Positions 1-64,000 of a DNA stretch of 64,000 nucleotides are shown one piece after another; position 1 is the first letter of the stretch; every line of letters begins with the position of its first letter. The notes under the pieces were generated by a model. The model was not told the DNA's origin and ran no database searches. It was given only the letters and a program-made list of their open reading frames with translations. Both the position numbers and the translations under genes were made by a program. The stretch covers positions 1,856,001-1,920,000 of the forward strand of contig CAXXHB010000003.1 in the NCBI GenBank assembly GCA_963664815.2, given 5' to 3'. Source of the stretch: Spirochaetota bacterium (GTDB lineage: Bacteria > Spirochaetota > UBA4802 > UBA5550).

Positions 1-470
1 GTATAACAGAGATCAACAGCTCTTCATTGATTGAGCAGATCAAGCCTACTGCCGAAGAGATTCCGGAAGGATATATGTTCGGCCAGGTGCCAAAGTTTGC
101 ACAGAATGTTCTGAAAAACAATCCATGGAGTCTTGATAAGGATGCAATAAAGAGAATGACCGGCAGAATATATCCCGGTGGCGAATATACTAAAGTATCA
201 GATCTGCATATGTCAATAATTACAAATAAAAACAAGCCATATGGTTCTGATATGGGGTGCTATATATTTATATTCAGGGATAAAAAAGCGGCTCAGGAAG
301 AGTTAATGAAACTCAAAGAGTATGTAAACAATAATAGCGACAGGTCGATTATAATTGATAAGAGCAATCTTGCAGTATATCTATACGTTAACAATACAAA
401 GAATTTCGAGTATATAAAAACAATATCCGGAATAATGAAGAAAAGAATGGATAAATTACCTGTTCTTTAA
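1..470 (+). CDS. Hypothetical protein, probably 5'-truncated by the window edge
   Basis: The frame of ORF 27..470 is open back to position 3 (ata aca gag atc aac agc tct tca ttg), so the true start is probably upstream. No recognisable motif. Confidence 0.6.
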   Translation, partial: ITEINSSSLIEQIKPTAEEIPEGYMFGQVPKFAQNVLKNNPWSLDKDAIKRMTGRIYPGGEYTKVSDLHMSIITNKNKPYGSDMGCYIFIFRDKKAAQEELMKLKEYVNNNSDRSIIIDKSNLAVYLYVNNTKNFEYIKTISGIMKKRMDKLPVL

Positions 471-893
471 ATGATAAATGGCAGATATTTATGTTTTAGT
501 TATCTATTTATCTGCCGGTGCGGACTCGCTTATCTTAAAAAACTGCTGGACTTTTATGAATAATATGCAGAGGCTTATTTTTCCCTTCCATAGATGAACT
601 TTATATTAACTTTATATTAACTTTCAAATAAATCTTTTAATCTTGCAACAGCCCCGGTATTTGTTGTATCATGATAGAAATTTTCAGGCCTCACTTATTT
701 TAACTCCTTATTTGTTTTAATTAAAATATCGCTTATAACCGGGAAAAAGTCTAAAAGTAAATGGCTTTTAATAAAAAAGGTGAATATTAATCAGGCAGTA
801 AATTTTTAAATGCTTTTGTGATACATATAGAACTTTAAATAATTCAGTACATCAGCAGAGGGACATGGATGAATCAGGCAATCATTATTATCA

Positions 894-3353
894 TCAGCTT
901 GTTTTGAAGAATTCCAGCTGTGCTTTCATGCTTTCGGCCTGCGCGCTTATCTCCTCTGCGGATGATGCAATTTCCTCCGCTCCCGATGCCTGGGACTGTG
1001 TCTGTTCATTAATCTGATTCATTGTTTTTGCTATTTCCTGCTGGGTTACAGTCTGTTCGTGTGTGGATGTGGAAATATTGTCAGACATCTCCATGACCTG
1101 TCTTGTTGCAATAGTAACTTCTTCACCCGCCTTTGCCTGGGTTTCGCTTGATCGCGCAATTTTCTGTACAAGCTCCTTTGTATCATTTATAAATGTAATA
1201 ATATTTTCAAGAGCCTTTGATGTATCGCTGATATCCTGCTTCCCCTGTTTTGCGGATTTAACACCGCGGGAAACAAGATTTGTTATATTTTTTGCCGATT
1301 CAGCTGTCTGATCCGCCAGTTTTCCTATTTCGTCGGCGACAACTGCAAATCCTCTTCCATGATCACCCGCTCTTGCTGCTTCAATTGCCGCATTCAGCGC
1401 CAGGAGGTTTACCTGGTCAGATATATCGCTTATCAGTGTGACCATTTCTGCAATTTTCAGGGAATTCTCCTCAATGCTGTTCATCCCTGCAATTGTATTC
1501 TGCATCAGTTCATTGCCTTTCATTGCTTCATTATTTGTATTATTGGCAACCTTCAGGGCCGATACTGCGTCGGAATTAATCAGGCTTATAAGCTGTCCAA
1601 GTTCTTCGATGGATTGATAAGTCTTTTTAGCGTGATCGGACTGAAGTTTTGAATTGTCGGAAATATTTTCATTTGATGCAGATATCTCTTCCAGTGATGC
1701 TGTTGCCTCTTCCACGGCCGCTGCCTGTGCCTGTGCACTGTCGGCAAGGGATGAGCTTGTAGACGAAAGTTCAACTGCAGATACCGAAAGCTGGTTAGCT
1801 GAGTTTAAAGCTGATGTAATAACTTCTGTTATCTTATCCTGGAACCTTTTCATATTCTGTATCATGTTGCCGAATTCATCAGGGAGAAAATCGTCTACGC
1901 GGGCCGTAAGGTCTCCATCTGCAAGCTTTCTGAATACCCTGATTGTATTTTTAATCGGCTGAGAAAAGCCCATACCAATGCGGTAAATAATAAAAGTTAC
2001 AACAACTCCCACGAATAAAAGGAAACATGACAATCGTACTATAATGTCATCAACCTGTTCCATCACATGTTTCTGATAGCTGATAGAAACAAGGTAGTGT
2101 CCCGTGGTATTGATCCTGATTTTTCTGAATGAAACCGATTTGCCATTAATAATATACTCATGAAAATCTTTATCCGTGTTTCTGACAAATTCATTTATAT
2201 CACGGCCATCTTCATCTTTTATATCCTTGCCTATAGTCTTTCCTATGAACTCCGGCTGTGGATGATAAATTACTTTTCCCTTATCGGTAATAATCATATA
2301 CATCGTCTGATTCTTTGAACTTACCCTGTTAAGCATGTCTTCAATGGAAGTGATATTAATAGAGTGTGCTATACCTCCGGCTGTTTTGCCATTTACAACT
2401 GCAGGCACTGCGCATGCTATTACCTGTTTCCCCGTTGATCTGCTTATAATGATTTCAGACCATTTGGGTTCACCGCTTGAAACTGCCTCTCTGAGGTAGT
2501 CCCTGTCTGCAAGAGAAACAGTTTTCCCCAGACTGTTATATGTAATATAGTCATTCCTGAAAAAATAAAGCAGGGCGCTGTCCTTTGATATCCTGTTCTG
2601 ATAAAGCTTTTCGGCAAGACGCAGGGCATCTTTGTCTGACAGTGCAGATGGTGAAATAAAATTGAGGCAGGTTTTAAGCTCATTTTCGGTTGTTTTAAAG
2701 ATACTGTCTATCTTGGCCGTCGTTGCCTCGGCCTGGAGCGCAGTTGCCTCTTTATAAGTCTCTATGCTGCGGTTGACATTTGTTGAATAGATTCCAAGGG
2801 CAATAAAAAGAAATGTTAATATCATAAATGAAAGTATCGGCGCCAGAAGTTTTTCAAAAACAGCAAGCGGTCTCATCGGTAAAACTGAGGTAAAGGGATA
2901 GATGATTATCATTGCTCTGTAGTAATGATATAATGAAATACCTATATTTAAAAAAATTCCAATTACTATAAAGAAAACTGACTGATATATTGTATAGAAA
3001 ATATGAAGTTTAAATCCGAGGAACCCTGTAACAAAGGAGAGTATAACAAGGAGTGAAGATATAAATACTGTCATGTATGTCGGGAATCTGACAGCAAACT
3101 TAACTGATTGCTCATCATCGGCGCCTTTTTCAGCAGAATTTAAAAGTTTATTTACCAGAAGACGGTAAAGAAAAACCGAACATAAGATAAGCGGAATTGA
3201 TGGCAATAAAAATGTGACTGATATCCTTATTGCTGGTTTTATCCCGACACCAATCATAAGCAGCAGCATCATAAATACAGGGTGCAGGATAATCATCAAA
3301 AGATAGTTTTTTATCAGTTGTAAATATATTGATTTTGATTCTTCAGTTTGCAT
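894..3353 (-). CDS. Methyl-accepting chemotaxis protein (extra N-terminal TM segments, dCache-like sensor, HAMP, MCP signalling domain)
   Basis: Hairpin-tip motif ISDQVNLLALNAAIEAARAGDHGRGFAVVADEIGKLA; HAMP-like LADGDLT..DEFG; Cache motifs DRDYLREA, IISRSTGK, GKVIYHP. Confidence 0.95.
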   Translation of the reverse strand: MQTEESKSIYLQLIKNYLLMIILHPVFMMLLLMIGVGIKPAIRISVTFLLPSIPLILCSVFLYRLLVNKLLNSAEKGADDEQSVKFAVRFPTYMTVFISSLLVILSFVTGFLGFKLHIFYTIYQSVFFIVIGIFLNIGISLYHYYRAMIIIYPFTSVLPMRPLAVFEKLLAPILSFMILTFLFIALGIYSTNVNRSIETYKEATALQAEATTAKIDSIFKTTENELKTCLNFISPSALSDKDALRLAEKLYQNRISKDSALLYFFRNDYITYNSLGKTVSLADRDYLREAVSSGEPKWSEIIISRSTGKQVIACAVPAVVNGKTAGGIAHSINITSIEDMLNRVSSKNQTMYMIITDKGKVIYHPQPEFIGKTIGKDIKDEDGRDINEFVRNTDKDFHEYIINGKSVSFRKIRINTTGHYLVSISYQKHVMEQVDDIIVRLSCFLLFVGVVVTFIIYRIGMGFSQPIKNTIRVFRKLADGDLTARVDDFLPDEFGNMIQNMKRFQDKITEVITSALNSANQLSVSAVELSSTSSSLADSAQAQAAAVEEATASLEEISASNENISDNSKLQSDHAKKTYQSIEELGQLISLINSDAVSALKVANNTNNEAMKGNELMQNTIAGMNSIEENSLKIAEMVTLISDISDQVNLLALNAAIEAARAGDHGRGFAVVADEIGKLADQTAESAKNITNLVSRGVKSAKQGKQDISDTSKALENIITFINDTKELVQKIARSSETQAKAGEEVTIATRQVMEMSDNISTSTHEQTVTQQEIAKTMNQINEQTQSQASGAEEIASSAEEISAQAESMKAQLEFFKTS

Positions 3354-3663
3354 CTCGATACTCCATGATGGACAATGACAGTTATTTCTGAATTAAATAA
3401 CTGTTTAATTTATTAACACTATGCTTAAAGTATACAATATTTCACAAATAATTGTGTAAATATAAAATCAATCTTTTTTTAAAAAGTTCAGGTTGTTTTT
3501 GATACTGAACTATATTGGATATAATCTTAATTTATTAAGATATATACGATATAAGAGGAGAAGATCCATGAAAGCTGTTTAAGGTGAATGGCGGTTTAAT
3601 CTGTTTCGGGAGGATGTTGTACGGATTTAACAGCATCCTTCACCGGCATGGAAGCAATCTGTC

Positions 3664-5277
3664 CTAACTTGCCTCCATCTCCAGGGTCTGATCATTATGT
3701 TCAATACTGACAAGAAACCTGGCCCTTGGATTTTTATCCTTGGCTATCTGCAGTGTAAATTTATTGTCAGGTATAAAAACCATGTTGTTATTTTTATCAG
3801 CAAAGAGGCAGTGGTACCTGAAGCCTGTCAGGTCTTTAATGTCTTCTTTATCTTCAAACTTGACCCAGACTGCCTTGTAGCCGTTTATAGGTGAGAAATT
3901 GCAGCTTGCCCCGAATTCATTAAGAAGCCTGTATTTGATTACATCGAACTGCAGCTGCCCCACGACTCCTATCACCTTTCTCTGCCCCGGATTCTGGGTG
4001 AACAGCTGTGCAAGCCCCTCATCGGTTAACTGGTTGAGACCTTTTTCAAGCTGTTTCGCTTTGTATGGGTCGGTGTTCCTGACCTCGCAGAAATGTTCCG
4101 GAGAAAATCTCGGAATTCCTTTATACATAAATGAATCACCCTCGGTAAGCGTATCCCCGATCTTGAAAATACCTGAATCGTAAAGACCTATAACATCTCC
4201 CGGATAGGCATCTTCTATAAGGCTTTTATCCTGCGCCATGAAGTTTGCAGGGTTCGGAAATTTGATGTCCCTGTCAAGGCGTACATGGTGATAGAATTTG
4301 TTTCTTTCAAACTTTCCGGAGCATACCCTCAGGAAAGCGATCCGGTCCCTGTGTCTTGGGTCGAGATTCGCGTGAATTTTAAATACAAATCCGCTGAATT
4401 TCTCTTCGGATGGTTCCACAATACCACTGGTTGTTTCGCGTGACTGCGGGTGGGGAGCTATCTCTATAAAAGTATCAAGTAGTTCCTTTACACCGAAGTT
4501 ATTGACAGCGCTTCCGAAAAAGACCGGAGCAAGCATTCCGGAAAGATAATCCTCTGTGTTGAATTTATCGTAGATACTCTCCACAAGTTCAATTTCATCG
4601 CGAAGCTTTATCGCATCATGACCTATAACGGTATCTATCTCGGGATCATCAAGTCCATCGAATGATTTTACTTCATTCTGATCCTCAATCTGGCTTTTCC
4701 CTGATTTGAAGAAATTAAACGAATTTCTGTAAATGTTATAAACTCCCTTGAACGAACTCCCCATTCCTACAGGCCAGCTTAAGGGGCGTACGTTTATATC
4801 AAGATCTTTTTCAAGTTCATCAAGAAGCTCGATAGGGAGTTTCCCGTCACGGTCCATCTTGTTTATAAAGATAATAACAGGATAGTTTCTTAAACGGCAT
4901 ACCTCCATAAGCTTTCTGGTCTGTTCCTCCACACCTTTAACGCTGTCTATAACGAGTATAACGCTGTCAACGGCCGTAAGTGTCCTGTATGTATCCTCTG
5001 CAAAATCCTTATGCCCCGGAGTATCAAGCAGGTTTATGATATGGTCCCTGTAGTTGAATGACAGCACTGAGGTCGTAACAGAGATACCCCTCTGCTTTTC
5101 AATCTCCATAAAATCGGAAGTTGCGGTTTTTTTTATTTTATTCGATTTTACAGCTCCTGCTATCTGTATTGCGCCGCTATATAAAAGTAGTTTTTCTGTT
5201 AATGTCGTTTTTCCTGCGTCAGGGTGACTTATAATTGCGAAAGTCTTTCTCCTGCTGATTTCTTTGATTAAACTCAT
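3664..5277 (-). CDS. prfC: Peptide chain release factor 3
   Basis: [77 protein letters not shown]. Start placed at MSLIKE (5277) rather than 5307. Confidence 0.97.
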
Positions 5278-5784
5278 TTTAAACCTTGTTCCTGGAATAA
5301 TATGCAATCTCAGGGAGTTTATTTAACAATGGAGTAAATATTGCTTCCCGGACCTTTTAAACCCATCAGGCAGATAAAAATATCGGTACTGCTGAGATGA
5401 GGAGATAATTTTACATTGGCGGATTCTGTCAACAAACAAAAAGAGAGTTTAAGGCAACATACACCGTATATGGACCTGAGGCAATTGATTCAGCTGGCTA
5501 TGACCGGTAATTTATTTTTAGGCAACATGAGTTGTAAAATATTAAACTATAAGGAGATTTTTTTATCGATTTTCATTCTATATAACGATTTATTTATTAT
5601 ATTATATATAGAAAATAATTCGTTAATGACCGGTGTTTAATTCTGTAAGACGATGTAATCATTATTTTTTACCTGAGAATAGACATGTTTTGCAGGGGCC
5701 GGCAGATTTTTTAACAGAATAATTTCAGGAATGTATGAATGAATATTATTAAATATGATATTATATAAACGGATGAGGTGAAAG

Positions 5785-5988
5785 ATGCAGAAAACCTACA
5801 AGTGTAAAAACAATCATAAGTTTAAAAAGGATGAAGCCCCGGGTGTCATATGCCCGACATGTAATGAACCTGCAGAAATGGTTAAATGGCAGAACGTGGA
5901 CTCCCTTGAAGCAAATAAAAAGGGGCTTGGTTTAATGGAAGAGTTCGGTTCCGTTGTAAAAGAACTGAAGGGCGGCAAAAGAAAATAG
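5785..5988 (+). CDS. Small putative zinc-ribbon protein
   Basis: CKNNH...CPTC ligand pattern; GAGGTG RBS just upstream of the ATG. Confidence 0.7.
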   Translation: MQKTYKCKNNHKFKKDEAPGVICPTCNEPAEMVKWQNVDSLEANKKGLGLMEEFGSVVKELKGGKRK

Positions 5989-6138
5989 CTTATTTATCCG
6001 GATTGACTGGAGTTTATACTTGTGAATTAATTATTGACATTAAAAGATAAAAGATTAATTAGATACAGGGAAAGATATAGCTGATTTTAAAAGAATATAC
6101 ATTTATGTATATTATAAGGATTCAGTCCGGAAACCTAA

Positions 6139-7410
6139 ATGAAATATAACAATGTTATACTTAGCCAGTGTCTTGAGGCCCTGGGGCTTGTGCTTGAATA
6201 TGATCTGAATGACAATTCAGCTCATCAGCATGCTATCAGGGTGGGAGAGATGTGTGCTATCATTGCGGAAAAAGTCGGACTAGCCCCTGACAAAATCCAG
6301 CAGATTTATTATGCCGGTCTTATCCATGATATAGGTAAAATAGCTATAGATATTAATATCCTCGGCCAGAAGAGAGAGTTGACGAAGGAAGAATTTGAAA
6401 TTGTTAAAACACATTCTGTAACCGGGGGGAAAATTGCTGCAACACTTCCGGAGCTCAGCGATCTGGCATTCTGGATAAGGTGGCACCATGAAAAATGGGA
6501 TGGAACCGGATACCCGGATGGATTAGCAGGGGCCGAGATACCAATTGAGGTGCAGATACTCAGCGCTGTAGACTGCTTCGATTCACTTCAGACATCGAGG
6601 CTTGACAGGGAAAAACTCTCCGCAGAAGAATCTGAGCGTGTCATCAAAGAGCAGAGGGGGACATCCTTTAATCCGGTTATAGTCGACATGATATCAGATA
6701 TGATCTGGAAAAAAGAAATTGTTCCGGGAAAGTCATCAGATAAGTTCCTTCAGATAAAAGAGAAATATATAAACAGGGATTATATAAGCGGTCCCGATGA
6801 TTCCTGGACAGGCTGGGGTATGTCCGGCATTTACCCTATATTGAAACTTTTTGCCAGGGTAATTGATGCTAAACATGGTTATACGCAGGGGCATTCCACA
6901 AGGGTGTCGATACTTTCAAAATTTATAGCCAAGAAAGCGGGGCTCCCTGCCGCCGATGTTATAAAAGTTGAAATTGCCGGCCTTCTGCATGATGCCGGAA
7001 AAATAAGCATCCCGCACGATGTTCTTGATAAAAAGAACACTCCCGATTCAAATGAATGGGAAATAATTAAAAACCATCCGATGCATTCTTATAACATTCT
7101 GAAAAATATCAATCTGATGAATGAAATAGCGGATATAACAAAACAGCATCATGAAAGGCTCGATGGTTCCGGTTATCCAAATGGTTACAGTGAAAACAAA
7201 ATAGATCTCCTGGCGCAGATAATAGCAATATCTGATTCATTCGACGCAATGACAAGCAACCGTGCATATCGCGAGATGTGCAATGTGGAATCGGCTTTTC
7301 GTGATCTGATTAAAGGTTCAGGCACACTTTATAATAGTGAATTCGTCAAAGTACTTACGGGTACACCGGCTTATTATATCAAAGCGCTTTTTGATATGAA
7401 TATAGATTGA
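6139..7410 (+). CDS. Tandem HD-GYP domain protein (putative cyclic dinucleotide phosphodiesterase)
   Basis: Two complete motif sets: HDIGK/HHEKWDGTGYP/VDCFD and HDAGK/HHERLDGSGYP/SDSFD. Confidence 0.92.
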   Translation: MKYNNVILSQCLEALGLVLEYDLNDNSAHQHAIRVGEMCAIIAEKVGLAPDKIQQIYYAGLIHDIGKIAIDINILGQKRELTKEEFEIVKTHSVTGGKIAATLPELSDLAFWIRWHHEKWDGTGYPDGLAGAEIPIEVQILSAVDCFDSLQTSRLDREKLSAEESERVIKEQRGTSFNPVIVDMISDMIWKKEIVPGKSSDKFLQIKEKYINRDYISGPDDSWTGWGMSGIYPILKLFARVIDAKHGYTQGHSTRVSILSKFIAKKAGLPAADVIKVEIAGLLHDAGKISIPHDVLDKKNTPDSNEWEIIKNHPMHSYNILKNINLMNEIADITKQHHERLDGSGYPNGYSENKIDLLAQIIAISDSFDAMTSNRAYREMCNVESAFRDLIKGSGTLYNSEFVKVLTGTPAYYIKALFDMNID

Positions 7411-7521
7411 TGAAGTTCTTCAGGCTGCATTAACCTCTTTCATGAAACGACTATTTAAAGATATAAATTTTCCGGCGTTAAGACTTTAATATGTATTTTA
7501 TTGAAACTCTCTGAATTAATA

Positions 7522-8166
7522 TTACCGGAATATAAGTCTGATGGTTTCTTCAGAAGCATATCCCTCTTCATAGATATATTTTGTCTCAATTTTTACATCA
7601 GTGTTTGAGTGTTTTATATTATGGCCGATAAGCCTCATCCGTTCATCGTATACCGGTTTCATAATCATGATATATTTATCCGTTTTATTGAATATAATGA
7701 GGTCTGTTAAACCGTTTTTATATCTGAAATCTATTGTCTGGAACAGGATATTCCCGGGTTTATAATAACTGACTTTATCAATTTTATTATCAGTGTAATT
7801 TATCCTTACATATTCAAGAAGTATCTCCTGTGGTGAATAAACCTCTTCACCGTAAATAAGGCCCGTTTCATTATAATAATACCTTCTTGTCTTAATCAAA
7901 ATACCTGAGGGATCATATGATCTTTCAAGCATCAGTCTGTTTTCCGGATTGTACTTGTACCTGGAATAATCTGTAAGCCGGCCGCTGCTGAAGGATGACA
8001 TCTTTATAACATATCCATTTTTGTTATATTCGATTTTAACTGTCGATGATAGATGTGATTCGACGTAAAACTGCAATTCACATGGCCTTGTATTAATATC
8101 GCTCCCGTTAAGAACGGATGATAAAATGAATGTTAATAAAATAATATAAACAGATCGCAGTTTCAA
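7522..8166 (-). CDS. Hypothetical exported protein with Tyr-rich beta-strand repeats (YD/MORN-variant-like)
   Basis: Hydrophobic N-terminal signal; recurring Y.Y..(N/G)..I patterns; TTG start after GAGG. Confidence 0.6.
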   Translation of the reverse strand: MKLRSVYIILLTFILSSVLNGSDINTRPCELQFYVESHLSSTVKIEYNKNGYVIKMSSFSSGRLTDYSRYKYNPENRLMLERSYDPSGILIKTRRYYYNETGLIYGEEVYSPQEILLEYVRINYTDNKIDKVSYYKPGNILFQTIDFRYKNGLTDLIIFNKTDKYIMIMKPVYDERMRLIGHNIKHSNTDVKIETKYIYEEGYASEETIRLIFR

Positions 8167-8184
8167 TTCAGTACCTCTCAGGAC

Positions 8185-8838
8185 TTATAATAGTTTCAGT
8201 AAATCAGAGGGCGCTTTTATCATCATTCTGGCGCCATGTTCCATAAGTTCATCGGCATTTCTGAATCCCCATAAAGCCCCAACCGGGTACATGCCGGCGT
8301 TTATTGCAGTTTCCATATCTGATCCTGAATCACCGAGATAGATTATTTCATCAGGTGATATGCCGAGAATGCTTATAATTTCAAATGCAGATGCCGGGTC
8401 AGGCTTGCGGGGGATGTTTTCCCGTTCTCCAAAAACAGCTTCGAATTTCCACCGTCCAAGGAATTTATCAACTATCTTCAGTGTAAGTGCATGCATCTTG
8501 TTTGAAAGTACTGCAAGCTTTAAGCCATTGGCGGTAAGTTCATCGAGAAGTTCCGGTATGCCTTCATAAGGGAGAGTTCTGTCGCCCCATCTGCTGCCGT
8601 ATTCCTCAAACATTTTGTCAAGGCATTCTTCAATTGTTGATTCATTCCTGTACTCATGTGGCAGAACATTAATTACAAGATTTCGAAGCCCTTTTCCGAC
8701 AAAATATTTATATTCAGGAATTTCGTGAATGGGTAATCCCTTTGATTCAAGAACAGCATTCATTGAATTACCAAGATCATCGATTGTGTTGAGAAGTGTT
8801 CCGTCAAGATCGAAAACAACAGCTTTATATCTGTTCAC
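8185..8838 (-). CDS. HAD family hydrolase (phosphoglycolate phosphatase-like)
   Basis: FDLDGTL, LSNK, RKPDP and YLGDSGSDM motifs. Confidence 0.92.
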   Translation of the reverse strand: MNRYKAVVFDLDGTLLNTIDDLGNSMNAVLESKGLPIHEIPEYKYFVGKGLRNLVINVLPHEYRNESTIEECLDKMFEEYGSRWGDRTLPYEGIPELLDELTANGLKLAVLSNKMHALTLKIVDKFLGRWKFEAVFGERENIPRKPDPASAFEIISILGISPDEIIYLGDSGSDMETAINAGMYPVGALWGFRNADELMEHGARMMIKAPSDLLKLL

Positions 8839-9108
8839 CGTTTTACCTTATCAGTTTATAATTAAATTAAGAAATTTTTTATAATAGAAAATGCTTCAAT
8901 CTCACCGCTACCCCTGGCGGCTGCGAGATTGTTCAGTTAAACTGTTATGAATATAAGATTGATGCAAATTATACATTTAAAGAAATAAAATCAATTGAAT
9001 TAGTAAATAGTTATGTAATTTCTGAATTTTCAGGGATTGCCGAACCTGTGCAGAGTCAGTTAAATAGAAAATTAATTTGATATTTTAGTATATTTTAAAA
9101 TATTCTAC

Positions 9109-9135
9109 TAATAAAAATCTGATAAATTCCGAAAA
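9109..9135 (+). promoter_or_regulatory. Possible sigma-28 (FliA) promoter
   Basis: TAAT-N15-TCCGAAAA against the consensus TAAA-N15-GCCGATAA, directly upstream of a FlgM-like gene. Confidence 0.4.
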
Positions 9136-9167
9136 TATAATGAGACATAACTGCAGGGAGGTGCGAT

Positions 9168-9542
9168 ATGACAGCAATTCGATTTCCTAATTCAGTTGGT
9201 ATTGGAAGCGGCGGCGGCAGAACAGACAGCCACCATGAAACCAGAGGTGTCAGGGGTTTGATTAAAAGCCATAAAAGCAGCGATGTAATTGAGATTTCAA
9301 CTGAAGCAAAAAACAGATTTGCGAAAGACAACCTTATAAGGCTTGAAAAGGTCAAGCTGATGAAGGAGGCAAAGGATTACAGGATTGAGTTAAATGAAGA
9401 GCTGAAATTCAAAGAGGCTGATCTCCGGAATGTTTACAGAATGATAAAAATATCGGATGCGAAAAGTAAACTTAAGGAAGGTTTCTTTGATCTTTATGAA
9501 GATTATATTATTAAAAAGATTATCAATAAACCGGAAATATGA
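9168..9542 (+). CDS. Small protein resembling the FlgM anti-sigma-28 family
   Basis: GGAGG RBS; low-complexity N-terminus, then DVIEISTEAK, IRLEKVKLMK and KISDAKSKLKEGFFD, matching the FlgM pattern D.v.IS..A...R.eKV..lK..I..G.Y. Confidence 0.5.
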   Translation: MTAIRFPNSVGIGSGGGRTDSHHETRGVRGLIKSHKSSDVIEISTEAKNRFAKDNLIRLEKVKLMKEAKDYRIELNEELKFKEADLRNVYRMIKISDAKSKLKEGFFDLYEDYIIKKIINKPEI

Positions 9543-9551
9543 TGTAATATT

Positions 9552-9585
9552 TCAGAATCCGGAGCCTCAGGACTCCGGATTCTGA
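9552..9585. repeat. Perfect 13-bp inverted repeat (hairpin)
   Basis: TCAGAATCCGGAG (9552-9564) / CTCCGGATTCTGA (9573-9585). Confidence 0.8.
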
Positions 9586-9595
9586 CAAGGATTGT

Positions 9596-9985
9596 ATGAT
9601 TAATAAAGATATTGTAAATTTTGCTGTTAACATTTTAGGGTGCCAGTGTGACAACAGCGTATTCAGCTCTATCGAAAAATATGACAACATTCTGCTAAAC
9701 TGCGGTATAAGGCTTAAGAATAAAATTATCATTGGTAAAAGGCTGATGATCTATATTGCCGATGAAACTTCACTCAGTCCGAAAGATGTCTGGAAAGTTA
9801 TTATTGATGGTAAAACGGAAAGAGACAGCATGATGTATAACAGGTTACGGATTGTCATTGTTGCAGACAGGATAAATGAAATCGCGCCTGTTTATTATAG
9901 TGAATTTGACGGTATTAAAGAAAAAGATGAAAGAATTCATATACATGTAATAAGGGCGGAGGACTCAATCAGGGATAATGTATGA
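9596..9985 (+). CDS. Hypothetical protein
   Basis: 129-aa ORF with an AAGGA RBS; N-terminal LGCQC motif; function unknown. Confidence 0.7.
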   Translation: MINKDIVNFAVNILGCQCDNSVFSSIEKYDNILLNCGIRLKNKIIIGKRLMIYIADETSLSPKDVWKVIIDGKTERDSMMYNRLRIVIVADRINEIAPVYYSEFDGIKEKDERIHIHVIRAEDSIRDNV

Positions 9986-10095
9986 CAATCACCTGATTGA
10001 GTTTCCGGTTAAAATTTAATAGTTTCTGTGTGTGTGGTTTGACGCTTAATTGTTATTATGTTTAACAGAATATTAAACTCCGGACAGGAATGGGA

Positions 10096-11310
10096 TCATT
10101 GTTTTGCAGATTCCTCTTCTATAACCTCTCCGAGACGCATAATTCCCTCTTCAATATCTGACGGTGATGAGAAGCTGAAATTAAGCCTCATTTCATTTTC
10201 TCCACCCTGACCGGGATAAAATGAATTTCCTGAAACATATGCGACATTGCGTTTAAGCGCTTTTTCATGCATTGTCATGGTGTTGATATTTTCCGGGAAC
10301 TTAAGCCACAGGAATAAACCTCCCCCCGGTGTTTCATATAAAGCCGACGGAATAATTCTGTCTATTGCATCTGTCATAAGATCACGTTTATCTCTGTATA
10401 TCTTTTTAACCCTCTCAATCTGCTCATATATTGATCCGGTGTCTATAAACTCATGAATAACAAATTGCGACATTGTATGGCTGCATGTGTCTTCCCCCTG
10501 TTTGGCTATTGTGCATCGTCGTACGGTTTCCTCCTGAGCGTTCAGCCATCCTGTCCGCATGCCTGGGGAAACTGTCTTGGAGAATGAACCGAGGTAGACA
10601 ATCCGTTTTTCAGTATCTATATTCTTAAACGGTACAACATGTTTGTTATCATATCGTATCATTCCGTAGGGATCATCTTCGACAATCATTAAATCATGTT
10701 TTGATGCAACAGAATAAATAGCTTTCCTGCGGGAGTTATCCACAGTAATTCCTGTGGGATTATGAATTGAAGGAATGGTGTAAATAAATCTCGGTTTTTT
10801 CCCGGCAATGATTAACTCGCATATTTTTTTATCAAGCTCCACAGGGTCCATTCCGCTATTGCCTATGGCGAGCGGATGTATCTCTGCCATAAATGAACGG
10901 AAACAGCTTATCGCACCGACGAAGGTAGGGTTTTCCGTGATAACGGCATCTCCCGGATTGAGAAGTACTTTGCATAAAAGGTAGAGTGCCTGCTGAGAGC
11001 CGCTTGTTACAAGTATATTGTCGGGCGATGCTGAAAGGCCGTAAATATGGTACATCAGATCACATATTGATTCGCGCAGCGGGGTGTATCCTTCAGTGGT
11101 TCCATATTGAAACACCGATGATCCATGCTCTGCTATTGTTCTGTCTATTATATCTTTCAGTTCTTCAAGAGGGAAGGCTTCCGGTCCGGGTAACCCTCCC
11201 GCGAAACTTATCATCTGCGGGTTGCCGGTGAGTTTCATCATATCACGGATTGCGGATGATTTCATATTGAGGGATGAATGGGAATAAACTGGGGTATAAT
11301 GGTCATTCAT
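10096..11310 (-). CDS. PLP-dependent aminotransferase class I/II (LysN/ARO8/AvtA-like, no HTH)
   Basis: SSAIRDMMK, ISFAGGLP, QYGTTEG, TSGSQQAL, HNPTG, EDDPY, GSFSKTVSPGMRTGW (PLP lysine), MRLNFS; GGAGG RBS. Confidence 0.93.
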   Translation of the reverse strand: MNDHYTPVYSHSSLNMKSSAIRDMMKLTGNPQMISFAGGLPGPEAFPLEELKDIIDRTIAEHGSSVFQYGTTEGYTPLRESICDLMYHIYGLSASPDNILVTSGSQQALYLLCKVLLNPGDAVITENPTFVGAISCFRSFMAEIHPLAIGNSGMDPVELDKKICELIIAGKKPRFIYTIPSIHNPTGITVDNSRRKAIYSVASKHDLMIVEDDPYGMIRYDNKHVVPFKNIDTEKRIVYLGSFSKTVSPGMRTGWLNAQEETVRRCTIAKQGEDTCSHTMSQFVIHEFIDTGSIYEQIERVKKIYRDKRDLMTDAIDRIIPSALYETPGGGLFLWLKFPENINTMTMHEKALKRNVAYVSGNSFYPGQGGENEMRLNFSFSSPSDIEEGIMRLGEVIEEESAKQ

Positions 11311-11419
11311 AAAAGGAACCTCCGCGCCGATAACAGGGGGTGTTTTTAATTATAATATTAAATGCTGCTGTTTTAACTGATGCGGCTTTTGAAGATTTGA
11401 TTGCTGCTGACTTTTTCAT
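11303..11419 (-). CDS. Unannotated 38-aa uORF (MKKSAAIKSSKAASVKTAAFNIIIKNTPCYRRGGSFYE) overlapping the aminotransferase start
   Basis: AAGGAG RBS (11426-11431) 6 nt before the ATG; its stop overlaps the next start as ATGAATGA. Confidence 0.5.
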   Translation of the reverse strand: MKKSAAIKSSKAASVKTAAFNIIIKNTPCYRRGGSFYE

Positions 11420-11467
11420 GACAGACTCCTTTATTGTTTTTTATAATGATTCGCAAAAATTTTAACC

Positions 11468-11495
11468 AAAAAAAAGCCCGCTTAATAAGCGGGCT
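11468..11495 (-). terminator. Intrinsic terminator within the aminotransferase 5' leader (attenuator)
   Basis: Minus strand reads AGCCCGCTT-ATT-AAGCGGGCT running into a U8 tract; it lies upstream of, and co-directional with, the aminotransferase. Confidence 0.85.
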
Positions 11496-11520
11496 CTGTT
11501 TCATAAATATTTATATATAT

Positions 11521-11613
11521 TCAGGAATTTACCCGCAGAGGAATACCGCTGTCGATAGCCGCAGCTGCCGCAGTAATAATAATGCTAATGAATATACAAT
11601 CTGATTTTATCAT
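11521..11613 (-). CDS. Putative attenuation leader peptide MIKSDCIFISIIITAAAAAIDSGIPLRVNS
   Basis: 30 codons with a run of 3 Ile and 5 consecutive Ala codons (GCG GCA GCT GCG GCT), ending 25 nt before the terminator hairpin. Confidence 0.75.
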   Translation of the reverse strand: MIKSDCIFISIIITAAAAAIDSGIPLRVNS

Positions 11614-11620
11614 ATTAATA

Positions 11621-11650
11621 ACATTAATAAATATGAGGCATAACTGTCAA
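11621..11650 (-). promoter_or_regulatory. Putative sigma-70 promoter of the leader/aminotransferase transcript
   Basis: TTGACA (11650-11645)-N18-TAATGT (11626-11621), 7 nt before the leader ATG. Confidence 0.55.
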
Positions 11651-11879
11651 TATATAAAGTTCATATAAATAAAAAATTGATTTGAACAGGCAAATTTTAA
11701 TTCTGCTTAGACCTGATATTTTATGACAAAGTTCCTGATTTCTATATTTTTTTCCTGTTTCTATGTATTTTATTTGAAAATTTTTAACTCAAGGGTTAAA
11801 TTAACTAATAAAGTGCTTGATTTTAAAAAACCGGATTAACAAAAATGTTACAACAAAAACCTGGTATTTAATAATTTTT

Positions 11880-11900
11880 ACCACAAATTCACCACAAATT
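11880..11900. repeat. 10-bp direct repeat with 11-bp period, possible regulator site
   Basis: ACCACAAATT-C-ACCACAAATT, 26 nt upstream of the TlpA-like start. Confidence 0.45.
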
Positions 11901-11926
11901 TTTAAAATTCTGGCGGTTTAAATCAT

Positions 11927-12436
11927 ATGAAGCTACTTCGTTTTTTATTTATAATCATAACAGGTTTCTTATTTCTGACGATCAATACCCCGGTGAACGG
12001 AGAGGTTTTAAAAGGAACAGTGGCTCCGGTTTTTAATCTCAGAACGCCGAGAGGGGAGCTTGTGAAACCATTCCAGAGCCAGAAGCCTATGATAATAAGT
12101 TTCTTTTTTACAGATTGTCCGAATTGTAAAATTGAGCTGAAGGCCCTTGAACAGTTTTATCTGAATAATGGTGACAAGGTTGCGGTTTTCATTGTAGGTA
12201 CTTCATTTAAAAAGGATGTTGATGTAGCTGAAGATGTAGATGCCTTTATCAGGGATCTCGGAATAAACATTACTCCTCTTGTAGATAAATATAAAGATGT
12301 GATCAGAACTTATGGTGTTTCAAAATATCCGTCGCTTTTTTTTCTTAACAGTAAGGGGGAGGTTGTTTTTAAATCTGAAGTTTACAGCGAAAAAACAATC
12401 TCTGAGCTTGAAAAACAGTTAAAAACAGTAAAATAA
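11927..12436 (+). CDS. TlpA/ResA-like exported thiol-disulfide oxidoreductase
   Basis: Signal/anchor helix, APVFNL, FFFTDCPNCKIE (CxxC), YGVSKYPSLFFLNSKGEV (cis-Pro loop). Confidence 0.88.
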   Translation: MKLLRFLFIIITGFLFLTINTPVNGEVLKGTVAPVFNLRTPRGELVKPFQSQKPMIISFFFTDCPNCKIELKALEQFYLNNGDKVAVFIVGTSFKKDVDVAEDVDAFIRDLGINITPLVDKYKDVIRTYGVSKYPSLFFLNSKGEVVFKSEVYSEKTISELEKQLKTVK

Positions 12437-12450
12437 CACGAGGACTTTCC

Positions 12451-13728
12451 ATGATTAAGAAGATATCCATAGTATTGTTGTCAGTAATGACAGTGTTCTG
12501 CAGTGTTTCGTATGCTGCAAAAGTGCAAAAAAAGAATATTTTTATTAAACCCTTCACTGTGGACGGTAAGGGCGTATCCATGGATTTCACAGATTATATG
12601 TCTGAAGTAATTGTTGAGTATGAAGAGTATAATCTTATTTCAGAAGAGGATGTAAGCGCCCAGAAATCGGCTATTGAAGGTAAAATGGCATCCTCCTCTT
12701 CAGATGTTGATAATGACGCATCAATGAAAGCATTAATGGAGGCTGTCGATTCTGATAGTATAATCTTCGGTACCATAGACAAAAATGATGACGGGTCTCT
12801 GACTGTAATGGGGCGTATTCTTGACCGTAAAACCGGAATCGGCAAAGGGAAAACAATAAAGGTAAAAAGGGCCAGGTATCTGGATATAGCAGCGAGGGCG
12901 CTGGCACACTATCTTATAACAAAAAAAGATTCATATCTTGATGAACTTAAGGAAGATATGGAAGATAAAGAAAAGGGCGTCGCCAAGGCTGAAAAGAAAC
13001 GTAGAAACACGCTGCTCGGAATCGAATCAGATTTTGAAGGTCAGAATGAAACGGTTGCAAAATCACCTTTTATCAGGGTCGGGTACAGCGGTATCGGCGG
13101 CAGTTCATATATTAATGATAAGAAGGTAAATGAATACTATCCGAAAGCCCAGGTGCTTTCTGCTGATCTCTTTGTATACAGGTCAAGGGATATTGTAGGT
13201 GATGGCGTTGATATATATTCAAAATTCATGTACAAGAAGTTTTCATCTGATGATGCGTCAGTCGAAAAGTTTAAGACTGATATGACTGCGCTTAACCTGA
13301 CGACCAATAATGAGAAACTGGCCGGCCAATATCTGATACCTTCCGGCAATACGCTGAAAGAACTTGAAATGATACAGAAGAGCATTGATATCGGCTTCAG
13401 ATTTGTAGGGACATCATATTTTTTAAACGAAGCATGGTCTTTATATATGATGTTCGGTGGAAGGTATATGCAGGTTACTGAAACATACAAAACAACGAAT
13501 TCCATGTTGTTACCGGAAGATTTTAAGAAAAATTTTACCGGCATAGGGGGAGTAGCCGGTTTAGGGTTAGAGGTGACTATAAACAGGTATATGGGGTTAT
13601 TTGCCGAGGTTAATGCCGGTTATGTTCCTATCGGAGACAATAAATTAAATTATGACGGATATCAGCTGATTGTAGGGGCAACACTCAGAAACAGTCACAC
13701 TGAATATCCATTCCTTGGTATTCTGTAA
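12451..13728 (+). CDS. Exported protein: CsgG/TolB-N-like domain, charged linker, C-terminal outer-membrane beta-barrel (paralog A)
   Basis: Signal peptide (SYA-A); DSIIFGTIDK...VMGRILDRKTG; amphipathic C-terminal strands GGVAGLGLEV, GLFAEVNAGY, YQLIVGATLR. Confidence 0.6.
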   Translation: MIKKISIVLLSVMTVFCSVSYAAKVQKKNIFIKPFTVDGKGVSMDFTDYMSEVIVEYEEYNLISEEDVSAQKSAIEGKMASSSSDVDNDASMKALMEAVDSDSIIFGTIDKNDDGSLTVMGRILDRKTGIGKGKTIKVKRARYLDIAARALAHYLITKKDSYLDELKEDMEDKEKGVAKAEKKRRNTLLGIESDFEGQNETVAKSPFIRVGYSGIGGSSYINDKKVNEYYPKAQVLSADLFVYRSRDIVGDGVDIYSKFMYKKFSSDDASVEKFKTDMTALNLTTNNEKLAGQYLIPSGNTLKELEMIQKSIDIGFRFVGTSYFLNEAWSLYMMFGGRYMQVTETYKTTNSMLLPEDFKKNFTGIGGVAGLGLEVTINRYMGLFAEVNAGYVPIGDNKLNYDGYQLIVGATLRNSHTEYPFLGIL

Positions 13729-13762
13729 AAATCGAAATGATTATTAAACGGGGACTTGCATT

Positions 13763-15013
13763 ATGAAAAAAATATTTTATATACTGACAGCGACAATTGT
13801 GATAATGGCAAATATACCTGCATTAACTGCTGCAGAGAAGAGTATAATCTATGTAAAGAATTTTACTATAGATACCGCCAGCGGATTAAAGGAAAATGAT
13901 CCTGTAAAAAATGAAGTAAAGAACATTATACAGGATGAGTTTGAAAAGGATGGAAGATTTTCTGTAACGGCGGATCAGGATATATCTGCCATGCTTCAGC
14001 AGGAGGCTAAAAGTCAGAGTTTTGGAAAGTGCTCTTCTGAAAGCTGTATTCAGGAACTTATGGAAAAGATTAAAGCGCAGGTTATTGTTTTCGGAAGGAT
14101 AAGAAAGGGTGATGACGGCTATACTTATATTACTGCCCGTTATATGGACAGCACCTCAGGCATACCGAAAGTTACAAAAATCAGGACAATTAAATATAAA
14201 CACAGTGATGATGTTGAAAAGGGCTCAAAAGCGCTGGCGCGCTATCTCATCACAGGCAAGGATGACAAGGTTATAGCTTTTATGGATGAAGTATATAACA
14301 GGGAAGAGGATGAATCCAAATCAAAAAACATCGAGGAAGAGAAACAGCTCGCGAAAAAGAAGGAAGCAGAGTATAATGCGAAGGTGGAAAAGGCCGCAAA
14401 AGAGAGAAAAAATGCCTTAATGTCCCGCTCTCCGCGCTTAAGGGCCGGTTACGGTTTTTTTATGTCAACAGGCAACAAAGATGTGGATGATGTTTTCAAG
14501 GAACAGTCCGGCTATTTTCTGGATATCATGTTTGCAAGAGGCCCTATAAACGAACGTTTTAACCGCGACTGTTATTTCAGGTTTATATACAAAAAATACG
14601 GCATGAACGATGATTCCATTAAATCAAAACCTGTATTGGGAAAAGATGCAATAAATGACAGTACCGGAAAATTTTATGGAATGGACTTCGGCTTCAGGCT
14701 GAAAATAAACAGGTATTTTATGCTCACCGCCTTTGATCCATACGCCCTTGCAGGTATCAGAACCGGGTGGTATACTGAAAAGGCAAAAGACAAATATGAT
14801 AATTCAGATTTAAAGGTTACACTTGGAGGATACGGCGGTTACGTTGGCGGTGGAATGGAGTTTGCTTTCTTTGAAAACCTCGGGTTCTTCGGAGAGTATA
14901 ACCGGGGAATATTCAAGATCGGAAAAGATAAAACAAATATTGAAGGTAACCAGTTCTACGGCGGTGTAACACTGAGAACAGAGATAGAAGAAAGAAGTTC
15001 TTCAAGGTACTAA
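13763..15013 (+). CDS. Exported protein: CsgG/TolB-N-like domain, coiled coil, C-terminal outer-membrane beta-barrel (paralog B)
   Basis: Collinear with the upstream gene: IVFGRIRK vs IIFGTIDK, ALARYLITGKD vs ALAHYLITKKD, SPRLRAGY vs SPFIRVGY, DFGFR vs DIGFR, GGVTLR vs VGATLR. Carries a CSSESC pair. Confidence 0.6.
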   Translation: MKKIFYILTATIVIMANIPALTAAEKSIIYVKNFTIDTASGLKENDPVKNEVKNIIQDEFEKDGRFSVTADQDISAMLQQEAKSQSFGKCSSESCIQELMEKIKAQVIVFGRIRKGDDGYTYITARYMDSTSGIPKVTKIRTIKYKHSDDVEKGSKALARYLITGKDDKVIAFMDEVYNREEDESKSKNIEEEKQLAKKKEAEYNAKVEKAAKERKNALMSRSPRLRAGYGFFMSTGNKDVDDVFKEQSGYFLDIMFARGPINERFNRDCYFRFIYKKYGMNDDSIKSKPVLGKDAINDSTGKFYGMDFGFRLKINRYFMLTAFDPYALAGIRTGWYTEKAKDKYDNSDLKVTLGGYGGYVGGGMEFAFFENLGFFGEYNRGIFKIGKDKTNIEGNQFYGGVTLRTEIEERSSSRY

Positions 15014-15037
15014 CGGGAAAGGATACAGAGGTTTAAT

Positions 15038-15463
15038 ATGAAAAAAATATCGATATTAATAACGGCAATAATGGCATTACTTGTTTTATCATGCGGGGAT
15101 GGAGACATGCTTGACCCTGCAAAAGGTATAGATTCACTGGGAGATACAACACTTCTTTATGGAACAGTTAAAACAAGCTCCTATTCTCCAACACCAACAT
15201 ATGTTTTGGTTTATAAAACTAACAGTAATTCTTATATACTGGCGAAAATACCGATAGTTAACGGAGAATATGCAGCAAGAGTGAATTTATCAAGTATAAC
15301 TAACTATTGCTATTTACACCTTGCTTCTGGTACCACTATTGCCAATGAAGTGAGTACTACAACATATCCCAGTTCCAAGAAACAATTTTATTCCAATGGG
15401 TCAGTTGACTACGACAGCGATAGACAGAGTGAGTTTGATACTATGTATGAATGGAATTTTTAG
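15038..15463 (+). CDS. Hypothetical lipoprotein
   Basis: MKK + hydrophobic core + LVLS-C lipobox; GAGG RBS. Confidence 0.75.
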   Translation: MKKISILITAIMALLVLSCGDGDMLDPAKGIDSLGDTTLLYGTVKTSSYSPTPTYVLVYKTNSNSYILAKIPIVNGEYAARVNLSSITNYCYLHLASGTTIANEVSTTTYPSSKKQFYSNGSVDYDSDRQSEFDTMYEWNF

Positions 15464-15503
15464 TTAAACTGAAACATTAAATAATACTTATATTTTAAGA
15501 TTA

Positions 15504-15540
15504 TAAAAAAACCGGTTCAATAAAATGGACCGGTTTTTTA
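15504..15540. terminator. Bidirectional intrinsic terminator
   Basis: AAAAAAACCGGTTCA-ataaaa-TGGACCGGTTTTTT between convergent genes. Confidence 0.8.
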
Positions 15541-15560
15541 ATTTACGAAATATTTAGGCC

Positions 15561-15668
15561 CTGTCATTTCGAACATATGTGAGTGCTTCGGCTCCGCTCA
15601 GCAACCGTTTATAACGGTCAGTGAGCCAGTCGAACTGCTCAATCGCTATTGCTTCTTCGAAATGACAG
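15561..15668. repeat. REP/MITE-like nested palindromic element
   Basis: Perfect 13-bp terminal inverted repeats CTGTCATTTCGAA/TTCGAAATGACAG enclose an imperfect TTCGGCTCCGCTCA/TGAGCCAGTCGAA pair and a central ACCGTT-tat-AACGGT hairpin. Confidence 0.75.
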
Positions 15669-15745
15669 ACTATGTTCTATTTCAATCGTAAAATGCTATA
15701 GATCATGGACATGTCAAATACTGATTTGTTTCGAAAGGCAGGTCA

Positions 15746-16297
15746 TTATACAATTTTTATATTATACTTCATCAGAAGATTTGCCGCTTCAGGAAGAGAA
15801 AATTTTGCCCCTTTGACTTTATTTATATTCAGATCGATAAAGTAGTTTTCAGCTGTTGAAAAATCGGCGTTTTCAATATCGGATCTCTCAAAAAGCGCAT
15901 CGGCAAGGTCGCATTCAATAAACTGTGCCGATTTCAGGTTTGATTCAATGAAGCACGCCTCTTTAAGTGAACATTTATTGAAAACTGAATTTTTTAAATT
16001 GTTTTTTTCAAACACGGCATAATCAAGCATGCAGCGGTCAAAATTCACGGCAAAAAGAAAATGATTAACCCTGCTGAAGTTTACACCGGTAAGCCTGGAT
16101 TCCTCAAAGGTGACATTGTCAAAAATATAGTTGTCAATGTTCATTGATGAAAGATCAATATTGAATAATACGCATTCGTGAAATTCATATATAGAATCGG
16201 CGGTATCAGGGAAAATGCACCCCTCAAACCGGCATTTATAGAACTCAGTTTCTCCGGGGGCCGGAGTCGTTAATTTGTATGTCTTTTCTGTTTTCAT
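15746..16297 (-). CDS. Pentapeptide repeat protein
   Basis: Five-residue periodicity: VTFEE SRLTG VNFSR...AVFEK NNLKN SVFNK CSLKE ACFIE SNLKS AQFIE CDLAD. Confidence 0.92.
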   Translation of the reverse strand: MKTEKTYKLTTPAPGETEFYKCRFEGCIFPDTADSIYEFHECVLFNIDLSSMNIDNYIFDNVTFEESRLTGVNFSRVNHFLFAVNFDRCMLDYAVFEKNNLKNSVFNKCSLKEACFIESNLKSAQFIECDLADALFERSDIENADFSTAENYFIDLNINKVKGAKFSLPEAANLLMKYNIKIV

Positions 16298-16406
16298 TCG
16301 TTACAGTAACTTTTTTCTGAACAGTACTCAGGAGTTTATTAAAATTGTTAATTTTCATGCCCGGCTGATATAGTTCCGGATATGCAATCTGTTATTATAT
16401 ATGTTG

Positions 16407-17711
16407 TTACTTGTTATCCTTTTTCAGTTTTTTATATTTGTATACCTTCATGCCAGGTTTTATCTCATCCCTGCTGCCTGATGATACTTCACATTTTGTT
16501 GTTGTCATCATAGGGAAGGTTGCACGGAGTATTATAATATTATCGCCGGAATAAATGCAAAGTTTGTCACCCATCATCACTTTGCTTGCTATATCTTTAC
16601 CTGCAACTATCAGTTCGTTTTTCGAAACAGATTTCAGTTCACCGACACACTGGCCTGCCAGTTCAAGTGATTGGCTCTGTTTTTCAACTACGATGGGATT
16701 TTTTATATAACCCCATTTATCATCTTTTTTTACCCTTGCCATCCCTTCAGAAAAGAAACCGGCTTCATCAAAGTATGGTTCAATAACATATTTTCCATTA
16801 TTATCGATAAATCCGGCTTTACCGTTGGTTTTTACGCTGGCCAGGCCTTCAAGAAAGTTACCCGCCGAATCATATTGAGGTTGTATTACAACTTTTCCTT
16901 TTTTATCTATATAACCGTATAATCCGTCTTTTTTAATCTTTGCAAGACCTTCTGAAAAATTATCAACATCTTCAAACTGTGGATCAACAGAAAACATTCC
17001 ATTTTTGCCGATGAAACCCCATTTGCCGTTTTTCTTAACTTTTGCCATCCCTTCCGAAAAAGACCCTGATTCATCGAATTGTGGTTCTTTTATAATCTTA
17101 CCCTTTTTATCAATGTAACCGTATTTATCTTTATTCTTAACTTTTGCCATCCCTTCTGAAAAATCGAATGCATCATCAAAATCCGGCTTTATTACAATGG
17201 TTCCCGTTTTATCTATATATCCGTAAATTCCATCCTTTTTGATATAAGCAAGATTTTCTGAAAAACTCCCGACGTTACTGAATTGTGGTTCTATAATAAA
17301 TTTGCCGGTTGTATCTATATAACCCCATTTACCATTCTTTTGAGCATAAGCCAGCCCCTCTGAAAAATCAAATGCTCCATCAAACTGAGGCTTTATTGCA
17401 ACATCACCTTTAACATTTATATAGCCATATTCTCCGTTTTTCTCATAATTGGCCAGTCCCTCAGAAAAAAAACGTGCATAGTCATATTGTGGTTTAATTG
17501 CAAGTTTTCCATCTTTATCAATATATCCAAACTTTTCATCTTTGAAAATAAGCGCCATACCGTCGGAGAAATCTCTTTCATCATCAAACTGGGGTTCAAC
17601 AAGCCAGATGACATTACTGTTTGCTTCAGTCTGGGCATTGCCGTTGATGATTGATGTTGTAACGGCACAAATAGTGATTACTGTCGCAATGAATATTTTT
17701 ATTTTTAACAT
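16407..17711 (-). CDS. Exported WG-repeat (KWG-type) protein with a small C-terminal beta domain
   Basis: Signal peptide; about nine tandem F..A..FSEG(L/M)A.V...GK(W/Y)G(Y/F)ID..G repeats. Confidence 0.92.
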   Translation of the reverse strand: MLKIKIFIATVITICAVTTSIINGNAQTEANSNVIWLVEPQFDDERDFSDGMALIFKDEKFGYIDKDGKLAIKPQYDYARFFSEGLANYEKNGEYGYINVKGDVAIKPQFDGAFDFSEGLAYAQKNGKWGYIDTTGKFIIEPQFSNVGSFSENLAYIKKDGIYGYIDKTGTIVIKPDFDDAFDFSEGMAKVKNKDKYGYIDKKGKIIKEPQFDESGSFSEGMAKVKKNGKWGFIGKNGMFSVDPQFEDVDNFSEGLAKIKKDGLYGYIDKKGKVVIQPQYDSAGNFLEGLASVKTNGKAGFIDNNGKYVIEPYFDEAGFFSEGMARVKKDDKWGYIKNPIVVEKQSQSLELAGQCVGELKSVSKNELIVAGKDIASKVMMGDKLCIYSGDNIIILRATFPMMTTTKCEVSSGSRDEIKPGMKVYKYKKLKKDNK

Positions 17712-17995
17712 GTGGTCCTCATTTTTTTCTTTAAGTGAAATATATATTTATCAGAAATTAAAAAAATAGCAGAGATATTTTTTTTCAAGAATTTTTAGTA
17801 ATTAACAACATGAATTCTTTAAAATTTAAATATTAAGAATGAAATATTAAAATATATCTTTTTTATTTTCATAACAGAGAAAAGATGAACATTTTATATC
17901 AACATAAATTAATCTTTGATTATTTATTTCCTTTTAAAATTTAAATAACCTGATTTGTTAAATGATAGTGATTATTGATTTCTGTTAAATAGCGT

Positions 17996-18024
17996 TTGAC
18001 AAAAAATAACACCTGTTACATAAC
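17996..18024 (+). promoter_or_regulatory. Sigma-70 promoter with a palindromic TetR-type operator in the spacer
   Basis: TTGACA (17996-18001), 17-nt spacer containing TAACA-CC-TGTTA (18007-18018), then a weak -10 (CATAAC), upstream of the TetR gene. Confidence 0.6.
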
Positions 18025-18056
18025 ATGATAAATAAACCTTTTCAGCGGAGTAAAAA

Positions 18057-18665
18057 ATGCCCCCTAAGGCTGTTTTTAACAGGGAAGATATTATTTCAAC
18101 TGCATTTGAGATAGTCAGAAAGAGCGGTTTCGGGGAATTCAGCGCCAGGAAAATTGCCGATGAACTCCATTCTTCAACAGCTCCCGTTTATTCATATTTC
18201 AGTTCCATGGATGAGCTTAGATCCGAGGTGCTGGACAGAGCAGAAAATCTGATGCTGGAATACACAATGAAATCGTATACAAAAAGCGTATTTCTCAACA
18301 TGGGGACAGGGCTTGTTCTTTTTGCACAGGAGAACCGTGAGCTTTTCAGGGCACTTCTACTTGAAAGCAGTGATACAAAAGCGCTTCTTGAAAAATTTTT
18401 CAGTTCCATTACTTCCGAACTGGACAGGGATGAACTTGTATCACTCCTTCCGGCTAAAGAGAGAAGAGAGGTTATGAACAGGATGGCAATCTTTACACAC
18501 GGTTTTGCATCGCTTGTCTGCGTGGGCCTTATCAGCGAAGTGAGTAAAAATACGGCAATTAAAACCATGTATAATATGGGACGGGATGTGATAAACATTG
18601 CGCTTAAAAAGGCGGGAATAAATGAAAGTATTCCGTATGATAATGCATCTGCGGGAATAAAATAA
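18057..18665 (+). CDS. TetR/AcrR family transcriptional regulator
   Basis: MPPKAVFNREDIISTAFEIVRKSG..FSARKIADEL..STAPVYSYFSSMDEL HTH; C-terminal THG (WHG-like). Confidence 0.93.
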   Translation: MPPKAVFNREDIISTAFEIVRKSGFGEFSARKIADELHSSTAPVYSYFSSMDELRSEVLDRAENLMLEYTMKSYTKSVFLNMGTGLVLFAQENRELFRALLLESSDTKALLEKFFSSITSELDRDELVSLLPAKERREVMNRMAIFTHGFASLVCVGLISEVSKNTAIKTMYNMGRDVINIALKKAGINESIPYDNASAGIK

Positions 18666-18678
18666 AGAGAGGTCATGT

Positions 18679-19659
18679 ATGAAAACAAGAATAACAGAGA
18701 TGTTCGGAATCGATTACCCTGTAATATGCGGAGCCATGTATCTGGTTGGAGAGCCAAAGCTTACGGCTGCTATTTCAAATGCGGGTGGTATGGGTAATCT
18801 CACTGCAGGTAATTATAAATCTGCCGAAGATCTCAGAAATGCCATTCGTGAAACAAAGAAACTGACGGATAAACCGTTTATGGTGGGCATAACAATACTC
18901 CCGTCATTTCACATTACAATGGACGATCATAGGAAAAATCTTGAAATCTGCGCTGAAGAAAAAGTCGGCGGAATAGAGGTTTCAGGAACCCCCCTTGACA
19001 AGGTTGGAAAGCAGTATATGGATATGCTTAGAAAAGCTGGTGTAAAGATGTTTCATAAGGTAGGCGCTGTAAAACATGCACAACATGCCGAAGAGGCGGG
19101 TTATGACGGAATATACGCCGCAGGAATTGAAGAGGGCGGGCATCCGCTGAATGATGACGTTACAACCATGATACTGACGCCGAAAATAGCGGAAACTGTG
19201 AAAATTCCGGTTGTTACAGTCGGAGGAATTGCGGATGGAAAGTCACTGGCTGCGGCACTTGCACTTGGAGCTGAAGGTGTAATGATGGCAACCCGCTTCA
19301 TGGCTACATACGAGTGCGGTGTACATGACAATATCAAGCAGGAGATACTTAAAAGGCAGGAGTATGATACAACACTGATCTGCAAGTCAATAAATCTTCA
19401 GGGAAGGGCGATAAAGAACAGGGTTGTGGGTGAGATTCTTGCTGCCGAGGCAAAGGGGGCAAGCCTTATGGAACTCGCACCACTTATTACAGGTGACAGA
19501 TGCCAGGAAGCCTGGGATAATGGAGATGTCGATGTGGCACCGATGATGATGGGACAATCACTCGGGCGCATTCATGATATAAAGTCATGTAAAGCGGTAA
19601 TTGAAGATATGGTAAAACAGGCTAAAGAAGAGATAGCGCGGGTGACAAGGCAGTTCTGA
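18679..19659 (+). CDS. Nitronate monooxygenase / FabK-like flavoenzyme family
   Basis: TRITEMFGIDYPVICGAM, AAISNAGGMG, GIEEGGHP, GGIADG..LAAALALGAEGVMMATRF, MMGQSLG. Confidence 0.9.
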   Translation: MKTRITEMFGIDYPVICGAMYLVGEPKLTAAISNAGGMGNLTAGNYKSAEDLRNAIRETKKLTDKPFMVGITILPSFHITMDDHRKNLEICAEEKVGGIEVSGTPLDKVGKQYMDMLRKAGVKMFHKVGAVKHAQHAEEAGYDGIYAAGIEEGGHPLNDDVTTMILTPKIAETVKIPVVTVGGIADGKSLAAALALGAEGVMMATRFMATYECGVHDNIKQEILKRQEYDTTLICKSINLQGRAIKNRVVGEILAAEAKGASLMELAPLITGDRCQEAWDNGDVDVAPMMMGQSLGRIHDIKSCKAVIEDMVKQAKEEIARVTRQF

Positions 19660-19691
19660 AAAACTGATTAATAAATGTAAATTAGAAAGAC

Positions 19692-19724
19692 AATCCTTCC
19701 TCATTCATGGGGAGGGATTTTTTA
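19692..19724 (+). terminator. Intrinsic terminator
   Basis: AATCCTTCCTCA-ttca-TGGGGAGGGATT followed by a T run, downstream of the TetR-NMO pair. Confidence 0.75.
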
Positions 19725-19849
19725 TATTCTGATGCTGAGAAATGTTATTGTATGTTTACAGCTTCGCTCAAATATTGTTTTTTTAATAACTACCGGTTTT
19801 TTAGTAAGATAATTATTATTCAAGATGTAATGTTATTATTCCGTTAATA

Positions 19850-21055
19850 ATGACAAGACGGGGTGAATTTGTGGAAACAGTCCATTATGATAAAACTGAA
19901 CTTGAAGTCATTACTGTAAACGAGTTAGATGGAGAAAAAACGGAAGATCCTCAAATCAGAAATATTCTCAGGGAAAAGACATTCAACAGTGAGCTTAACC
20001 AGTTAGTCAATAAAATATATAATAATGAACAGATGATTGAAGAACCGGTCCCTGTTCCTGAAATGTCTGATCCGGCTGAAAAATATAATCTGCTGCTTGA
20101 ATATGAAAAGATAATTTACAGACTGAAACATTCTGATGAATTGAACTCAGTTTCATCCCGCTTTAATCCTTTCGAAACAGATATAAACGTATATGATGAT
20201 ATTGACGATACTGCGGACTATATAAAAGCGGGTATGCTTCAGTCCGGTTATTCACGATACCAGATATTGAAATATAATTTTAATGACAAGGCATATAGAA
20301 GCGATATCAATCATCTCGATTCATCATATTCATCGGATATGTACTTCAGCAACAATGATCCGCTGATTTTAAAAATAAATGATTATATTGAAGGATTTGT
20401 GTTAACACCGGATATAATAAAGTCCGATCCATTTTTTTCAAAAAAATTTCTCAACAGTGATGCGGATGACCTGTCACAGCATAAATTCTATATAGTCAAA
20501 ATTTCATCTCTTTTTAAAAATACATGCAACGGAAAGATGTTTGCTAATAAATTCAGCAGATTTGAAGAATCACTCTCACCATTGCTCCTGATAGAACTCG
20601 ACTCTGAACATCAGGTAAATCCGGAGAAAATTTTCAGAAACCTGGAAGAGACTGCGGCGCTTCCTTTAATAATATATTTTTTAAAAAATATAGTTAAATT
20701 CAGCATTAACAATTTGTCATATGAAAACATACTGTTCATGATTGAACTATTTATAAAATCTGCAGTCAATACTCGCTTAAAAAGTTATATAGTAACTTTG
20801 GTTGATTATTCCAGAAAAGATAATATATTTATCTACAAATACTTTTTATCAAAATTAAGGAGAATACTTAACAGAAACTATTTAATTCTCAAAATAAGTA
20901 TCAACAGAGCTGTAGTTATTACAACAGCTCCGGATATGAGGGATATTGATCATCTGATCGAAAGAATTAATTCCGGAGTAAAAATAATCGGTATGGAATC
21001 TGTTGACTATAATGAATATCTCAACAGTAAAGAATTTGTTAATCTTTTTCTATAA
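19850..21055 (+). CDS. Hypothetical protein (C-terminus possibly a degenerate GGDEF-like fold)
   Basis: 401-aa ORF with no intact motif; the start may be the GTG at 19871. Confidence 0.65.
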   Translation: MTRRGEFVETVHYDKTELEVITVNELDGEKTEDPQIRNILREKTFNSELNQLVNKIYNNEQMIEEPVPVPEMSDPAEKYNLLLEYEKIIYRLKHSDELNSVSSRFNPFETDINVYDDIDDTADYIKAGMLQSGYSRYQILKYNFNDKAYRSDINHLDSSYSSDMYFSNNDPLILKINDYIEGFVLTPDIIKSDPFFSKKFLNSDADDLSQHKFYIVKISSLFKNTCNGKMFANKFSRFEESLSPLLLIELDSEHQVNPEKIFRNLEETAALPLIIYFLKNIVKFSINNLSYENILFMIELFIKSAVNTRLKSYIVTLVDYSRKDNIFIYKYFLSKLRRILNRNYLILKISINRAVVITTAPDMRDIDHLIERINSGVKIIGMESVDYNEYLNSKEFVNLFL

Positions 21056-21108
21056 CCCCAATCCGGCATTAATTTCTTGCATAATTACGTGTATTTCAGT
21101 ATCCTGAT

Positions 21109-22323
21109 ATGAATATTATGAACAAGATATTTTTAATAATATTTTCAGCGGTAGTTCTTTTCTCCGCAAGTGAAAACCTCTTTTCGGCGGGGAGTATTGG
21201 AACTTCAGGCGCTGATTTCCTTGAACTGGGTGTCGGATCAAGACCTCTTGCAATGGGTGAGGCTTTCACAGCTGAGACAAACGATGTAAACTGTCTATAT
21301 TATAATCCTGCAGGTCTGGGATCTGTACGATTTCCTGTGTTAACGATTTTTCATAACGAACTTATTCTTGATTCAAGACTGGAAAATTTAAGTATGGCAT
21401 ATCCCCTTTATGGAGGATGGATTGGAATTGCAAACTCCCTTTTCTGGGTCCCCGTTTTTGATAAAATTGATATAAATGGTGAAAAAACAGGAGATGTAAA
21501 GTACTATAACGGGAATTTTACAACAGGTTATGGTTATGATTTCGGTTCTTTCTATCTTGGCGGTTCATTAAAATACATTTATCAGAAAATCGATACATTA
21601 TTTGTAAGCTCAGTTGCAATGGATTTGGGAATACTCAAAGGGATGTATTTATATTCCCCTTTTGACACCCCTATAAGAAATTTTCATGTAGGTTTTTCCA
21701 TGCTGAATCTTGGAACAAAAGCAAAAGATGATCCGCTGCCAAGGATGTTAAGATTCGGAACATCATATAAACTTACAAAATGGTTTGGATTTAATCTGGA
21801 CATGACCGAGAACTTTATTGATTCTTCAGATTTATATGATTTTACATATCTTTTTGATGAAAGCTTTCGTATAAATACTGGTGTGGAGTTAAATTATCTC
21901 GAACTTATTTATTTAAGGGGTGGCTGGCGTTTTAATGACGCAGGAACATATTCACTGGGTTTTGGATTTAACTATTCTATAAAAAACACTGCTTTCAGTG
22001 TTGATACATCCTATTCTGATAATGGTATTTTCGGCCCTGTATATTCACTGAGTGTGACAATTAAACTCATCCCCAAGGTTATTACAGTAAGCGATAAATT
22101 GCGCGCTGAAGTTCATTATAAAAAAGGTATCAAGCATTTTGTTGCAGATGATCTTGATTCTGCTATTGATGAATTCAATACGGCGAAAGACTACAATCCC
22201 TATCATAAAAATATTGATAGAAAAATAAAGGATCTTGAAGAGATTAAAAAATTGAAGGAAAAAAACAGGGAACTCGATGATGAACTCAAAAAAAATGAAA
22301 ACCAGGGAGAATTCCAGTATTAG
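21109..22323 (+). CDS. UPF0164/PorV-PorQ-like outer-membrane beta-barrel with C-terminal TPR
   Basis: GTSGADFLELGVGSRPLAMGEAF...YYNPAGL signature, GGSLKYI, DLG, LPRMLRFG, GVELNY...LRGGW; then HYKKGIKHF...AIDEF..A...NPYH TPR. Confidence 0.85.
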   Translation: MNIMNKIFLIIFSAVVLFSASENLFSAGSIGTSGADFLELGVGSRPLAMGEAFTAETNDVNCLYYNPAGLGSVRFPVLTIFHNELILDSRLENLSMAYPLYGGWIGIANSLFWVPVFDKIDINGEKTGDVKYYNGNFTTGYGYDFGSFYLGGSLKYIYQKIDTLFVSSVAMDLGILKGMYLYSPFDTPIRNFHVGFSMLNLGTKAKDDPLPRMLRFGTSYKLTKWFGFNLDMTENFIDSSDLYDFTYLFDESFRINTGVELNYLELIYLRGGWRFNDAGTYSLGFGFNYSIKNTAFSVDTSYSDNGIFGPVYSLSVTIKLIPKVITVSDKLRAEVHYKKGIKHFVADDLDSAIDEFNTAKDYNPYHKNIDRKIKDLEEIKKLKEKNRELDDELKKNENQGEFQY

Positions 22324-22990
22324 AAAAATTACCGTTGAGAAAAATTTTTGTAAAAATGCATACGGCTCGGTTCTTTTCGGTATGGGGAATACAAAGGTTA
22401 TTTGTGCGGTACATATATCTGATGATGTTCCGGATCATGCAAAAAGAAAAAATACTGGATGGCTTTCTGCCGAGTATACAATGCTGCCATATTCAACTCA
22501 GACAAGGACAAAAAGAGAATTTACAAAACGTGACGGCCGTTCTGTTGAAATCCAGCGTCTTATAGGAAGATCTCTCAGGGCTGCAATTGATCTTGATAAA
22601 CTACCCGGTTATTCAATATATGTTGATTGCGATGTGGTTCAGGCTGATGGAGGTACAAGAACAGCTTCAATTACAGGCGGATATATTGCCCTGAAATTGG
22701 CTGTAGACAGAATGCTCAAAGAGGGATTGATTAAAATTAATCCCATTGTGTCAAATGTTGCAGCGATATCAGTAGGTATTATAAATAATGAAATTCACCT
22801 CGATCTTGATTATGCAAAAGACTCCATTGCAGATGTTGATATGAATATTGTGATGAATGGGAATCTGGATTTTATTGAAATTCAGGGTACGGGGGAACAG
22901 TCATCTTTTTCGGGGAGGCAACTTGATCAAATGCTCAAAGCTGCTGAAGCCGGAATCCGAGAGATTATTTCCATTCAGAATTTATACTGA
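22295..22990 (+). CDS. rph: Ribonuclease PH
   Basis: GSVL..MGNTKVIC, GWLSAEYTMLP, GRSVEIQRLIGRSLRA, DCDVVQADGGTRTASITG, DMNIVM, EIQGTGE. Start MKTREN (22295) preferred over 22277. Confidence 0.96.
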   Translation: MKTRENSSIRKITVEKNFCKNAYGSVLFGMGNTKVICAVHISDDVPDHAKRKNTGWLSAEYTMLPYSTQTRTKREFTKRDGRSVEIQRLIGRSLRAAIDLDKLPGYSIYVDCDVVQADGGTRTASITGGYIALKLAVDRMLKEGLIKINPIVSNVAAISVGIINNEIHLDLDYAKDSIADVDMNIVMNGNLDFIEIQGTGEQSSFSGRQLDQMLKAAEAGIREIISIQNLY

Positions 22991-23125
22991 TTTCTGTTAT
23001 AACCCGCCTGATAAAATAGATACAGAAATTAATGTAAAAAAGCCGATAAAATAAATGAGTATGCCTGATCTGTTAAATTTCTGTTAACCGGGTACATATT
23101 AAAATTTTATATCCACGGTATTTTT

Positions 23126-23866
23126 ATGAAATCACGATTCAGATTCAATATAATTATATTTTTTATATCTGTTTTTATTCCACACTTCGCCTTCTCTCAG
23201 GGTACCCAGACTGTTGTTATTGGTACCCCGACAGCATTTACTATTTCCAAAGGTACATATAATGTTTTGTTTCTTGAATATGATAAAGGGGGAATGGAGT
23301 TTAAAACTTTCCTGGGCCTTCATGATATACTATATCTCGGTTTGTCGCTTGATGTGCAAAATGCAATCGGGCAGGAGAAGCCTCAGTTTAATGTGCCGGG
23401 CGTAATTGGAAAGATCAGGTTCAATGACGGATGGGAATCCTTCCCGATTATACTTGCCGCCGGTTACGATTCATTTTATGTCGGGTATGATGGAGTTGAG
23501 GATAACCCGGAAAATGAATTAAACAGGGTAATATATGGGCCGTATTTTGTGCTGACAGGTTCAATCTATTTATTTGATTCCGAACAATACCTCAGCGCAG
23601 GGATAAGAACACCTACTCAGCCCTATTATAAACCTGAAAATACTTCATATTTTACATCGCTTGATATTCCGCTTGGCGAATTTTTCAGATTTCAGTTTGA
23701 GATGGAAAGAGTATACTGGAACTTCAGAGATCGTAATCAATGGCTGTATAATGCAGGATTGAAGTACAACTATTTTGATCATATCGGTCTGGAAATTGCC
23801 ATTCTGATGCAGGATAATCAGAGACCTAACAGAATAATCAGGATTGAATATCATGGTGAATTTTAA
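23126..23866 (+). CDS. Hypothetical exported protein, probable beta-barrel (YjbH-like)
   Basis: Signal peptide (AFS-Q), IGTPTAFT N-terminal motif, alternating aromatic strands, terminal Phe. Confidence 0.6.
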   Translation: MKSRFRFNIIIFFISVFIPHFAFSQGTQTVVIGTPTAFTISKGTYNVLFLEYDKGGMEFKTFLGLHDILYLGLSLDVQNAIGQEKPQFNVPGVIGKIRFNDGWESFPIILAAGYDSFYVGYDGVEDNPENELNRVIYGPYFVLTGSIYLFDSEQYLSAGIRTPTQPYYKPENTSYFTSLDIPLGEFFRFQFEMERVYWNFRDRNQWLYNAGLKYNYFDHIGLEIAILMQDNQRPNRIIRIEYHGEF

Positions 23867-24335
23867 AAACAGTTTTCTGGCATTAGTAGTAATTTTTTTA
23901 TATATTTCCTTATATTCAGACAACGTTAATAATAAATGCATTATATATCTCAATTCTGAAAGTGGTAAAAAAAATATTATTAATGCAGAAGTTGCCGGCT
24001 CATCCTCTGAGCGGGAGAAGGGTCTGATGTACAGGGAATCTTTAAGTGAAAATGATGGAATGCTTTTTGTCTTTGAAAAGGAGCAAAATCTCAGTTTCTG
24101 GATGAAAAACACATTAATTCCACTTGATATAGCATATATAAACAAAAATGGCATAATAAATGAAATATATCATATGAAACCGCTTGACGTTTCTGTAACA
24201 TATAATTCCGTTAAACCAGCAATGTTTGCTCTTGAAGTTAATCTCGGATGGTACGGCAGACATAAAATAAAACCTGGATCAAAGATAGAATTTAATGGAT
24301 GCCTCAGTAAACCGGATAGCCTCATCAAAAGATGA
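23844..24335 (+). CDS. DUF192 family protein
   Basis: AEVA....REKGLMYRESL...GMLFVF.....FWMKNTLIPLDIAYI...ALEVNLG. Confidence 0.9.
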   Translation: MNIMVNFKNSFLALVVIFLYISLYSDNVNNKCIIYLNSESGKKNIINAEVAGSSSEREKGLMYRESLSENDGMLFVFEKEQNLSFWMKNTLIPLDIAYINKNGIINEIYHMKPLDVSVTYNSVKPAMFALEVNLGWYGRHKIKPGSKIEFNGCLSKPDSLIKR

Positions 24336-25410
24336 GAAAGCACTTCTGATTTCAATTTATATTAAAGGCGAAGACAGGGAAAAAGCGGAATATTCCCTTG
24401 ATGAACTGCGTCTTCTTGTAAAAACGGCAGGAGCTGTTATTGTTGATTCGATAACAATAAAAAGAGACTCAATTGACCCGGCCTATATATTCGGTACAGG
24501 ATATATAGATATTATAAAACAAAAAATTGAAGAACTGGAGCTTAAGCTTATTATTTTTGATCTTGTCAATATCCGTCCTGCCCAGATACGAAATCTTGAA
24601 GACAAGCTCAACTGCCGCGTAATCGGAAGAAACGAAGTTATACTGGATATTTTTGCAAGAAGAGCAAGGAGCGCTGAATCCAAAATACAGGTTGAGCTTG
24701 CACAGCTGAAATATATACTTCCCAGACTCAAAGGTCTCGGCGGTGTACTCTCCCGGCTCGGCGGCGGTATTGGGACAAGAGGGCCTGGTGAAACAATGCT
24801 CGAAACTGACAAAAGGCACATATTAAAGAGAATAGATGTGCTTAAAGATAAACTGAAAAAATATGAAGAGCACAGGCGCAGAACGAGAAATGCAAGAAAC
24901 GATAAATTTATCGGTGCAGTTGTAGGTTATACCAATGCCGGAAAATCAACCCTTATTAATCTTCTTGCCAAAGATGATCTTTTTGTGGAAGACAGACTTT
25001 TTGCGACTCTCGATTCATATACAAGGTCTGTTTTCATAACACCTGAGATTGGAATTCTGCTTACTGATACAGTCGGGTTTATTCAAAACCTTCCTGCAAA
25101 TCTGATTGAATCATTCAGGTCAACTCTTGAGGATATTGAAAATTCTGATTTCATTATACATGTTGTTGATATAAATGCGCCTGATATCGAATCTAATATA
25201 AAAACAGTAGAAAACGAACTTGTTCAGCTGAAAACAGAGGAAAAGCCATTAATTTTGTTTTTTAATAAAACAGATTCAGCTATGGAAAAAAATATAAATA
25301 TTGTAAAACATAAATACCCTGAATCGATAGCAGGTTCTGCCAGAACATCAGAAGGAATAAATCTGTTAAAACAGGCTATATCCGATATATATAAATCAAA
25401 ATCAAAATAA
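24295..25410 (+). CDS. hflX: Ribosome-splitting GTPase HflX
   Basis: ILDIFARRA, QVELAQLKY.LPRL, GGGIGTRGPGET.LE.D, VGYTNAGKSTL, LFATLD, TDTVGFI, NKTD. Confidence 0.96.
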   Translation: MDASVNRIASSKDEKALLISIYIKGEDREKAEYSLDELRLLVKTAGAVIVDSITIKRDSIDPAYIFGTGYIDIIKQKIEELELKLIIFDLVNIRPAQIRNLEDKLNCRVIGRNEVILDIFARRARSAESKIQVELAQLKYILPRLKGLGGVLSRLGGGIGTRGPGETMLETDKRHILKRIDVLKDKLKKYEEHRRRTRNARNDKFIGAVVGYTNAGKSTLINLLAKDDLFVEDRLFATLDSYTRSVFITPEIGILLTDTVGFIQNLPANLIESFRSTLEDIENSDFIIHVVDINAPDIESNIKTVENELVQLKTEEKPLILFFNKTDSAMEKNINIVKHKYPESIAGSARTSEGINLLKQAISDIYKSKSK

Positions 25411-25734
25411 AAAAGGCTTTTTTCATTCGCTGTATTGATCCGGAGCATTTATATCAACGGCAATATTTACAACAAAGGAATTAAGATGGTGCTTATACTG
25501 ATAAGTATTCAGGTAAAATATCAGTAATTGCTAAAAAAATATTTTTTTACACTTTTATAAAGATAGAGGGTAAATGTTAAAATAAAAACTATTTTTAAAA
25601 AACAGTATCTTTTAAAAATATTTTCTTGATAAATGTAACATAAACCTGAATGATGTTTACATAAATAAAATATCTGCACACTTATCAGTAATCTCAAAAA
25701 AATCAAATTAAAAAATGAAAAACAGGATATTACA

Positions 25735-28464
25735 ATGCTTGAAATAATACTGAATACAGTATTCGGGACCAAACCTGAACGTGACAGAAAAAAATTACAA
25801 CCCTATGCCGACAGAATAAATCTTCTTGAAAGCAATGTTTCAAAAATGTCGCAGCAGGAGATGCTTACCAGAACATCAGAATTTAAACTGATGATTGAAA
25901 AAGGTGAATCGCTTGATAATATTCTTCCTGAAGCTTACGCAATGGTCAGGGAAGCATCTATCCGAACTCTTGGCATGAGACACTTTGATGTTCAGCTCAT
26001 GGGTGGTGTTGTTCTTCACAAAGGGCAGATAGCTGAGATGAAAACCGGTGAAGGGAAAACCCTTGTTGCAACGCTTCCGATATATTTAAATGCTCTTAAA
26101 GGAAAAGGAGTTCATGTCGTTACAGTAAATGATTATTTAGCCAAACGTGACGCGGAGTGGATGGGGCCGATATACAGATACCTTGGATTGAATTTCGGTA
26201 TTATCCAGCACTATCTGGGGCCAATTGAGAGACAGAAGGCTTATGGATGCGATATAACGTACGGTACAAATAATGAATTCGGATTTGATTATCTGAGAGA
26301 TAATATGGTCGAACATCGCAGCCTGAAGGTTCAGCGTGATCTTCATTACTGCATCGTTGACGAGGTTGACTCCATACTTATAGATGAGTCGAGAACTCCT
26401 CTTATAATATCAGGCTCTATTGAAGAATCAACTAAAAAGTATATACAGATTAATAAAATTATTCCTCAGCTGAAAGAGGGAGCCGACTATGAAGTAGTTG
26501 AAAAAGATAAAAATGCCACTTTAACCGAAGAAGGGGTGTCTCATATAGAACGCATTTTAAAAATAGACAATCTCTATGATAATAAGCATATTGATATCAT
26601 TCATCACATCCATCAGGCACTTAAGGCACACCTTGTTTTTCACAGAGATATTGATTATATAGTAAAAGACGGCCAGGTGATAATTGTAGATGAGTTTACA
26701 GGAAGGCTTATGCCGGGCAGGAGATTCTCTGACGGTTTGCACCAGGCGCTTGAGGCAAAGGAAAATGTTACCGTAGCAAGAGAGAGCCAGACTCTTGCTT
26801 CAATTACATTCCAGAATTATTTCAGAATGTATAAAAAGCTTTCAGGTATGACCGGAACAGCTGAAACTGAATCTGTCGAGTTTAAAAATATTTATGGTCT
26901 CGATGTAGCTGTAATTCCCACCAATCTTCCCCTTATAAGAAATGACAGGCCTGATCGTGTTTACAAAACTGAAAGAGAAAAGTTTAACGCCATTGCTGCG
27001 GAGATATCCGAATATAGTTCAAAAGGAAGACCTATTCTTGTAGGAACAATTTCGATTGAAAAGTCTGAAAAGCTTTCAAACCTTCTCCGGTCAAAGGGCA
27101 TTATACATAATGTACTTAATGCCAAATATCATGAAAAGGAAGCGCAGATAGTTGCTGAAGCTGGAAGACCGGGAGCTGTTACAATTGCGACAAATATGGC
27201 AGGTCGTGGTACTGATATTGTTCTTGGAGGGAAGAAATCATATAATGATGAAATGGAATCTCATAAATCAGTTCACAATAAGGAATTATGGGATAGTTTT
27301 AAGTTAAAGATAATGGTTTCGGATTTCGATGAAGCTGAAAAGCTTGCAGAACAGATGCAGGGGCAGGATAAAAATAAAGCACTTTCAGTTATTAAAAACG
27401 GGCGTGACTGGGTAAAAAATCATGAAAAGGTTGTTGATGCCGGTGGTCTTCATATTCTGGGAACGGAACGTCATGAAGCAAGAAGGATTGATAATCAGCT
27501 GAGGGGCCGTTCCGGCAGACAGGGGGATCCCGGTTCTTCCAGATTTTATCTTTCACTTGAAGATGAGCTTATGAGACTTTTCGGTTCAGAAAGAATCGGG
27601 AAGGTTATGGACAGGCTTGGAATGGAAGAGGGGCAGGAAATTGAAAGTCCTATGGTTTCCAAGGCAATTGCAAGCGCTCAAAAACGTGTTGAAGGCAGAA
27701 ATTTTGAAATAAGGAAGCATCTTCTTGAGTATGATGATGTTATGAATGCTCAGAGAACTTATGTTTATAAAAAAAGAAATGAACTTCTCGATGGAGTAGA
27801 TATATCCGAAGAAGTCAAAGGATATCTTACTGATGTAATAGAGAGAAGAGTTGATTTTTTCTCACAGGGTATGAAACACCCTGAGCAGTGGGATCTTGAA
27901 GGTCTTAAAAACTGGTTTAAGCAGAAATTCACTGTTGATCTTGATTATGAAGAGATTAATCCTGTCGAGTTGTCGTATTCCGGTTTTATTGCAGCAATGG
28001 AAAACAAAGTAAATACGCTGTATTCAATCAGAGAGGAAAAAAACGGATCCGAGGATATGAGGATCATTGAAAGACTGATATCACTTCAGGTTGTTGATAA
28101 TAAATGGAGAGACCACCTTCTTGCGATGGATCAGCTCAGAGATGGTATCTGGGCAATGGGTTATGGTGAGAAAAATCCTCTTGTCGAATATAAGATTGAG
28201 GGGTCATCAATCTTTAATGAAATGATAGGAAGTCTTAAAGAAGATATAATCGAATTCCTCATGAAAGTAGAAATCCGTAAAGTTGAACAGGAGATTCCGG
28301 TTTCATACACGCCTGCCGGAGATGAGTTTCATGCGGAGGTTGACCAGTTCGGTTCAGGAGGTATACCTGTTCAGTCATCATTCGGGAAAAAAAACAGGGC
28401 TGAAGAAAAACATACTGAAGGTGGAGTAAAAAGAAAAAAATCAAGAAGAAGCAGGAGAAGTTGA
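25735..28464 (+). CDS. secA: Protein translocase subunit SecA
   Basis: EMKTGEGKTL, VTVNDYLA, GFDYLRDNM, VDEVDSILIDESRTPLIISG, TNMAGRGTDI, RRIDNQLRGRSGRQGDPG. Confidence 0.98.
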   Translation: MLEIILNTVFGTKPERDRKKLQPYADRINLLESNVSKMSQQEMLTRTSEFKLMIEKGESLDNILPEAYAMVREASIRTLGMRHFDVQLMGGVVLHKGQIAEMKTGEGKTLVATLPIYLNALKGKGVHVVTVNDYLAKRDAEWMGPIYRYLGLNFGIIQHYLGPIERQKAYGCDITYGTNNEFGFDYLRDNMVEHRSLKVQRDLHYCIVDEVDSILIDESRTPLIISGSIEESTKKYIQINKIIPQLKEGADYEVVEKDKNATLTEEGVSHIERILKIDNLYDNKHIDIIHHIHQALKAHLVFHRDIDYIVKDGQVIIVDEFTGRLMPGRRFSDGLHQALEAKENVTVARESQTLASITFQNYFRMYKKLSGMTGTAETESVEFKNIYGLDVAVIPTNLPLIRNDRPDRVYKTEREKFNAIAAEISEYSSKGRPILVGTISIEKSEKLSNLLRSKGIIHNVLNAKYHEKEAQIVAEAGRPGAVTIATNMAGRGTDIVLGGKKSYNDEMESHKSVHNKELWDSFKLKIMVSDFDEAEKLAEQMQGQDKNKALSVIKNGRDWVKNHEKVVDAGGLHILGTERHEARRIDNQLRGRSGRQGDPGSSRFYLSLEDELMRLFGSERIGKVMDRLGMEEGQEIESPMVSKAIASAQKRVEGRNFEIRKHLLEYDDVMNAQRTYVYKKRNELLDGVDISEEVKGYLTDVIERRVDFFSQGMKHPEQWDLEGLKNWFKQKFTVDLDYEEINPVELSYSGFIAAMENKVNTLYSIREEKNGSEDMRIIERLISLQVVDNKWRDHLLAMDQLRDGIWAMGYGEKNPLVEYKIEGSSIFNEMIGSLKEDIIEFLMKVEIRKVEQEIPVSYTPAGDEFHAEVDQFGSGGIPVQSSFGKKNRAEEKHTEGGVKRKKSRRSRRS

Positions 28465-28465
28465 A

Positions 28466-29824
28466 ATGAAATCTCCTTTGATGAAAAGTGTTTCAGGCAT
28501 CAGGGGCATAGTCGGTGAAAGTTTTACTCCGGTGCTTCTGAATTCTGCAGGTTCCGCTTTTGCTAAATTTGCCGGATATGGTACAGTCGTTGTCGGCAGA
28601 GACAGCCGGCCCACTGGCGAAGCAGTTTCGATGAACCTGATTTCGGTACTTCTTCTCTCCGGATGTGATGTTATTGATATTGGTGTTGTCCCTACTCCAA
28701 CAGTTCAGGTAATGGTTGAAGAACTTAAAGCTGCCGGAGGTATTGTTTTGTCGGCATCCCACAATCCCGTTGAATGGAATGCGCTGAAACTTATAAACAG
28801 CAGCGGTACTTTCTTAACCCCATCAGAAATAAAAAAACTTTTTAAATTAATGGAAGCACATTCTGACTTTAAAAAATGGAACGAAATTGGAAAACTCAGG
28901 TTTATTAATAATGCCGGAGAAATTCACCTTAAAAAAATAATGGATATTGTAGATGTTCAAAAAATAAGAAACAGAAAACTGCACGTTGTCCTTGATTCTG
29001 TGAATGGCGCTGGTTCATTAATTACACCTGACTTTTTAAGACAGCTTAACTGTAAAGTTACGGAGATTAATTGTATTCCTGACGGACTGTTCCCCCGTGG
29101 TGCTGAACCTCTTCCTGAAAATCTGAAACAGCTGTCGGAAGCCGTAATAAAGCATAAAGCAGATATAGGTTTTGCTCAGGATCCTGATGCAGACAGGCTT
29201 GCTGTAGTTGATGAAAATGGAAAACCGGTTGGTGAGGAGTATACGGTAACCCTTGTTGCTGATCACATTCTTGAAAGAAGACAGGGGGGTGTTGTAGTTA
29301 ATCTTTCCACTACAAAAGCCGTTGAAGATATTGCTTCAAGGCATAAAGTCCCTTTTTTCAGAGCAAAGGTGGGGGAGATAAATGTTGTTGAAGAGATAAA
29401 AAAGAGAGATGCAATAATTGGCGGAGAGGGTAATGGCGGAGTTATCTCTCCGGAGGTTCATCTTGGCCGTGACAGTCTTGCCGGTATTGCATATATACTT
29501 GAAATGATGTCTGTAAGAAAGAAAAAAATTTCTGAAATAATGAATGATATGCCTGAGTATTATATGAAGAAAGGCAAGGTCAGACTGGGTGAAAATTCAG
29601 ATGTAAATAATATTTTAAATGTAATAAAAAGTCAGTTTAAAGATGAAAAAATTTCAACAATTGACGGATTAAGAATAGATTTCGTAAAAAATGAAAATTT
29701 TAAAAGAGGGTGGGTACATCTCAGATCTTCAAACACGGAGCCGATTTTCAGGATAATTGCAGAGGCTGATTCAGAGTATAAAATGAATTCGATTTACAAA
29801 CACTTTTCAGGATTAATAAAATAA
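28466..29824 (+). CDS. glmM: Phosphoglucosamine mutase / phosphomannomutase family
   Basis: SGIRG, GRDSR, SASHNP (phosphoserine), DPDADR (metal loop), GGEGNGG, RSSNTEP. GlmM versus PMM specificity cannot be resolved by eye. Confidence 0.8.
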   Translation: MKSPLMKSVSGIRGIVGESFTPVLLNSAGSAFAKFAGYGTVVVGRDSRPTGEAVSMNLISVLLLSGCDVIDIGVVPTPTVQVMVEELKAAGGIVLSASHNPVEWNALKLINSSGTFLTPSEIKKLFKLMEAHSDFKKWNEIGKLRFINNAGEIHLKKIMDIVDVQKIRNRKLHVVLDSVNGAGSLITPDFLRQLNCKVTEINCIPDGLFPRGAEPLPENLKQLSEAVIKHKADIGFAQDPDADRLAVVDENGKPVGEEYTVTLVADHILERRQGGVVVNLSTTKAVEDIASRHKVPFFRAKVGEINVVEEIKKRDAIIGGEGNGGVISPEVHLGRDSLAGIAYILEMMSVRKKKISEIMNDMPEYYMKKGKVRLGENSDVNNILNVIKSQFKDEKISTIDGLRIDFVKNENFKRGWVHLRSSNTEPIFRIIAEADSEYKMNSIYKHFSGLIK

Positions 29825-29825
29825 A

Positions 29826-29850
29826 AAGCCCATTTTATTTCTATGGGCTT
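29826..29850. terminator. Probable terminator between convergent glmM and slyD
   Basis: AAGCCCAT...ATGGGCTT stem flanked by an A run (U run on the minus strand). Confidence 0.6.
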
Positions 29851-29884
29851 ATAAATTATTTCAGGCTATCGGTTATTATAAGTG

Positions 29885-30409
29885 TTAACTGCAGCCTGAA
29901 CAACCTCCGCCGCAACCGTCTCCACAGCTGTCTCCGCATCCGCACTCATCTTCCAGACCATACTCAATTTCCTCTTCTGTTGCTTCTCTTATATCAATAA
30001 TCTCAACATCAAAAAGAAGGTTTTTGCCTGCTAAAGGATGATTTCCGTCAAGAGTAATTTCATTATCAGATACATCAACAATAGTGAGAATCTGCATGCC
30101 CCCTTCATCATATGCCTGAAGCTGCATTCCAACTTCAATGCTTGGAAGATGTGATAATTTATCTTTACCTATTTTCTGAATAAGACCTTCAACCCTCAGG
30201 CCATAAGCATCTTCAGCTTTAACGGATGCAGTAAATTTATCCCCTACCTGTTTTCCTTCGAGTTCAGCTTCAAGGCCGGGAATTATACTGCCGGTTCCAT
30301 GAAGGTATTCAAGTGGTGCACTCTTTGATGAGCTGTCAAGGATTTCACCGGAATCATTTTTAAGTGTATATTCGAAGGTTACCACCTTATTTTCTTCAAT
30401 TTTGAGCAT
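29885..30409 (-). CDS. slyD: FKBP-type peptidyl-prolyl isomerase SlyD
   Basis: VVTFEYTL, PLEYLHG.G.IIPGLE, AYG, LDGNHPLAGKNL.FDVEI..IREAT.EE; Cys/Gly-rich tail. Confidence 0.93.
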   Translation of the reverse strand: MLKIEENKVVTFEYTLKNDSGEILDSSSKSAPLEYLHGTGSIIPGLEAELEGKQVGDKFTASVKAEDAYGLRVEGLIQKIGKDKLSHLPSIEVGMQLQAYDEGGMQILTIVDVSDNEITLDGNHPLAGKNLLFDVEIIDIREATEEEIEYGLEDECGCGDSCGDGCGGGCSGCS

Positions 30410-30608
30410 TAAAAAACCTCTCTTTTTTGATAAATGAATAACGTAATATTCGTATTCAATAATGCTTTTTTGTTACTTACGATAATATAAGTCAAATTAT
30501 TTTAATAAAAAATAAAAAAAACACTTCCGGTAATACAGTTTGAAATGGTGAAAAATTGTGGACATTTCCGGTATTCTTTTAAATAAATCCATCAGGTGGA
30601 GAATATTT

Positions 30609-33608
30609 ATGTCACAAAAAAGCATCGCGAAGTACAGGATCGAAGTTTATTATACAAAAGAAGATCCAAGAGGAACATCTGTAAAATTAAAGTTGAATAA
30701 TCTAGGGTATTCAATTGATAAAATATATATTTCAAACAACTATTTAATAAATATTGACATTGATGAAATCACTCTGAAACCGGCAGCTGCTATTCTTGTT
30801 CAACCTGTAACTGAGAGTTTTTCAATAAACAGTCCGTATAATCCTGAAAATTTTGATTTTTGTATTGAGGTGGGATTTCTCCCCGGCGTGACTGATAATA
30901 TTGCTCATACAGTCAGAGAATCTTTTGAAGATTTTTTTAAGATGAAATTCGACAGTGAAAAATCATTCTTTTATACAACATCATATTTTATAAAAGGTGA
31001 GGTCGATTCGAATACTATTAATTTATTAGGTAGGGAATTTTTTAATCCTCTTATACAGAGGATTAAAATTTTATCTTATAATGAGTATGTATTAAATAAA
31101 GGTATGGGATATGAAATTCCTGTTGTGCATATATCTGATGATGCGGGAGTGGATAATGTAAATCTGAATGTTAACAGTGAGGACCTTCTGAAAATAGGCA
31201 GGGATGGCATTCTGAATAATGACGGCACAAGAAGAGGACCTCTTGCTCTGGATATGCTTTCAATGAATGTCATTAAGGATTACTTTTATAATGAAGAGAA
31301 AAGAGAACCAACCGATATTGAACTTGAATCCATAGCACAGACCTGGAGTGAACATTGCAAGCATACCATTTTCGCGTCATCAATAGATGATGATACTCCT
31401 GAAGGAATTTACAAAACATATATCCGCGAGGCTACTAAGAGAATCAGAAAAGAGAAGGGAGATAAAGATTTCTGTGTGTCAGTTTTTACAGATAATTCCG
31501 GAGGAATCGATTTTGATGATGATTATATAATATCAGATAAAGTTGAAACACATAACAGTCCAAGTGCCCTTGATCCTTTTGGGGGTGCAATAACCGGCAT
31601 TGTCGGCGTAAACAGGGATTCCATCGGATTCGGAATGGGGGCAAAACCTGTCGCTAACCGTTTCGGGTTTTGTTTTGCCGATCCTGAAGATGAAAAACCT
31701 GTATATAAAAACAGAACCGGTGAAAGCAGACTTCTTTCACCCCGCAGAATTATGGAAGGAGTAGTACATGGAGTAAATGCTGGTGGAAACACTTCAGGTA
31801 TACCGACACCTCAGGGATTTATTTACTTTGATGAAAGATATAAAGGCAAACCCCTTGTGTTTGTTGGAACAATAGGCCTTATACCCAGAAAAACAGCCGG
31901 ACGTTCATCAGTTGAGAAAAAGGCAATGAATGGTGATAATATTGTTATAGTGGGGGGGAGAGTCGGAAGAGATGGAATTCATGGAGCGACTTTCTCGTCT
32001 GAAGCATTATCCTCCGGCAGCCCGGCAACAGCAGTTCAGATAGGTGATCCTATAACACAAAAAAAACTCTCTGATGCCATAATCAAAGAAGCAAGAGATG
32101 CCGGGCTTTACAACTCGATTACAGATAATGGTGCAGGCGGACTTTCCTGTTCAGTTGCCGAGATGGCAAAAGAGTGCGGTGGTTTTATAGTAGAGCTTGA
32201 AAAGGTTCCGCTTAAATATCATGGTCTTTCACCATGGCAGATCTGGGTTAGTGAATCCCAGGAGCGTATGACTCTTTCGGTACCGGAAAACAGGACAGAA
32301 GAGTTTATATCACTGATGATTAAAAGGGGAGTGGAAGCTACAATAATTGGTAAATTCACTTCATCCGGAAGAGGAATAGTAAATTACAGGAACAGGGAAA
32401 TATTCAATCTTAAACTTGATTTTCTTCATGACGGTCTGCCAAAACGTAATCTGTTTACTGAAGAGCCCCGGATAATAATTGAAAACCCGGAATTCAGTGA
32501 GCCGTCAGATTATAATAAGGTGCTTCACGATATGATTTCAAGACTTAATGTGTGCAGTTTTGAATATATATCATCCCAGTACGATCATGAGGTTCAGGGA
32601 AACTCAGTAATTAAACCGCTGCAGGGGAAAGGGAGGGTAAATTCAAATGTTTCTGTTATACGGCCGGTATTAACTTCGAACAAAGGAGTTGTCCTTTCCC
32701 AGGGATTTTATCCTTCATACAGCGATATAGATACATACCGGATGGCAGCATGTTCAATAGATACAGCAGTAAGAAATGCCATTTCTGCCGGAGCTTCGTT
32801 AGAGCATCTTGCTGTTCTTGATAATTTCTGCTGGTGTGATTCAAATAATCCCTTCAGACTATGGCAATTAAAAAAAGCTGCAAAAGCGTGTTATGATTTT
32901 GCAGTTGCATATGGAACCCCTTATATTTCAGGCAAAGACAGCATGTTTAACGATTTCCATGGTTTTGATGAAAACTTTAATGCGCTGAATATATCTATAC
33001 CTCCAACGTTATTAATTTCTTCAATTGGTGTTATTAATGATATAACAAAAGCAGTAACCCTTGATTTTAAAGTTCCCGGTGATTTGATATATCTTATCGG
33101 AACCACAAAGAATGAAACCGGTGGCAGTGAGTATAATCTCTATATTAATGAAAAAGAATGTGATAAAAATCGAATCCGGACAAACATCCCGGAAGTTAAT
33201 GCCATAATTTTTAAAAAGATATATAAAGCTGTCGAACAGGCAATAGATGAAAGGCTTCTTGCATCATCAATAAGTATTGAAAGAGGTGGACTCGCCGTAG
33301 CATTATGTAAATCATCCGTGGCAGGTTTGTATGGATGCAGTATAAAGCTTGCCGGTATAACAAATAACGAAATCATAAGGAACGATATACTCCTGTTTTC
33401 TGAATCTCAGGGTAGATTTCTCGTAACAGTAAATCCGGACAGAAAAGATGTGTTTGAAAAATTATTTGCCGGACTTCCTTATTTTTTACTAGGAACAGTG
33501 GGAAAGAAAACATCATTCATAATAGATGGTATTGATGGTAAAAATATTATTGATACTGATATTTATGATGTTGAAGATAGTTATAAGAAAAAGCTAAAAA
33601 AATATTAA
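30609..33608 (+). CDS. purL: Phosphoribosylformylglycinamidine synthase synthetase subunit with an N-terminal PurS-like extension
   Basis: AQTWSEHCKH, KVETHNSPSALDPFGGAITG, GRDGIHGAT, VQIGDP, DNGAGG, SESQERM, ISGKDSM. Start MSQKS (30609) follows an AGGTGGAG RBS. Confidence 0.93.
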   Translation: MSQKSIAKYRIEVYYTKEDPRGTSVKLKLNNLGYSIDKIYISNNYLINIDIDEITLKPAAAILVQPVTESFSINSPYNPENFDFCIEVGFLPGVTDNIAHTVRESFEDFFKMKFDSEKSFFYTTSYFIKGEVDSNTINLLGREFFNPLIQRIKILSYNEYVLNKGMGYEIPVVHISDDAGVDNVNLNVNSEDLLKIGRDGILNNDGTRRGPLALDMLSMNVIKDYFYNEEKREPTDIELESIAQTWSEHCKHTIFASSIDDDTPEGIYKTYIREATKRIRKEKGDKDFCVSVFTDNSGGIDFDDDYIISDKVETHNSPSALDPFGGAITGIVGVNRDSIGFGMGAKPVANRFGFCFADPEDEKPVYKNRTGESRLLSPRRIMEGVVHGVNAGGNTSGIPTPQGFIYFDERYKGKPLVFVGTIGLIPRKTAGRSSVEKKAMNGDNIVIVGGRVGRDGIHGATFSSEALSSGSPATAVQIGDPITQKKLSDAIIKEARDAGLYNSITDNGAGGLSCSVAEMAKECGGFIVELEKVPLKYHGLSPWQIWVSESQERMTLSVPENRTEEFISLMIKRGVEATIIGKFTSSGRGIVNYRNREIFNLKLDFLHDGLPKRNLFTEEPRIIIENPEFSEPSDYNKVLHDMISRLNVCSFEYISSQYDHEVQGNSVIKPLQGKGRVNSNVSVIRPVLTSNKGVVLSQGFYPSYSDIDTYRMAACSIDTAVRNAISAGASLEHLAVLDNFCWCDSNNPFRLWQLKKAAKACYDFAVAYGTPYISGKDSMFNDFHGFDENFNALNISIPPTLLISSIGVINDITKAVTLDFKVPGDLIYLIGTTKNETGGSEYNLYINEKECDKNRIRTNIPEVNAIIFKKIYKAVEQAIDERLLASSISIERGGLAVALCKSSVAGLYGCSIKLAGITNNEIIRNDILLFSESQGRFLVTVNPDRKDVFEKLFAGLPYFLLGTVGKKTSFIIDGIDGKNIIDTDIYDVEDSYKKKLKKY

Positions 33609-33618
33609 GGAATTATAA

Positions 33619-34428
33619 ATGGCAAAACCTGCAACACTTGTTCTCACCGGGTATGGAATAAATTGTGAAGAGGAAACCGCTTTTGCTTTTGAAATTGCCG
33701 GTTCTGATGCAAAAATTATTCATATTAATGATCTTATTGAAAACCGAAGAATGCTTGATGATTTTCAGGTGCTTGTTTTCCCCGGTGGATTTTCATATGG
33801 TGATGATACCGGCAGCGGGAAGGCACTGGCTAACAGAATAAAGAATAATCTTTTTGAAGAGATAAAAAAATTTGCAGAAAGAGATACATTAACTTTAGGA
33901 ATATGTAATGGTTTTCAGGTTCTTGCAAACCTTGGATTGCTTCCTCAAATTGAGGAATTCAACGGAAAAGCGAGTATAGCGCTTGAATATAATAAATCTT
34001 TCAGGTATCAGTGCCGATGGGTGGACGTGATTATTGAAAAAGATTCCCCGTCTGTTTTTACAAACGGTATTGAAAAAATGCATATTCCTGTTGCTCATGG
34101 GGAAGGAAACTTTTACGCTCCGGAAGATATCCTTTGTAAAATTGAATCAATGAATCTTGTATCGATGCGATATATAAAAAATGATGGATCAAGGGCCTGT
34201 TCGGAATTTCCTTTTAATCCAAATGGATCTATGAATGATATTGCATCTATATGTTCTCCAGACGGCAGAATTATGGGAATGATGCCGCATCCGGAGAGGG
34301 GTATGTTTTTTACGCAGAGAGATGACTGGACTTTATTAAAAGAGGAATATATACGGAAAGGGAACGAAATTCCGGTTTATAGTGATTGTATAACACTATT
34401 TAAGAATGCTGTTGAATATTTCAAATAA
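33619..34428 (+). CDS. purQ: Phosphoribosylformylglycinamidine synthase glutaminase subunit
   Basis: GINCEEET, PGGFSYGDD, LGICNGFQ, PVAHGEG, NPNGS, GMMPHPER. Confidence 0.96.
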   Translation: MAKPATLVLTGYGINCEEETAFAFEIAGSDAKIIHINDLIENRRMLDDFQVLVFPGGFSYGDDTGSGKALANRIKNNLFEEIKKFAERDTLTLGICNGFQVLANLGLLPQIEEFNGKASIALEYNKSFRYQCRWVDVIIEKDSPSVFTNGIEKMHIPVAHGEGNFYAPEDILCKIESMNLVSMRYIKNDGSRACSEFPFNPNGSMNDIASICSPDGRIMGMMPHPERGMFFTQRDDWTLLKEEYIRKGNEIPVYSDCITLFKNAVEYFK

Positions 34429-34491
34429 ATATACGGATAGTCTGATCTATAAAAGAAGCATTGAAATTCAGTAATCGGGATAAATAAAAAA

Positions 34492-35547
34492 ATGAAAAAA
34501 ATAATTCCAGTTCTAATCAGTTTAATTTTTTTACAGGGATGCACCAAGTGGTTTGTTAATTCTCTTAATTCGGAAACAGTTGCTACAATTAAAAGCGGCG
34601 ATGGGCCGGGGCAGATTCAGATTGTAAGAGATGAATATTCACTTAATGATCTGTCGTTTAAGATTGAAGTACATAAAGATAAAATTATTACTGCTGATAA
34701 CAACCTGAAAAGATTACAGATATTAAACAGCAGTTCAAATCCGGAACTGATTATAGGCGCTCTCCAATCGATTGATAAAAACAAGTATAAAACAGTAAAC
34801 TTCAATTTTAATATAATCGGCTCTTTTACTATGGATGATGATAACAACCTGTATGTCCAGAACAGACTTATTACAAAGACTGCAGCAGCAGGAGACCGGG
34901 AAGGAGCAAATTTTTCGCCATCATACATTCTTGTTTTTAATGAGAATGGTGAACTGCAATATACAATGGGTAAAACCGGAACTCCTGATATACCATTCTT
35001 CTACATAGAAAAGCTTTTCATAGATTCTGACGACAGATTATTTGTATTATCAAGAACATTCAATACATGGGAATTGTTCAGATTCAATAAACGGAAAAGA
35101 GAGAAATATGTTGATTTTTCAAAGCTTAATTTTACAGAAACGGAGAACAATAATAAATATAACGGTAAAATTGAAAACATTGTAATTCTGAAAAGCGGAG
35201 ATGAAGTTATAATATCAGTGGCGTATTATCATGATATAAGGTTTAAATATAGAAAGATATATGAGTTTTCACTTGAAAAAGATAAAATAGTAAGAGAGAT
35301 TACAAACATCCAGGATCCGAAGAATGTACTTTTCAATATAGTTGATGATAAAATTTTATATTTCTGGAATATAGAGGGGAAAGAGATCAAGTTCATGCTT
35401 GTAAATATGGATGGAAATATTATCAATAATGTTAAAGTAGAATTTGATAATAACAATATTTTTTCAAAAATTATTTATGATGAAAATGGCACAATATATT
35501 CATATCACATATATGATGACAAAATGAAAATTTTCGAATGGAAATAA
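34492..35547 (+). CDS. Hypothetical lipoprotein (beta-propeller-like)
   Basis: MKK..FLQG-C lipobox; NHL-like strands (MDDDNNLYV, IDSDDRLFV). Confidence 0.7.
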   Translation: MKKIIPVLISLIFLQGCTKWFVNSLNSETVATIKSGDGPGQIQIVRDEYSLNDLSFKIEVHKDKIITADNNLKRLQILNSSSNPELIIGALQSIDKNKYKTVNFNFNIIGSFTMDDDNNLYVQNRLITKTAAAGDREGANFSPSYILVFNENGELQYTMGKTGTPDIPFFYIEKLFIDSDDRLFVLSRTFNTWELFRFNKRKREKYVDFSKLNFTETENNNKYNGKIENIVILKSGDEVIISVAYYHDIRFKYRKIYEFSLEKDKIVREITNIQDPKNVLFNIVDDKILYFWNIEGKEIKFMLVNMDGNIINNVKVEFDNNNIFSKIIYDENGTIYSYHIYDDKMKIFEWK

Positions 35548-35554
35548 AATAATA

Positions 35555-37072
35555 ATGAAAGTGGTAACCTCCGCTGAGATGAGAGAAATTGACCGGATTT
35601 CGATAGAAGAAATCGGGATACCCTCGTCAGTATTAATGAATAATGCAGGTAAATCTGTTGCTGAAATTATAATGCATAGATTTAAAGATAAAAAAATAAT
35701 AATATTCTGCGGGACAGGTAATAATGGAGGTGATGGCTTTACAGTTGCATATTATCTGTTAAACAATGGTATGGAACCTGTAATATATCTTTCAGGAAAA
35801 AAGAACAGGGTTTCAGAAACATCAAAAATATTTCTTGATCTCTGCGGAAATATGAATTTAAAAATAAATGAAATTGATGAAAATAACATTTCCACAATAT
35901 CAATAAATAAAGACTCTGTAATTGTTGACGCTATACTTGGTACAGGTTTTGAAGGTATTCCGAAGGGAATTCATAAAGAATTTATAAAACTGATAAATAG
36001 TTCAGATAACAAAGTGATATCCATTGATGTACCAAGTGGTCTCAATTCTGATGGTATGCTTCCATCTGGTGAATGTATTAAAGCAGATTTTACTGTTACT
36101 ATAGGACTCCCAAAAATTTCTCTTGTGACATATCCATGTAAATCATTCTGCGGTGAACTGACAATTGTTGATATAGGTTTCCCGTCATTTCTTACATCTG
36201 ATGAAAAACTGAAGGTAAAACTTATAAATGAAAGTTTTTTCAGAGATTTAAAAATTAATAATTCAGACAATGATATACATAAAGGGGAAAGGGGGCACAC
36301 TCTTTTAATCGGTGGATTTAACGGGATGGAGGGCGCTGCAATTCTGACAGCATCTGCGCTTTTTAATACAGGTGCGGGTCTGGTAACGATTGCAACTGAA
36401 AATGAATCACGCAGACTAATTGCCGGAAAAGTTCCTGAAGCAATGACTTTATCTCTGCCGGATGATCCTGAATCATTTATCCTGGGAGATTTTATTAAAT
36501 CAAAAAAAATTACAACTTTAATAATAGGGCCTGGTCTTGGAAGAACATCATATTCTGAAAAAATATTCAGGAATACAATCGGATCGATCATTGGTACAGG
36601 AATAAAAAAAGTTCTCATTGACGGGGATGGACTTTTTTTTCTGGCGGATTTTATAAAGTATGACAGACTGCCGGCTGATATAGATTTTATAATAACACCA
36701 CATTTTATGGAAGCATCAAGAATTTTAATGAAAGATATTGATGTTATAAAAAGTAACAGATTGGAGAGCTGTAAGGAACTTGCAGGTTTTACAGGCTGCA
36801 TCGCTGTATTAAAAGGTCCTGCAACTATTGTTTCAGATGGTTATAATTCATTTATAAATACAACAGGCAATAACGGATTAGCTACTGCGGGTTCTGGTGA
36901 TGTTTTGTCCGGCATTATCGGTGCATTTATGAACAGGGATATAACATGTGCAGAAGCTGCTGCAGCCGGTGTTTATATTCATGGATTATGTGCTGATATC
37001 TTTGGAAAGAGAGCTTCTGTTTCAACAATGAGCGCTGCTGATATAATACAGAATATAAGAGTAGCAGTGTAA
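35555..37072 (+). CDS. nnr: Bifunctional NAD(P)H-hydrate epimerase/dehydratase
   Basis: CGTGNNGGDG, VDAILGTG, SIDVPSG (YjeF-N); HKGERG, GPGLG, TPHFMEA, LKG, ATAGSGDVLSG (YjeF-C). Confidence 0.95.
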   Translation: MKVVTSAEMREIDRISIEEIGIPSSVLMNNAGKSVAEIIMHRFKDKKIIIFCGTGNNGGDGFTVAYYLLNNGMEPVIYLSGKKNRVSETSKIFLDLCGNMNLKINEIDENNISTISINKDSVIVDAILGTGFEGIPKGIHKEFIKLINSSDNKVISIDVPSGLNSDGMLPSGECIKADFTVTIGLPKISLVTYPCKSFCGELTIVDIGFPSFLTSDEKLKVKLINESFFRDLKINNSDNDIHKGERGHTLLIGGFNGMEGAAILTASALFNTGAGLVTIATENESRRLIAGKVPEAMTLSLPDDPESFILGDFIKSKKITTLIIGPGLGRTSYSEKIFRNTIGSIIGTGIKKVLIDGDGLFFLADFIKYDRLPADIDFIITPHFMEASRILMKDIDVIKSNRLESCKELAGFTGCIAVLKGPATIVSDGYNSFINTTGNNGLATAGSGDVLSGIIGAFMNRDITCAEAAAAGVYIHGLCADIFGKRASVSTMSAADIIQNIRVAV

Positions 37073-37113
37073 ATAATTTTTCAATTGATAAAAATAAAAA
37101 AAACGGAATAGTT

Positions 37114-37494
37114 ATGGAAAAATTCAGACCGCCATGTGTAGAATGCGGAGGAAGTTGTTGTGATTATATTGCTGTTGAAATTGAAAAACCAACCCGGAAA
37201 AAAGACTATGACAGCATTCGCTGGTATCTTGCTCATAAAAATGTTAATGTTTTTATTGATCATTCTAAAACATGGTATGTTGAATTTCGTACAGCCTGTG
37301 ATAAAAAAAATTCTGTGAACAAGTGCATTATCTATAATAAACGTCCATCAATCTGCAGGGGGCATGGAAATTCAGAAGGTTCATGTGAATACTATGATTC
37401 TCCTTACATGGAATATTTTTCATCTTTAAAGGAATTCGAAAAATATCTGGATAACAAGAAAATTGACTGGAAATTCAATTTTCTTAAGAAATAA
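37114..37494 (+). CDS. YkgJ family cysteine-cluster (CxxCxxxCC) protein
   Basis: CVECGGSCC...C......C.IY..RP.ICR. Confidence 0.88.
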   Translation: MEKFRPPCVECGGSCCDYIAVEIEKPTRKKDYDSIRWYLAHKNVNVFIDHSKTWYVEFRTACDKKNSVNKCIIYNKRPSICRGHGNSEGSCEYYDSPYMEYFSSLKEFEKYLDNKKIDWKFNFLKK

Positions 37495-37657
37495 GGCCAC
37501 TTCTTGTTATAGTTCTGCTGCCTAAAAATCCGGTTAAGTTTTTCCTGTAAAAAGAGTGTATCGTTAATATTTATTTAAACATTAAATAATAAAAAAGTGA
37601 TGATAGCATCATTCTTTCTTTATAAAGTAATTTTTAAATAAATCCGATTACATATAT

Positions 37658-38749
37658 ATGAATATAAATAAATTATTTATAAAGATATTTATTATTTTAT
37701 TTATTTTTTTTATTATCAATCAGAGGATACTATCTGCAGAAAAAATCAGTGATCCCATTGATAATTCCTATATAATAAATAATCTTAAGATGGAAAGTGA
37801 CTCTGCGCCTGCATCCGGGGAACAGGATTCGGAAAGTGGTGAAATAATCTTTGATAACAGTTTTGATGATGATCTGGCTAATAAATCAAAATCAGATATT
37901 AAAAATATTTATAAAGACAGTTTAAAAAATAAAAAATCTTCTGATAAAAGACTTCATTTGAGTGAGTACCGGGTTAAAAGAAATGAAAACCTGTGGAAAA
38001 TAGCTAAAAAATCAGGAATGAATATCAATGAACTTATTGAAATAAACAAATTAAAAAAACCTGAATTATTAAAAGAAAATGATATTATTCTCATGCCATC
38101 AACAAAAGGTATCTTTTACAAAATAAAGAAGGGTGATACTCTTACAGGTATATCACAAAAATTTAAAACAGAAGTTGATATAATAGCGGAGCATAATAAT
38201 ATTGATGGACGAAGAATATTAATAGGAAAAAAAATATTTATTCCTGATGCTGTTGAAACAGTAAAATCTGGACCTGTAAAAAAGAAAGAGATTAAAACTG
38301 AAGCTGAAAGAATACCTCAGATAGCATCTGTCAAAAAAAATAATGAAAAAAACTCCGCTGAAAAAATATCTTTTAAATGGCCTATTCATGGACCGATAAC
38401 TTCAGGTTTCGGAATAAGAACGCATCCATTTTCAGGAGATAAAAGATTTCATTGCGGACTTGATATAGGAGCTGAAGAGGGAACGATAGTAAGATCGTCA
38501 GGGGATGGTTCCGTTATTTTCAGTGGCTGGAAAGAAGCTTATGGTAATATGATTGTTGTTTCTCATAAAAATAATTATATTACCATATATGCTCACAATA
38601 GTAAAAATCTTGTTGATGTGGACGAGAAGGTAGTAAAAGGTCAGAAAATTGCTCTTTCAGGTAAAACCGGTGCGGTAACAGGAGCGCATCTTCATTTTGA
38701 AATAAGAAAAGGAATTGTTCCTCTCAATCCATTAAGGATTTTAAAATAA
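37658..38749 (+). CDS. LysM / M23 family peptidoglycan endopeptidase
   Basis: Two LysM repeats (YRVKRNENLWKIA, YKIKKGDTLTGIS); M23 motifs ITSGFG.R.HP, HCGLD, YAH, HLHFEI. Confidence 0.93.
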   Translation: MNINKLFIKIFIILFIFFIINQRILSAEKISDPIDNSYIINNLKMESDSAPASGEQDSESGEIIFDNSFDDDLANKSKSDIKNIYKDSLKNKKSSDKRLHLSEYRVKRNENLWKIAKKSGMNINELIEINKLKKPELLKENDIILMPSTKGIFYKIKKGDTLTGISQKFKTEVDIIAEHNNIDGRRILIGKKIFIPDAVETVKSGPVKKKEIKTEAERIPQIASVKKNNEKNSAEKISFKWPIHGPITSGFGIRTHPFSGDKRFHCGLDIGAEEGTIVRSSGDGSVIFSGWKEAYGNMIVVSHKNNYITIYAHNSKNLVDVDEKVVKGQKIALSGKTGAVTGAHLHFEIRKGIVPLNPLRILK

Positions 38750-39798
38750 TGATTAATAAATTATTACTTTCCGTCCTCTTTTTTATTTTAGGCAACGGGT
38801 TATTGTCTGCAAATATGAAATATGAAGAAGAAAGTACAAAAACGAAAATTTATTTTTCATACAATGACAAAACAGGTCAGGATGCCCTTGTAAAGGGTAA
38901 AATAATTTCGATATCCACAAGTGAAGTTTTACCGGAGAATGAATTATCAGGAGTATTACAGGAAAGAACTAAAGCAACTGTCAGGCTGATCGATAAAGAA
39001 GGAATTCATTCAGATAACATTCTTTATGTAATTGATCCGAACAATATAGTAGTTTCAAAACTCAATGTAAAATATTTATTTGATAATAAGACATTTGGAA
39101 ATATGCTGATAGGCTATGGCAATCTCAGATTAAGTAATGAAGGTTACAGAGTCGCTATGGCGGTTGTTGAAAATAAAACCGAAGATTCCTTTATATATAA
39201 ATCCAGAGGAGATTATTATTTCAGAACCGGCGATAAAGGTAAAGCTATTGCGGAATATAAAAAAGCAATTGAAATGGATAGAGGAGATCCTTCGCCAAGA
39301 TTGGCTCTGGGGATGATTTATTACCAGGATAAAATATACAATTTTGCTTTTGCAGAACTCTCAGCAGCATATAAAAGTATAAGCAGTATGTATGATAATG
39401 AAGACAGATTTATCCTGTTAAAATCACTGGCCGAGATCAGGGAGATTTATACATACAGCAATGAAGATACATTCCAGAATAAGGTAAGGTACAGGAAAGA
39501 AGGGATCAGATACTGCAAAGAAGCATTAATGATTCATAAAAATTCAATTGATGTAAATTATCTGCTTGGCCAATTTTATTACCGACAGATAGAAATAAAC
39601 AGTGATGATGATAAACTTGCTAAAGATATGTTTCTTAAAGTAATAAAACTAAACGAATTGCATGCTGGCGCCAATCTGCGGCTCGCAGAGCTTTACCTTA
39701 AACATAATAATAAGGAGAAAGGTCTTTTTTACGCAAAAAAAGCTTCAGAAGCAGATCCTTCAAATCAGAAAGCTCTTGAAATACTCAAACATGAATAG
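38749..39798 (+). CDS. Exported TPR-repeat protein
   Basis: Signal peptide; TPRs such as RGDYYFRTGDKGKAIAEYKKAIEMD and ANLRLAELY...YAKKASEADPSN. Confidence 0.85.
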   Translation: MINKLLLSVLFFILGNGLLSANMKYEEESTKTKIYFSYNDKTGQDALVKGKIISISTSEVLPENELSGVLQERTKATVRLIDKEGIHSDNILYVIDPNNIVVSKLNVKYLFDNKTFGNMLIGYGNLRLSNEGYRVAMAVVENKTEDSFIYKSRGDYYFRTGDKGKAIAEYKKAIEMDRGDPSPRLALGMIYYQDKIYNFAFAELSAAYKSISSMYDNEDRFILLKSLAEIREIYTYSNEDTFQNKVRYRKEGIRYCKEALMIHKNSIDVNYLLGQFYYRQIEINSDDDKLAKDMFLKVIKLNELHAGANLRLAELYLKHNNKEKGLFYAKKASEADPSNQKALEILKHE

Positions 39799-39833
39799 TT
39801 AAAGCAATAGTTTCTTGACATTTTAATCTTCTG

Positions 39834-40322
39834 ATGGTAGACATTGAGACGGAAAGTCTTTATATGTTTATATCAATTTTATTAATTACAATTTCATTTA
39901 CATTTTGCCTCCAGATTCTTGTAATAATTCAATACCTTTTAACAAAGGGGGAAAGCTATTACAGAATTTTTCTGGGGACATTTGTAATTAATACAATTCT
40001 GATGATTATAGCCAGTATTTCCATACTGAAATATCCCTCCACTTTTGTTGCAATAGATATCAAATTTATATTATGGCTGATTTCAGGTTTTATTCTGATT
40101 TTTATTCTTTTCATAAAGATCAGTACTCTTCTGAAAATTTATAAAAGAACAAAAAATCCTGAATACTACACTATAAATTTTTTCGGGAAAAAAGTTTTCG
40201 CAAAAGGAATAATCAAACAGCATGAGTTTATTACATTGCTTCTGACGATGCCTTTTTTTCTTCTGGTTGGATCTTATTTTGTAGCAAGACTAATTAATAT
40301 TATACTTTATGGGCACCTTTGA
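39834..40322 (+). CDS. Hypothetical membrane protein (about 4 TM)
   Basis: Four hydrophobic stretches; the start may be the ATG at 39864. Confidence 0.7.
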   Translation: MVDIETESLYMFISILLITISFTFCLQILVIIQYLLTKGESYYRIFLGTFVINTILMIIASISILKYPSTFVAIDIKFILWLISGFILIFILFIKISTLLKIYKRTKNPEYYTINFFGKKVFAKGIIKQHEFITLLLTMPFFLLVGSYFVARLINIILYGHL

Positions 40323-41442
40323 TCTTTACAAGTTTACTTATTAATTCAATATGGTAAGTACATGGGAACATGTCAATCATTGTCAATTTCTCCAGTTTGT
40401 ATCCGTTTTTAAGAAAATCAACAATATCTCTTGAATAAGTAGATGGGTTACATGATACATATACAATTATATCCGGATTCATCGAATTAATTGTCCATCT
40501 TCCTTTTTTTGAGATCCCATTTCTTGGAGGATCAACAATTACAGTTTTAGGATTTATTCTCACCGGATTTATGTCAGATTCGGAAACAGGAAAGAACTTA
40601 AGATTATTACAATTATTTAACAAAGAATTATCAATAGCAAATTTTATGCTTGTATGATCAATATCATATCCTGTACCATGTGACGATATTTTTGAAAGAG
40701 GAATTGTTAAAAAACCGCAACCAGCACATATATCTGTAAATTCATCATTTTCTGTTAATTCACTGTAATCACATACAAGGTCTGACATTTTTTTTCTCAG
40801 AAATCTGTTACTCTGAAAAAAACTGTTAACATTTCTTCTGAAATAGTAATCACCGGTTTTTTCTTCAATAACAGAATATTTATCCTGATTATTAAATATA
40901 TTCCCTTTCCAGTCTTCGGCTAATTTTAAATCACCGGCAACATCACGTGTGTTCAATAATTCTATTCCATTAATCAGCTTATCAGAAATCAGAAGGCATC
41001 CTGAAGCAGGAAATGGAACAATTCTATTTGAGTTTTTACTGTGAAAACCTTTTATGATGCCGTCACATTTTATATTACAATGACTTCTATAATGATATCT
41101 TTCATCAGATATAATATTTATATTAACCTTATCTTCAATAAGGGCGATTCTTTTTAAATGGTCTCTGATTATTTTTATTTTAGATTCTATTTCATCTGAA
41201 TATTCTAAATTAAGATAGGAGCATCCGCCGCAAATTTCGAAATTACAGCATAATGGATTTATTCTTTTATCAGACGGCTTTAATACTTCTTTACATACAG
41301 CAAAAGAAAAACTTTTTCTTTCATCATAAACTTCTATCGCCATCTCATCACCGGGGATTGCATTATTCACAAAAACGGCTTTCCCATTTATTCTTCCAAC
41401 TCCGTATCCTCCATAGGCTATATTATCAATTTTTATTTTCAT
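40300..41442 (-). CDS. RNA (uracil-5)-methyltransferase, RlmD/TrmA family
   Basis: TRAM-like N-terminus, C...CGGC Fe-S motif, SFFQSN, VDPPRNG, YVSCNPST, DMFP.T.HIE. Confidence 0.92.
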   Translation of the reverse strand: MKIKIDNIAYGGYGVGRINGKAVFVNNAIPGDEMAIEVYDERKSFSFAVCKEVLKPSDKRINPLCCNFEICGGCSYLNLEYSDEIESKIKIIRDHLKRIALIEDKVNINIISDERYHYRSHCNIKCDGIIKGFHSKNSNRIVPFPASGCLLISDKLINGIELLNTRDVAGDLKLAEDWKGNIFNNQDKYSVIEEKTGDYYFRRNVNSFFQSNRFLRKKMSDLVCDYSELTENDEFTDICAGCGFLTIPLSKISSHGTGYDIDHTSIKFAIDNSLLNNCNNLKFFPVSESDINPVRINPKTVIVDPPRNGISKKGRWTINSMNPDIIVYVSCNPSTYSRDIVDFLKNGYKLEKLTMIDMFPCTYHIELISKLVKIKGAHKV

Positions 41443-41558
41443 TTAACCCTTCTGTTTTATTTTAAAAGTCCAATTGATTGAATAATATTGTAAAAAATAT
41501 AATTGACTTTATATTTTTCTACAAAATAAAATAATATATCATTTAGAAAGGATTATTT

Positions 41559-43112
41559 ATGAAATGCAGTAAAAAATTGATATCATGGTTATTCTTATTT
41601 TCTTTGATAATTTCATGCAAGAATTCAAAAAATTATGAGGTTGAACCGAATAATACATTTTCCAATGCCAACACAATTGAGATAAATAAGGAAATTTATG
41701 GCTTTCTAGATAGTGAAAATGATATCGACAATTATATTTTAAATGTTACTGAAGAACAGATTCTTAAATTAGAACTAAGCGGGATTAAGGGTGTAAATCA
41801 CGCCATCAATATTTATAAGAATGAAAACTCCAAACCTCAATTATTAAAAGTAATTGATGATAACAGGAAATCCGCAGGTGAAATTTTTTCAAATCTTTAC
41901 GTACAAACAGGGCAGTATATATTTACAATAACTCATGGAAGCAGAGATTTAAAAAAAGGGAACACCGAAACTCCTTATAAATTTTTAATCACTTCAAGAC
42001 CTTATATGAATGAAGAAAAGGAGCCGAATGACAATCCATATTCAGCTAACCAGATAGCTGATCAAGCCGCGATAATTGGTTATTTTTCACCGGGACAGAA
42101 TATATTGAATAATGACCAGAAATATAAAATGAGAGAAACGGACTGTTATAAATTCAATGTCATTATTTCCGAGAATGTTCCTGTTTTAATAGATATACAG
42201 TTAACGGGAGTTAAGGGTGTCGATTCAGTTCTCACACTTTTTAATAGCGGCATGGAGGAAATTTTATCAGTTGATAACGCGGCAACAGGAGAAGGCGAGA
42301 CGATCGCTGATTTCGGCATTAAAGATTCTGGTGATTACTATATACAGGTAAGTTCAAAAAATTTTCTTTTTAATAATGATATTCCATATGAACTCAGACT
42401 TAAATATAAAACATTTGAACGAAATTCTGAACTGGAGGTGAATAACAGCTTTGATAAGGCAAATATAATAACTGATAATACAATGAATGGGAAAATCAGC
42501 AGTTTAGATGATCGTGATTATTTTCTTTTTATCCCTCCTTTGAAAAACAAAAATTATAAAGCTAAATGTATCGGTGCCGATGGAATGGATATTATCATGA
42601 CTATCTTTGATAATAACAGAAATAAATTATTTGAAATAAATAATATTAAAGGTGGCGGTGCAGAGATAATTCCATGTTTTTTAATCAGTAATTCCGTTTA
42701 TTTTTTAATTTCCGCATCGGCACTCTCTACTGCTGAACCAAGATATACGCTTGAAATTGAAAAACTCGATTCAAATGATATATTCGAGACTGAACCAAAC
42801 AACACAAAAGCAACCGCAAATTTGGTCAACAGACAGGTAAAAGGTTTTATCACTTATAAAAATGATATTGATTATTATATGGTAAAATATGAAGAAAGAA
42901 AAAAAGTTAAAATTACAGTCAGGGGAGTAAAAGATGGAAAGATTAAAGTCTCAACGACTGATCCTCAGGGTTTTATTATTAAAACAAAAGAAATACAATC
43001 TGATGAGGAAGTTTCTTTAACAGAAATTTTTGATAAAAAAGGATATATTATTGTTGAACCTATAGTTCCAAATTTTGAATATCCATATACGATTACATTA
43101 GAGGAATTATAA
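41559..43112 (+). CDS. Lipoprotein with four PPC-like (E.EPN[ND]) domains
   Basis: IIS-C lipobox; EVEPNN, EKEPND, ELEVNN and ETEPNN, each followed by a D.D.Y motif. Confidence 0.8.
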   Translation: MKCSKKLISWLFLFSLIISCKNSKNYEVEPNNTFSNANTIEINKEIYGFLDSENDIDNYILNVTEEQILKLELSGIKGVNHAINIYKNENSKPQLLKVIDDNRKSAGEIFSNLYVQTGQYIFTITHGSRDLKKGNTETPYKFLITSRPYMNEEKEPNDNPYSANQIADQAAIIGYFSPGQNILNNDQKYKMRETDCYKFNVIISENVPVLIDIQLTGVKGVDSVLTLFNSGMEEILSVDNAATGEGETIADFGIKDSGDYYIQVSSKNFLFNNDIPYELRLKYKTFERNSELEVNNSFDKANIITDNTMNGKISSLDDRDYFLFIPPLKNKNYKAKCIGADGMDIIMTIFDNNRNKLFEINNIKGGGAEIIPCFLISNSVYFLISASALSTAEPRYTLEIEKLDSNDIFETEPNNTKATANLVNRQVKGFITYKNDIDYYMVKYEERKKVKITVRGVKDGKIKVSTTDPQGFIIKTKEIQSDEEVSLTEIFDKKGYIIVEPIVPNFEYPYTITLEEL

Positions 43113-43552
43113 TGCATAGATATTTTATAATTATTATTTTTATTGCTTTATATTTTACGAGTTGCACAACTACCGGAAAGAGTAAAATTGTTAAACCGGA
43201 GTCAGGAAATAATTTTTATATTTCTATTAATGATTCAGATATAGAAAATCCTGAAAATGACAGAAGATGTTATTATATGATTTATATTGATAAAGCTGAA
43301 TCAGGAAGAACTTCAATTGGACTTGAATCTCAGGAAAAAGACTTTAATTTGCTTTTATCAAAAAACAGACATCTTATAAAAATAGAAAAATGGGTATTAA
43401 ATGAAAACCTGGGACGTTATGTAAAACTCAATAATATTGAACAACCTAAACCTGATTTTATTTATATTAATATTGAAAATAATAAAATTGTAAAACTTAA
43501 GGTTAAATCTTCAAAAGAAGGCATAGCTACATATAGTATGATAGCGGAATAA
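43112..43552 (+). CDS. Hypothetical lipoprotein
   Basis: FTS-C lipobox; start overlaps the upstream stop (TAATG). Confidence 0.72.
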   Translation: MHRYFIIIIFIALYFTSCTTTGKSKIVKPESGNNFYISINDSDIENPENDRRCYYMIYIDKAESGRTSIGLESQEKDFNLLLSKNRHLIKIEKWVLNENLGRYVKLNNIEQPKPDFIYINIENNKIVKLKVKSSKEGIATYSMIAE

Positions 43553-43589
43553 AAAATGTAAAATTTTTATATTCCGCTGATCCTGAAAA

Positions 43590-44591
43590 TCAGTTTTTTG
43601 CCAGTGAACTGTTTTTAGAGTAGAAGTTCTTTACTACCTGGAAAGGTACATCGTAATCCTGTCTGGCATTCCATAAGAGATATCCTTTTATACCTGATTC
43701 ATGTGCTGCCCGGAGCTGATCTGATATATATTTATCATAAGGGATATCGTATAGTTTCATTCTGAAAGCCTGTATCCATGAAACAATCTGGGCATTTTTA
43801 ACACGGGCTTTTGCTCTTTTTGATGTCTGTAATACGGTAAAATACGGATCCTTCATTAATTTTTTACTCCATGTATAATGAGAAGGATAAGCCATGGGGC
43901 ATATTATATCTACAACTTTATCAAGACTTTCCATTTTTTGACCTATAATATCATCATCATTTAACGGTATTCGTCCGAAAATATCGGCAGCAATACGGAC
44001 ATTGTATTTTTTTAAATGCTCCCTTGATCGTGATAAAAAGCTTTCAATAAATGCATAACGTTGTTGTATTTTCAATTGTTTATTTTTGTTTGAATCATTA
44101 AACCTGATATAATCAAACTGTATTTCCCTGAATCCGTTTATGCATGCACTTTCGGCAATATTTAGTTTGTCGTTAATATACTCTTCAGACACCGGCCAGT
44201 TTTTTAAACCATCCGGGAATATAACTATTCTGGCAATCGGGTGAATCCCGTTATCTTTGCAGTATTGTACATTTTCAGGTGGAACTATACATTTTCCATA
44301 TTTACCATTTTGAACATCAAGTACAAACGTATTAATATTTGCTGCCTTTGCTCTGGTTGTGAACTCTTTAAGTTTCTGCATGCTATTTGCTGATGTAACT
44401 GTTAAATAAATTCCCCTGTAAAATTCCGGATATTTATAAACTTCACTGTTTGCTTCAGGTGTTCCCGTACCTTTTATAAGAGTTGATTTATTATCCTTTT
44501 TTATATTTTCAGCATTTATATAATTAATTGTAATTGTACCTGCAGTAAACAATACAACTACAGCTGAAAAGATAATTAAAACTTTTTTCAT
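43590..44591 (-). CDS. Putative glycoside hydrolase (DUF4015-like TIM barrel)
   Basis: RGIYLT, INTFVLDV, IARIVIF.D, GFREIQFDYIRF, ADIFG, IGQ, PMAYPSHY, WIQAF, LLWNA. Confidence 0.82.
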   Translation of the reverse strand: MKKVLIIFSAVVVLFTAGTITINYINAENIKKDNKSTLIKGTGTPEANSEVYKYPEFYRGIYLTVTSANSMQKLKEFTTRAKAANINTFVLDVQNGKYGKCIVPPENVQYCKDNGIHPIARIVIFPDGLKNWPVSEEYINDKLNIAESACINGFREIQFDYIRFNDSNKNKQLKIQQRYAFIESFLSRSREHLKKYNVRIAADIFGRIPLNDDDIIGQKMESLDKVVDIICPMAYPSHYTWSKKLMKDPYFTVLQTSKRAKARVKNAQIVSWIQAFRMKLYDIPYDKYISDQLRAAHESGIKGYLLWNARQDYDVPFQVVKNFYSKNSSLAKN

Positions 44592-44903
44592 ATTGGCCTC
44601 AAATTAATCTTGTTTATTGATTTATCGTCATTTACTGGATAACATAGTTTAAAATTTATTGTTGTTTTGTCAAAATTTATTTACTGAATTGTTGACAGTT
44701 AAGTTAATGATGTGTTAATTATTTTATTACATCCATTTAACATTCAGTATATCCAGATTAAATAACATGATAATTTAAGTGTTACTTACCGGTTATTACA
44801 TTTAATTTATGTCTGAAGTGAATATAGTTATCATTTTTTGTATAATAGAGCATTTTCGTTGCATAAATGATTATATTTAAATTTTTGTTCATGGTAAAAT
44901 AAA

Positions 44904-46700
44904 TTGTATCTCGAAAAAGAAATAATTGAAAAGATCAGGATGAGCGTAAGGCTTGAGGATATTGCTTCCAGATATGTTCCTTCTCTTAAAAAAAAAGGTA
45001 AAAATTATACCGGGCTGTGCCCGTTTCATAAGGAAAAGACACCATCATTTTCTATTGCACCAGATAAGCAGATTTTTCAATGTTTCGGATGTAATACCGG
45101 TGGAAATGTTTTTACATTCATTTCAAAAATAGAAAACCTTGGGTTCATTGAGAGTGTTAAACGAGTTGCAGATATAGCTGGTATTGATTTAAACAATGAT
45201 GATTCATCTTCTGTCAATATACTATCAATCAGAAGAATAAATAAATATACTATGAGTTTCTATCAGGCTTATATGTATTCATCAGATGGTGCAGAGGGAA
45301 AAAAATATCTTATAAACAGAGGTGTGTCTGAAGATGCTATAAGCACATTTAAACTCGGGTTCTCGCCCGATTCTTGGGACAGATTGAGTGTAAATTTAAA
45401 AAAGAATAAAGCTGATCTCGATCTGGCCGAGAAGATCGGATTAATAGGTAAATCACAGAAGTACCAGGGAAGATATTTTGATAAATTCAGAAACAGGGTT
45501 ATCTTTCCTATTTTTGACAGAAGTAATAATGTTATTGCATTTGGCGGACGTTCTATTTCAAAAGAAAATCAACCAAAGTATTTAAACTCTCCCGAATCAG
45601 AGATTTATCAGAAACGAAATATTTTATATGGGCTGAATTTTGCCCAGAATGATATTAAAGAACTGGACAGGGCAATTATAGTTGAAGGTTATCTTGATGT
45701 AATTGGCTGTCATCAGAATGGAATTAAAAATGTTGTTGCACCCCTTGGTACTGCACTTACTGAGAATCATATTAAGATCTTGTCGCAGTTATGTAATGAA
45801 ATAATTATGCTTTTTGATTCAGATTCGGCAGGAATAAATGCTGCGTTGAAATCAATTGATACGTCAAAGCTTTTTAATGTGGAAATTAAAATTGCTATAT
45901 TGCCTCAGGATGACCCTTTTGACTATGTTGTAAAAAAAGGTGTCAGGGAGTTGATGGCCATTATAGATACAGCTGAAAAACCTGTTGATTTTAAAATTCG
46001 TAATGTTCTCGCCAGAAACAAAGGAAAGGATAATGTGAGTTTTCTTGGTGATCTCTTCGAAATCATTAAAAACATTTCATATCCTGCAGAATCAACAAAA
46101 TCTATTGAAGCAGAGAAAAGCTTTTATCTTACAAAACTCAGTCAGTTGCTTAAAATAGATGAAGAAGCAATAAGGTCTGACTATAAACGATATTCCACAG
46201 GTAATAAAATTGAAATAAATACAAAGAAGAGCAGTTCAGATATTTTACAGTATCAAACCAGAGCTTATAGGGATCTGATACACTTAATTATACATTATCC
46301 GGAGATAACCGGTGATGTATTAATAGATTTCTCACATGAAGAAATAGATGATCCTGTATCAAAAAATATTTTTTCAGTAATCGCTAAATTATATAACTCA
46401 GAAAATGAATTTCGTGTAGATAAAATATTTGACTTTTTCTCCAAAGGATTAGAAATGGATTTTTTGAATAGTACAATTCAAAAAGATGCATCAGTAGAAG
46501 ATCCAAAAGCCGCATATACAGAAATTTATGTTAACTTAAAATTGCACAACATCGATAAAAAAATAACAGAATATGTTGAAAAGGTAAAAAATTCCGGCAA
46601 TAACCAACTGGAGTATCTTGCTGAAATTGAAATTTTAAGGCGTGAAAAAGAAAAACTCTCAAATTACATTTTTAACAGGGGAACTCTTAAAACGTTTTAA
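44904..46700 (+). CDS. dnaG: DNA primase
   Basis: GLCPFHKEKTPSF...CFGC zinc finger, FRNRVIFPI, FGGR, PKYLNSPE, VEGYLDV, FDSDSAG; TTG start. Confidence 0.97.
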   Translation: MYLEKEIIEKIRMSVRLEDIASRYVPSLKKKGKNYTGLCPFHKEKTPSFSIAPDKQIFQCFGCNTGGNVFTFISKIENLGFIESVKRVADIAGIDLNNDDSSSVNILSIRRINKYTMSFYQAYMYSSDGAEGKKYLINRGVSEDAISTFKLGFSPDSWDRLSVNLKKNKADLDLAEKIGLIGKSQKYQGRYFDKFRNRVIFPIFDRSNNVIAFGGRSISKENQPKYLNSPESEIYQKRNILYGLNFAQNDIKELDRAIIVEGYLDVIGCHQNGIKNVVAPLGTALTENHIKILSQLCNEIIMLFDSDSAGINAALKSIDTSKLFNVEIKIAILPQDDPFDYVVKKGVRELMAIIDTAEKPVDFKIRNVLARNKGKDNVSFLGDLFEIIKNISYPAESTKSIEAEKSFYLTKLSQLLKIDEEAIRSDYKRYSTGNKIEINTKKSSSDILQYQTRAYRDLIHLIIHYPEITGDVLIDFSHEEIDDPVSKNIFSVIAKLYNSENEFRVDKIFDFFSKGLEMDFLNSTIQKDASVEDPKAAYTEIYVNLKLHNIDKKITEYVEKVKNSGNNQLEYLAEIEILRREKEKLSNYIFNRGTLKTF

Positions 46701-46760
46701 TTAATGTAAATACGTATTAAGAAACGATCAAAATCTTATATAACAGGTTAAATACAGAAT

Positions 46761-48527
46761 ATGAGCAAAAATGATCTGGTAATTGAAAACATTGTCGAAG
46801 TAAAAAAATTAATAGAAATCGGCAAAGCCAATAATGAAGTTACTTATGATGAGATTAATGAAATTCTTCCTGATAAACTTTTAAATTCAGAAAAAATTGA
46901 TGATATTTTTATTCTTTTAAACCAGATGGGGATTGAGGTTGTAGAAGAATCTACAAAAAAAACATCCCCCGAAGTAACTACAAAAAAGAAAACAGCACCT
47001 GCAAGGAAGACTTCATATGCTGCTGAAGATACTTCCCATGTCGACGATCCGATCAGACTATATCTGAAAGAAATCGGGCGGGTATCCCTGTTATCTGGCG
47101 AGCAGGAAGTGGATCTTGCAAAAAGAATTGAAGAGGGTGAAATTCTTATAGAAAAGGCAGTTATTACGTCCACTTTGTTAACAAATGAATTAATTAAAAA
47201 TCATTCAAAAGTTACCAGCGGTAAGATAAAGCTTACTGAAATTTTAAGAATTAACAGGTTATATTATTTCTCATCAATTGATATGGCCGGTCTCGATACC
47301 AAGTATAATGAAAAAATGAAAGTAATAATCGATGAAGATTCAAAGATTATTAAATTGCAAAATAAAATAAAAAGATATGAAGAAGATTCACCTGAATCAC
47401 AAAAAATTAAAGATGATATTTTAAAATCTAAAGAAAAAATAAGACAGGCTGTTGAGGAACTTGAGATTAGTGAAGATGAAATAAGTAAATTATCGCACAA
47501 AATCCAGTCAATGGTTAAGCGGATAGATGAGACATACAAGTTTTTTAAAGAGATTGAACAGATATATAGCAAAGATATAAAGGAATTAAAACATTTTGCA
47601 AGAAAAGTTGAAAAAGATGAAGATATTGATCTGATCATAAAAGAATTGAATCTGAAGAATAAAGATGAATTACTTGAAATTGTAAAGGATGTAAGAAACA
47701 ATGAGAGAAAAATAAGACGCATTGAACAGGAGGCTGGTGCTGATGCGGATGATATTCTTGAATGGGGGAAGCAGATTACATATGGACAGCGTAAAATACA
47801 AAGAGCAAAAAAAGAATTGATAAATGCAAACCTAAGGCTGGTAGTTTCAATTGCAAAAAAATATGCAAACAGAGGGATGCACTTTTTTGATCTGATTCAG
47901 GAAGGTAATATAGGTCTTATAAAAGCAGTTGATAAATTTGAATATAGAAAGGGTTACAAGTTTTCAACATATGCCACATGGTGGATTCGACAGGCAATAA
48001 CACGCGCAATTTCAGACCAGGCAAGAACAATTCGTGTTCCGGTGCACATGATTGAACAGATTAACAAGGTAATGAGAGAAACAAGATTATTTCAGCAGGA
48101 ATTCGGAAGGGAGCCAAATCCTGAAGAGTTAGCTGATCGTCTTGGTTGGCCGATTTCAAAAGTTAAAGCTGTTAAGAATGTAGCACGTGAACCGATTTCG
48201 CTTGAAACTCCTGTTGGAGAAGAGGAGGATTCACTGCTTGGAGATTTTATCCAGGATAAAGATGTTGATTCACCGGCTAACACAGCTGCCCATAGATTAC
48301 TTAATGAGCAGATAGTTTCTGTTCTCAATACACTTCCGGCAAGAGAACAGAAAGTAATCAGGATGAGATTCGGTCTGGATGACGGATATTCTCATACACT
48401 TGAAGAAGTTGGATATGTATTCAAAGTTACGAGAGAAAGAATAAGGCAGATAGAAGCCAAAGCGCTAAGAAGGTTAAGGCATCCCACCAGAGCAAGGAAA
48501 CTGAAAGATTATCTGGATTATATGTAA
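46761..48527 (+). CDS. rpoD: RNA polymerase primary sigma factor
   Basis: [67 protein letters not shown]; follows dnaG. Confidence 0.98.
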
Positions 48528-48530
48528 TTA

Positions 48531-48571
48531 TTAAAAAGGAAGCAGTCATTTGATTACAGCTTCCTTTTTAA
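48531..48571. terminator. Intrinsic terminator after rpoD
   Basis: TTAAAAAGGAAGC...GCTTCCTTTTTAA perfect 13-bp inverted repeat. Confidence 0.8.
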
Positions 48572-48627
48572 TTTATTCATATAAACAACTAAGTAAATAA
48601 TTATATGGAATCCAGGAAGTTTAAAAA

Positions 48628-50973
48628 ATGCCAGAATTATCCAATAAGACTAAGCAGATAACAATTGTTGGTGCCGGATCCTGGGGGACATCAATTGGTA
48701 AAGTTATTGCCGAGAATAATCCTGGTACGATAGTAAAAATGTGGTCGTATGAAAAATCAACTGCTAATTCAATTAATATTAAAAATCAGAATAGCGAATT
48801 TCTTCCCGGGATAAAACTACCATATAATATAAAAGCAACAACGCATTTACGCGAGTCACTACTTAACACTGATGGTGTAATAATCGCCACTCCTTCAAAA
48901 GTGACACCAGACACAATAGTGAAAATATCAAAAATTTTAAAAGATGATATACCTTTAGCTTATCTCACAAAGGGATTTTGCAGAATCAATGATGATATAT
49001 TGACTATATCACAGACAATTTCAAGATTATTTCCGGAATATATGGATAGAGTGGTCTGTATATCCGGTCCAAGTCATGCTGAAGAAGTGGTAAAATATTT
49101 TCATACTACATTATGTGTTGCAGGTAAACTGGAAAGGGATAGAGAATTCTTTTCAGAATTGCTGAATTGTTATTATCTTCAATGCAGAAAAACAGAAGAT
49201 ATAATTGGAGTTGAACTGGGTGGTACTCTGAAAAATCCTGCTGCAATTGCTGCAGGAATGATAAATAAACTTCCGGGATGCGGAGATAATCTTGAAGGGG
49301 CACTGATCGCTGAATCATTAAAAGAGATGATCAGACTGGGGAAGTTTTTAGGAGCAAAAACCGAAACGATTATTGATATTTCAGGAACTGGAGACCTGGT
49401 TGCAACAGCTTTAAGTGATCATAGCAGAAACAGGAGATTCGGAAAAGAAATTGCAAAACAGATACTGGAAAAAGGTCAAATTCTTACTTTTACAGATAAG
49501 ATTTATCTGCGTTTTAAACCTGAATATGTTCTTGAAAAAATGAGTAAAAAGTTCCATTACCTGGCAGAAGGCGCATACGCTATTGAACCTCTGATTGAAC
49601 TTGCTGATAGAAATAATATTTCAATACCTGTTTATAGATCACTTTATGAAGTTTTATTAAATAAAAAAGAACCATCTCTTCTGATTAACACAATAAAAAA
49701 TCCTGATAAATTTGATGAAATATATAACAATGCCAAAATTCATGTGAAAGATAAGAAAAAGGGCCTTGAAAAACTCAGAGGAAAAGCTTTTAAAAAAATA
49801 ATATTAAACCAATTAATGACTAAGCTGAAAAAAGATGATTCTGCACAGGGTGATTTAAGAGAGATTGTAATAAATAATTTTAAAAGTATTCTTGATGAAA
49901 ATAAAATTAAAAATGTTTATCTGCTAAAAAATGAGATCAAACTGATTTCAGAATTTACCCAGAAAAATAATGATAAGGTTTTAAAGAAATTAATAAAAAT
50001 CTATCTGAAAGAAACCATGGATAATTATAATCCGATTGCCTATAGACTTTTTATCAAATTATTAAGCTTCAGGTTTTACTGGAAAAAAATTACAGGAAAG
50101 AGTAATCGAATTACTATAACCGGTGATCTTGATAATCTCCATAGTTTAAGAAATAATGTAAATACTATTTATACCGCCAGGTATAAAAACCTGAACGATT
50201 TTATTTACTATTCTTACAGTATCAATAAATACACCCTCCCTGTCCCAAGATTTTATGTACCATCAGAAATTATCAATTCAATATTCATGAAGCATGCTTT
50301 AAGAAATTGTGGAGGATTTATAATTCACCAATCTAAGTTAAATAATATGCTTTATCTTGAATGTATTATGGAATATCTTTCAATATTAACAGCCCACGGT
50401 GTACCTTTTTTATATTTTCCTGAACTGCAGGATCTGGAATCTGAATTTAATACTCAAAATAAAAAATTTTTCAGTATGCTGAATAAAGTGATGTTTAAAG
50501 AAAATACTGAAGTTGTTCTAATTCCTTCAGAAATATCATATAAAAATAAGCTTGATGAATCTGAAGTTAAAGAACCGTTTACTGAACCTGTAAATATTAA
50601 TTTTTCCTCACCTGTTTTTCTTTCAGATTATACCAGTAAGTCTAATCTGCAAATCTCAATTTCTGAATTAATACATAAGATCTGGACATTTGATGAAATT
50701 ATACATCCTTACCATATTATTTGTGGAATATTGACTGAAAATAATTTTATAATAAAATCATCAAGATTGAAGAAAACAATAAGTAAATATATTAATGATA
50801 ATAGAATAATAATGAGTAAATCCGATAAAGCCATAATGAATGACGGTTTAAAATTTCTGCAAAAAAACTCAATTATAATTAAAAATAACGATGTCTATAT
50901 CGGACTAAAGCATGATATTATAAAAAAATATGCGGAAATAATTACAATAAAAAATACAATAAAGTTTACATGA
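48628..50973 (+). CDS. gpsA: NAD(P)H-dependent glycerol-3-phosphate dehydrogenase fused to a degenerate PlsB-type acyltransferase-like domain
   Basis: N-terminus: VGAGSWGT, TKG, SGPSHAEEV, GVELGGTLKN..AIAAG, GTGDL.AT....SRNR.FG, AEG. C-terminus: LRNCGGFII, GVPFLYFPE, VVLIPSEISY, INFSSPVFLSDY. Confidence 0.85.
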   Translation: MPELSNKTKQITIVGAGSWGTSIGKVIAENNPGTIVKMWSYEKSTANSINIKNQNSEFLPGIKLPYNIKATTHLRESLLNTDGVIIATPSKVTPDTIVKISKILKDDIPLAYLTKGFCRINDDILTISQTISRLFPEYMDRVVCISGPSHAEEVVKYFHTTLCVAGKLERDREFFSELLNCYYLQCRKTEDIIGVELGGTLKNPAAIAAGMINKLPGCGDNLEGALIAESLKEMIRLGKFLGAKTETIIDISGTGDLVATALSDHSRNRRFGKEIAKQILEKGQILTFTDKIYLRFKPEYVLEKMSKKFHYLAEGAYAIEPLIELADRNNISIPVYRSLYEVLLNKKEPSLLINTIKNPDKFDEIYNNAKIHVKDKKKGLEKLRGKAFKKIILNQLMTKLKKDDSAQGDLREIVINNFKSILDENKIKNVYLLKNEIKLISEFTQKNNDKVLKKLIKIYLKETMDNYNPIAYRLFIKLLSFRFYWKKITGKSNRITITGDLDNLHSLRNNVNTIYTARYKNLNDFIYYSYSINKYTLPVPRFYVPSEIINSIFMKHALRNCGGFIIHQSKLNNMLYLECIMEYLSILTAHGVPFLYFPELQDLESEFNTQNKKFFSMLNKVMFKENTEVVLIPSEISYKNKLDESEVKEPFTEPVNINFSSPVFLSDYTSKSNLQISISELIHKIWTFDEIIHPYHIICGILTENNFIIKSSRLKKTISKYINDNRIIMSKSDKAIMNDGLKFLQKNSIIIKNNDVYIGLKHDIIKKYAEIITIKNTIKFT

Positions 50974-50995
50974 TTAAGATTATATTTAAAAACAT

Positions 50996-51913
50996 CTATG
51001 AGTTATTTATTAAATAAAGTTTTTCGAAAATATCATAAATTGACTGTTCGGCTTCAAGGTTAATCTTCAAACATTGATATTGCAATATTATTCCTTTAAA
51101 ATTGAAATCTATTGTTTTAAGTTTATCCGGAACGGTGTTATTAATTTCATGTGAAATACCAGATTTTGACAATATCAGGTATCTTGACAGTGATAATCTG
51201 AATATCTGTGAGTTGTTTTCAAATGTTTCATTTAATTTTTTATATATTGTATCTGAGAGTTCAATTATTATTTCCAGACCGGTTTTTAAAAAGAAATCAT
51301 ATATGTTTTCAAATTTAAACAGATAACATTCTAAACCGTTGGAAATATTTTCTGAAAAAAAGCTAAATAATCCGGTTTCTGTTTCTTCAAATAAATCGTT
51401 AAAAACTGAATCATGGGATTTATCAGTACATCTGATTATCTCCATAATAATATCCGCAAGCATGTGAAATTTACTTGGTTTATATAATTCTGATTCTGTA
51501 ATAGTCAAAATTATATAAGTACTATTTTGAATTTCCATGGATTCATATAGTAATCTGAATTTATCACTATTGATTTTTATTTTTTCAATATCTTTATAAA
51601 AACTTCTGTCACTTTCAATTAAATAATTAAATTCTTTATAGATGTTTTCATCACCAGCATATTCTATTACTTCTATATTATCAGATTTATTTACAAACAA
51701 TACAGTAAAATCAGAAAAATTATTAACGTTGAAGGTGATCAGAAAGCTTTTAATTATATTGTGACTTTCACAAGTTTTCAATATTTTTGAGTTGTAATGT
51801 ATTGCTTCAATTTTCTGCAATAATAATTCGGGTTTATCCAGGTTTGTATTATCATCCAGGATAGCATTTTTCATTTCAATAAGTTCAGCAAGTAATTCTT
51901 CTCTTGTAGTCAT
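50996..51913 (-). CDS. Hypothetical protein (C-terminus possibly degenerate GGDEF-like)
   Basis: 305-aa ORF 3 nt downstream of folC. Confidence 0.65.
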   Translation of the reverse strand: MTTREELLAELIEMKNAILDDNTNLDKPELLLQKIEAIHYNSKILKTCESHNIIKSFLITFNVNNFSDFTVLFVNKSDNIEVIEYAGDENIYKEFNYLIESDRSFYKDIEKIKINSDKFRLLYESMEIQNSTYIILTITESELYKPSKFHMLADIIMEIIRCTDKSHDSVFNDLFEETETGLFSFFSENISNGLECYLFKFENIYDFFLKTGLEIIIELSDTIYKKLNETFENNSQIFRLSLSRYLILSKSGISHEINNTVPDKLKTIDFNFKGIILQYQCLKINLEAEQSIYDIFEKLYLINNS

Positions 51914-51916
51914 AAT

Positions 51917-53194
51917 TTATCCTGAAGATCCATTTTTATTATTAAATTGTTTAACAATATTAATCGCTGAATTGTAAATTCTAAATGTGCCTGTGAAAAT
52001 AATCATTGTATCATTAGTAGTTTTTTTTAAAATATCAATGATAATATTATCATTATTTACTAATAATGCAAATTCTCCACTCTCGGGAATATAGGCTCTT
52101 TCATCATTGAGAAGATAAAATATAGTTTTTTTATTTTTAAAAAGATTGAGTGTACTACTGTCTGCCTTATCTCTCATCATTGATATTATATACGTTTTAC
52201 TTTTTTCTGAGTAAAATTCATCCAGACCATCTATAAGATTCTTTATAGCATTAAAATTATGAGCCGGATCATAAACAATCAGCGGATTTAAATTAAGAGT
52301 CTGGAATCTTCCCGGTACACTCAATATTTCCAGTTCATTGTAAATTATATCGTCTGCAATACCAGGGAAACCATTTTGTTTCAGAAATGATAATGAAGCC
52401 AATACTACAGATGTATTTTTTATCTGATGAATAGGAAAAAGCTTAAGCTTAATATCGTAGAGACTATATTCTTCTGATTTATAATTAAAAATAAAATGAT
52501 TATTCTCCCATCGTATAGATTGTGCTGAAAAGTTTATATTGTATGCATATAGTCTGGATTTTTTTTCTTTTATATGATTTTTTATAATATTTAAAACTTC
52601 AGAATCAATGTTGGAAGTAATTACAGGTATACCTTTTTTGATTATACCACATTTTTCATTTGTAATATCTTCAATAGAATTACCAAGGACATTCGTATGA
52701 TCAATTGAAATGTCTGTTAATATTGATAATTCCGGTGTTATTATATTTGTAGAATCCAGTCTTCCACCAAGACCTGTTTCAATTACTGCAATATCAACAT
52801 TCTCATCATTAAAATAATTTAATGCTACTGCTGTCAATATATCAAAATATGTTGGCATTAGTTTATATTCTTCAACAACAGAATCGATAAAACTTATATG
52901 TTTTAATAGTAACGAATCGGTAATATCTATCAGATTTATCTTAATTCTTTCATTAATTTTAATCAGATGAGGTGAAGTGTATAGTCCGGTTTTATACCCA
53001 GATTTTTTTAAAATTGATGAGAGCATAAAAGCAGTAGACCCTTTACCATTTGTTCCTGCAATATGTATTGTTTTAAATTTTTTATGAGGATTCTGAAGAT
53101 AATGTAATAATTCAGATACATCTCTTAGTGTATAATTGGAAATATTTCCTGTTTTTTCATTATTCAGATATTTTTTTAGTATTTCATTAATCAT
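51917..53194 (-). CDS. folC: Folylpolyglutamate synthase / dihydrofolate synthase
   Basis: IHIAGTNGKGS, GLYTSPHL..INERI, ETGLGGRLDSTN, DHT.VLG, EK.GI, PGRF, D.AHN. Confidence 0.95.
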   Translation of the reverse strand: MINEILKKYLNNEKTGNISNYTLRDVSELLHYLQNPHKKFKTIHIAGTNGKGSTAFMLSSILKKSGYKTGLYTSPHLIKINERIKINLIDITDSLLLKHISFIDSVVEEYKLMPTYFDILTAVALNYFNDENVDIAVIETGLGGRLDSTNIITPELSILTDISIDHTNVLGNSIEDITNEKCGIIKKGIPVITSNIDSEVLNIIKNHIKEKKSRLYAYNINFSAQSIRWENNHFIFNYKSEEYSLYDIKLKLFPIHQIKNTSVVLASLSFLKQNGFPGIADDIIYNELEILSVPGRFQTLNLNPLIVYDPAHNFNAIKNLIDGLDEFYSEKSKTYIISMMRDKADSSTLNLFKNKKTIFYLLNDERAYIPESGEFALLVNNDNIIIDILKKTTNDTMIIFTGTFRIYNSAINIVKQFNNKNGSSG

Positions 53195-53461
53195 AATATT
53201 TTAAATATTTATTGAATTTTAAATTATCTATATTTACTGAGTATTTATGAAATATTAATATTAGAAATTTTATTGTTATATTATTTATTTAACAGTAATG
53301 ATTCCTGAATTTTTAATAAAGAATTTTATTCTCTCGTACAAATTCCGTACCGGAAGATATAATAGTTTATTTAGTACTGAAATATACTTTAAAGAATTAA
53401 CATTGTTTATTTAAACAATAATTACCGAAAGGATATTATTTATTAATAACGGAGATTGTAA

Positions 53462-54388
53462 ATGAAAAATATAGGCATTATTATAAATCCTAATGCAAAA
53501 AAATTCAGAACAGGGAAAGCCTCAATTGATCAATATATGAATTTAAAGACAGAGAATGTTTTTGTTAGTGCACCAAAGAATTTAATCGAACTTAAAGAAA
53601 CAGCAAAAACATTTAAAAAAATGCATCCTGATTATCTTTGTATAGGCGGTGGAGATGGAACTATTCAACTTGTATTAACAGAGCTATTAAATGAATTTTA
53701 TCCTGATCCGATTCCTCCAGTTCTTATTCTGAGAGAAGGCACAATGAATAATATTGCGAGGTCCGTAAATTTAAAGGGGAGGGGCCCGGCTTTATTAAAA
53801 AAAATGATACAAAAGATAAAAGAAGGAAAGGATATAGAATTTGAAGAACGTTTTACAATAAAAGTATCAAACAGTTATTGTTTTCTTTTTGGGACAGGTT
53901 TTGTGACTAATTTTCTTAATAAAGCATATTCTGGTAAAGAAAAAGGTTTAAAAAGGAATCTTCAGGTTGCCCTTATGTGTATATGTGATTCATTTAGAAA
54001 AAATGAAGATTGTGAAATTTTTAAATTAACTGAACAGGCTGTTTTTGTTGATGGGAAAAGAATTCTGATTAATCCTGTGTCTGGAATTCTTGCAGGTACA
54101 GTTGAGCATATTGGAATGGGATTTTCTCCGTTAATTGACGCAGTCCAACCTAATGGTAAATTTCAGATTATTGTTATTGGTATGAATCCAGCTGTAATTG
54201 TAAAATCACTAAATAAACTCAGAACAGGAAAAAAAATTAAATCTCCAAAGTATTTAAATATAACCGGAAAGACCTTAAAAATTAAGCAGAAAGGAATTTT
54301 TGAATATACTATGGATGGTGAATTATATAATACGGAAAATGAATTGATAATTTCAATCGGTCCTAAAGTAACGCTTGTGAAAATTTAA
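53462..54388 (+). CDS. Diacylglycerol/lipid kinase family protein (YegS/DgkB-like)
   Basis: IINPNA, GGGDGT, EGTMNNIARS, MDGE. Confidence 0.88.
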   Translation: MKNIGIIINPNAKKFRTGKASIDQYMNLKTENVFVSAPKNLIELKETAKTFKKMHPDYLCIGGGDGTIQLVLTELLNEFYPDPIPPVLILREGTMNNIARSVNLKGRGPALLKKMIQKIKEGKDIEFEERFTIKVSNSYCFLFGTGFVTNFLNKAYSGKEKGLKRNLQVALMCICDSFRKNEDCEIFKLTEQAVFVDGKRILINPVSGILAGTVEHIGMGFSPLIDAVQPNGKFQIIVIGMNPAVIVKSLNKLRTGKKIKSPKYLNITGKTLKIKQKGIFEYTMDGELYNTENELIISIGPKVTLVKI

Positions 54389-56096
54389 TTAAAAAATAAA
54401 AAACAATCATTATGAAATAATTAAAATCAATTATAAATTCATATCTTAATGAAATAAGATAGTCTGTTTTCTGTATTTTTTTCAGTAATAATAAATAATA
54501 GACAATACATAACAGCAGAATAAGAAAAACAGATTTCCCGGATATGATGGATATAAAGGTAAAAGCAGAAGCACCTAATGCTGTAATAATGTAGGATATA
54601 ATAATAACATTTTTTACACCAAGCCATGTTGGTAATGTATCTCTACCCAGTATAAGATCTCCCTGAAATGCCACAAAATCAACAATAAGGTGTCTGATAA
54701 AGACAAATATGAAAAAAAACAGACTGGCTGAAAGATATAACGTCCATGATACTCCATTATTAAAATATGGTATTACTATAACAGCTACAAGCCATCCAAG
54801 TCCTGTAACAATCTTTGTGTTATAAATTTTTTTTAAAAAATTAAAATTAATATTTTTTACAATCTTTTTAATTGTTGGAGTTGAGTATATTAAACCAAGT
54901 ATGTATGGAATAAGTATTAATAAAGCCAGAGATATTGATATTTCAACAGCAAGATATAATGAAACAACAAACGATACTATAGAAAGGAACAAAAGATGGG
55001 ATCCATATTTATCGTAAATCTTGTATTTATATGAATTACTTTTAATTAAAAAATCTCGATCAAGATAATTATTAACGGAATACATTACAAAAATAAAAAG
55101 TGCAGAAATTATTCCATATCGAATGTCAAATGAAATATCAGCATACAGCTGTGCAAGTAATACCATAAAAATTGTGGCGATTGAGGAAACAATATTGCTA
55201 CGCACTAATATTTCGATATAATGCTTTATCGTCTTAATAAAAAAATTACTTCTTTCATTTTTAATTATATAAAGCTTTTCCAGAACGTTGTTAATTATCC
55301 ATCCAGGAGTTGAAGCACCAGCTGTTACTAAAACATATTTGCTGGTTTTAAAATCATCTTTGTTTAATTCGATATCAGTTTCAATATGAAATGTCTTTAT
55401 TCCGTTATCCAGTCCTATTTTCATGAGGCGGGATGTATTGGCTGAATTCTTTCCACCTACAACAACGAGTGTATCTATCCCTTTTTTAATTCCGTTTTTA
55501 ACATCATCCTGTCTTAACCTTGTAGAATCACATATTGTGTCTATCACATATATATTTTTTATTTTCCTCGATATTTCAAATACAAGCTGTTCAAACTGGT
55601 TTCTTTCATGAGTAGTCTGTGATACAATAATATATTTTTCCGCTTCAGGTATGTTTTCAATCATAGGTAAGTCAGATACAACACAGACTCCTGCGCGGGC
55701 ATAACTTTTCAATCCTATAACTTCTGCATGATCTTTGTCACCGATTATAATGGTGTAATAACCTTCACCGGAATATTTTTTTATAATGGATTGTACTCTT
55801 GCTACTCTGGAACAGGTAAGGTTTATAGTTCTTAATGCGTCTTTTCTTATTCTTTGATTTTCATCAACAGGTATTCCATGAGTTCTGATTGCTATTTGTC
55901 TGCCTTTCAAATTTTCAAGAGAGTTTATGGTAATCAATCCTCTGTTTTTTAAAACATCTATTGTTTGAGGATTATGTATCAGCGGCCCATACATGTAAAT
56001 TTTGTCTTCAGATGAATTAAGTTCGTTTACAATTCTAAGTATGGCCTTTCTGACACCCATGCAGAAGCCTGAGTTTTTTGCCATCTCAATTTTCAT
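54363..56096 (-). CDS. ispH: 4-hydroxy-3-methylbut-2-enyl diphosphate reductase fused to a UbiA-like prenyltransferase membrane domain
   Basis: GFCMGV, LIHNP, RTHG, TC, HAEV, SQTT, DTIC..T..RQ, VGGKNSANT, TAGASTP; then multiple TM helices with NNYLD and D....GD...GRDTLP. Start MKIEMAK (56096) preferred. Confidence 0.9.
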   Translation of the reverse strand: MKIEMAKNSGFCMGVRKAILRIVNELNSSEDKIYMYGPLIHNPQTIDVLKNRGLITINSLENLKGRQIAIRTHGIPVDENQRIRKDALRTINLTCSRVARVQSIIKKYSGEGYYTIIIGDKDHAEVIGLKSYARAGVCVVSDLPMIENIPEAEKYIIVSQTTHERNQFEQLVFEISRKIKNIYVIDTICDSTRLRQDDVKNGIKKGIDTLVVVGGKNSANTSRLMKIGLDNGIKTFHIETDIELNKDDFKTSKYVLVTAGASTPGWIINNVLEKLYIIKNERSNFFIKTIKHYIEILVRSNIVSSIATIFMVLLAQLYADISFDIRYGIISALFIFVMYSVNNYLDRDFLIKSNSYKYKIYDKYGSHLLFLSIVSFVVSLYLAVEISISLALLILIPYILGLIYSTPTIKKIVKNINFNFLKKIYNTKIVTGLGWLVAVIVIPYFNNGVSWTLYLSASLFFFIFVFIRHLIVDFVAFQGDLILGRDTLPTWLGVKNVIIISYIITALGASAFTFISIISGKSVFLILLLCIVYYLLLLKKIQKTDYLISLRYEFIIDFNYFIMIVFYFLIKFSQALL

Positions 56097-56961
56097 TTTT
56101 AGCCGCACTAACAAGTTTCAACTCAGGTTTTCCAATTGTTCCTTTAATTGTGACTGAGAGAATGTTATTTTTTATAAATGAAGAAAGTAAATCCTGATAT
56201 TGTTCCAGAACAGCAGAAGAGGAATCAATATTAATCAGCAGATCAATTTTTGAATTGTTTTTTATTTCTGATAATTCTATATTCCCGTTAATATCACATA
56301 ATATATCATTACCCGTAATTTTAAAATTATTGAATTTCAATATATGATTGGAAACTGTGGCATCAATACTTCCACTCTGAATATTTAAAAAATCAATTTT
56401 TAGTGGAAGCGGACCAAGAGGTCCGGGGATATTTATTTTATTTAGCTTTATATTTACATCACTTAAAATTATTTTTACCAAACCATTTTCTGGAAGGTTA
56501 TTTTGTTTGTTAAAAACAAGATCCGTATTACCGTTTATATTTAATATTACTTCGAAATCTTTATTCACATATTTTAAAGAATCGAACTGAATATCAGATT
56601 TAAATTTGTTATTAAATAAAAAGGCATTGAATGATATGTTAATGATAGAATTTTTAAATGTTATTTCACTATTATCATTTAAAACTATCATAAAATCATT
56701 AATATATGTTTCTCTGAAGATACTAAAATCAAGACTGGGGATATCAATCACTTTAAACGCTTTTCCTTCAAGGTCGTATATCTTTTTTTTAATCAGAAAA
56801 TCGTAAGGAAATGTAATAACAAAAAATAAGAATAAAAATAATAATGATAATAATAGATATTTACCTGAATGAGGTAAATTGTATATAGTTATTAGTATAT
56901 GCTTAAATCTTGAAGGTGATGTCCTGATAAATTCTACTATTTTTTCTTTATTAATTTTCAT
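56086..56961 (-). CDS. gspN: Type II secretion system protein N (putative)
   Basis: Last gene of the gsp run; N-terminal TM followed by TFPYD; C-terminal I.GTIG.P. Confidence 0.7.
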   Translation of the reverse strand: MKINKEKIVEFIRTSPSRFKHILITIYNLPHSGKYLLLSLLFLFLFFVITFPYDFLIKKKIYDLEGKAFKVIDIPSLDFSIFRETYINDFMIVLNDNSEITFKNSIINISFNAFLFNNKFKSDIQFDSLKYVNKDFEVILNINGNTDLVFNKQNNLPENGLVKIILSDVNIKLNKINIPGPLGPLPLKIDFLNIQSGSIDATVSNHILKFNNFKITGNDILCDINGNIELSEIKNNSKIDLLINIDSSSAVLEQYQDLLSSFIKNNILSVTIKGTIGKPELKLVSAAKNEN

Positions 56962-56970
56962 CAGATTTTA

Positions 56971-57495
56971 TTATCTCTTGCTTAAACTGACAATTGTTAT
57001 AACAGAATCATACCTGCTTCTTTCCTTAATCCCGGAAAAAATAACAAGGCTTTGAATTTTTAATGGTGTATTTGAGTTTTCCAGTTTGTTAATAAATTCC
57101 AGCAAAGCTTTAATAGTGATCCCTTCGAATTTAATTTCTGTTGTCATTTTTTGAAAACCATTCTGTACAACTCCAGGGTTTTCTTTTAAATAGACTTTAT
57201 TACTTATTATTTTAAGATTTAAAGCTATATCATCAACCATAGCACCTATACCGCTGTTTGATGATACAACAGAATTAAGTTTGTTTTTTTCTGATATTAT
57301 ATCTTTGTAATCAGAATATAGTTCATCAAGTTTGACTATTTTAAGCCGGTTTTTATTATATATATTATCTGAATTTTCTTTTAATTCTATTATTGGAGAA
57401 ATTAAAAAATAGTAAATAAATCCGGTTATCAATATCCCGGCAAGTACAAATAATAATTTTTTCTCTCTATTGTTCAGATTTATCATTTTTATCAC
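56971..57495 (-). CDS. gspM: Type II secretion system protein M (putative)
   Basis: LNNREKKLL + TM + coiled coil + EIKFEGI....L.EFI..LE; position after gspL. Confidence 0.8.
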   Translation of the reverse strand: MIKMINLNNREKKLLFVLAGILITGFIYYFLISPIIELKENSDNIYNKNRLKIVKLDELYSDYKDIISEKNKLNSVVSSNSGIGAMVDDIALNLKIISNKVYLKENPGVVQNGFQKMTTEIKFEGITIKALLEFINKLENSNTPLKIQSLVIFSGIKERSRYDSVITIVSLSKR

Positions 57496-59100
57496 TTAAA
57501 TTTTCTGTTTTATTGACATTGTAAATAAACTTCTACTGTTACTGGTGTCTCTTATATTAATTGTAATACTTTCAAATTCACCGGAATTGAGCAAGCTTTT
57601 CTTAAATTCTTCAAGATCTGACGTTTTTCTTGTTTCTCCATCTATAACCATACTCTTACCATCATAGTTGATTTTTTTTATGTCAAAACCTTCAGCTCCG
57701 GAAAAATTTTTTATTACAAGATTAAGTAAAGGAAGAAAAAGAGTCTCTTCTCCAAGCATTTCTTTTAAAACAGAAAGTTCTTTCTTTTCCTTTAATAATA
57801 TACTAGTAGCATCTTTTACAGGATCTTTTGATACCGTCTGTGTGTTAAAATATTTTTTATATTTCTGCTGAAGTATACTGTCCGTATAATTATTACTTTT
57901 AATTACAAAAAAAACCATGTTTAAGATATTTATTAAAAGAAAAAATGCAGATAGTGAGGCAAAAAAGATAGCCAGATAATACTTTTTAATTATATTATTA
58001 CCGGAATCAGGAATAAAATCACCTTTTAAAAAATTTATTGATGATGAGAGATTATTCATATAAACGAGTAAATTACCAAGACATACTGAAAATCTGCTTC
58101 TGATGTTTACATCCAGATATCCATTTAAAAATGGCATGAAAACTACGGGTATCCCGGATGTATCCTGAATAATTTTTGATACCCCTTTTATATTGGCCCC
58201 ACCACCTGTGATGATTATCCTGCCGAAGTTTGAATAATCAGAATATTCTCCACTTGCTTTAATTGTAAAAGCAATTTCATTTAGTATTACTGATATTAGA
58301 TCATTAGCCTCAAGATAAATTGATTTTAATTTTTGTTTACTTATACTTAAGTTTTTATAATTATCTGATTTAAGGTTTAATTCATACGAAGAGATGTCGA
58401 GATCCAATGATTCCATTATTTTTTGAGCACTGGATAATGGTATATTTAATATATCAGAAATTTTTTCAACAAGTTTACCCATACCTGAAGAAACGGCACG
58501 AGTATACATCAGCCTGTTGTTTTTTACAACATTAACAACTGTTTTTCTGTTTCCCAGATCTATCTGGATTATAGTTTCATCATTTACTGAATTGAAATAT
58601 TCATAGCACTTTAACAATGAATTAGATTCAATACCTGCATAAACCGGATGAAGACCAAATTTATTAAATATATCAATAATATTTCTCAGAAAATCATTAT
58701 TTACTGCCGCAAAAATTACACTTCTACTTCCTGAATCATCATCGGTTATAGTCTGAAAATCAATCGATACCATATCAACAGGATAAGGTATACTTTCTTC
58801 AGCTTCATATGGCAGAACTTCCCTGATTTTTTTAATGTCATTAAACGGGAAACGTATATTACGCAGTAATAATCTATCTACAGGTAAAGAAGTAACGATT
58901 TTAAAATCTGACAGGTCCTCTTTTTCAAAGATATTATGAAGTGCACTTTCAACTGCAGAAATATAATCTTTACTGTACATATCTGTATCAATGAATTCAA
59001 TTGCAGTTGAAATCATTTCGAACTTTTTAAATCCTCTTTTTACTTTAATTAATTTAATTGAGGATGTTCCAATATCTATTGAGGCAATATTATCAAACAA
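57496..59100 (-). CDS. gspL: Type II secretion system protein L (PilM-like actin-fold domain + TM + PilN-like domain)
   Basis: IDIGTSSIK, R.I.FPF....KI...LPYE.E, IDLG...T, IIITGGGANIKG, INFL.G, TM, then IDGE......EEFK..L; TTG start after GGAG. Confidence 0.8.
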   Translation of the reverse strand: MFDNIASIDIGTSSIKLIKVKRGFKKFEMISTAIEFIDTDMYSKDYISAVESALHNIFEKEDLSDFKIVTSLPVDRLLLRNIRFPFNDIKKIREVLPYEAEESIPYPVDMVSIDFQTITDDDSGSRSVIFAAVNNDFLRNIIDIFNKFGLHPVYAGIESNSLLKCYEYFNSVNDETIIQIDLGNRKTVVNVVKNNRLMYTRAVSSGMGKLVEKISDILNIPLSSAQKIMESLDLDISSYELNLKSDNYKNLSISKQKLKSIYLEANDLISVILNEIAFTIKASGEYSDYSNFGRIIITGGGANIKGVSKIIQDTSGIPVVFMPFLNGYLDVNIRSRFSVCLGNLLVYMNNLSSSINFLKGDFIPDSGNNIIKKYYLAIFFASLSAFFLLINILNMVFFVIKSNNYTDSILQQKYKKYFNTQTVSKDPVKDATSILLKEKKELSVLKEMLGEETLFLPLLNLVIKNFSGAEGFDIKKINYDGKSMVIDGETRKTSDLEEFKKSLLNSGEFESITINIRDTSNSRSLFTMSIKQKI

Positions 59101-59118
59101 AACAAAACTCCATGTCTT

Positions 59119-60333
59119 TTAATGTTCACTGGAACAATACAAGATTTTTTTATTATCTCTGTCATAATATGCTATAAAACGACAGAATCCTTCATTATCA
59201 TAAGCTGTTACCGAAATTTTGAATATTTTGGATTTAACTGTTATTAAATTTTTTAAAACGTCCGGTTCTTTAACGAATTCATTAATCTCATTAATATTCT
59301 TAAATGGTTGAATCTGCCTTTTCCTAATTATTTCTGTCACAACATCTTCAGTCATTTCGTTTGATAATGAAGTTAAAACCCTGAAGCTTGCAGTATTTAT
59401 ATTGATCTTGTTAACTTCATCAGTGAAATCTGATTTATTTCCATAAACTCGTAAATAATTAAATAATGACCTGTCTTTTTCTTTCCCGATTTTTCGTTCT
59501 ATGTTTTCTTTAGAATTCGAGTCTGATTCTTTTTTACTCTCTACAGCAGATAAATTTTCCAACTTGTAAAGAGGTATTTTAACATCTCCCTTATTATCTT
59601 CAACCAGATTTTTTTCCAATCCATGATTTCCTCCTCCAAGTCCATAATAATTTTCAGGAGTTATTAATTTTACCAGAAGCAATTCATCAATACTCTTCAT
59701 TTCATCATTCTGTGCAGAATATGGTGGAGTAAGAGTAAGATAATAATCTGAGGATTCTGCACCATAAGGGAACCTTACATTATCAGGATCAATCCAATCA
59801 ATGATACAATCAGCGATATCGATTGAAAATCCCATATTGCCAAAAAATCTCTGAAGGATTCCATAGTATGGTGTTTTTTCAACAACTTCATTGGCCAAAG
59901 CTGATATATTGATTTTTGAATTTTCATCATCAATTTTTATTTTTACAGTACCACCGGGAAAACTCATTTCCGGGATATCGAGAGCCCATATGTCTTTATA
60001 TGAATCAATATTTCTGTCACTTGAAAGATTAGGCATAAATGATGATGCAAGTCCTAGACGGTCAACATCGAGAATTGCTTTTGCAAATTCATAGCCTGAA
60101 TATGCAAGATATTCAGAACTAATATCAGACTTGAATCTTTTAATATAACTGATATAAATATGAGTCTGATAAAAGAATTCGGATGTAAAAGATACCAGGA
60201 AAGCTGAAATAACTAAAACAATTAATAAAATATATCCTCTGCTGTTAAATATATAACTTAAAACACCATAATGTTCCAATGATACTTTTCGTCCAAAATA
60301 GTTTTTTTTTATATTTAAAATATATTTATTCAT
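59119..60333 (-). CDS. gspK: Type II secretion system minor pseudopilin K
   Basis: RG|YILLIVL, DENSKINI, IIDWIDPD, SIDELLLV, KININTAS..VL. Confidence 0.9.
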   Translation of the reverse strand: MNKYILNIKKNYFGRKVSLEHYGVLSYIFNSRGYILLIVLVISAFLVSFTSEFFYQTHIYISYIKRFKSDISSEYLAYSGYEFAKAILDVDRLGLASSFMPNLSSDRNIDSYKDIWALDIPEMSFPGGTVKIKIDDENSKINISALANEVVEKTPYYGILQRFFGNMGFSIDIADCIIDWIDPDNVRFPYGAESSDYYLTLTPPYSAQNDEMKSIDELLLVKLITPENYYGLGGGNHGLEKNLVEDNKGDVKIPLYKLENLSAVESKKESDSNSKENIERKIGKEKDRSLFNYLRVYGNKSDFTDEVNKININTASFRVLTSLSNEMTEDVVTEIIRKRQIQPFKNINEINEFVKEPDVLKNLITVKSKIFKISVTAYDNEGFCRFIAYYDRDNKKILYCSSEH

Positions 60334-60484
60334 AACTCACATTACATAGTGTAAAGAATTCATATGTATCTTTATTATTTAATGAGTATACCGAACAGAA
60401 CATTACAAGAATTACTGAAGATACTTTTGCGACAACAAGCATTTCTACTAAAGTGAATCCGTTATTATTTCTGTAAGAATGCAT
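60326..60484 (-). pseudogene. gspJ: Truncated / internally deleted gspJ (52-aa mini-pseudopilin), or a genuine mini-pilin
   Basis: ORF MHSYRNNNG|FTLVEMLVVAKVSSVILVMFCSVYSLNNKDTYEFFTLCNVSYE sits between gspI and gspK; its stop overlaps the gspK ATG. Confidence 0.7.
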
Positions 60485-60504
60485 ATAACAATACCACTTA
60501 GGTC

Positions 60505-60897
60505 CTATTTTACCTGATATACCATGTTTAATTTGTAGTTATTCTCGACTCCTTTATACTTCCATTTAATTATTATTGATGTTTTATTTACAATCAGTGG
60601 ACCAAGCATTGGATTATCATATCGTTCACTAATCCTGTCGTAATTAAAATCCGGATAGTTTTTTACTGGTGCATTTTTCATGTCAACACCCTTCATATGC
60701 TCGCTTCTGAATTCATTCATCAGGGATTTTGCTATAATCATAGCGCGTGTATAATTTCTGCTGTTTCCGATAATATTCATTCCGGATGATATTCCTGAAT
60801 AAACACTTAGCAAAATAACAGAAAGAATTGTTACAGCTATCAAAACTTCTATTAAAACAAACCCATAGTTCTTTTTTTTATTTTTGACATATCGCAT
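60505..60897 (-). CDS. gspI: Type II secretion system minor pseudopilin I
   Basis: G|FVLIEVLIAVTILS prepilin motif, 130 aa, follows gspH. Confidence 0.8.
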   Translation of the reverse strand: MRYVKNKKKNYGFVLIEVLIAVTILSVILLSVYSGISSGMNIIGNSRNYTRAMIIAKSLMNEFRSEHMKGVDMKNAPVKNYPDFNYDRISERYDNPMLGPLIVNKTSIIIKWKYKGVENNYKLNMVYQVK

Positions 60898-60908
60898 AAG
60901 ATTATTAA

Positions 60909-61445
60909 TCAGAATTCATTATCCAGTAAAACTTCTTTATTGACCTTATTTTTAGTAATTATAATATTTGTATCTCCGAAAAGAATTTTCAACACGAAAC
61001 TTTCACTTGTCCCATCAGAAAAAAAGGGTATTATAACATTCCCGGAATTAATATTTTTGCCACCATTCAGAGTTACTTCATTTAAATTTAACGAGGTACC
61101 TAATTTTCTACGTTTTAAAATATTATTTTTATTCGGAATAAATTTACCATCATGTAATTCATAAACACTTAAAACATTGGTATCATTATATTCATCATTG
61201 AATAATTCTGAATTTTTATTGCCTGTTTTTGATAACTGAATGCATAAATAATTATTTTTTCTATGAACAAATGAATCATCAGTAACTGCTTCAATATAAG
61301 ATTTGATTATTGATGATTCTTTACGTCCGTTCCCAAAAATACCGGATAATGTCGGCAATGCAATAACACTTATGACAGTAAGAATTGCTATCACAACTAC
61401 CAGTTCAATAAGAGTAAAACCTCTGTTATCATTAAATAAAAACAA
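60909..61445 (-). CDS. gspH: Type II secretion system minor pseudopilin H
   Basis: G|FTLIELVVVIAIL..I...ALP and the GspH/FimT-like IPFFSDGTS motif. Confidence 0.82.
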   Translation of the reverse strand: MFLFNDNRGFTLIELVVVIAILTVISVIALPTLSGIFGNGRKESSIIKSYIEAVTDDSFVHRKNNYLCIQLSKTGNKNSELFNDEYNDTNVLSVYELHDGKFIPNKNNILKRRKLGTSLNLNEVTLNGGKNINSGNVIIPFFSDGTSESFVLKILFGDTNIIITKNKVNKEVLLDNEF

Positions 61446-61448
61446 TAA

Positions 61449-61883
61449 TTATTCCCAGCTGTTTATATCGGCATTAATTCCTTCGCCGCCCTCTTTTCCA
61501 TCTGCACCGAAACTCCAGATTTCAGGACTATCACTAAATTTGCCTGGATATCTGTATTGATAGGGATTATTCCATGGATCCATTAATGTGTCTTTTTTAT
61601 TTTTAAGCAGACCGTCAGAAGATAGTTTTTGCAGACCTTCTTCTGTTGTAGGGTAGGTATTATGATTGAGATAATAGGCATCAAGAGCCGTTTCAAAAGT
61701 CCCGAGATCTGTTTTGGCAGCTGTTATTTTTGTTTTATCCAGTATTCCGGTAAATTTTGATACTGCAAATCCTCCGAGTATTGCAATTATTGTAATTACA
61801 ATCATAAGTTCGAGTAATGTAAAACCCTCATTCTCATCAAGAAAATTTTGAATTTTCATTAATATTTTTCCTATTCGATTCAC
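61449..61883 (-). CDS. gspG: Type II secretion system major pseudopilin G
   Basis: G|FTLLELMIVITII, ALD.Y......YPTTEEGL, DPWNNPYQYRYPG, SFGADGKEGGEG.NADI.SW. Confidence 0.96.
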   Translation of the reverse strand: MNRIGKILMKIQNFLDENEGFTLLELMIVITIIAILGGFAVSKFTGILDKTKITAAKTDLGTFETALDAYYLNHNTYPTTEEGLQKLSSDGLLKNKKDTLMDPWNNPYQYRYPGKFSDSPEIWSFGADGKEGGEGINADINSWE

Positions 61884-61916
61884 AACATCTCTCCTCTTTT
61901 ATAATTAATAAAATTA

Positions 61917-63158
61917 TCACTGAACCATCAGGTTCATCTCCATAATAGGCATCATAACCGAAAGTACTATTACACCAATTATTATCCCCATTATTATAAT
62001 AATTAAAGGTTCAATCATTCCGGTTAGGCTTGTTACTACCATATCTATTTCATTTTCATAGACATTCCCTATATTTAACAACATTTCATCAACCTTGTCG
62101 CTGGCTTCACCTGCAGCAATCATACCTATAACCAGTTTGGGAAGAAATTCATATTTTTTTAAAGATTGTGCTATTGACGCTCCTTCCTGAATATTTTTTA
62201 TTGCATTATCAATTTTTTCTTCAACAACAACATTATTTACAATTTTTTTTACTATTTCAAAAGATTTTAATAGATCCACCTTATTAAGAAGCAAAACACC
62301 AAGATTTAAAGTGAATCTATAAACAATTATTTTATTATATAATCTGCTTACAAGAGGTATTTTCATCAAAATTTCATCAATTTTTTTTCTTCCTTCTTCT
62401 GTTGCTGAGTATTTTTGATAAAAGTAAAAAAATACTGCAATGAATATGGGAATAAGAATCCAGTAATGTGTTAAAAAATTACTTACACCTATTACTATTT
62501 GTGTAGGAATAGGAAGTTCTCTGTTTTGTTCAACGAATATTTCGGAAATTGTCGGAATAATTTTAACCATTAAAAAAATAACAATCAATGAAGAAAAGGT
62601 CAGCATAAAGACAGGATACCATAATGCAGCTCTTATTTTATTTTTAAGGAAGATATTTTTTTCTTCCATTTCAGCCAATCTTGCAATTATCTCATCAAGT
62701 GATCCCAGGTTTTCACCAACTCGTATCATGTTAATATACATTTCAGAAAAAAGCTCTTTATTTTTTGACAGAGCATTTGAAAATGAAGATCCGGCTTCAA
62801 TTTTTTCTTTAACATCAATTATAATATTTTTAAAAATTTTATTATCTATCTGTTCAATAATATCATTAAGTGCAACCATCAATGGCATTCCTGCCTTTAA
62901 AAGAGTGGATAGTTGTCTTGAAAAGAGACCTACCTGTTTTTTTGCGGAATTTTTTCGGATAGATATAAGTATTCTGTCAGATAAATCTTTGAGGTCAAAT
63001 TTCTTATGATCAATATTACCAGTGTCCTGATTTTTTATAGATGTAATATAAAGTCCCGATTTTTTTATTTTTTGCTTTGCCGCGATTTCACTGGGAGCAT
63101 CAATATAATCAGTTACTTCTTCTCCCTTGTTGTTCAGAGCCCTGTAACGATAGAGCAT
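61917..63158 (-). CDS. gspF: Type II secretion system inner-membrane platform protein F
   Basis: YRYRALN..G, FSRQLSTLLKAG.PL, MIRVGE..G.L, ALWYP, MIAAGEAS, IEPLII. Confidence 0.95.
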   Translation of the reverse strand: MLYRYRALNNKGEEVTDYIDAPSEIAAKQKIKKSGLYITSIKNQDTGNIDHKKFDLKDLSDRILISIRKNSAKKQVGLFSRQLSTLLKAGMPLMVALNDIIEQIDNKIFKNIIIDVKEKIEAGSSFSNALSKNKELFSEMYINMIRVGENLGSLDEIIARLAEMEEKNIFLKNKIRAALWYPVFMLTFSSLIVIFLMVKIIPTISEIFVEQNRELPIPTQIVIGVSNFLTHYWILIPIFIAVFFYFYQKYSATEEGRKKIDEILMKIPLVSRLYNKIIVYRFTLNLGVLLLNKVDLLKSFEIVKKIVNNVVVEEKIDNAIKNIQEGASIAQSLKKYEFLPKLVIGMIAAGEASDKVDEMLLNIGNVYENEIDMVVTSLTGMIEPLIIIIMGIIIGVIVLSVMMPIMEMNLMVQ

Positions 63159-63174
63159 ATCCTTTCTCCATTAA

Positions 63175-64000
63175 TCAGCATACTCTTAATACTTCCTCCA
63201 GTGTAGTTAGTCCTCTGGCTGCTTTTTGTACTCCATCTGTCAAAAGTGTGATCATTCCTTCTTTTATCGCCTGTTGCTTAATAGTGGAAGCATCAGCTCC
63301 GGACATCATCATTTTCCTGATGTTATCTGTTACTGTAAGCAGTTCAAATATACCTATCCTTCCGGTATATCCTGTATTAAGACATTTATCGCACCCTTTG
63401 CCCCTGTAAAGATTACCTTTATCAAGCGATGATTTTGTTATTTCTGCGCGATTTAATTCCTGCTGAGTCGGTTTGTACGGAGTTATACAATCCTGACAGA
63501 TCATTCTTACAAGGCGCTGCGCAAGAAAGGCATTTACGGATGAAGAGATAAGATATGGTTCAATTCCCATGTCAATAAGTCTTGTTATTCCTGAAGCAGC
63601 ATCGTTTGTATGGAGTGTAGAGAAAACACGATGCCCTGTTAATGCTGACTGAATGGCAATTTCAGCTGTTTCAAAATCACGGATTTCGCCAATCATTATT
63701 ATATCCGGATCCTGTCTTAGTATAGATCTGAGTCCTGAAGCAAAAGTAAGTCCAATTTTAGGTCTTATCTGCATCTGGCCGATTCCGGGAATCTGGTATT
63801 CTATCGGGTCTTCTACTGTGAGGATATTCACATCATCATGATTTAAACTTGTCAATACACCATATAGTGTTGTGCTTTTACCACTCCCGGTAGGTCCAGT
63901 TACAAGCACTATGCCATGAGTGAGATTTATAAGATTATTAAATCCCTGAAGAACATCTTTTGAAAAACCTATAGAGCTAAGTTCAAAATTCATATCAGAT
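63175..64000 (-). CDS. gspE: Type II secretion system ATPase E (C-terminal part; N-terminus beyond the window)
   Basis: [54 protein letters not shown] zinc motif. Confidence 0.96.

Follow-up and report, generated by a model that had tools for sequence, protein, structure and literature searches.

A candidate leader-peptide attenuator with alanine codons upstream of a KAT-II/LysN-type aminotransferase gene in a spirochaete

The window analysed here, a stretch of 64,000 nucleotides from a Spirochaetota bacterium, contains a monocistronic gene for a PLP-dependent aminotransferase on its minus strand. Towards this gene, a -35 box is followed by a short open reading frame (ORF1), an intrinsic terminator, a second short open reading frame (ORF2) and the aminotransferase start (Table 1). 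The aminotransferase ORF downstream of the terminator had been noticed in a preliminary description of the locus and was confirmed. ORF2, between the terminator and the gene, had been overlooked there.

Table 1. Features of the aminotransferase locus in window coordinates, listed in the direction of transcription
Feature	Coordinates	Strand	Remarks
-35 box TTGACA	11645..11650	minus	TTGAC invariant in 7/7 loci
-10-like hexamer TAATGT, weak	11621..11626	minus	matches TATAAT at 3/6 positions
ORF1, 30 codons, no SD; predicted leaderless leader peptide	11521..11613	minus	present in 7/7 loci
Ile-Ile-Ile codons directly before Ala run	11575..11583	minus	middle column Ile in 7/7 loci, next in 6/7
Five-Ala run, proposed regulatory codons	11557..11571	minus	GCG GCA GCT GCG GCT; cluster in 7/7 loci
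GCGGGT, 5' strand of antiterminator helix P1	11531..11536	minus	nucleotide-conserved in 7/7 loci
Inner antiterminator helices (predicted)	11500..11527	minus	UUC 11527-11525 with GAA 11502-11500, around AU-rich hairpin 11523-11504
Intrinsic terminator	11468..11497	minus	stem 11497-11473, 11 pairs, loop 3 (ATT); T8 run 11475-11468, first three T within stem
SD of ORF2, AAGGAG	11426..11431	minus	GGA(G/A) core 5-9 nt before ORF2 ATG in 7/7 loci
ORF2, 38 codons, Ala-rich second uORF	11303..11419	minus	7/7 loci; stop overlaps aminotransferase ATG
SD of aminotransferase, GGAGG	11319..11323	minus	
PLP-dependent aminotransferase, 404 aa, KAT-II/LysN/ARO8 subgroup	10096..11310	minus	Pfam PF00155

The arrangement recurs as a module in seven distinct loci: the window, the genomes G003, G007, G045, G046 and G077, and a metagenome contig (L078). 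Besides the metagenome contig, its carriers are six of the 122 genomes of the order, from a single Spirochaetota family in which they represent three genera. When the 122 genomes were searched with a covariance model (R1), strong matches of 99-146 bits were obtained in six of them, the next best match reaching at most 33 bits. The same six genomes, and only these, encode an orthologue of the aminotransferase at E <= 1e-100 (identities 59-69%). The module always precedes this orthologue (7/7 loci), and the leader is adjacent to the gene and on the same strand in each carrier. R1 matched none of 85 loci encoding paralogues of 34-43% identity, and no such leader was seen in the eight paralogue upstream regions inspected. 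The gene itself is accessory, being found in three of the eight genomes of the genus (G000 counted).

In a blastn search with the leader against 64 genomes of the family, only G003 and G007 were recovered; G045, G046 and G077 were missed and later caught by R1. A loose DNA pattern, GCGGGY followed by the terminator, was too unspecific, with at least 119 matches, mostly in GC-rich genomes. A tighter version gave six, three of which were true (G003, G007 and G045); the remaining three, from a Planctomycetota MAG, a Kangiella and a Caballeronia, were chance matches located at the ends of genes. A protein-pattern scan of the genome contigs returned only distant aminotransferases.

The promoter elements and the start codon of ORF1 lie where the preliminary description had placed them on the minus strand, with 18 nt between TTGACA and TAATGT and a further 7 nt to the ATG at 11613. 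The window's ORF1 promoter was absent from our promoter scan and fails the 9-of-12 consensus rule, which is passed by four of the seven ORF1 promoters. A hexamer of the form xAxxxT is readable in all seven loci, separated from the -35 box by 17-18 nt and from the ATG by 6-7 nt, and the distance from the start of TTGAC to the ATG is 35-37 nt throughout. The ATG lacks a Shine-Dalgarno (SD) sequence in the conserved module, and a TTGAC at this distance from an SD-less ATG fits a leaderless start. ORF1 is thus probably leaderless, in line with the earlier suggestion to that effect, which gains support from the comparison of the seven loci.

ORF1 of the window encodes a predicted peptide of 30 residues, MIKSDCIFISIIITAAAAAIDSGIPLRVNS, in which eight Ile, the Ile triplet and the run of five Ala were all found as first described. 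Its length is 27-30 codons in the seven loci. A hydrophobic stretch comes after the basic residues of the N-terminus, and the upstream part of the ORF is variable, with many residue types. In an ungapped comparison of codons 1-25 from six loci, the differences amounted to 0.31, 0.34 and 0.45 at the first, second and third codon positions, respectively.

Among the coding features of ORF1, conservation is strongest in the Ala cluster. Its position is constant in all seven loci, with three to six Ala in six aligned codon columns; two of these columns are invariantly Ala, with codons that differ at the wobble position, which argues for selection on the meaning of the codons. The upstream regions of the orthologues thereby bear out the conserved, synonymously varying Ala cluster that had been proposed. 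At the genomic Ala content of 6.2%, a run of at least three Ala would arise in 29 random residues with P = 0.006. G003 (MAAVA) and G046 (AAATVA) have only a short run. GCA or GCG make up 29 of the 36 Ala codons in ORF1 (81%), as compared to 53% genome-wide, an enrichment that could reflect the needs of the RNA rather than a choice of tRNA.

Close to the end of ORF1, the hexanucleotide GCGGGY is retained in all loci, read as G CGG GTA in three of them, as TGC GGG TAR in another three and as GCG GGT in one, and the C-terminal peptide changes between loci (…IPLRVNS, …IPCG, …RGAGF). Since the motif is kept in all three frames while the C-terminus changes, it is the RNA that is conserved and not the peptide. 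The spacing around the motif is also restricted. The final codon of the Ala run sits 19-30 nt 5' of GCGGGY, the ORF1 stop begins 5-13 nt past its first G (-1 to +7 nt from the motif end), and the distance to AGCCCGC in the terminator is 31-37 nt. When each sequence was folded alone with the terminator 3' arm omitted, pairing of GCGGGY with GCCCGC was part of the minimum free energy (MFE) structure in six of the seven loci, and in G077 the same arm was engaged in a shifted register, which supports the proposed role of GCGGGY as an antiterminator strand that competes for the terminator 5' arm. According to the dot-brackets of the predicted folds, an inner helix comparable to UUC(Y)/GAA(A) is present in five of the seven loci and has a UUUU/AAAA equivalent in G077; G046 lacks it.

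The terminator core AGCCCGC/GCGGGCT is invariant in the seven loci, with differing loops and U-tracts of 4-8 residues; in the window, both GCGGGU and the terminator with its U8 were confirmed at the positions first given for them. On the alignment (A5), 41 of 42 antiterminator cells and all 56 terminator cells are paired. If the partner strand is slid by 1-3 columns, pairing falls to 34-50% for the antiterminator and 12-62% for the terminator. The covarying stems that the preliminary description had in mind were not found: neither helix exhibits a compensatory change in the seven-locus alignment, and covariation is uninformative here because both helices are invariant. Taken by itself the window sequence does not go beyond chance (two terminator-like sites in the region versus 1.7 expected in shuffles; leader fold z = -2.36), and it is the conservation in seven loci that does.

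Beyond these two alternative hairpins, little structure is predicted in the leader RNA. The only further element given by RNAalifold was a small hairpin that falls within the Ala codons; there was no 1:2 hairpin, whether as anti-antiterminator or for pausing, and no partner for the GCGGGY strand. With Rfam at a permissive threshold, all matches were below their gathering scores and overlapped the terminator. The best of them, Trp_leader (RF00513; 34.4 bits versus a gathering score of 41), extends over 11468-11543, taking in the terminator and the 3' end of ORF1; others included Thr_leader (25.5 versus 55), Phe_leader (24.8 versus 55) and Leu_leader (24.4 versus 50). These results bear on the idea that a protein or a small ligand binding to the leader RNA sets the choice between terminator and antiterminator, ORF1 being incidental. 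A binding site could be provided by two conserved nucleotide blocks, TATTCC and GCGGGTAGATT. We nevertheless consider such a switch extremely improbable, in view of the scarce RNA structure, the absence of any Rfam family at gathering score, and an ORF1 that in all seven loci is open, has a set length and start geometry and carries a stop tied to the antiterminator strand.

ORF2 has 36-38 codons in the seven loci and contains 4-9 Ala in each. The ORF2 stop follows the aminotransferase ATG at 5 nt in six loci and at 14 nt in G045. The SD and ATG of the aminotransferase gene coincide with the conserved end of ORF2 and are mostly paired in the predicted fold of the ORF2 region (mean unpaired probability 0.05-0.41 for the SD and 0.0-0.6 for the AUG). 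The possibility that ORF1 or ORF2 encodes a RiPP precursor was dropped, since ORF1 is parted from the enzyme by the terminator and has a C-terminus that changes frame, and since the conserved end of ORF2 is the SD and ATG of the enzyme.

A strong terminator of 11 pairs and U8, and a peptide with a basic start and a hydrophobic stretch, would also be expected if ORF1 and the terminator were a small gene in its own right, for a hydrophobic peptide of 27-30 residues or for an sRNA of about 150 nt, with ORF2 and the aminotransferase on a promoter of their own. Attenuator-derived transcripts can, by one account, work in trans in other bacteria (PMC6614838). However, such a role of the short transcript would supplement attenuation and not supplant it, and in ORF1 it is the nucleotides under the C-terminus that are conserved rather than the residues. 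Furthermore, the spacer between terminator and gene cannot be aligned among the loci, and in none of the seven was a promoter-like site present between the terminator and ORF2 by the rule that four of the seven ORF1 promoters pass. In addition, the element never occurred without the orthologue among the 122 genomes of the order, although the sequence 5' of the -35 box differs between the loci. An independent gene is thus quite improbable.

The aminotransferase belongs to Pfam PF00155 (Aminotran_1_2; 116 bits versus a cut-off of 19.7, E 2.7e-33). Its nearest solved relatives are KAT-II homologues, a multiple-substrate aminotransferase, LysN and an alanine:glyoxylate aminotransferase, with matches to PDB entries 1x0m at E 3.9e-103 (residues 9-400) and 2egy at E 8.5e-79 (residues 13-397). 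The likeness to this KAT-II/LysN/multiple-substrate group (1x0m, 3aov PH0207, 1wst, 2egy and 2zc0) extends over the full length, at E 4e-103 to 8e-75, but every curated NCBIfam cut-off is missed, the best score being that of a PdxR-type MocR aminotransferase domain (250 bits versus 320). To the ordinary paralogue of related genomes the identity is only about 35-39%. Judged by these matches, the enzyme is of the KAT-II/LysN/ARO8 type and not an AvtA. The AvtA-type alanine/branched-chain transaminase of the preliminary description was not borne out: the protein scores 95.3 bits with the valine-pyruvate transaminase model NF006967, which has a cut-off of 402, and 91.5 bits with NF006964 (cut-off 467).

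The question of the enzyme is linked to that of the signal, for which both Ala and Ile had been put forward. The Ala part of this proposal stood up well through the conserved cluster; the Ile part was weaker. Although Ile occupies one column in all seven loci and the following column in six, it is the commonest residue of this genome (9.3%), and ORF1 of the other loci contains just 2-6 Ile. The Ile codons may be a secondary signal. It could be argued that isoleucine, or branched-chain supply read through Ile, Val and Thr codons, is instead the main signal for a branched-chain or alanine-branched-chain transaminase, and that the Ala codons are kept mainly for a GC-rich pause hairpin. The small hairpin predicted within the Ala-codon stretch would agree with this, as would the eight Ile of the window, the invariant Ile column and the Ile or Val codons that flank the Ala run in every locus. 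Yet the Ala columns, with their wobble variation, are better conserved than the Ile columns, the low Ile counts beyond the window are set against a high genomic background, and the protein remains far under the valine-pyruvate transaminase cut-offs; we therefore hold a branched-chain signal to be very unlikely.

Taken on its own, the Ala leader suggests that the enzyme forms alanine with pyruvate as amino acceptor. The only direct link of the family to alanine is 2zc0, a solved relative named alanine glyoxylate transaminase. The aminotransferase is not the sole possible source of alanine, since three of the six carrier genomes (G000, G003 and G077) encode an alanine dehydrogenase (TIGR00518), which is also found in 20 of 58 others; no complementary pattern between this dehydrogenase and the leader module was seen on comparing the carriers with these 58.

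We consider it probable that the element is a ribosome-mediated leader-peptide transcription attenuator worked by the charging of tRNA-Ala, and most likely a low level of charged tRNA-Ala switches the aminotransferase gene on. In such a mechanism, the first transcribed nucleotide would be the A of the AUG in ORF1 or one next to it, the mRNA would be leaderless, and a ribosome would trail the polymerase along ORF1. With ample charged tRNA-Ala, the ribosome should arrive at the ORF1 stop, which is near enough to the first G of GCGGGY for a ribosome there to cover this strand, as the preliminary description had suggested; the stop position fits in all seven loci. With GCGGGY masked, AGCCCGC would pair with GCGGGCU, and the hairpin and U-tract would terminate transcription after about 150 nt. 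Under a shortage of charged tRNA-Ala, the ribosome would instead stall in the Ala cluster, upstream of GCGGGY. The free GCGGGY could then pair with GCCCGC as soon as this arm has been made, assisted by the inner helices, and the terminator would be blocked, so that the polymerase continues through ORF2 and the aminotransferase gene. The tRNA-Ala read would probably be mainly the UGC isoacceptor, as indicated by the proportion of GCA and GCG codons in ORF1. The Ile codons before the Ala run might add some sensitivity to isoleucine. Since alanine is abundant, we reason that so few regulatory codons would make for a low sensitivity.

ORF2 would act as a translated coupling uORF, the ribosomes of which melt the predicted structure at the aminotransferase start and terminate over its ATG. 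The Ala-richness of ORF2 has no clear place in the attenuation logic, since stalling there should lower coupled translation and not raise it. The reading given in the preliminary description, an attenuator controlled by a leader peptide, was thus upheld with respect to the leader ORF, the antiterminator, the stop placement and the Ala cluster, while the AvtA assignment, the weight given to Ile and the novelty of an Ala-codon attenuator were not.

With no 1:2 hairpin apparent, read-through would follow wherever in ORF1 the ribosome stalled, provided that the codon was sufficiently far upstream. The attenuator might accordingly sense a general slowing of translation, caused by shortage of any amino acid or by ribosome-targeting compounds, as do the whiB7 and erm-type leaders. 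The variable upstream part of ORF1 with its many residue types would suit this alternative, and the mycobacterial whiB7 uORF is described as responsive, depending on its composition, to a lack of many different amino acids (PMC10274678). Against it, no coding feature of ORF1 is better conserved than the Ala cluster, which has a fixed position and is biased to the codons of one isoacceptor, and the gene regulated is one for an amino-acid aminotransferase. Moreover, two other leaders of the same genome match their operons. A small ORF with 10 Leu and a terminator is located 178 nt before leuA, its stop likewise within the predicted antiterminator strand, and another with the run FGYFYFYFY and a terminator is found 36 nt before DAHP synthase-aroB. 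We regard general slowing as an unlikely explanation.

Together with these Leu and Phe/Tyr leaders, an attenuator responding to tRNA-Ala would point to classical leader-peptide attenuation in an uncultured spirochaete lineage, and it would provide a functional prediction, alanine supply, for an uncharacterised aminotransferase subfamily. A more far-reaching view is that of a two-tier alanine sensor, in which the leaderless Ala leader gates transcription through tRNA-Ala(UGC) and the Ala-rich overlapping uORF gates translation. Both would mark a hitherto unrecognised alanine-forming KAT-II/LysN-type subfamily, inherited or transferred as one module, within a wider and so far undescribed Spirochaetota set of Leu, Phe/Tyr and Ala leaders. 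We find this extended view possible but doubtful.

In the attenuators of the proteobacterial trp, his, leu, thr, ilv and phe operons, a short ORF close to the promoter contains a series of codons for a single amino acid, an alternative helix takes the 5' arm of the terminator, and the leader stop is so placed that a ribosome there can block this helix. The element described here resembles them in the codon run of its short ORF, the intrinsic terminator, the shared 5' arm and the placement of the stop. It differs in its Ala codons, in the lack of an SD sequence and the predicted leaderless start, and in that no 1:2 hairpin was found. Furthermore, it precedes a single aminotransferase gene and not a pathway operon, has a second uORF before this gene and resides in a spirochaete. 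Nor does it belong to any of the Rfam leader families, all of which scored below gathering.

According to a survey from 2010, leader-peptide attenuators had until then been recorded only in Proteobacteria and Actinobacteria, to which that survey added Firmicutes (PMC2965389). Our literature search retrieved no described leader-peptide attenuator from spirochaetes, though subscription papers and supplements may hold earlier predictions. The "alanine leader peptide" of a Treponema paper is a glycine-alanine secretion motif and irrelevant here.

Separate aspects of the module have counterparts elsewhere. Leader genes are described that promote reinitiation at a closely following gene at distances of 1-65 bp, with a peak of such distances in several groups, Spirochaetales among them (PMC4833913). 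ORF2 is similar in that it ends over the aminotransferase start, an arrangement proposed in that work to raise translation; it differs in overlapping the gene, and reinitiation as described there leaves its constant Ala-richness unexplained. In mycobacteria, leaderless polycysteine short ORFs are presented as cysteine-responsive attenuators (bioRxiv 10.1101/834739). They share with ORF1 the leaderless start, the codon run for one amino acid and the control in cis, as far as that preprint describes them, and differ in amino acid and phylum.

A parallel in alanine sensing is the whiB7 uORF of mycobacteria, which its authors name an "Ala leader" (PMC10274678). By their account, this Ala-enriched uORF senses alanine shortage and decides whether an antiterminator or a rho-independent terminator forms, and the transcription factor WhiB7 activates aspC, giving more alanine aminotransferase (PMC10274678). 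An Ala-tuned leader was consequently already in print when the preliminary description stated that it knew of no characterised Ala-codon attenuator. The two systems, likened here by description, have in common the uORF-mediated antiterminator/terminator choice, the Ala enrichment and an aminotransferase as output. The whiB7 uORF, as described, is longer, of diverse composition, responsive to many amino acids and from another phylum. As the sole Ala-tuned leader that we found in the literature, it acts indirectly, via WhiB7, whereas the spirochaetal leader lies in cis directly before the aminotransferase gene and, if our interpretation is true, would be the first direct alanine-codon attenuator of this kind.

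All leader features named in the preliminary description (promoter, ATG, ORF, Ala and Ile codons, GCGGGT, terminator and aminotransferase gene) were confirmed on the minus strand of the window locus. Taken alone, this locus is statistically unremarkable, since the -10 box shares 3 of 6 bases with the consensus, the region holds 2 terminator-like sites against 1.7 expected, and the leader fold has a z of -2.36; the promoter of ORF1, the short leader ORF, was absent from the output of a consensus promoter scan.

Features of the window locus and of other leaders in the same genome (G000); positions refer to the window unless a contig is named
Feature	Position	Strand	Remarks
Divergent intergenic region	11311-11926		616 bp; leader elements on minus strand
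-35 box, TTGACA	11650-11645	-	followed by 18-nt spacer
-10-like box, TAATGT	11626-11621	-	7 nt before ATG
ORF1 start, ATG	11613	-	no Shine-Dalgarno sequence
ORF1, MIKSDCIFISIIITAAAAAIDSGIPLRVNS		-	30 codons; 8 Ile; five Ala in a row, using different codons
GCGGGT	11536-11531	-	
Terminator	11497-11473	-	11-pair stem; eight-T run 11475-11468, first three T inside stem
ORF2 Shine-Dalgarno, AAGGAG		-	past terminator, 6 nt before ORF2
ORF2, MKKSAAIKSSKAASVKTAAFNIIIKNTPCYRRGGSFYE	11419-11303	-	38 codons
Aminotransferase gene	11310-10096	-	404 aa
Two convergent ORFs	9168-9985	+	124 and 129 aa, facing the aminotransferase gene; no Pfam or NCBIfam match
Divergent cluster	11927-15013	+	includes thioredoxin/AhpC-TSA-like protein (169 aa), 425-aa protein without Pfam or NCBIfam match, and 416-aa protein with sub-threshold outer-membrane beta-barrel match (28.1 vs 28.7 bits)
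Leu leader, with sORF MKSLNHKSLLLGLLLLSLLKAGVIS	L292:1814-1990 = G000:C3:3739613-3739790	-	outside window; sORF with 10 Leu, led by Shine-Dalgarno sequence
Aromatic leader, with sORF MKSLAKKSFNVIYAVKELKSAGFGYFYFYFYVSDILN	L293:150-364 = G000:C3:41850-42063	+	outside window; FGYFYFYFY
trpE terminator	L294:1559-1583 = G000:C3:2876758-2876782	-	outside window; 22 nt before trpE

A protein search of 41 related genomes returned orthologues of the aminotransferase (66-69% identity) only in the same-genus genomes G003 and G007, and a metagenome scan added three further close loci. When the 122 genomes of the order were searched with R1, a covariance model of the leader, strong matches (99-146 bits) were obtained in exactly six genomes (G000, G003, G007, G045, G046 and G077), and when this set was searched separately at the protein level, orthologues (E <= 1e-100, 59-69% identity) were returned from the identical six, in each of which the leader adjoins the orthologue on the same strand. 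The remaining R1 matches scored at most 33 bits, and five weak ones that were inspected are plain terminators at gene ends. None of 85 loci encoding 34-43%-identical paralogues gave an R1 match, and no comparable leader was seen upstream of the eight paralogues inspected. With duplicates dropped (L068 = G045, L069 = G077), seven distinct loci remained, spanning three genera of one family plus the metagenome contig L078.

The aminotransferase gene is accessory in the window's genus (three of eight genomes, G000 included), and the whole module of leader, ORF2 (a second upstream ORF) and aminotransferase gene is patchy, with 3/8, 2/3 and 1/6 genomes in the window's, a second and a third genus. 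The DNA upstream of the -35 box is unlike between loci. Together, the patchy distribution and the differing upstream sequence suggest that the module is gained or lost as a unit.

In all seven loci TTGAC is invariant, the -35 box begins 35-37 nt before the ATG of ORF1, and an xAxxxT hexamer lies 17-18 nt past the -35 box and 6-7 nt ahead of the ATG. Usual promoter geometry puts the transcription start at or beside the A of the AUG, from which ORF1 would be predicted to be leaderless. ORF1 has 27 or 30 codons, GCGGGY stands 31-37 nt from AGCCCGC, and the terminator core AGCCCGC/GCGGGCU is identical throughout while its loop differs in each locus. The spacer between terminator and ORF2 (48-145 nt) is unalignable and holds a promoter-like site in none of the seven loci. 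GCGGGY is read as G-CGG-GTA in the window, G003 and G007 (peptides ending …IP(L/A)R(V/A)(N/D)S), as TGC-GGG-TAR in G045, L078 and G046 (…IPCG) and as GCG-GGT in G077 (…RGAGF). Because its nucleotides are kept while the reading frame shifts, it is, to judge from this comparison, the RNA motif and not the ORF1 peptide tail on which selection acts. In the Ala cluster, by contrast, the wobble bases vary but the coding for Ala is retained; the comparison of orthologous upstream regions proposed in the preliminary description thus found the cluster conserved with synonymous variation in seven loci.

The stop codon of ORF1 begins 5-13 nt past the first G of GCGGGY in all seven loci, and the run's final Ala codon precedes the motif by 19-30 nt. 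A ribosome protects roughly a dozen nucleotides 3' of its A site. With these spacings and this footprint, a ribosome terminating at the ORF1 stop would hide the GCGGGY strand, and one stalled at the Ala codons would leave it free. When the leaders were folded without the 3' arm of the terminator, GCGGGY paired with GCCCGC in the minimum free energy structure of 6 of the 7 loci; G077 engages the same arm through a shifted register (CCGG.GGGC with GCCC.CCGG). Inside the antiterminator loop most loci have a further helix, UUC(Y)/GAA(A), and AU-rich hairpins, which make the loop shorter. Compared with the forced antiterminator fold, the terminator fold is favoured by 4-12 kcal/mol, as would be expected if the switch is decided kinetically. 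The leader yielded no hairpin of the 1:2 type.

In A5, a re-cut leader alignment, pairing holds in 41/42 antiterminator and 56/56 terminator cells; with the partner slid along, it falls to 34-50% and 12-62%, respectively. Across both helices no pair changed on both sides among the seven loci, so that covariation gives no support. The three-way invariance of one arm with two partners is consistent with a switch, as an argument rather than a test. By conservation and geometry, the attenuator interpretation is well supported.

Alanine is likely to be the signal. Six aligned codons hold 3-6 Ala per locus, with Ala in two columns in 7/7 loci; at a genome Ala content of 6.2%, 29 random residues would contain a run of at least three Ala with P = 0.006. 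Under standard wobble decoding GCA and GCG are both read by tRNA-Ala(UGC), for which the genome has two genes besides one for tRNA-Ala(GGC). Of the 36 Ala codons counted in ORF1, 29 are GCA or GCG (53% genome-wide) and 16 are GCG (15% genome-wide), a bias that is suggestive at best, since the loci are related and codon usage was taken from G000 only. Joint sensing of Ala and Ile had been proposed. The Ala part remains likely, with the cluster in every locus; the Ile part is weaker, because outside the window ORF1 contains only 2-6 Ile and Ile is the commonest residue of the genome (9.3%), although ahead of the Ala run one Ile codon is invariant and the next is present in 6/7 loci.

The aminotransferase matches Pfam Aminotran_1_2 and reached no curated NCBIfam cut-off, its top matches being MocR-type aminotransferase domains and MppQ. 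The suggestion of an AvtA-type or branched-chain transaminase is not supported; AvtA models reach about 95 bits, where their cut-offs are 402-467. Among solved structures, the closest to the protein are a Pyrococcus KAT-II homologue, a multiple-substrate aminotransferase, Thermus LysN and Thermococcus alanine:glyoxylate aminotransferase; the substrates cannot be read from such matches.

A scan of G000 for strict terminators in 5' regions returned 35 among 329. The Leu sORF is followed 27 nt on by a terminator of 12 pairs, which lies 178 nt ahead of a 2-isopropylmalate synthase gene (526 aa; NF002086, 728 bits), and the sORF stop lies inside the predicted antiterminator strand, as with ORF1. 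After the aromatic sORF comes a terminator that stands 36 nt ahead of DAHP synthase (NF006421, 422 bits) and aroB. Close to trpE (TIGR00564, 427 bits against a cut-off of 518) is the sORF MKKQIILICIWRIIYI; with only one Trp codon, it is doubtful as a Trp attenuator leader. Classical leader-peptide attenuation, with codon runs that fit the pathway under control, thus appears to operate in this organism, and this makes an Ala-leader attenuator more credible. By analogy only with the pathway-matched Leu and aromatic leaders, this implies that the aminotransferase may supply alanine, a reading on which the phyletic pattern has no bearing either way (alanine dehydrogenase in 3/6 carrier genomes and 20/58 non-carriers).

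ORF2, overlooked in the preliminary description, is present in all seven loci with 36-38 codons, a Shine-Dalgarno sequence, an MK start and 4-9 Ala, situated mainly around codons 9-19 as read from the translations; GCA and GCG account for 35 of the 43 Ala codons. In the window locus the TGA of ORF2 and the ATG of the aminotransferase gene overlap (TATGAATGA); this ATG precedes the ORF2 stop by 5 nt in six loci and by 14 nt in G045, and the end of ORF2 is fixed because the aminotransferase Shine-Dalgarno sequence and ATG are located there. In predicted folds these are mostly paired. The predicted partner of the aminotransferase start region is, in 6/7 loci, a stretch containing GUCA at the ORF2 start or a little beyond it. 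The best reading is that ORF2 may be a coupling uORF whose translation would open the aminotransferase start site, in line with the leader-gene reinitiation proposal of PMC4833913. Stalling in Ala-rich ORF2 would be expected to lower, not raise, expression, and coupling leaves its Ala richness unaccounted for.

Mechanistically the leader is, on its sequence features, a leader-peptide attenuator, and it belongs to no Rfam leader family. Subscription-only papers and supplementary files aside, we found in the literature neither a cis Ala-codon attenuator on an aminotransferase nor a leader-peptide attenuator described in spirochaetes. Among the literature found, the closest precedent for the alanine signal is the mycobacterial whiB7 uORF, termed an 'Ala leader' by its authors, which raises alanine aminotransferase indirectly, via a transcription factor (PMC10274678), and for the way ORF1 starts the nearest parallel is the leaderless polycysteine sORF attenuators (bioRxiv 10.1101/834739).
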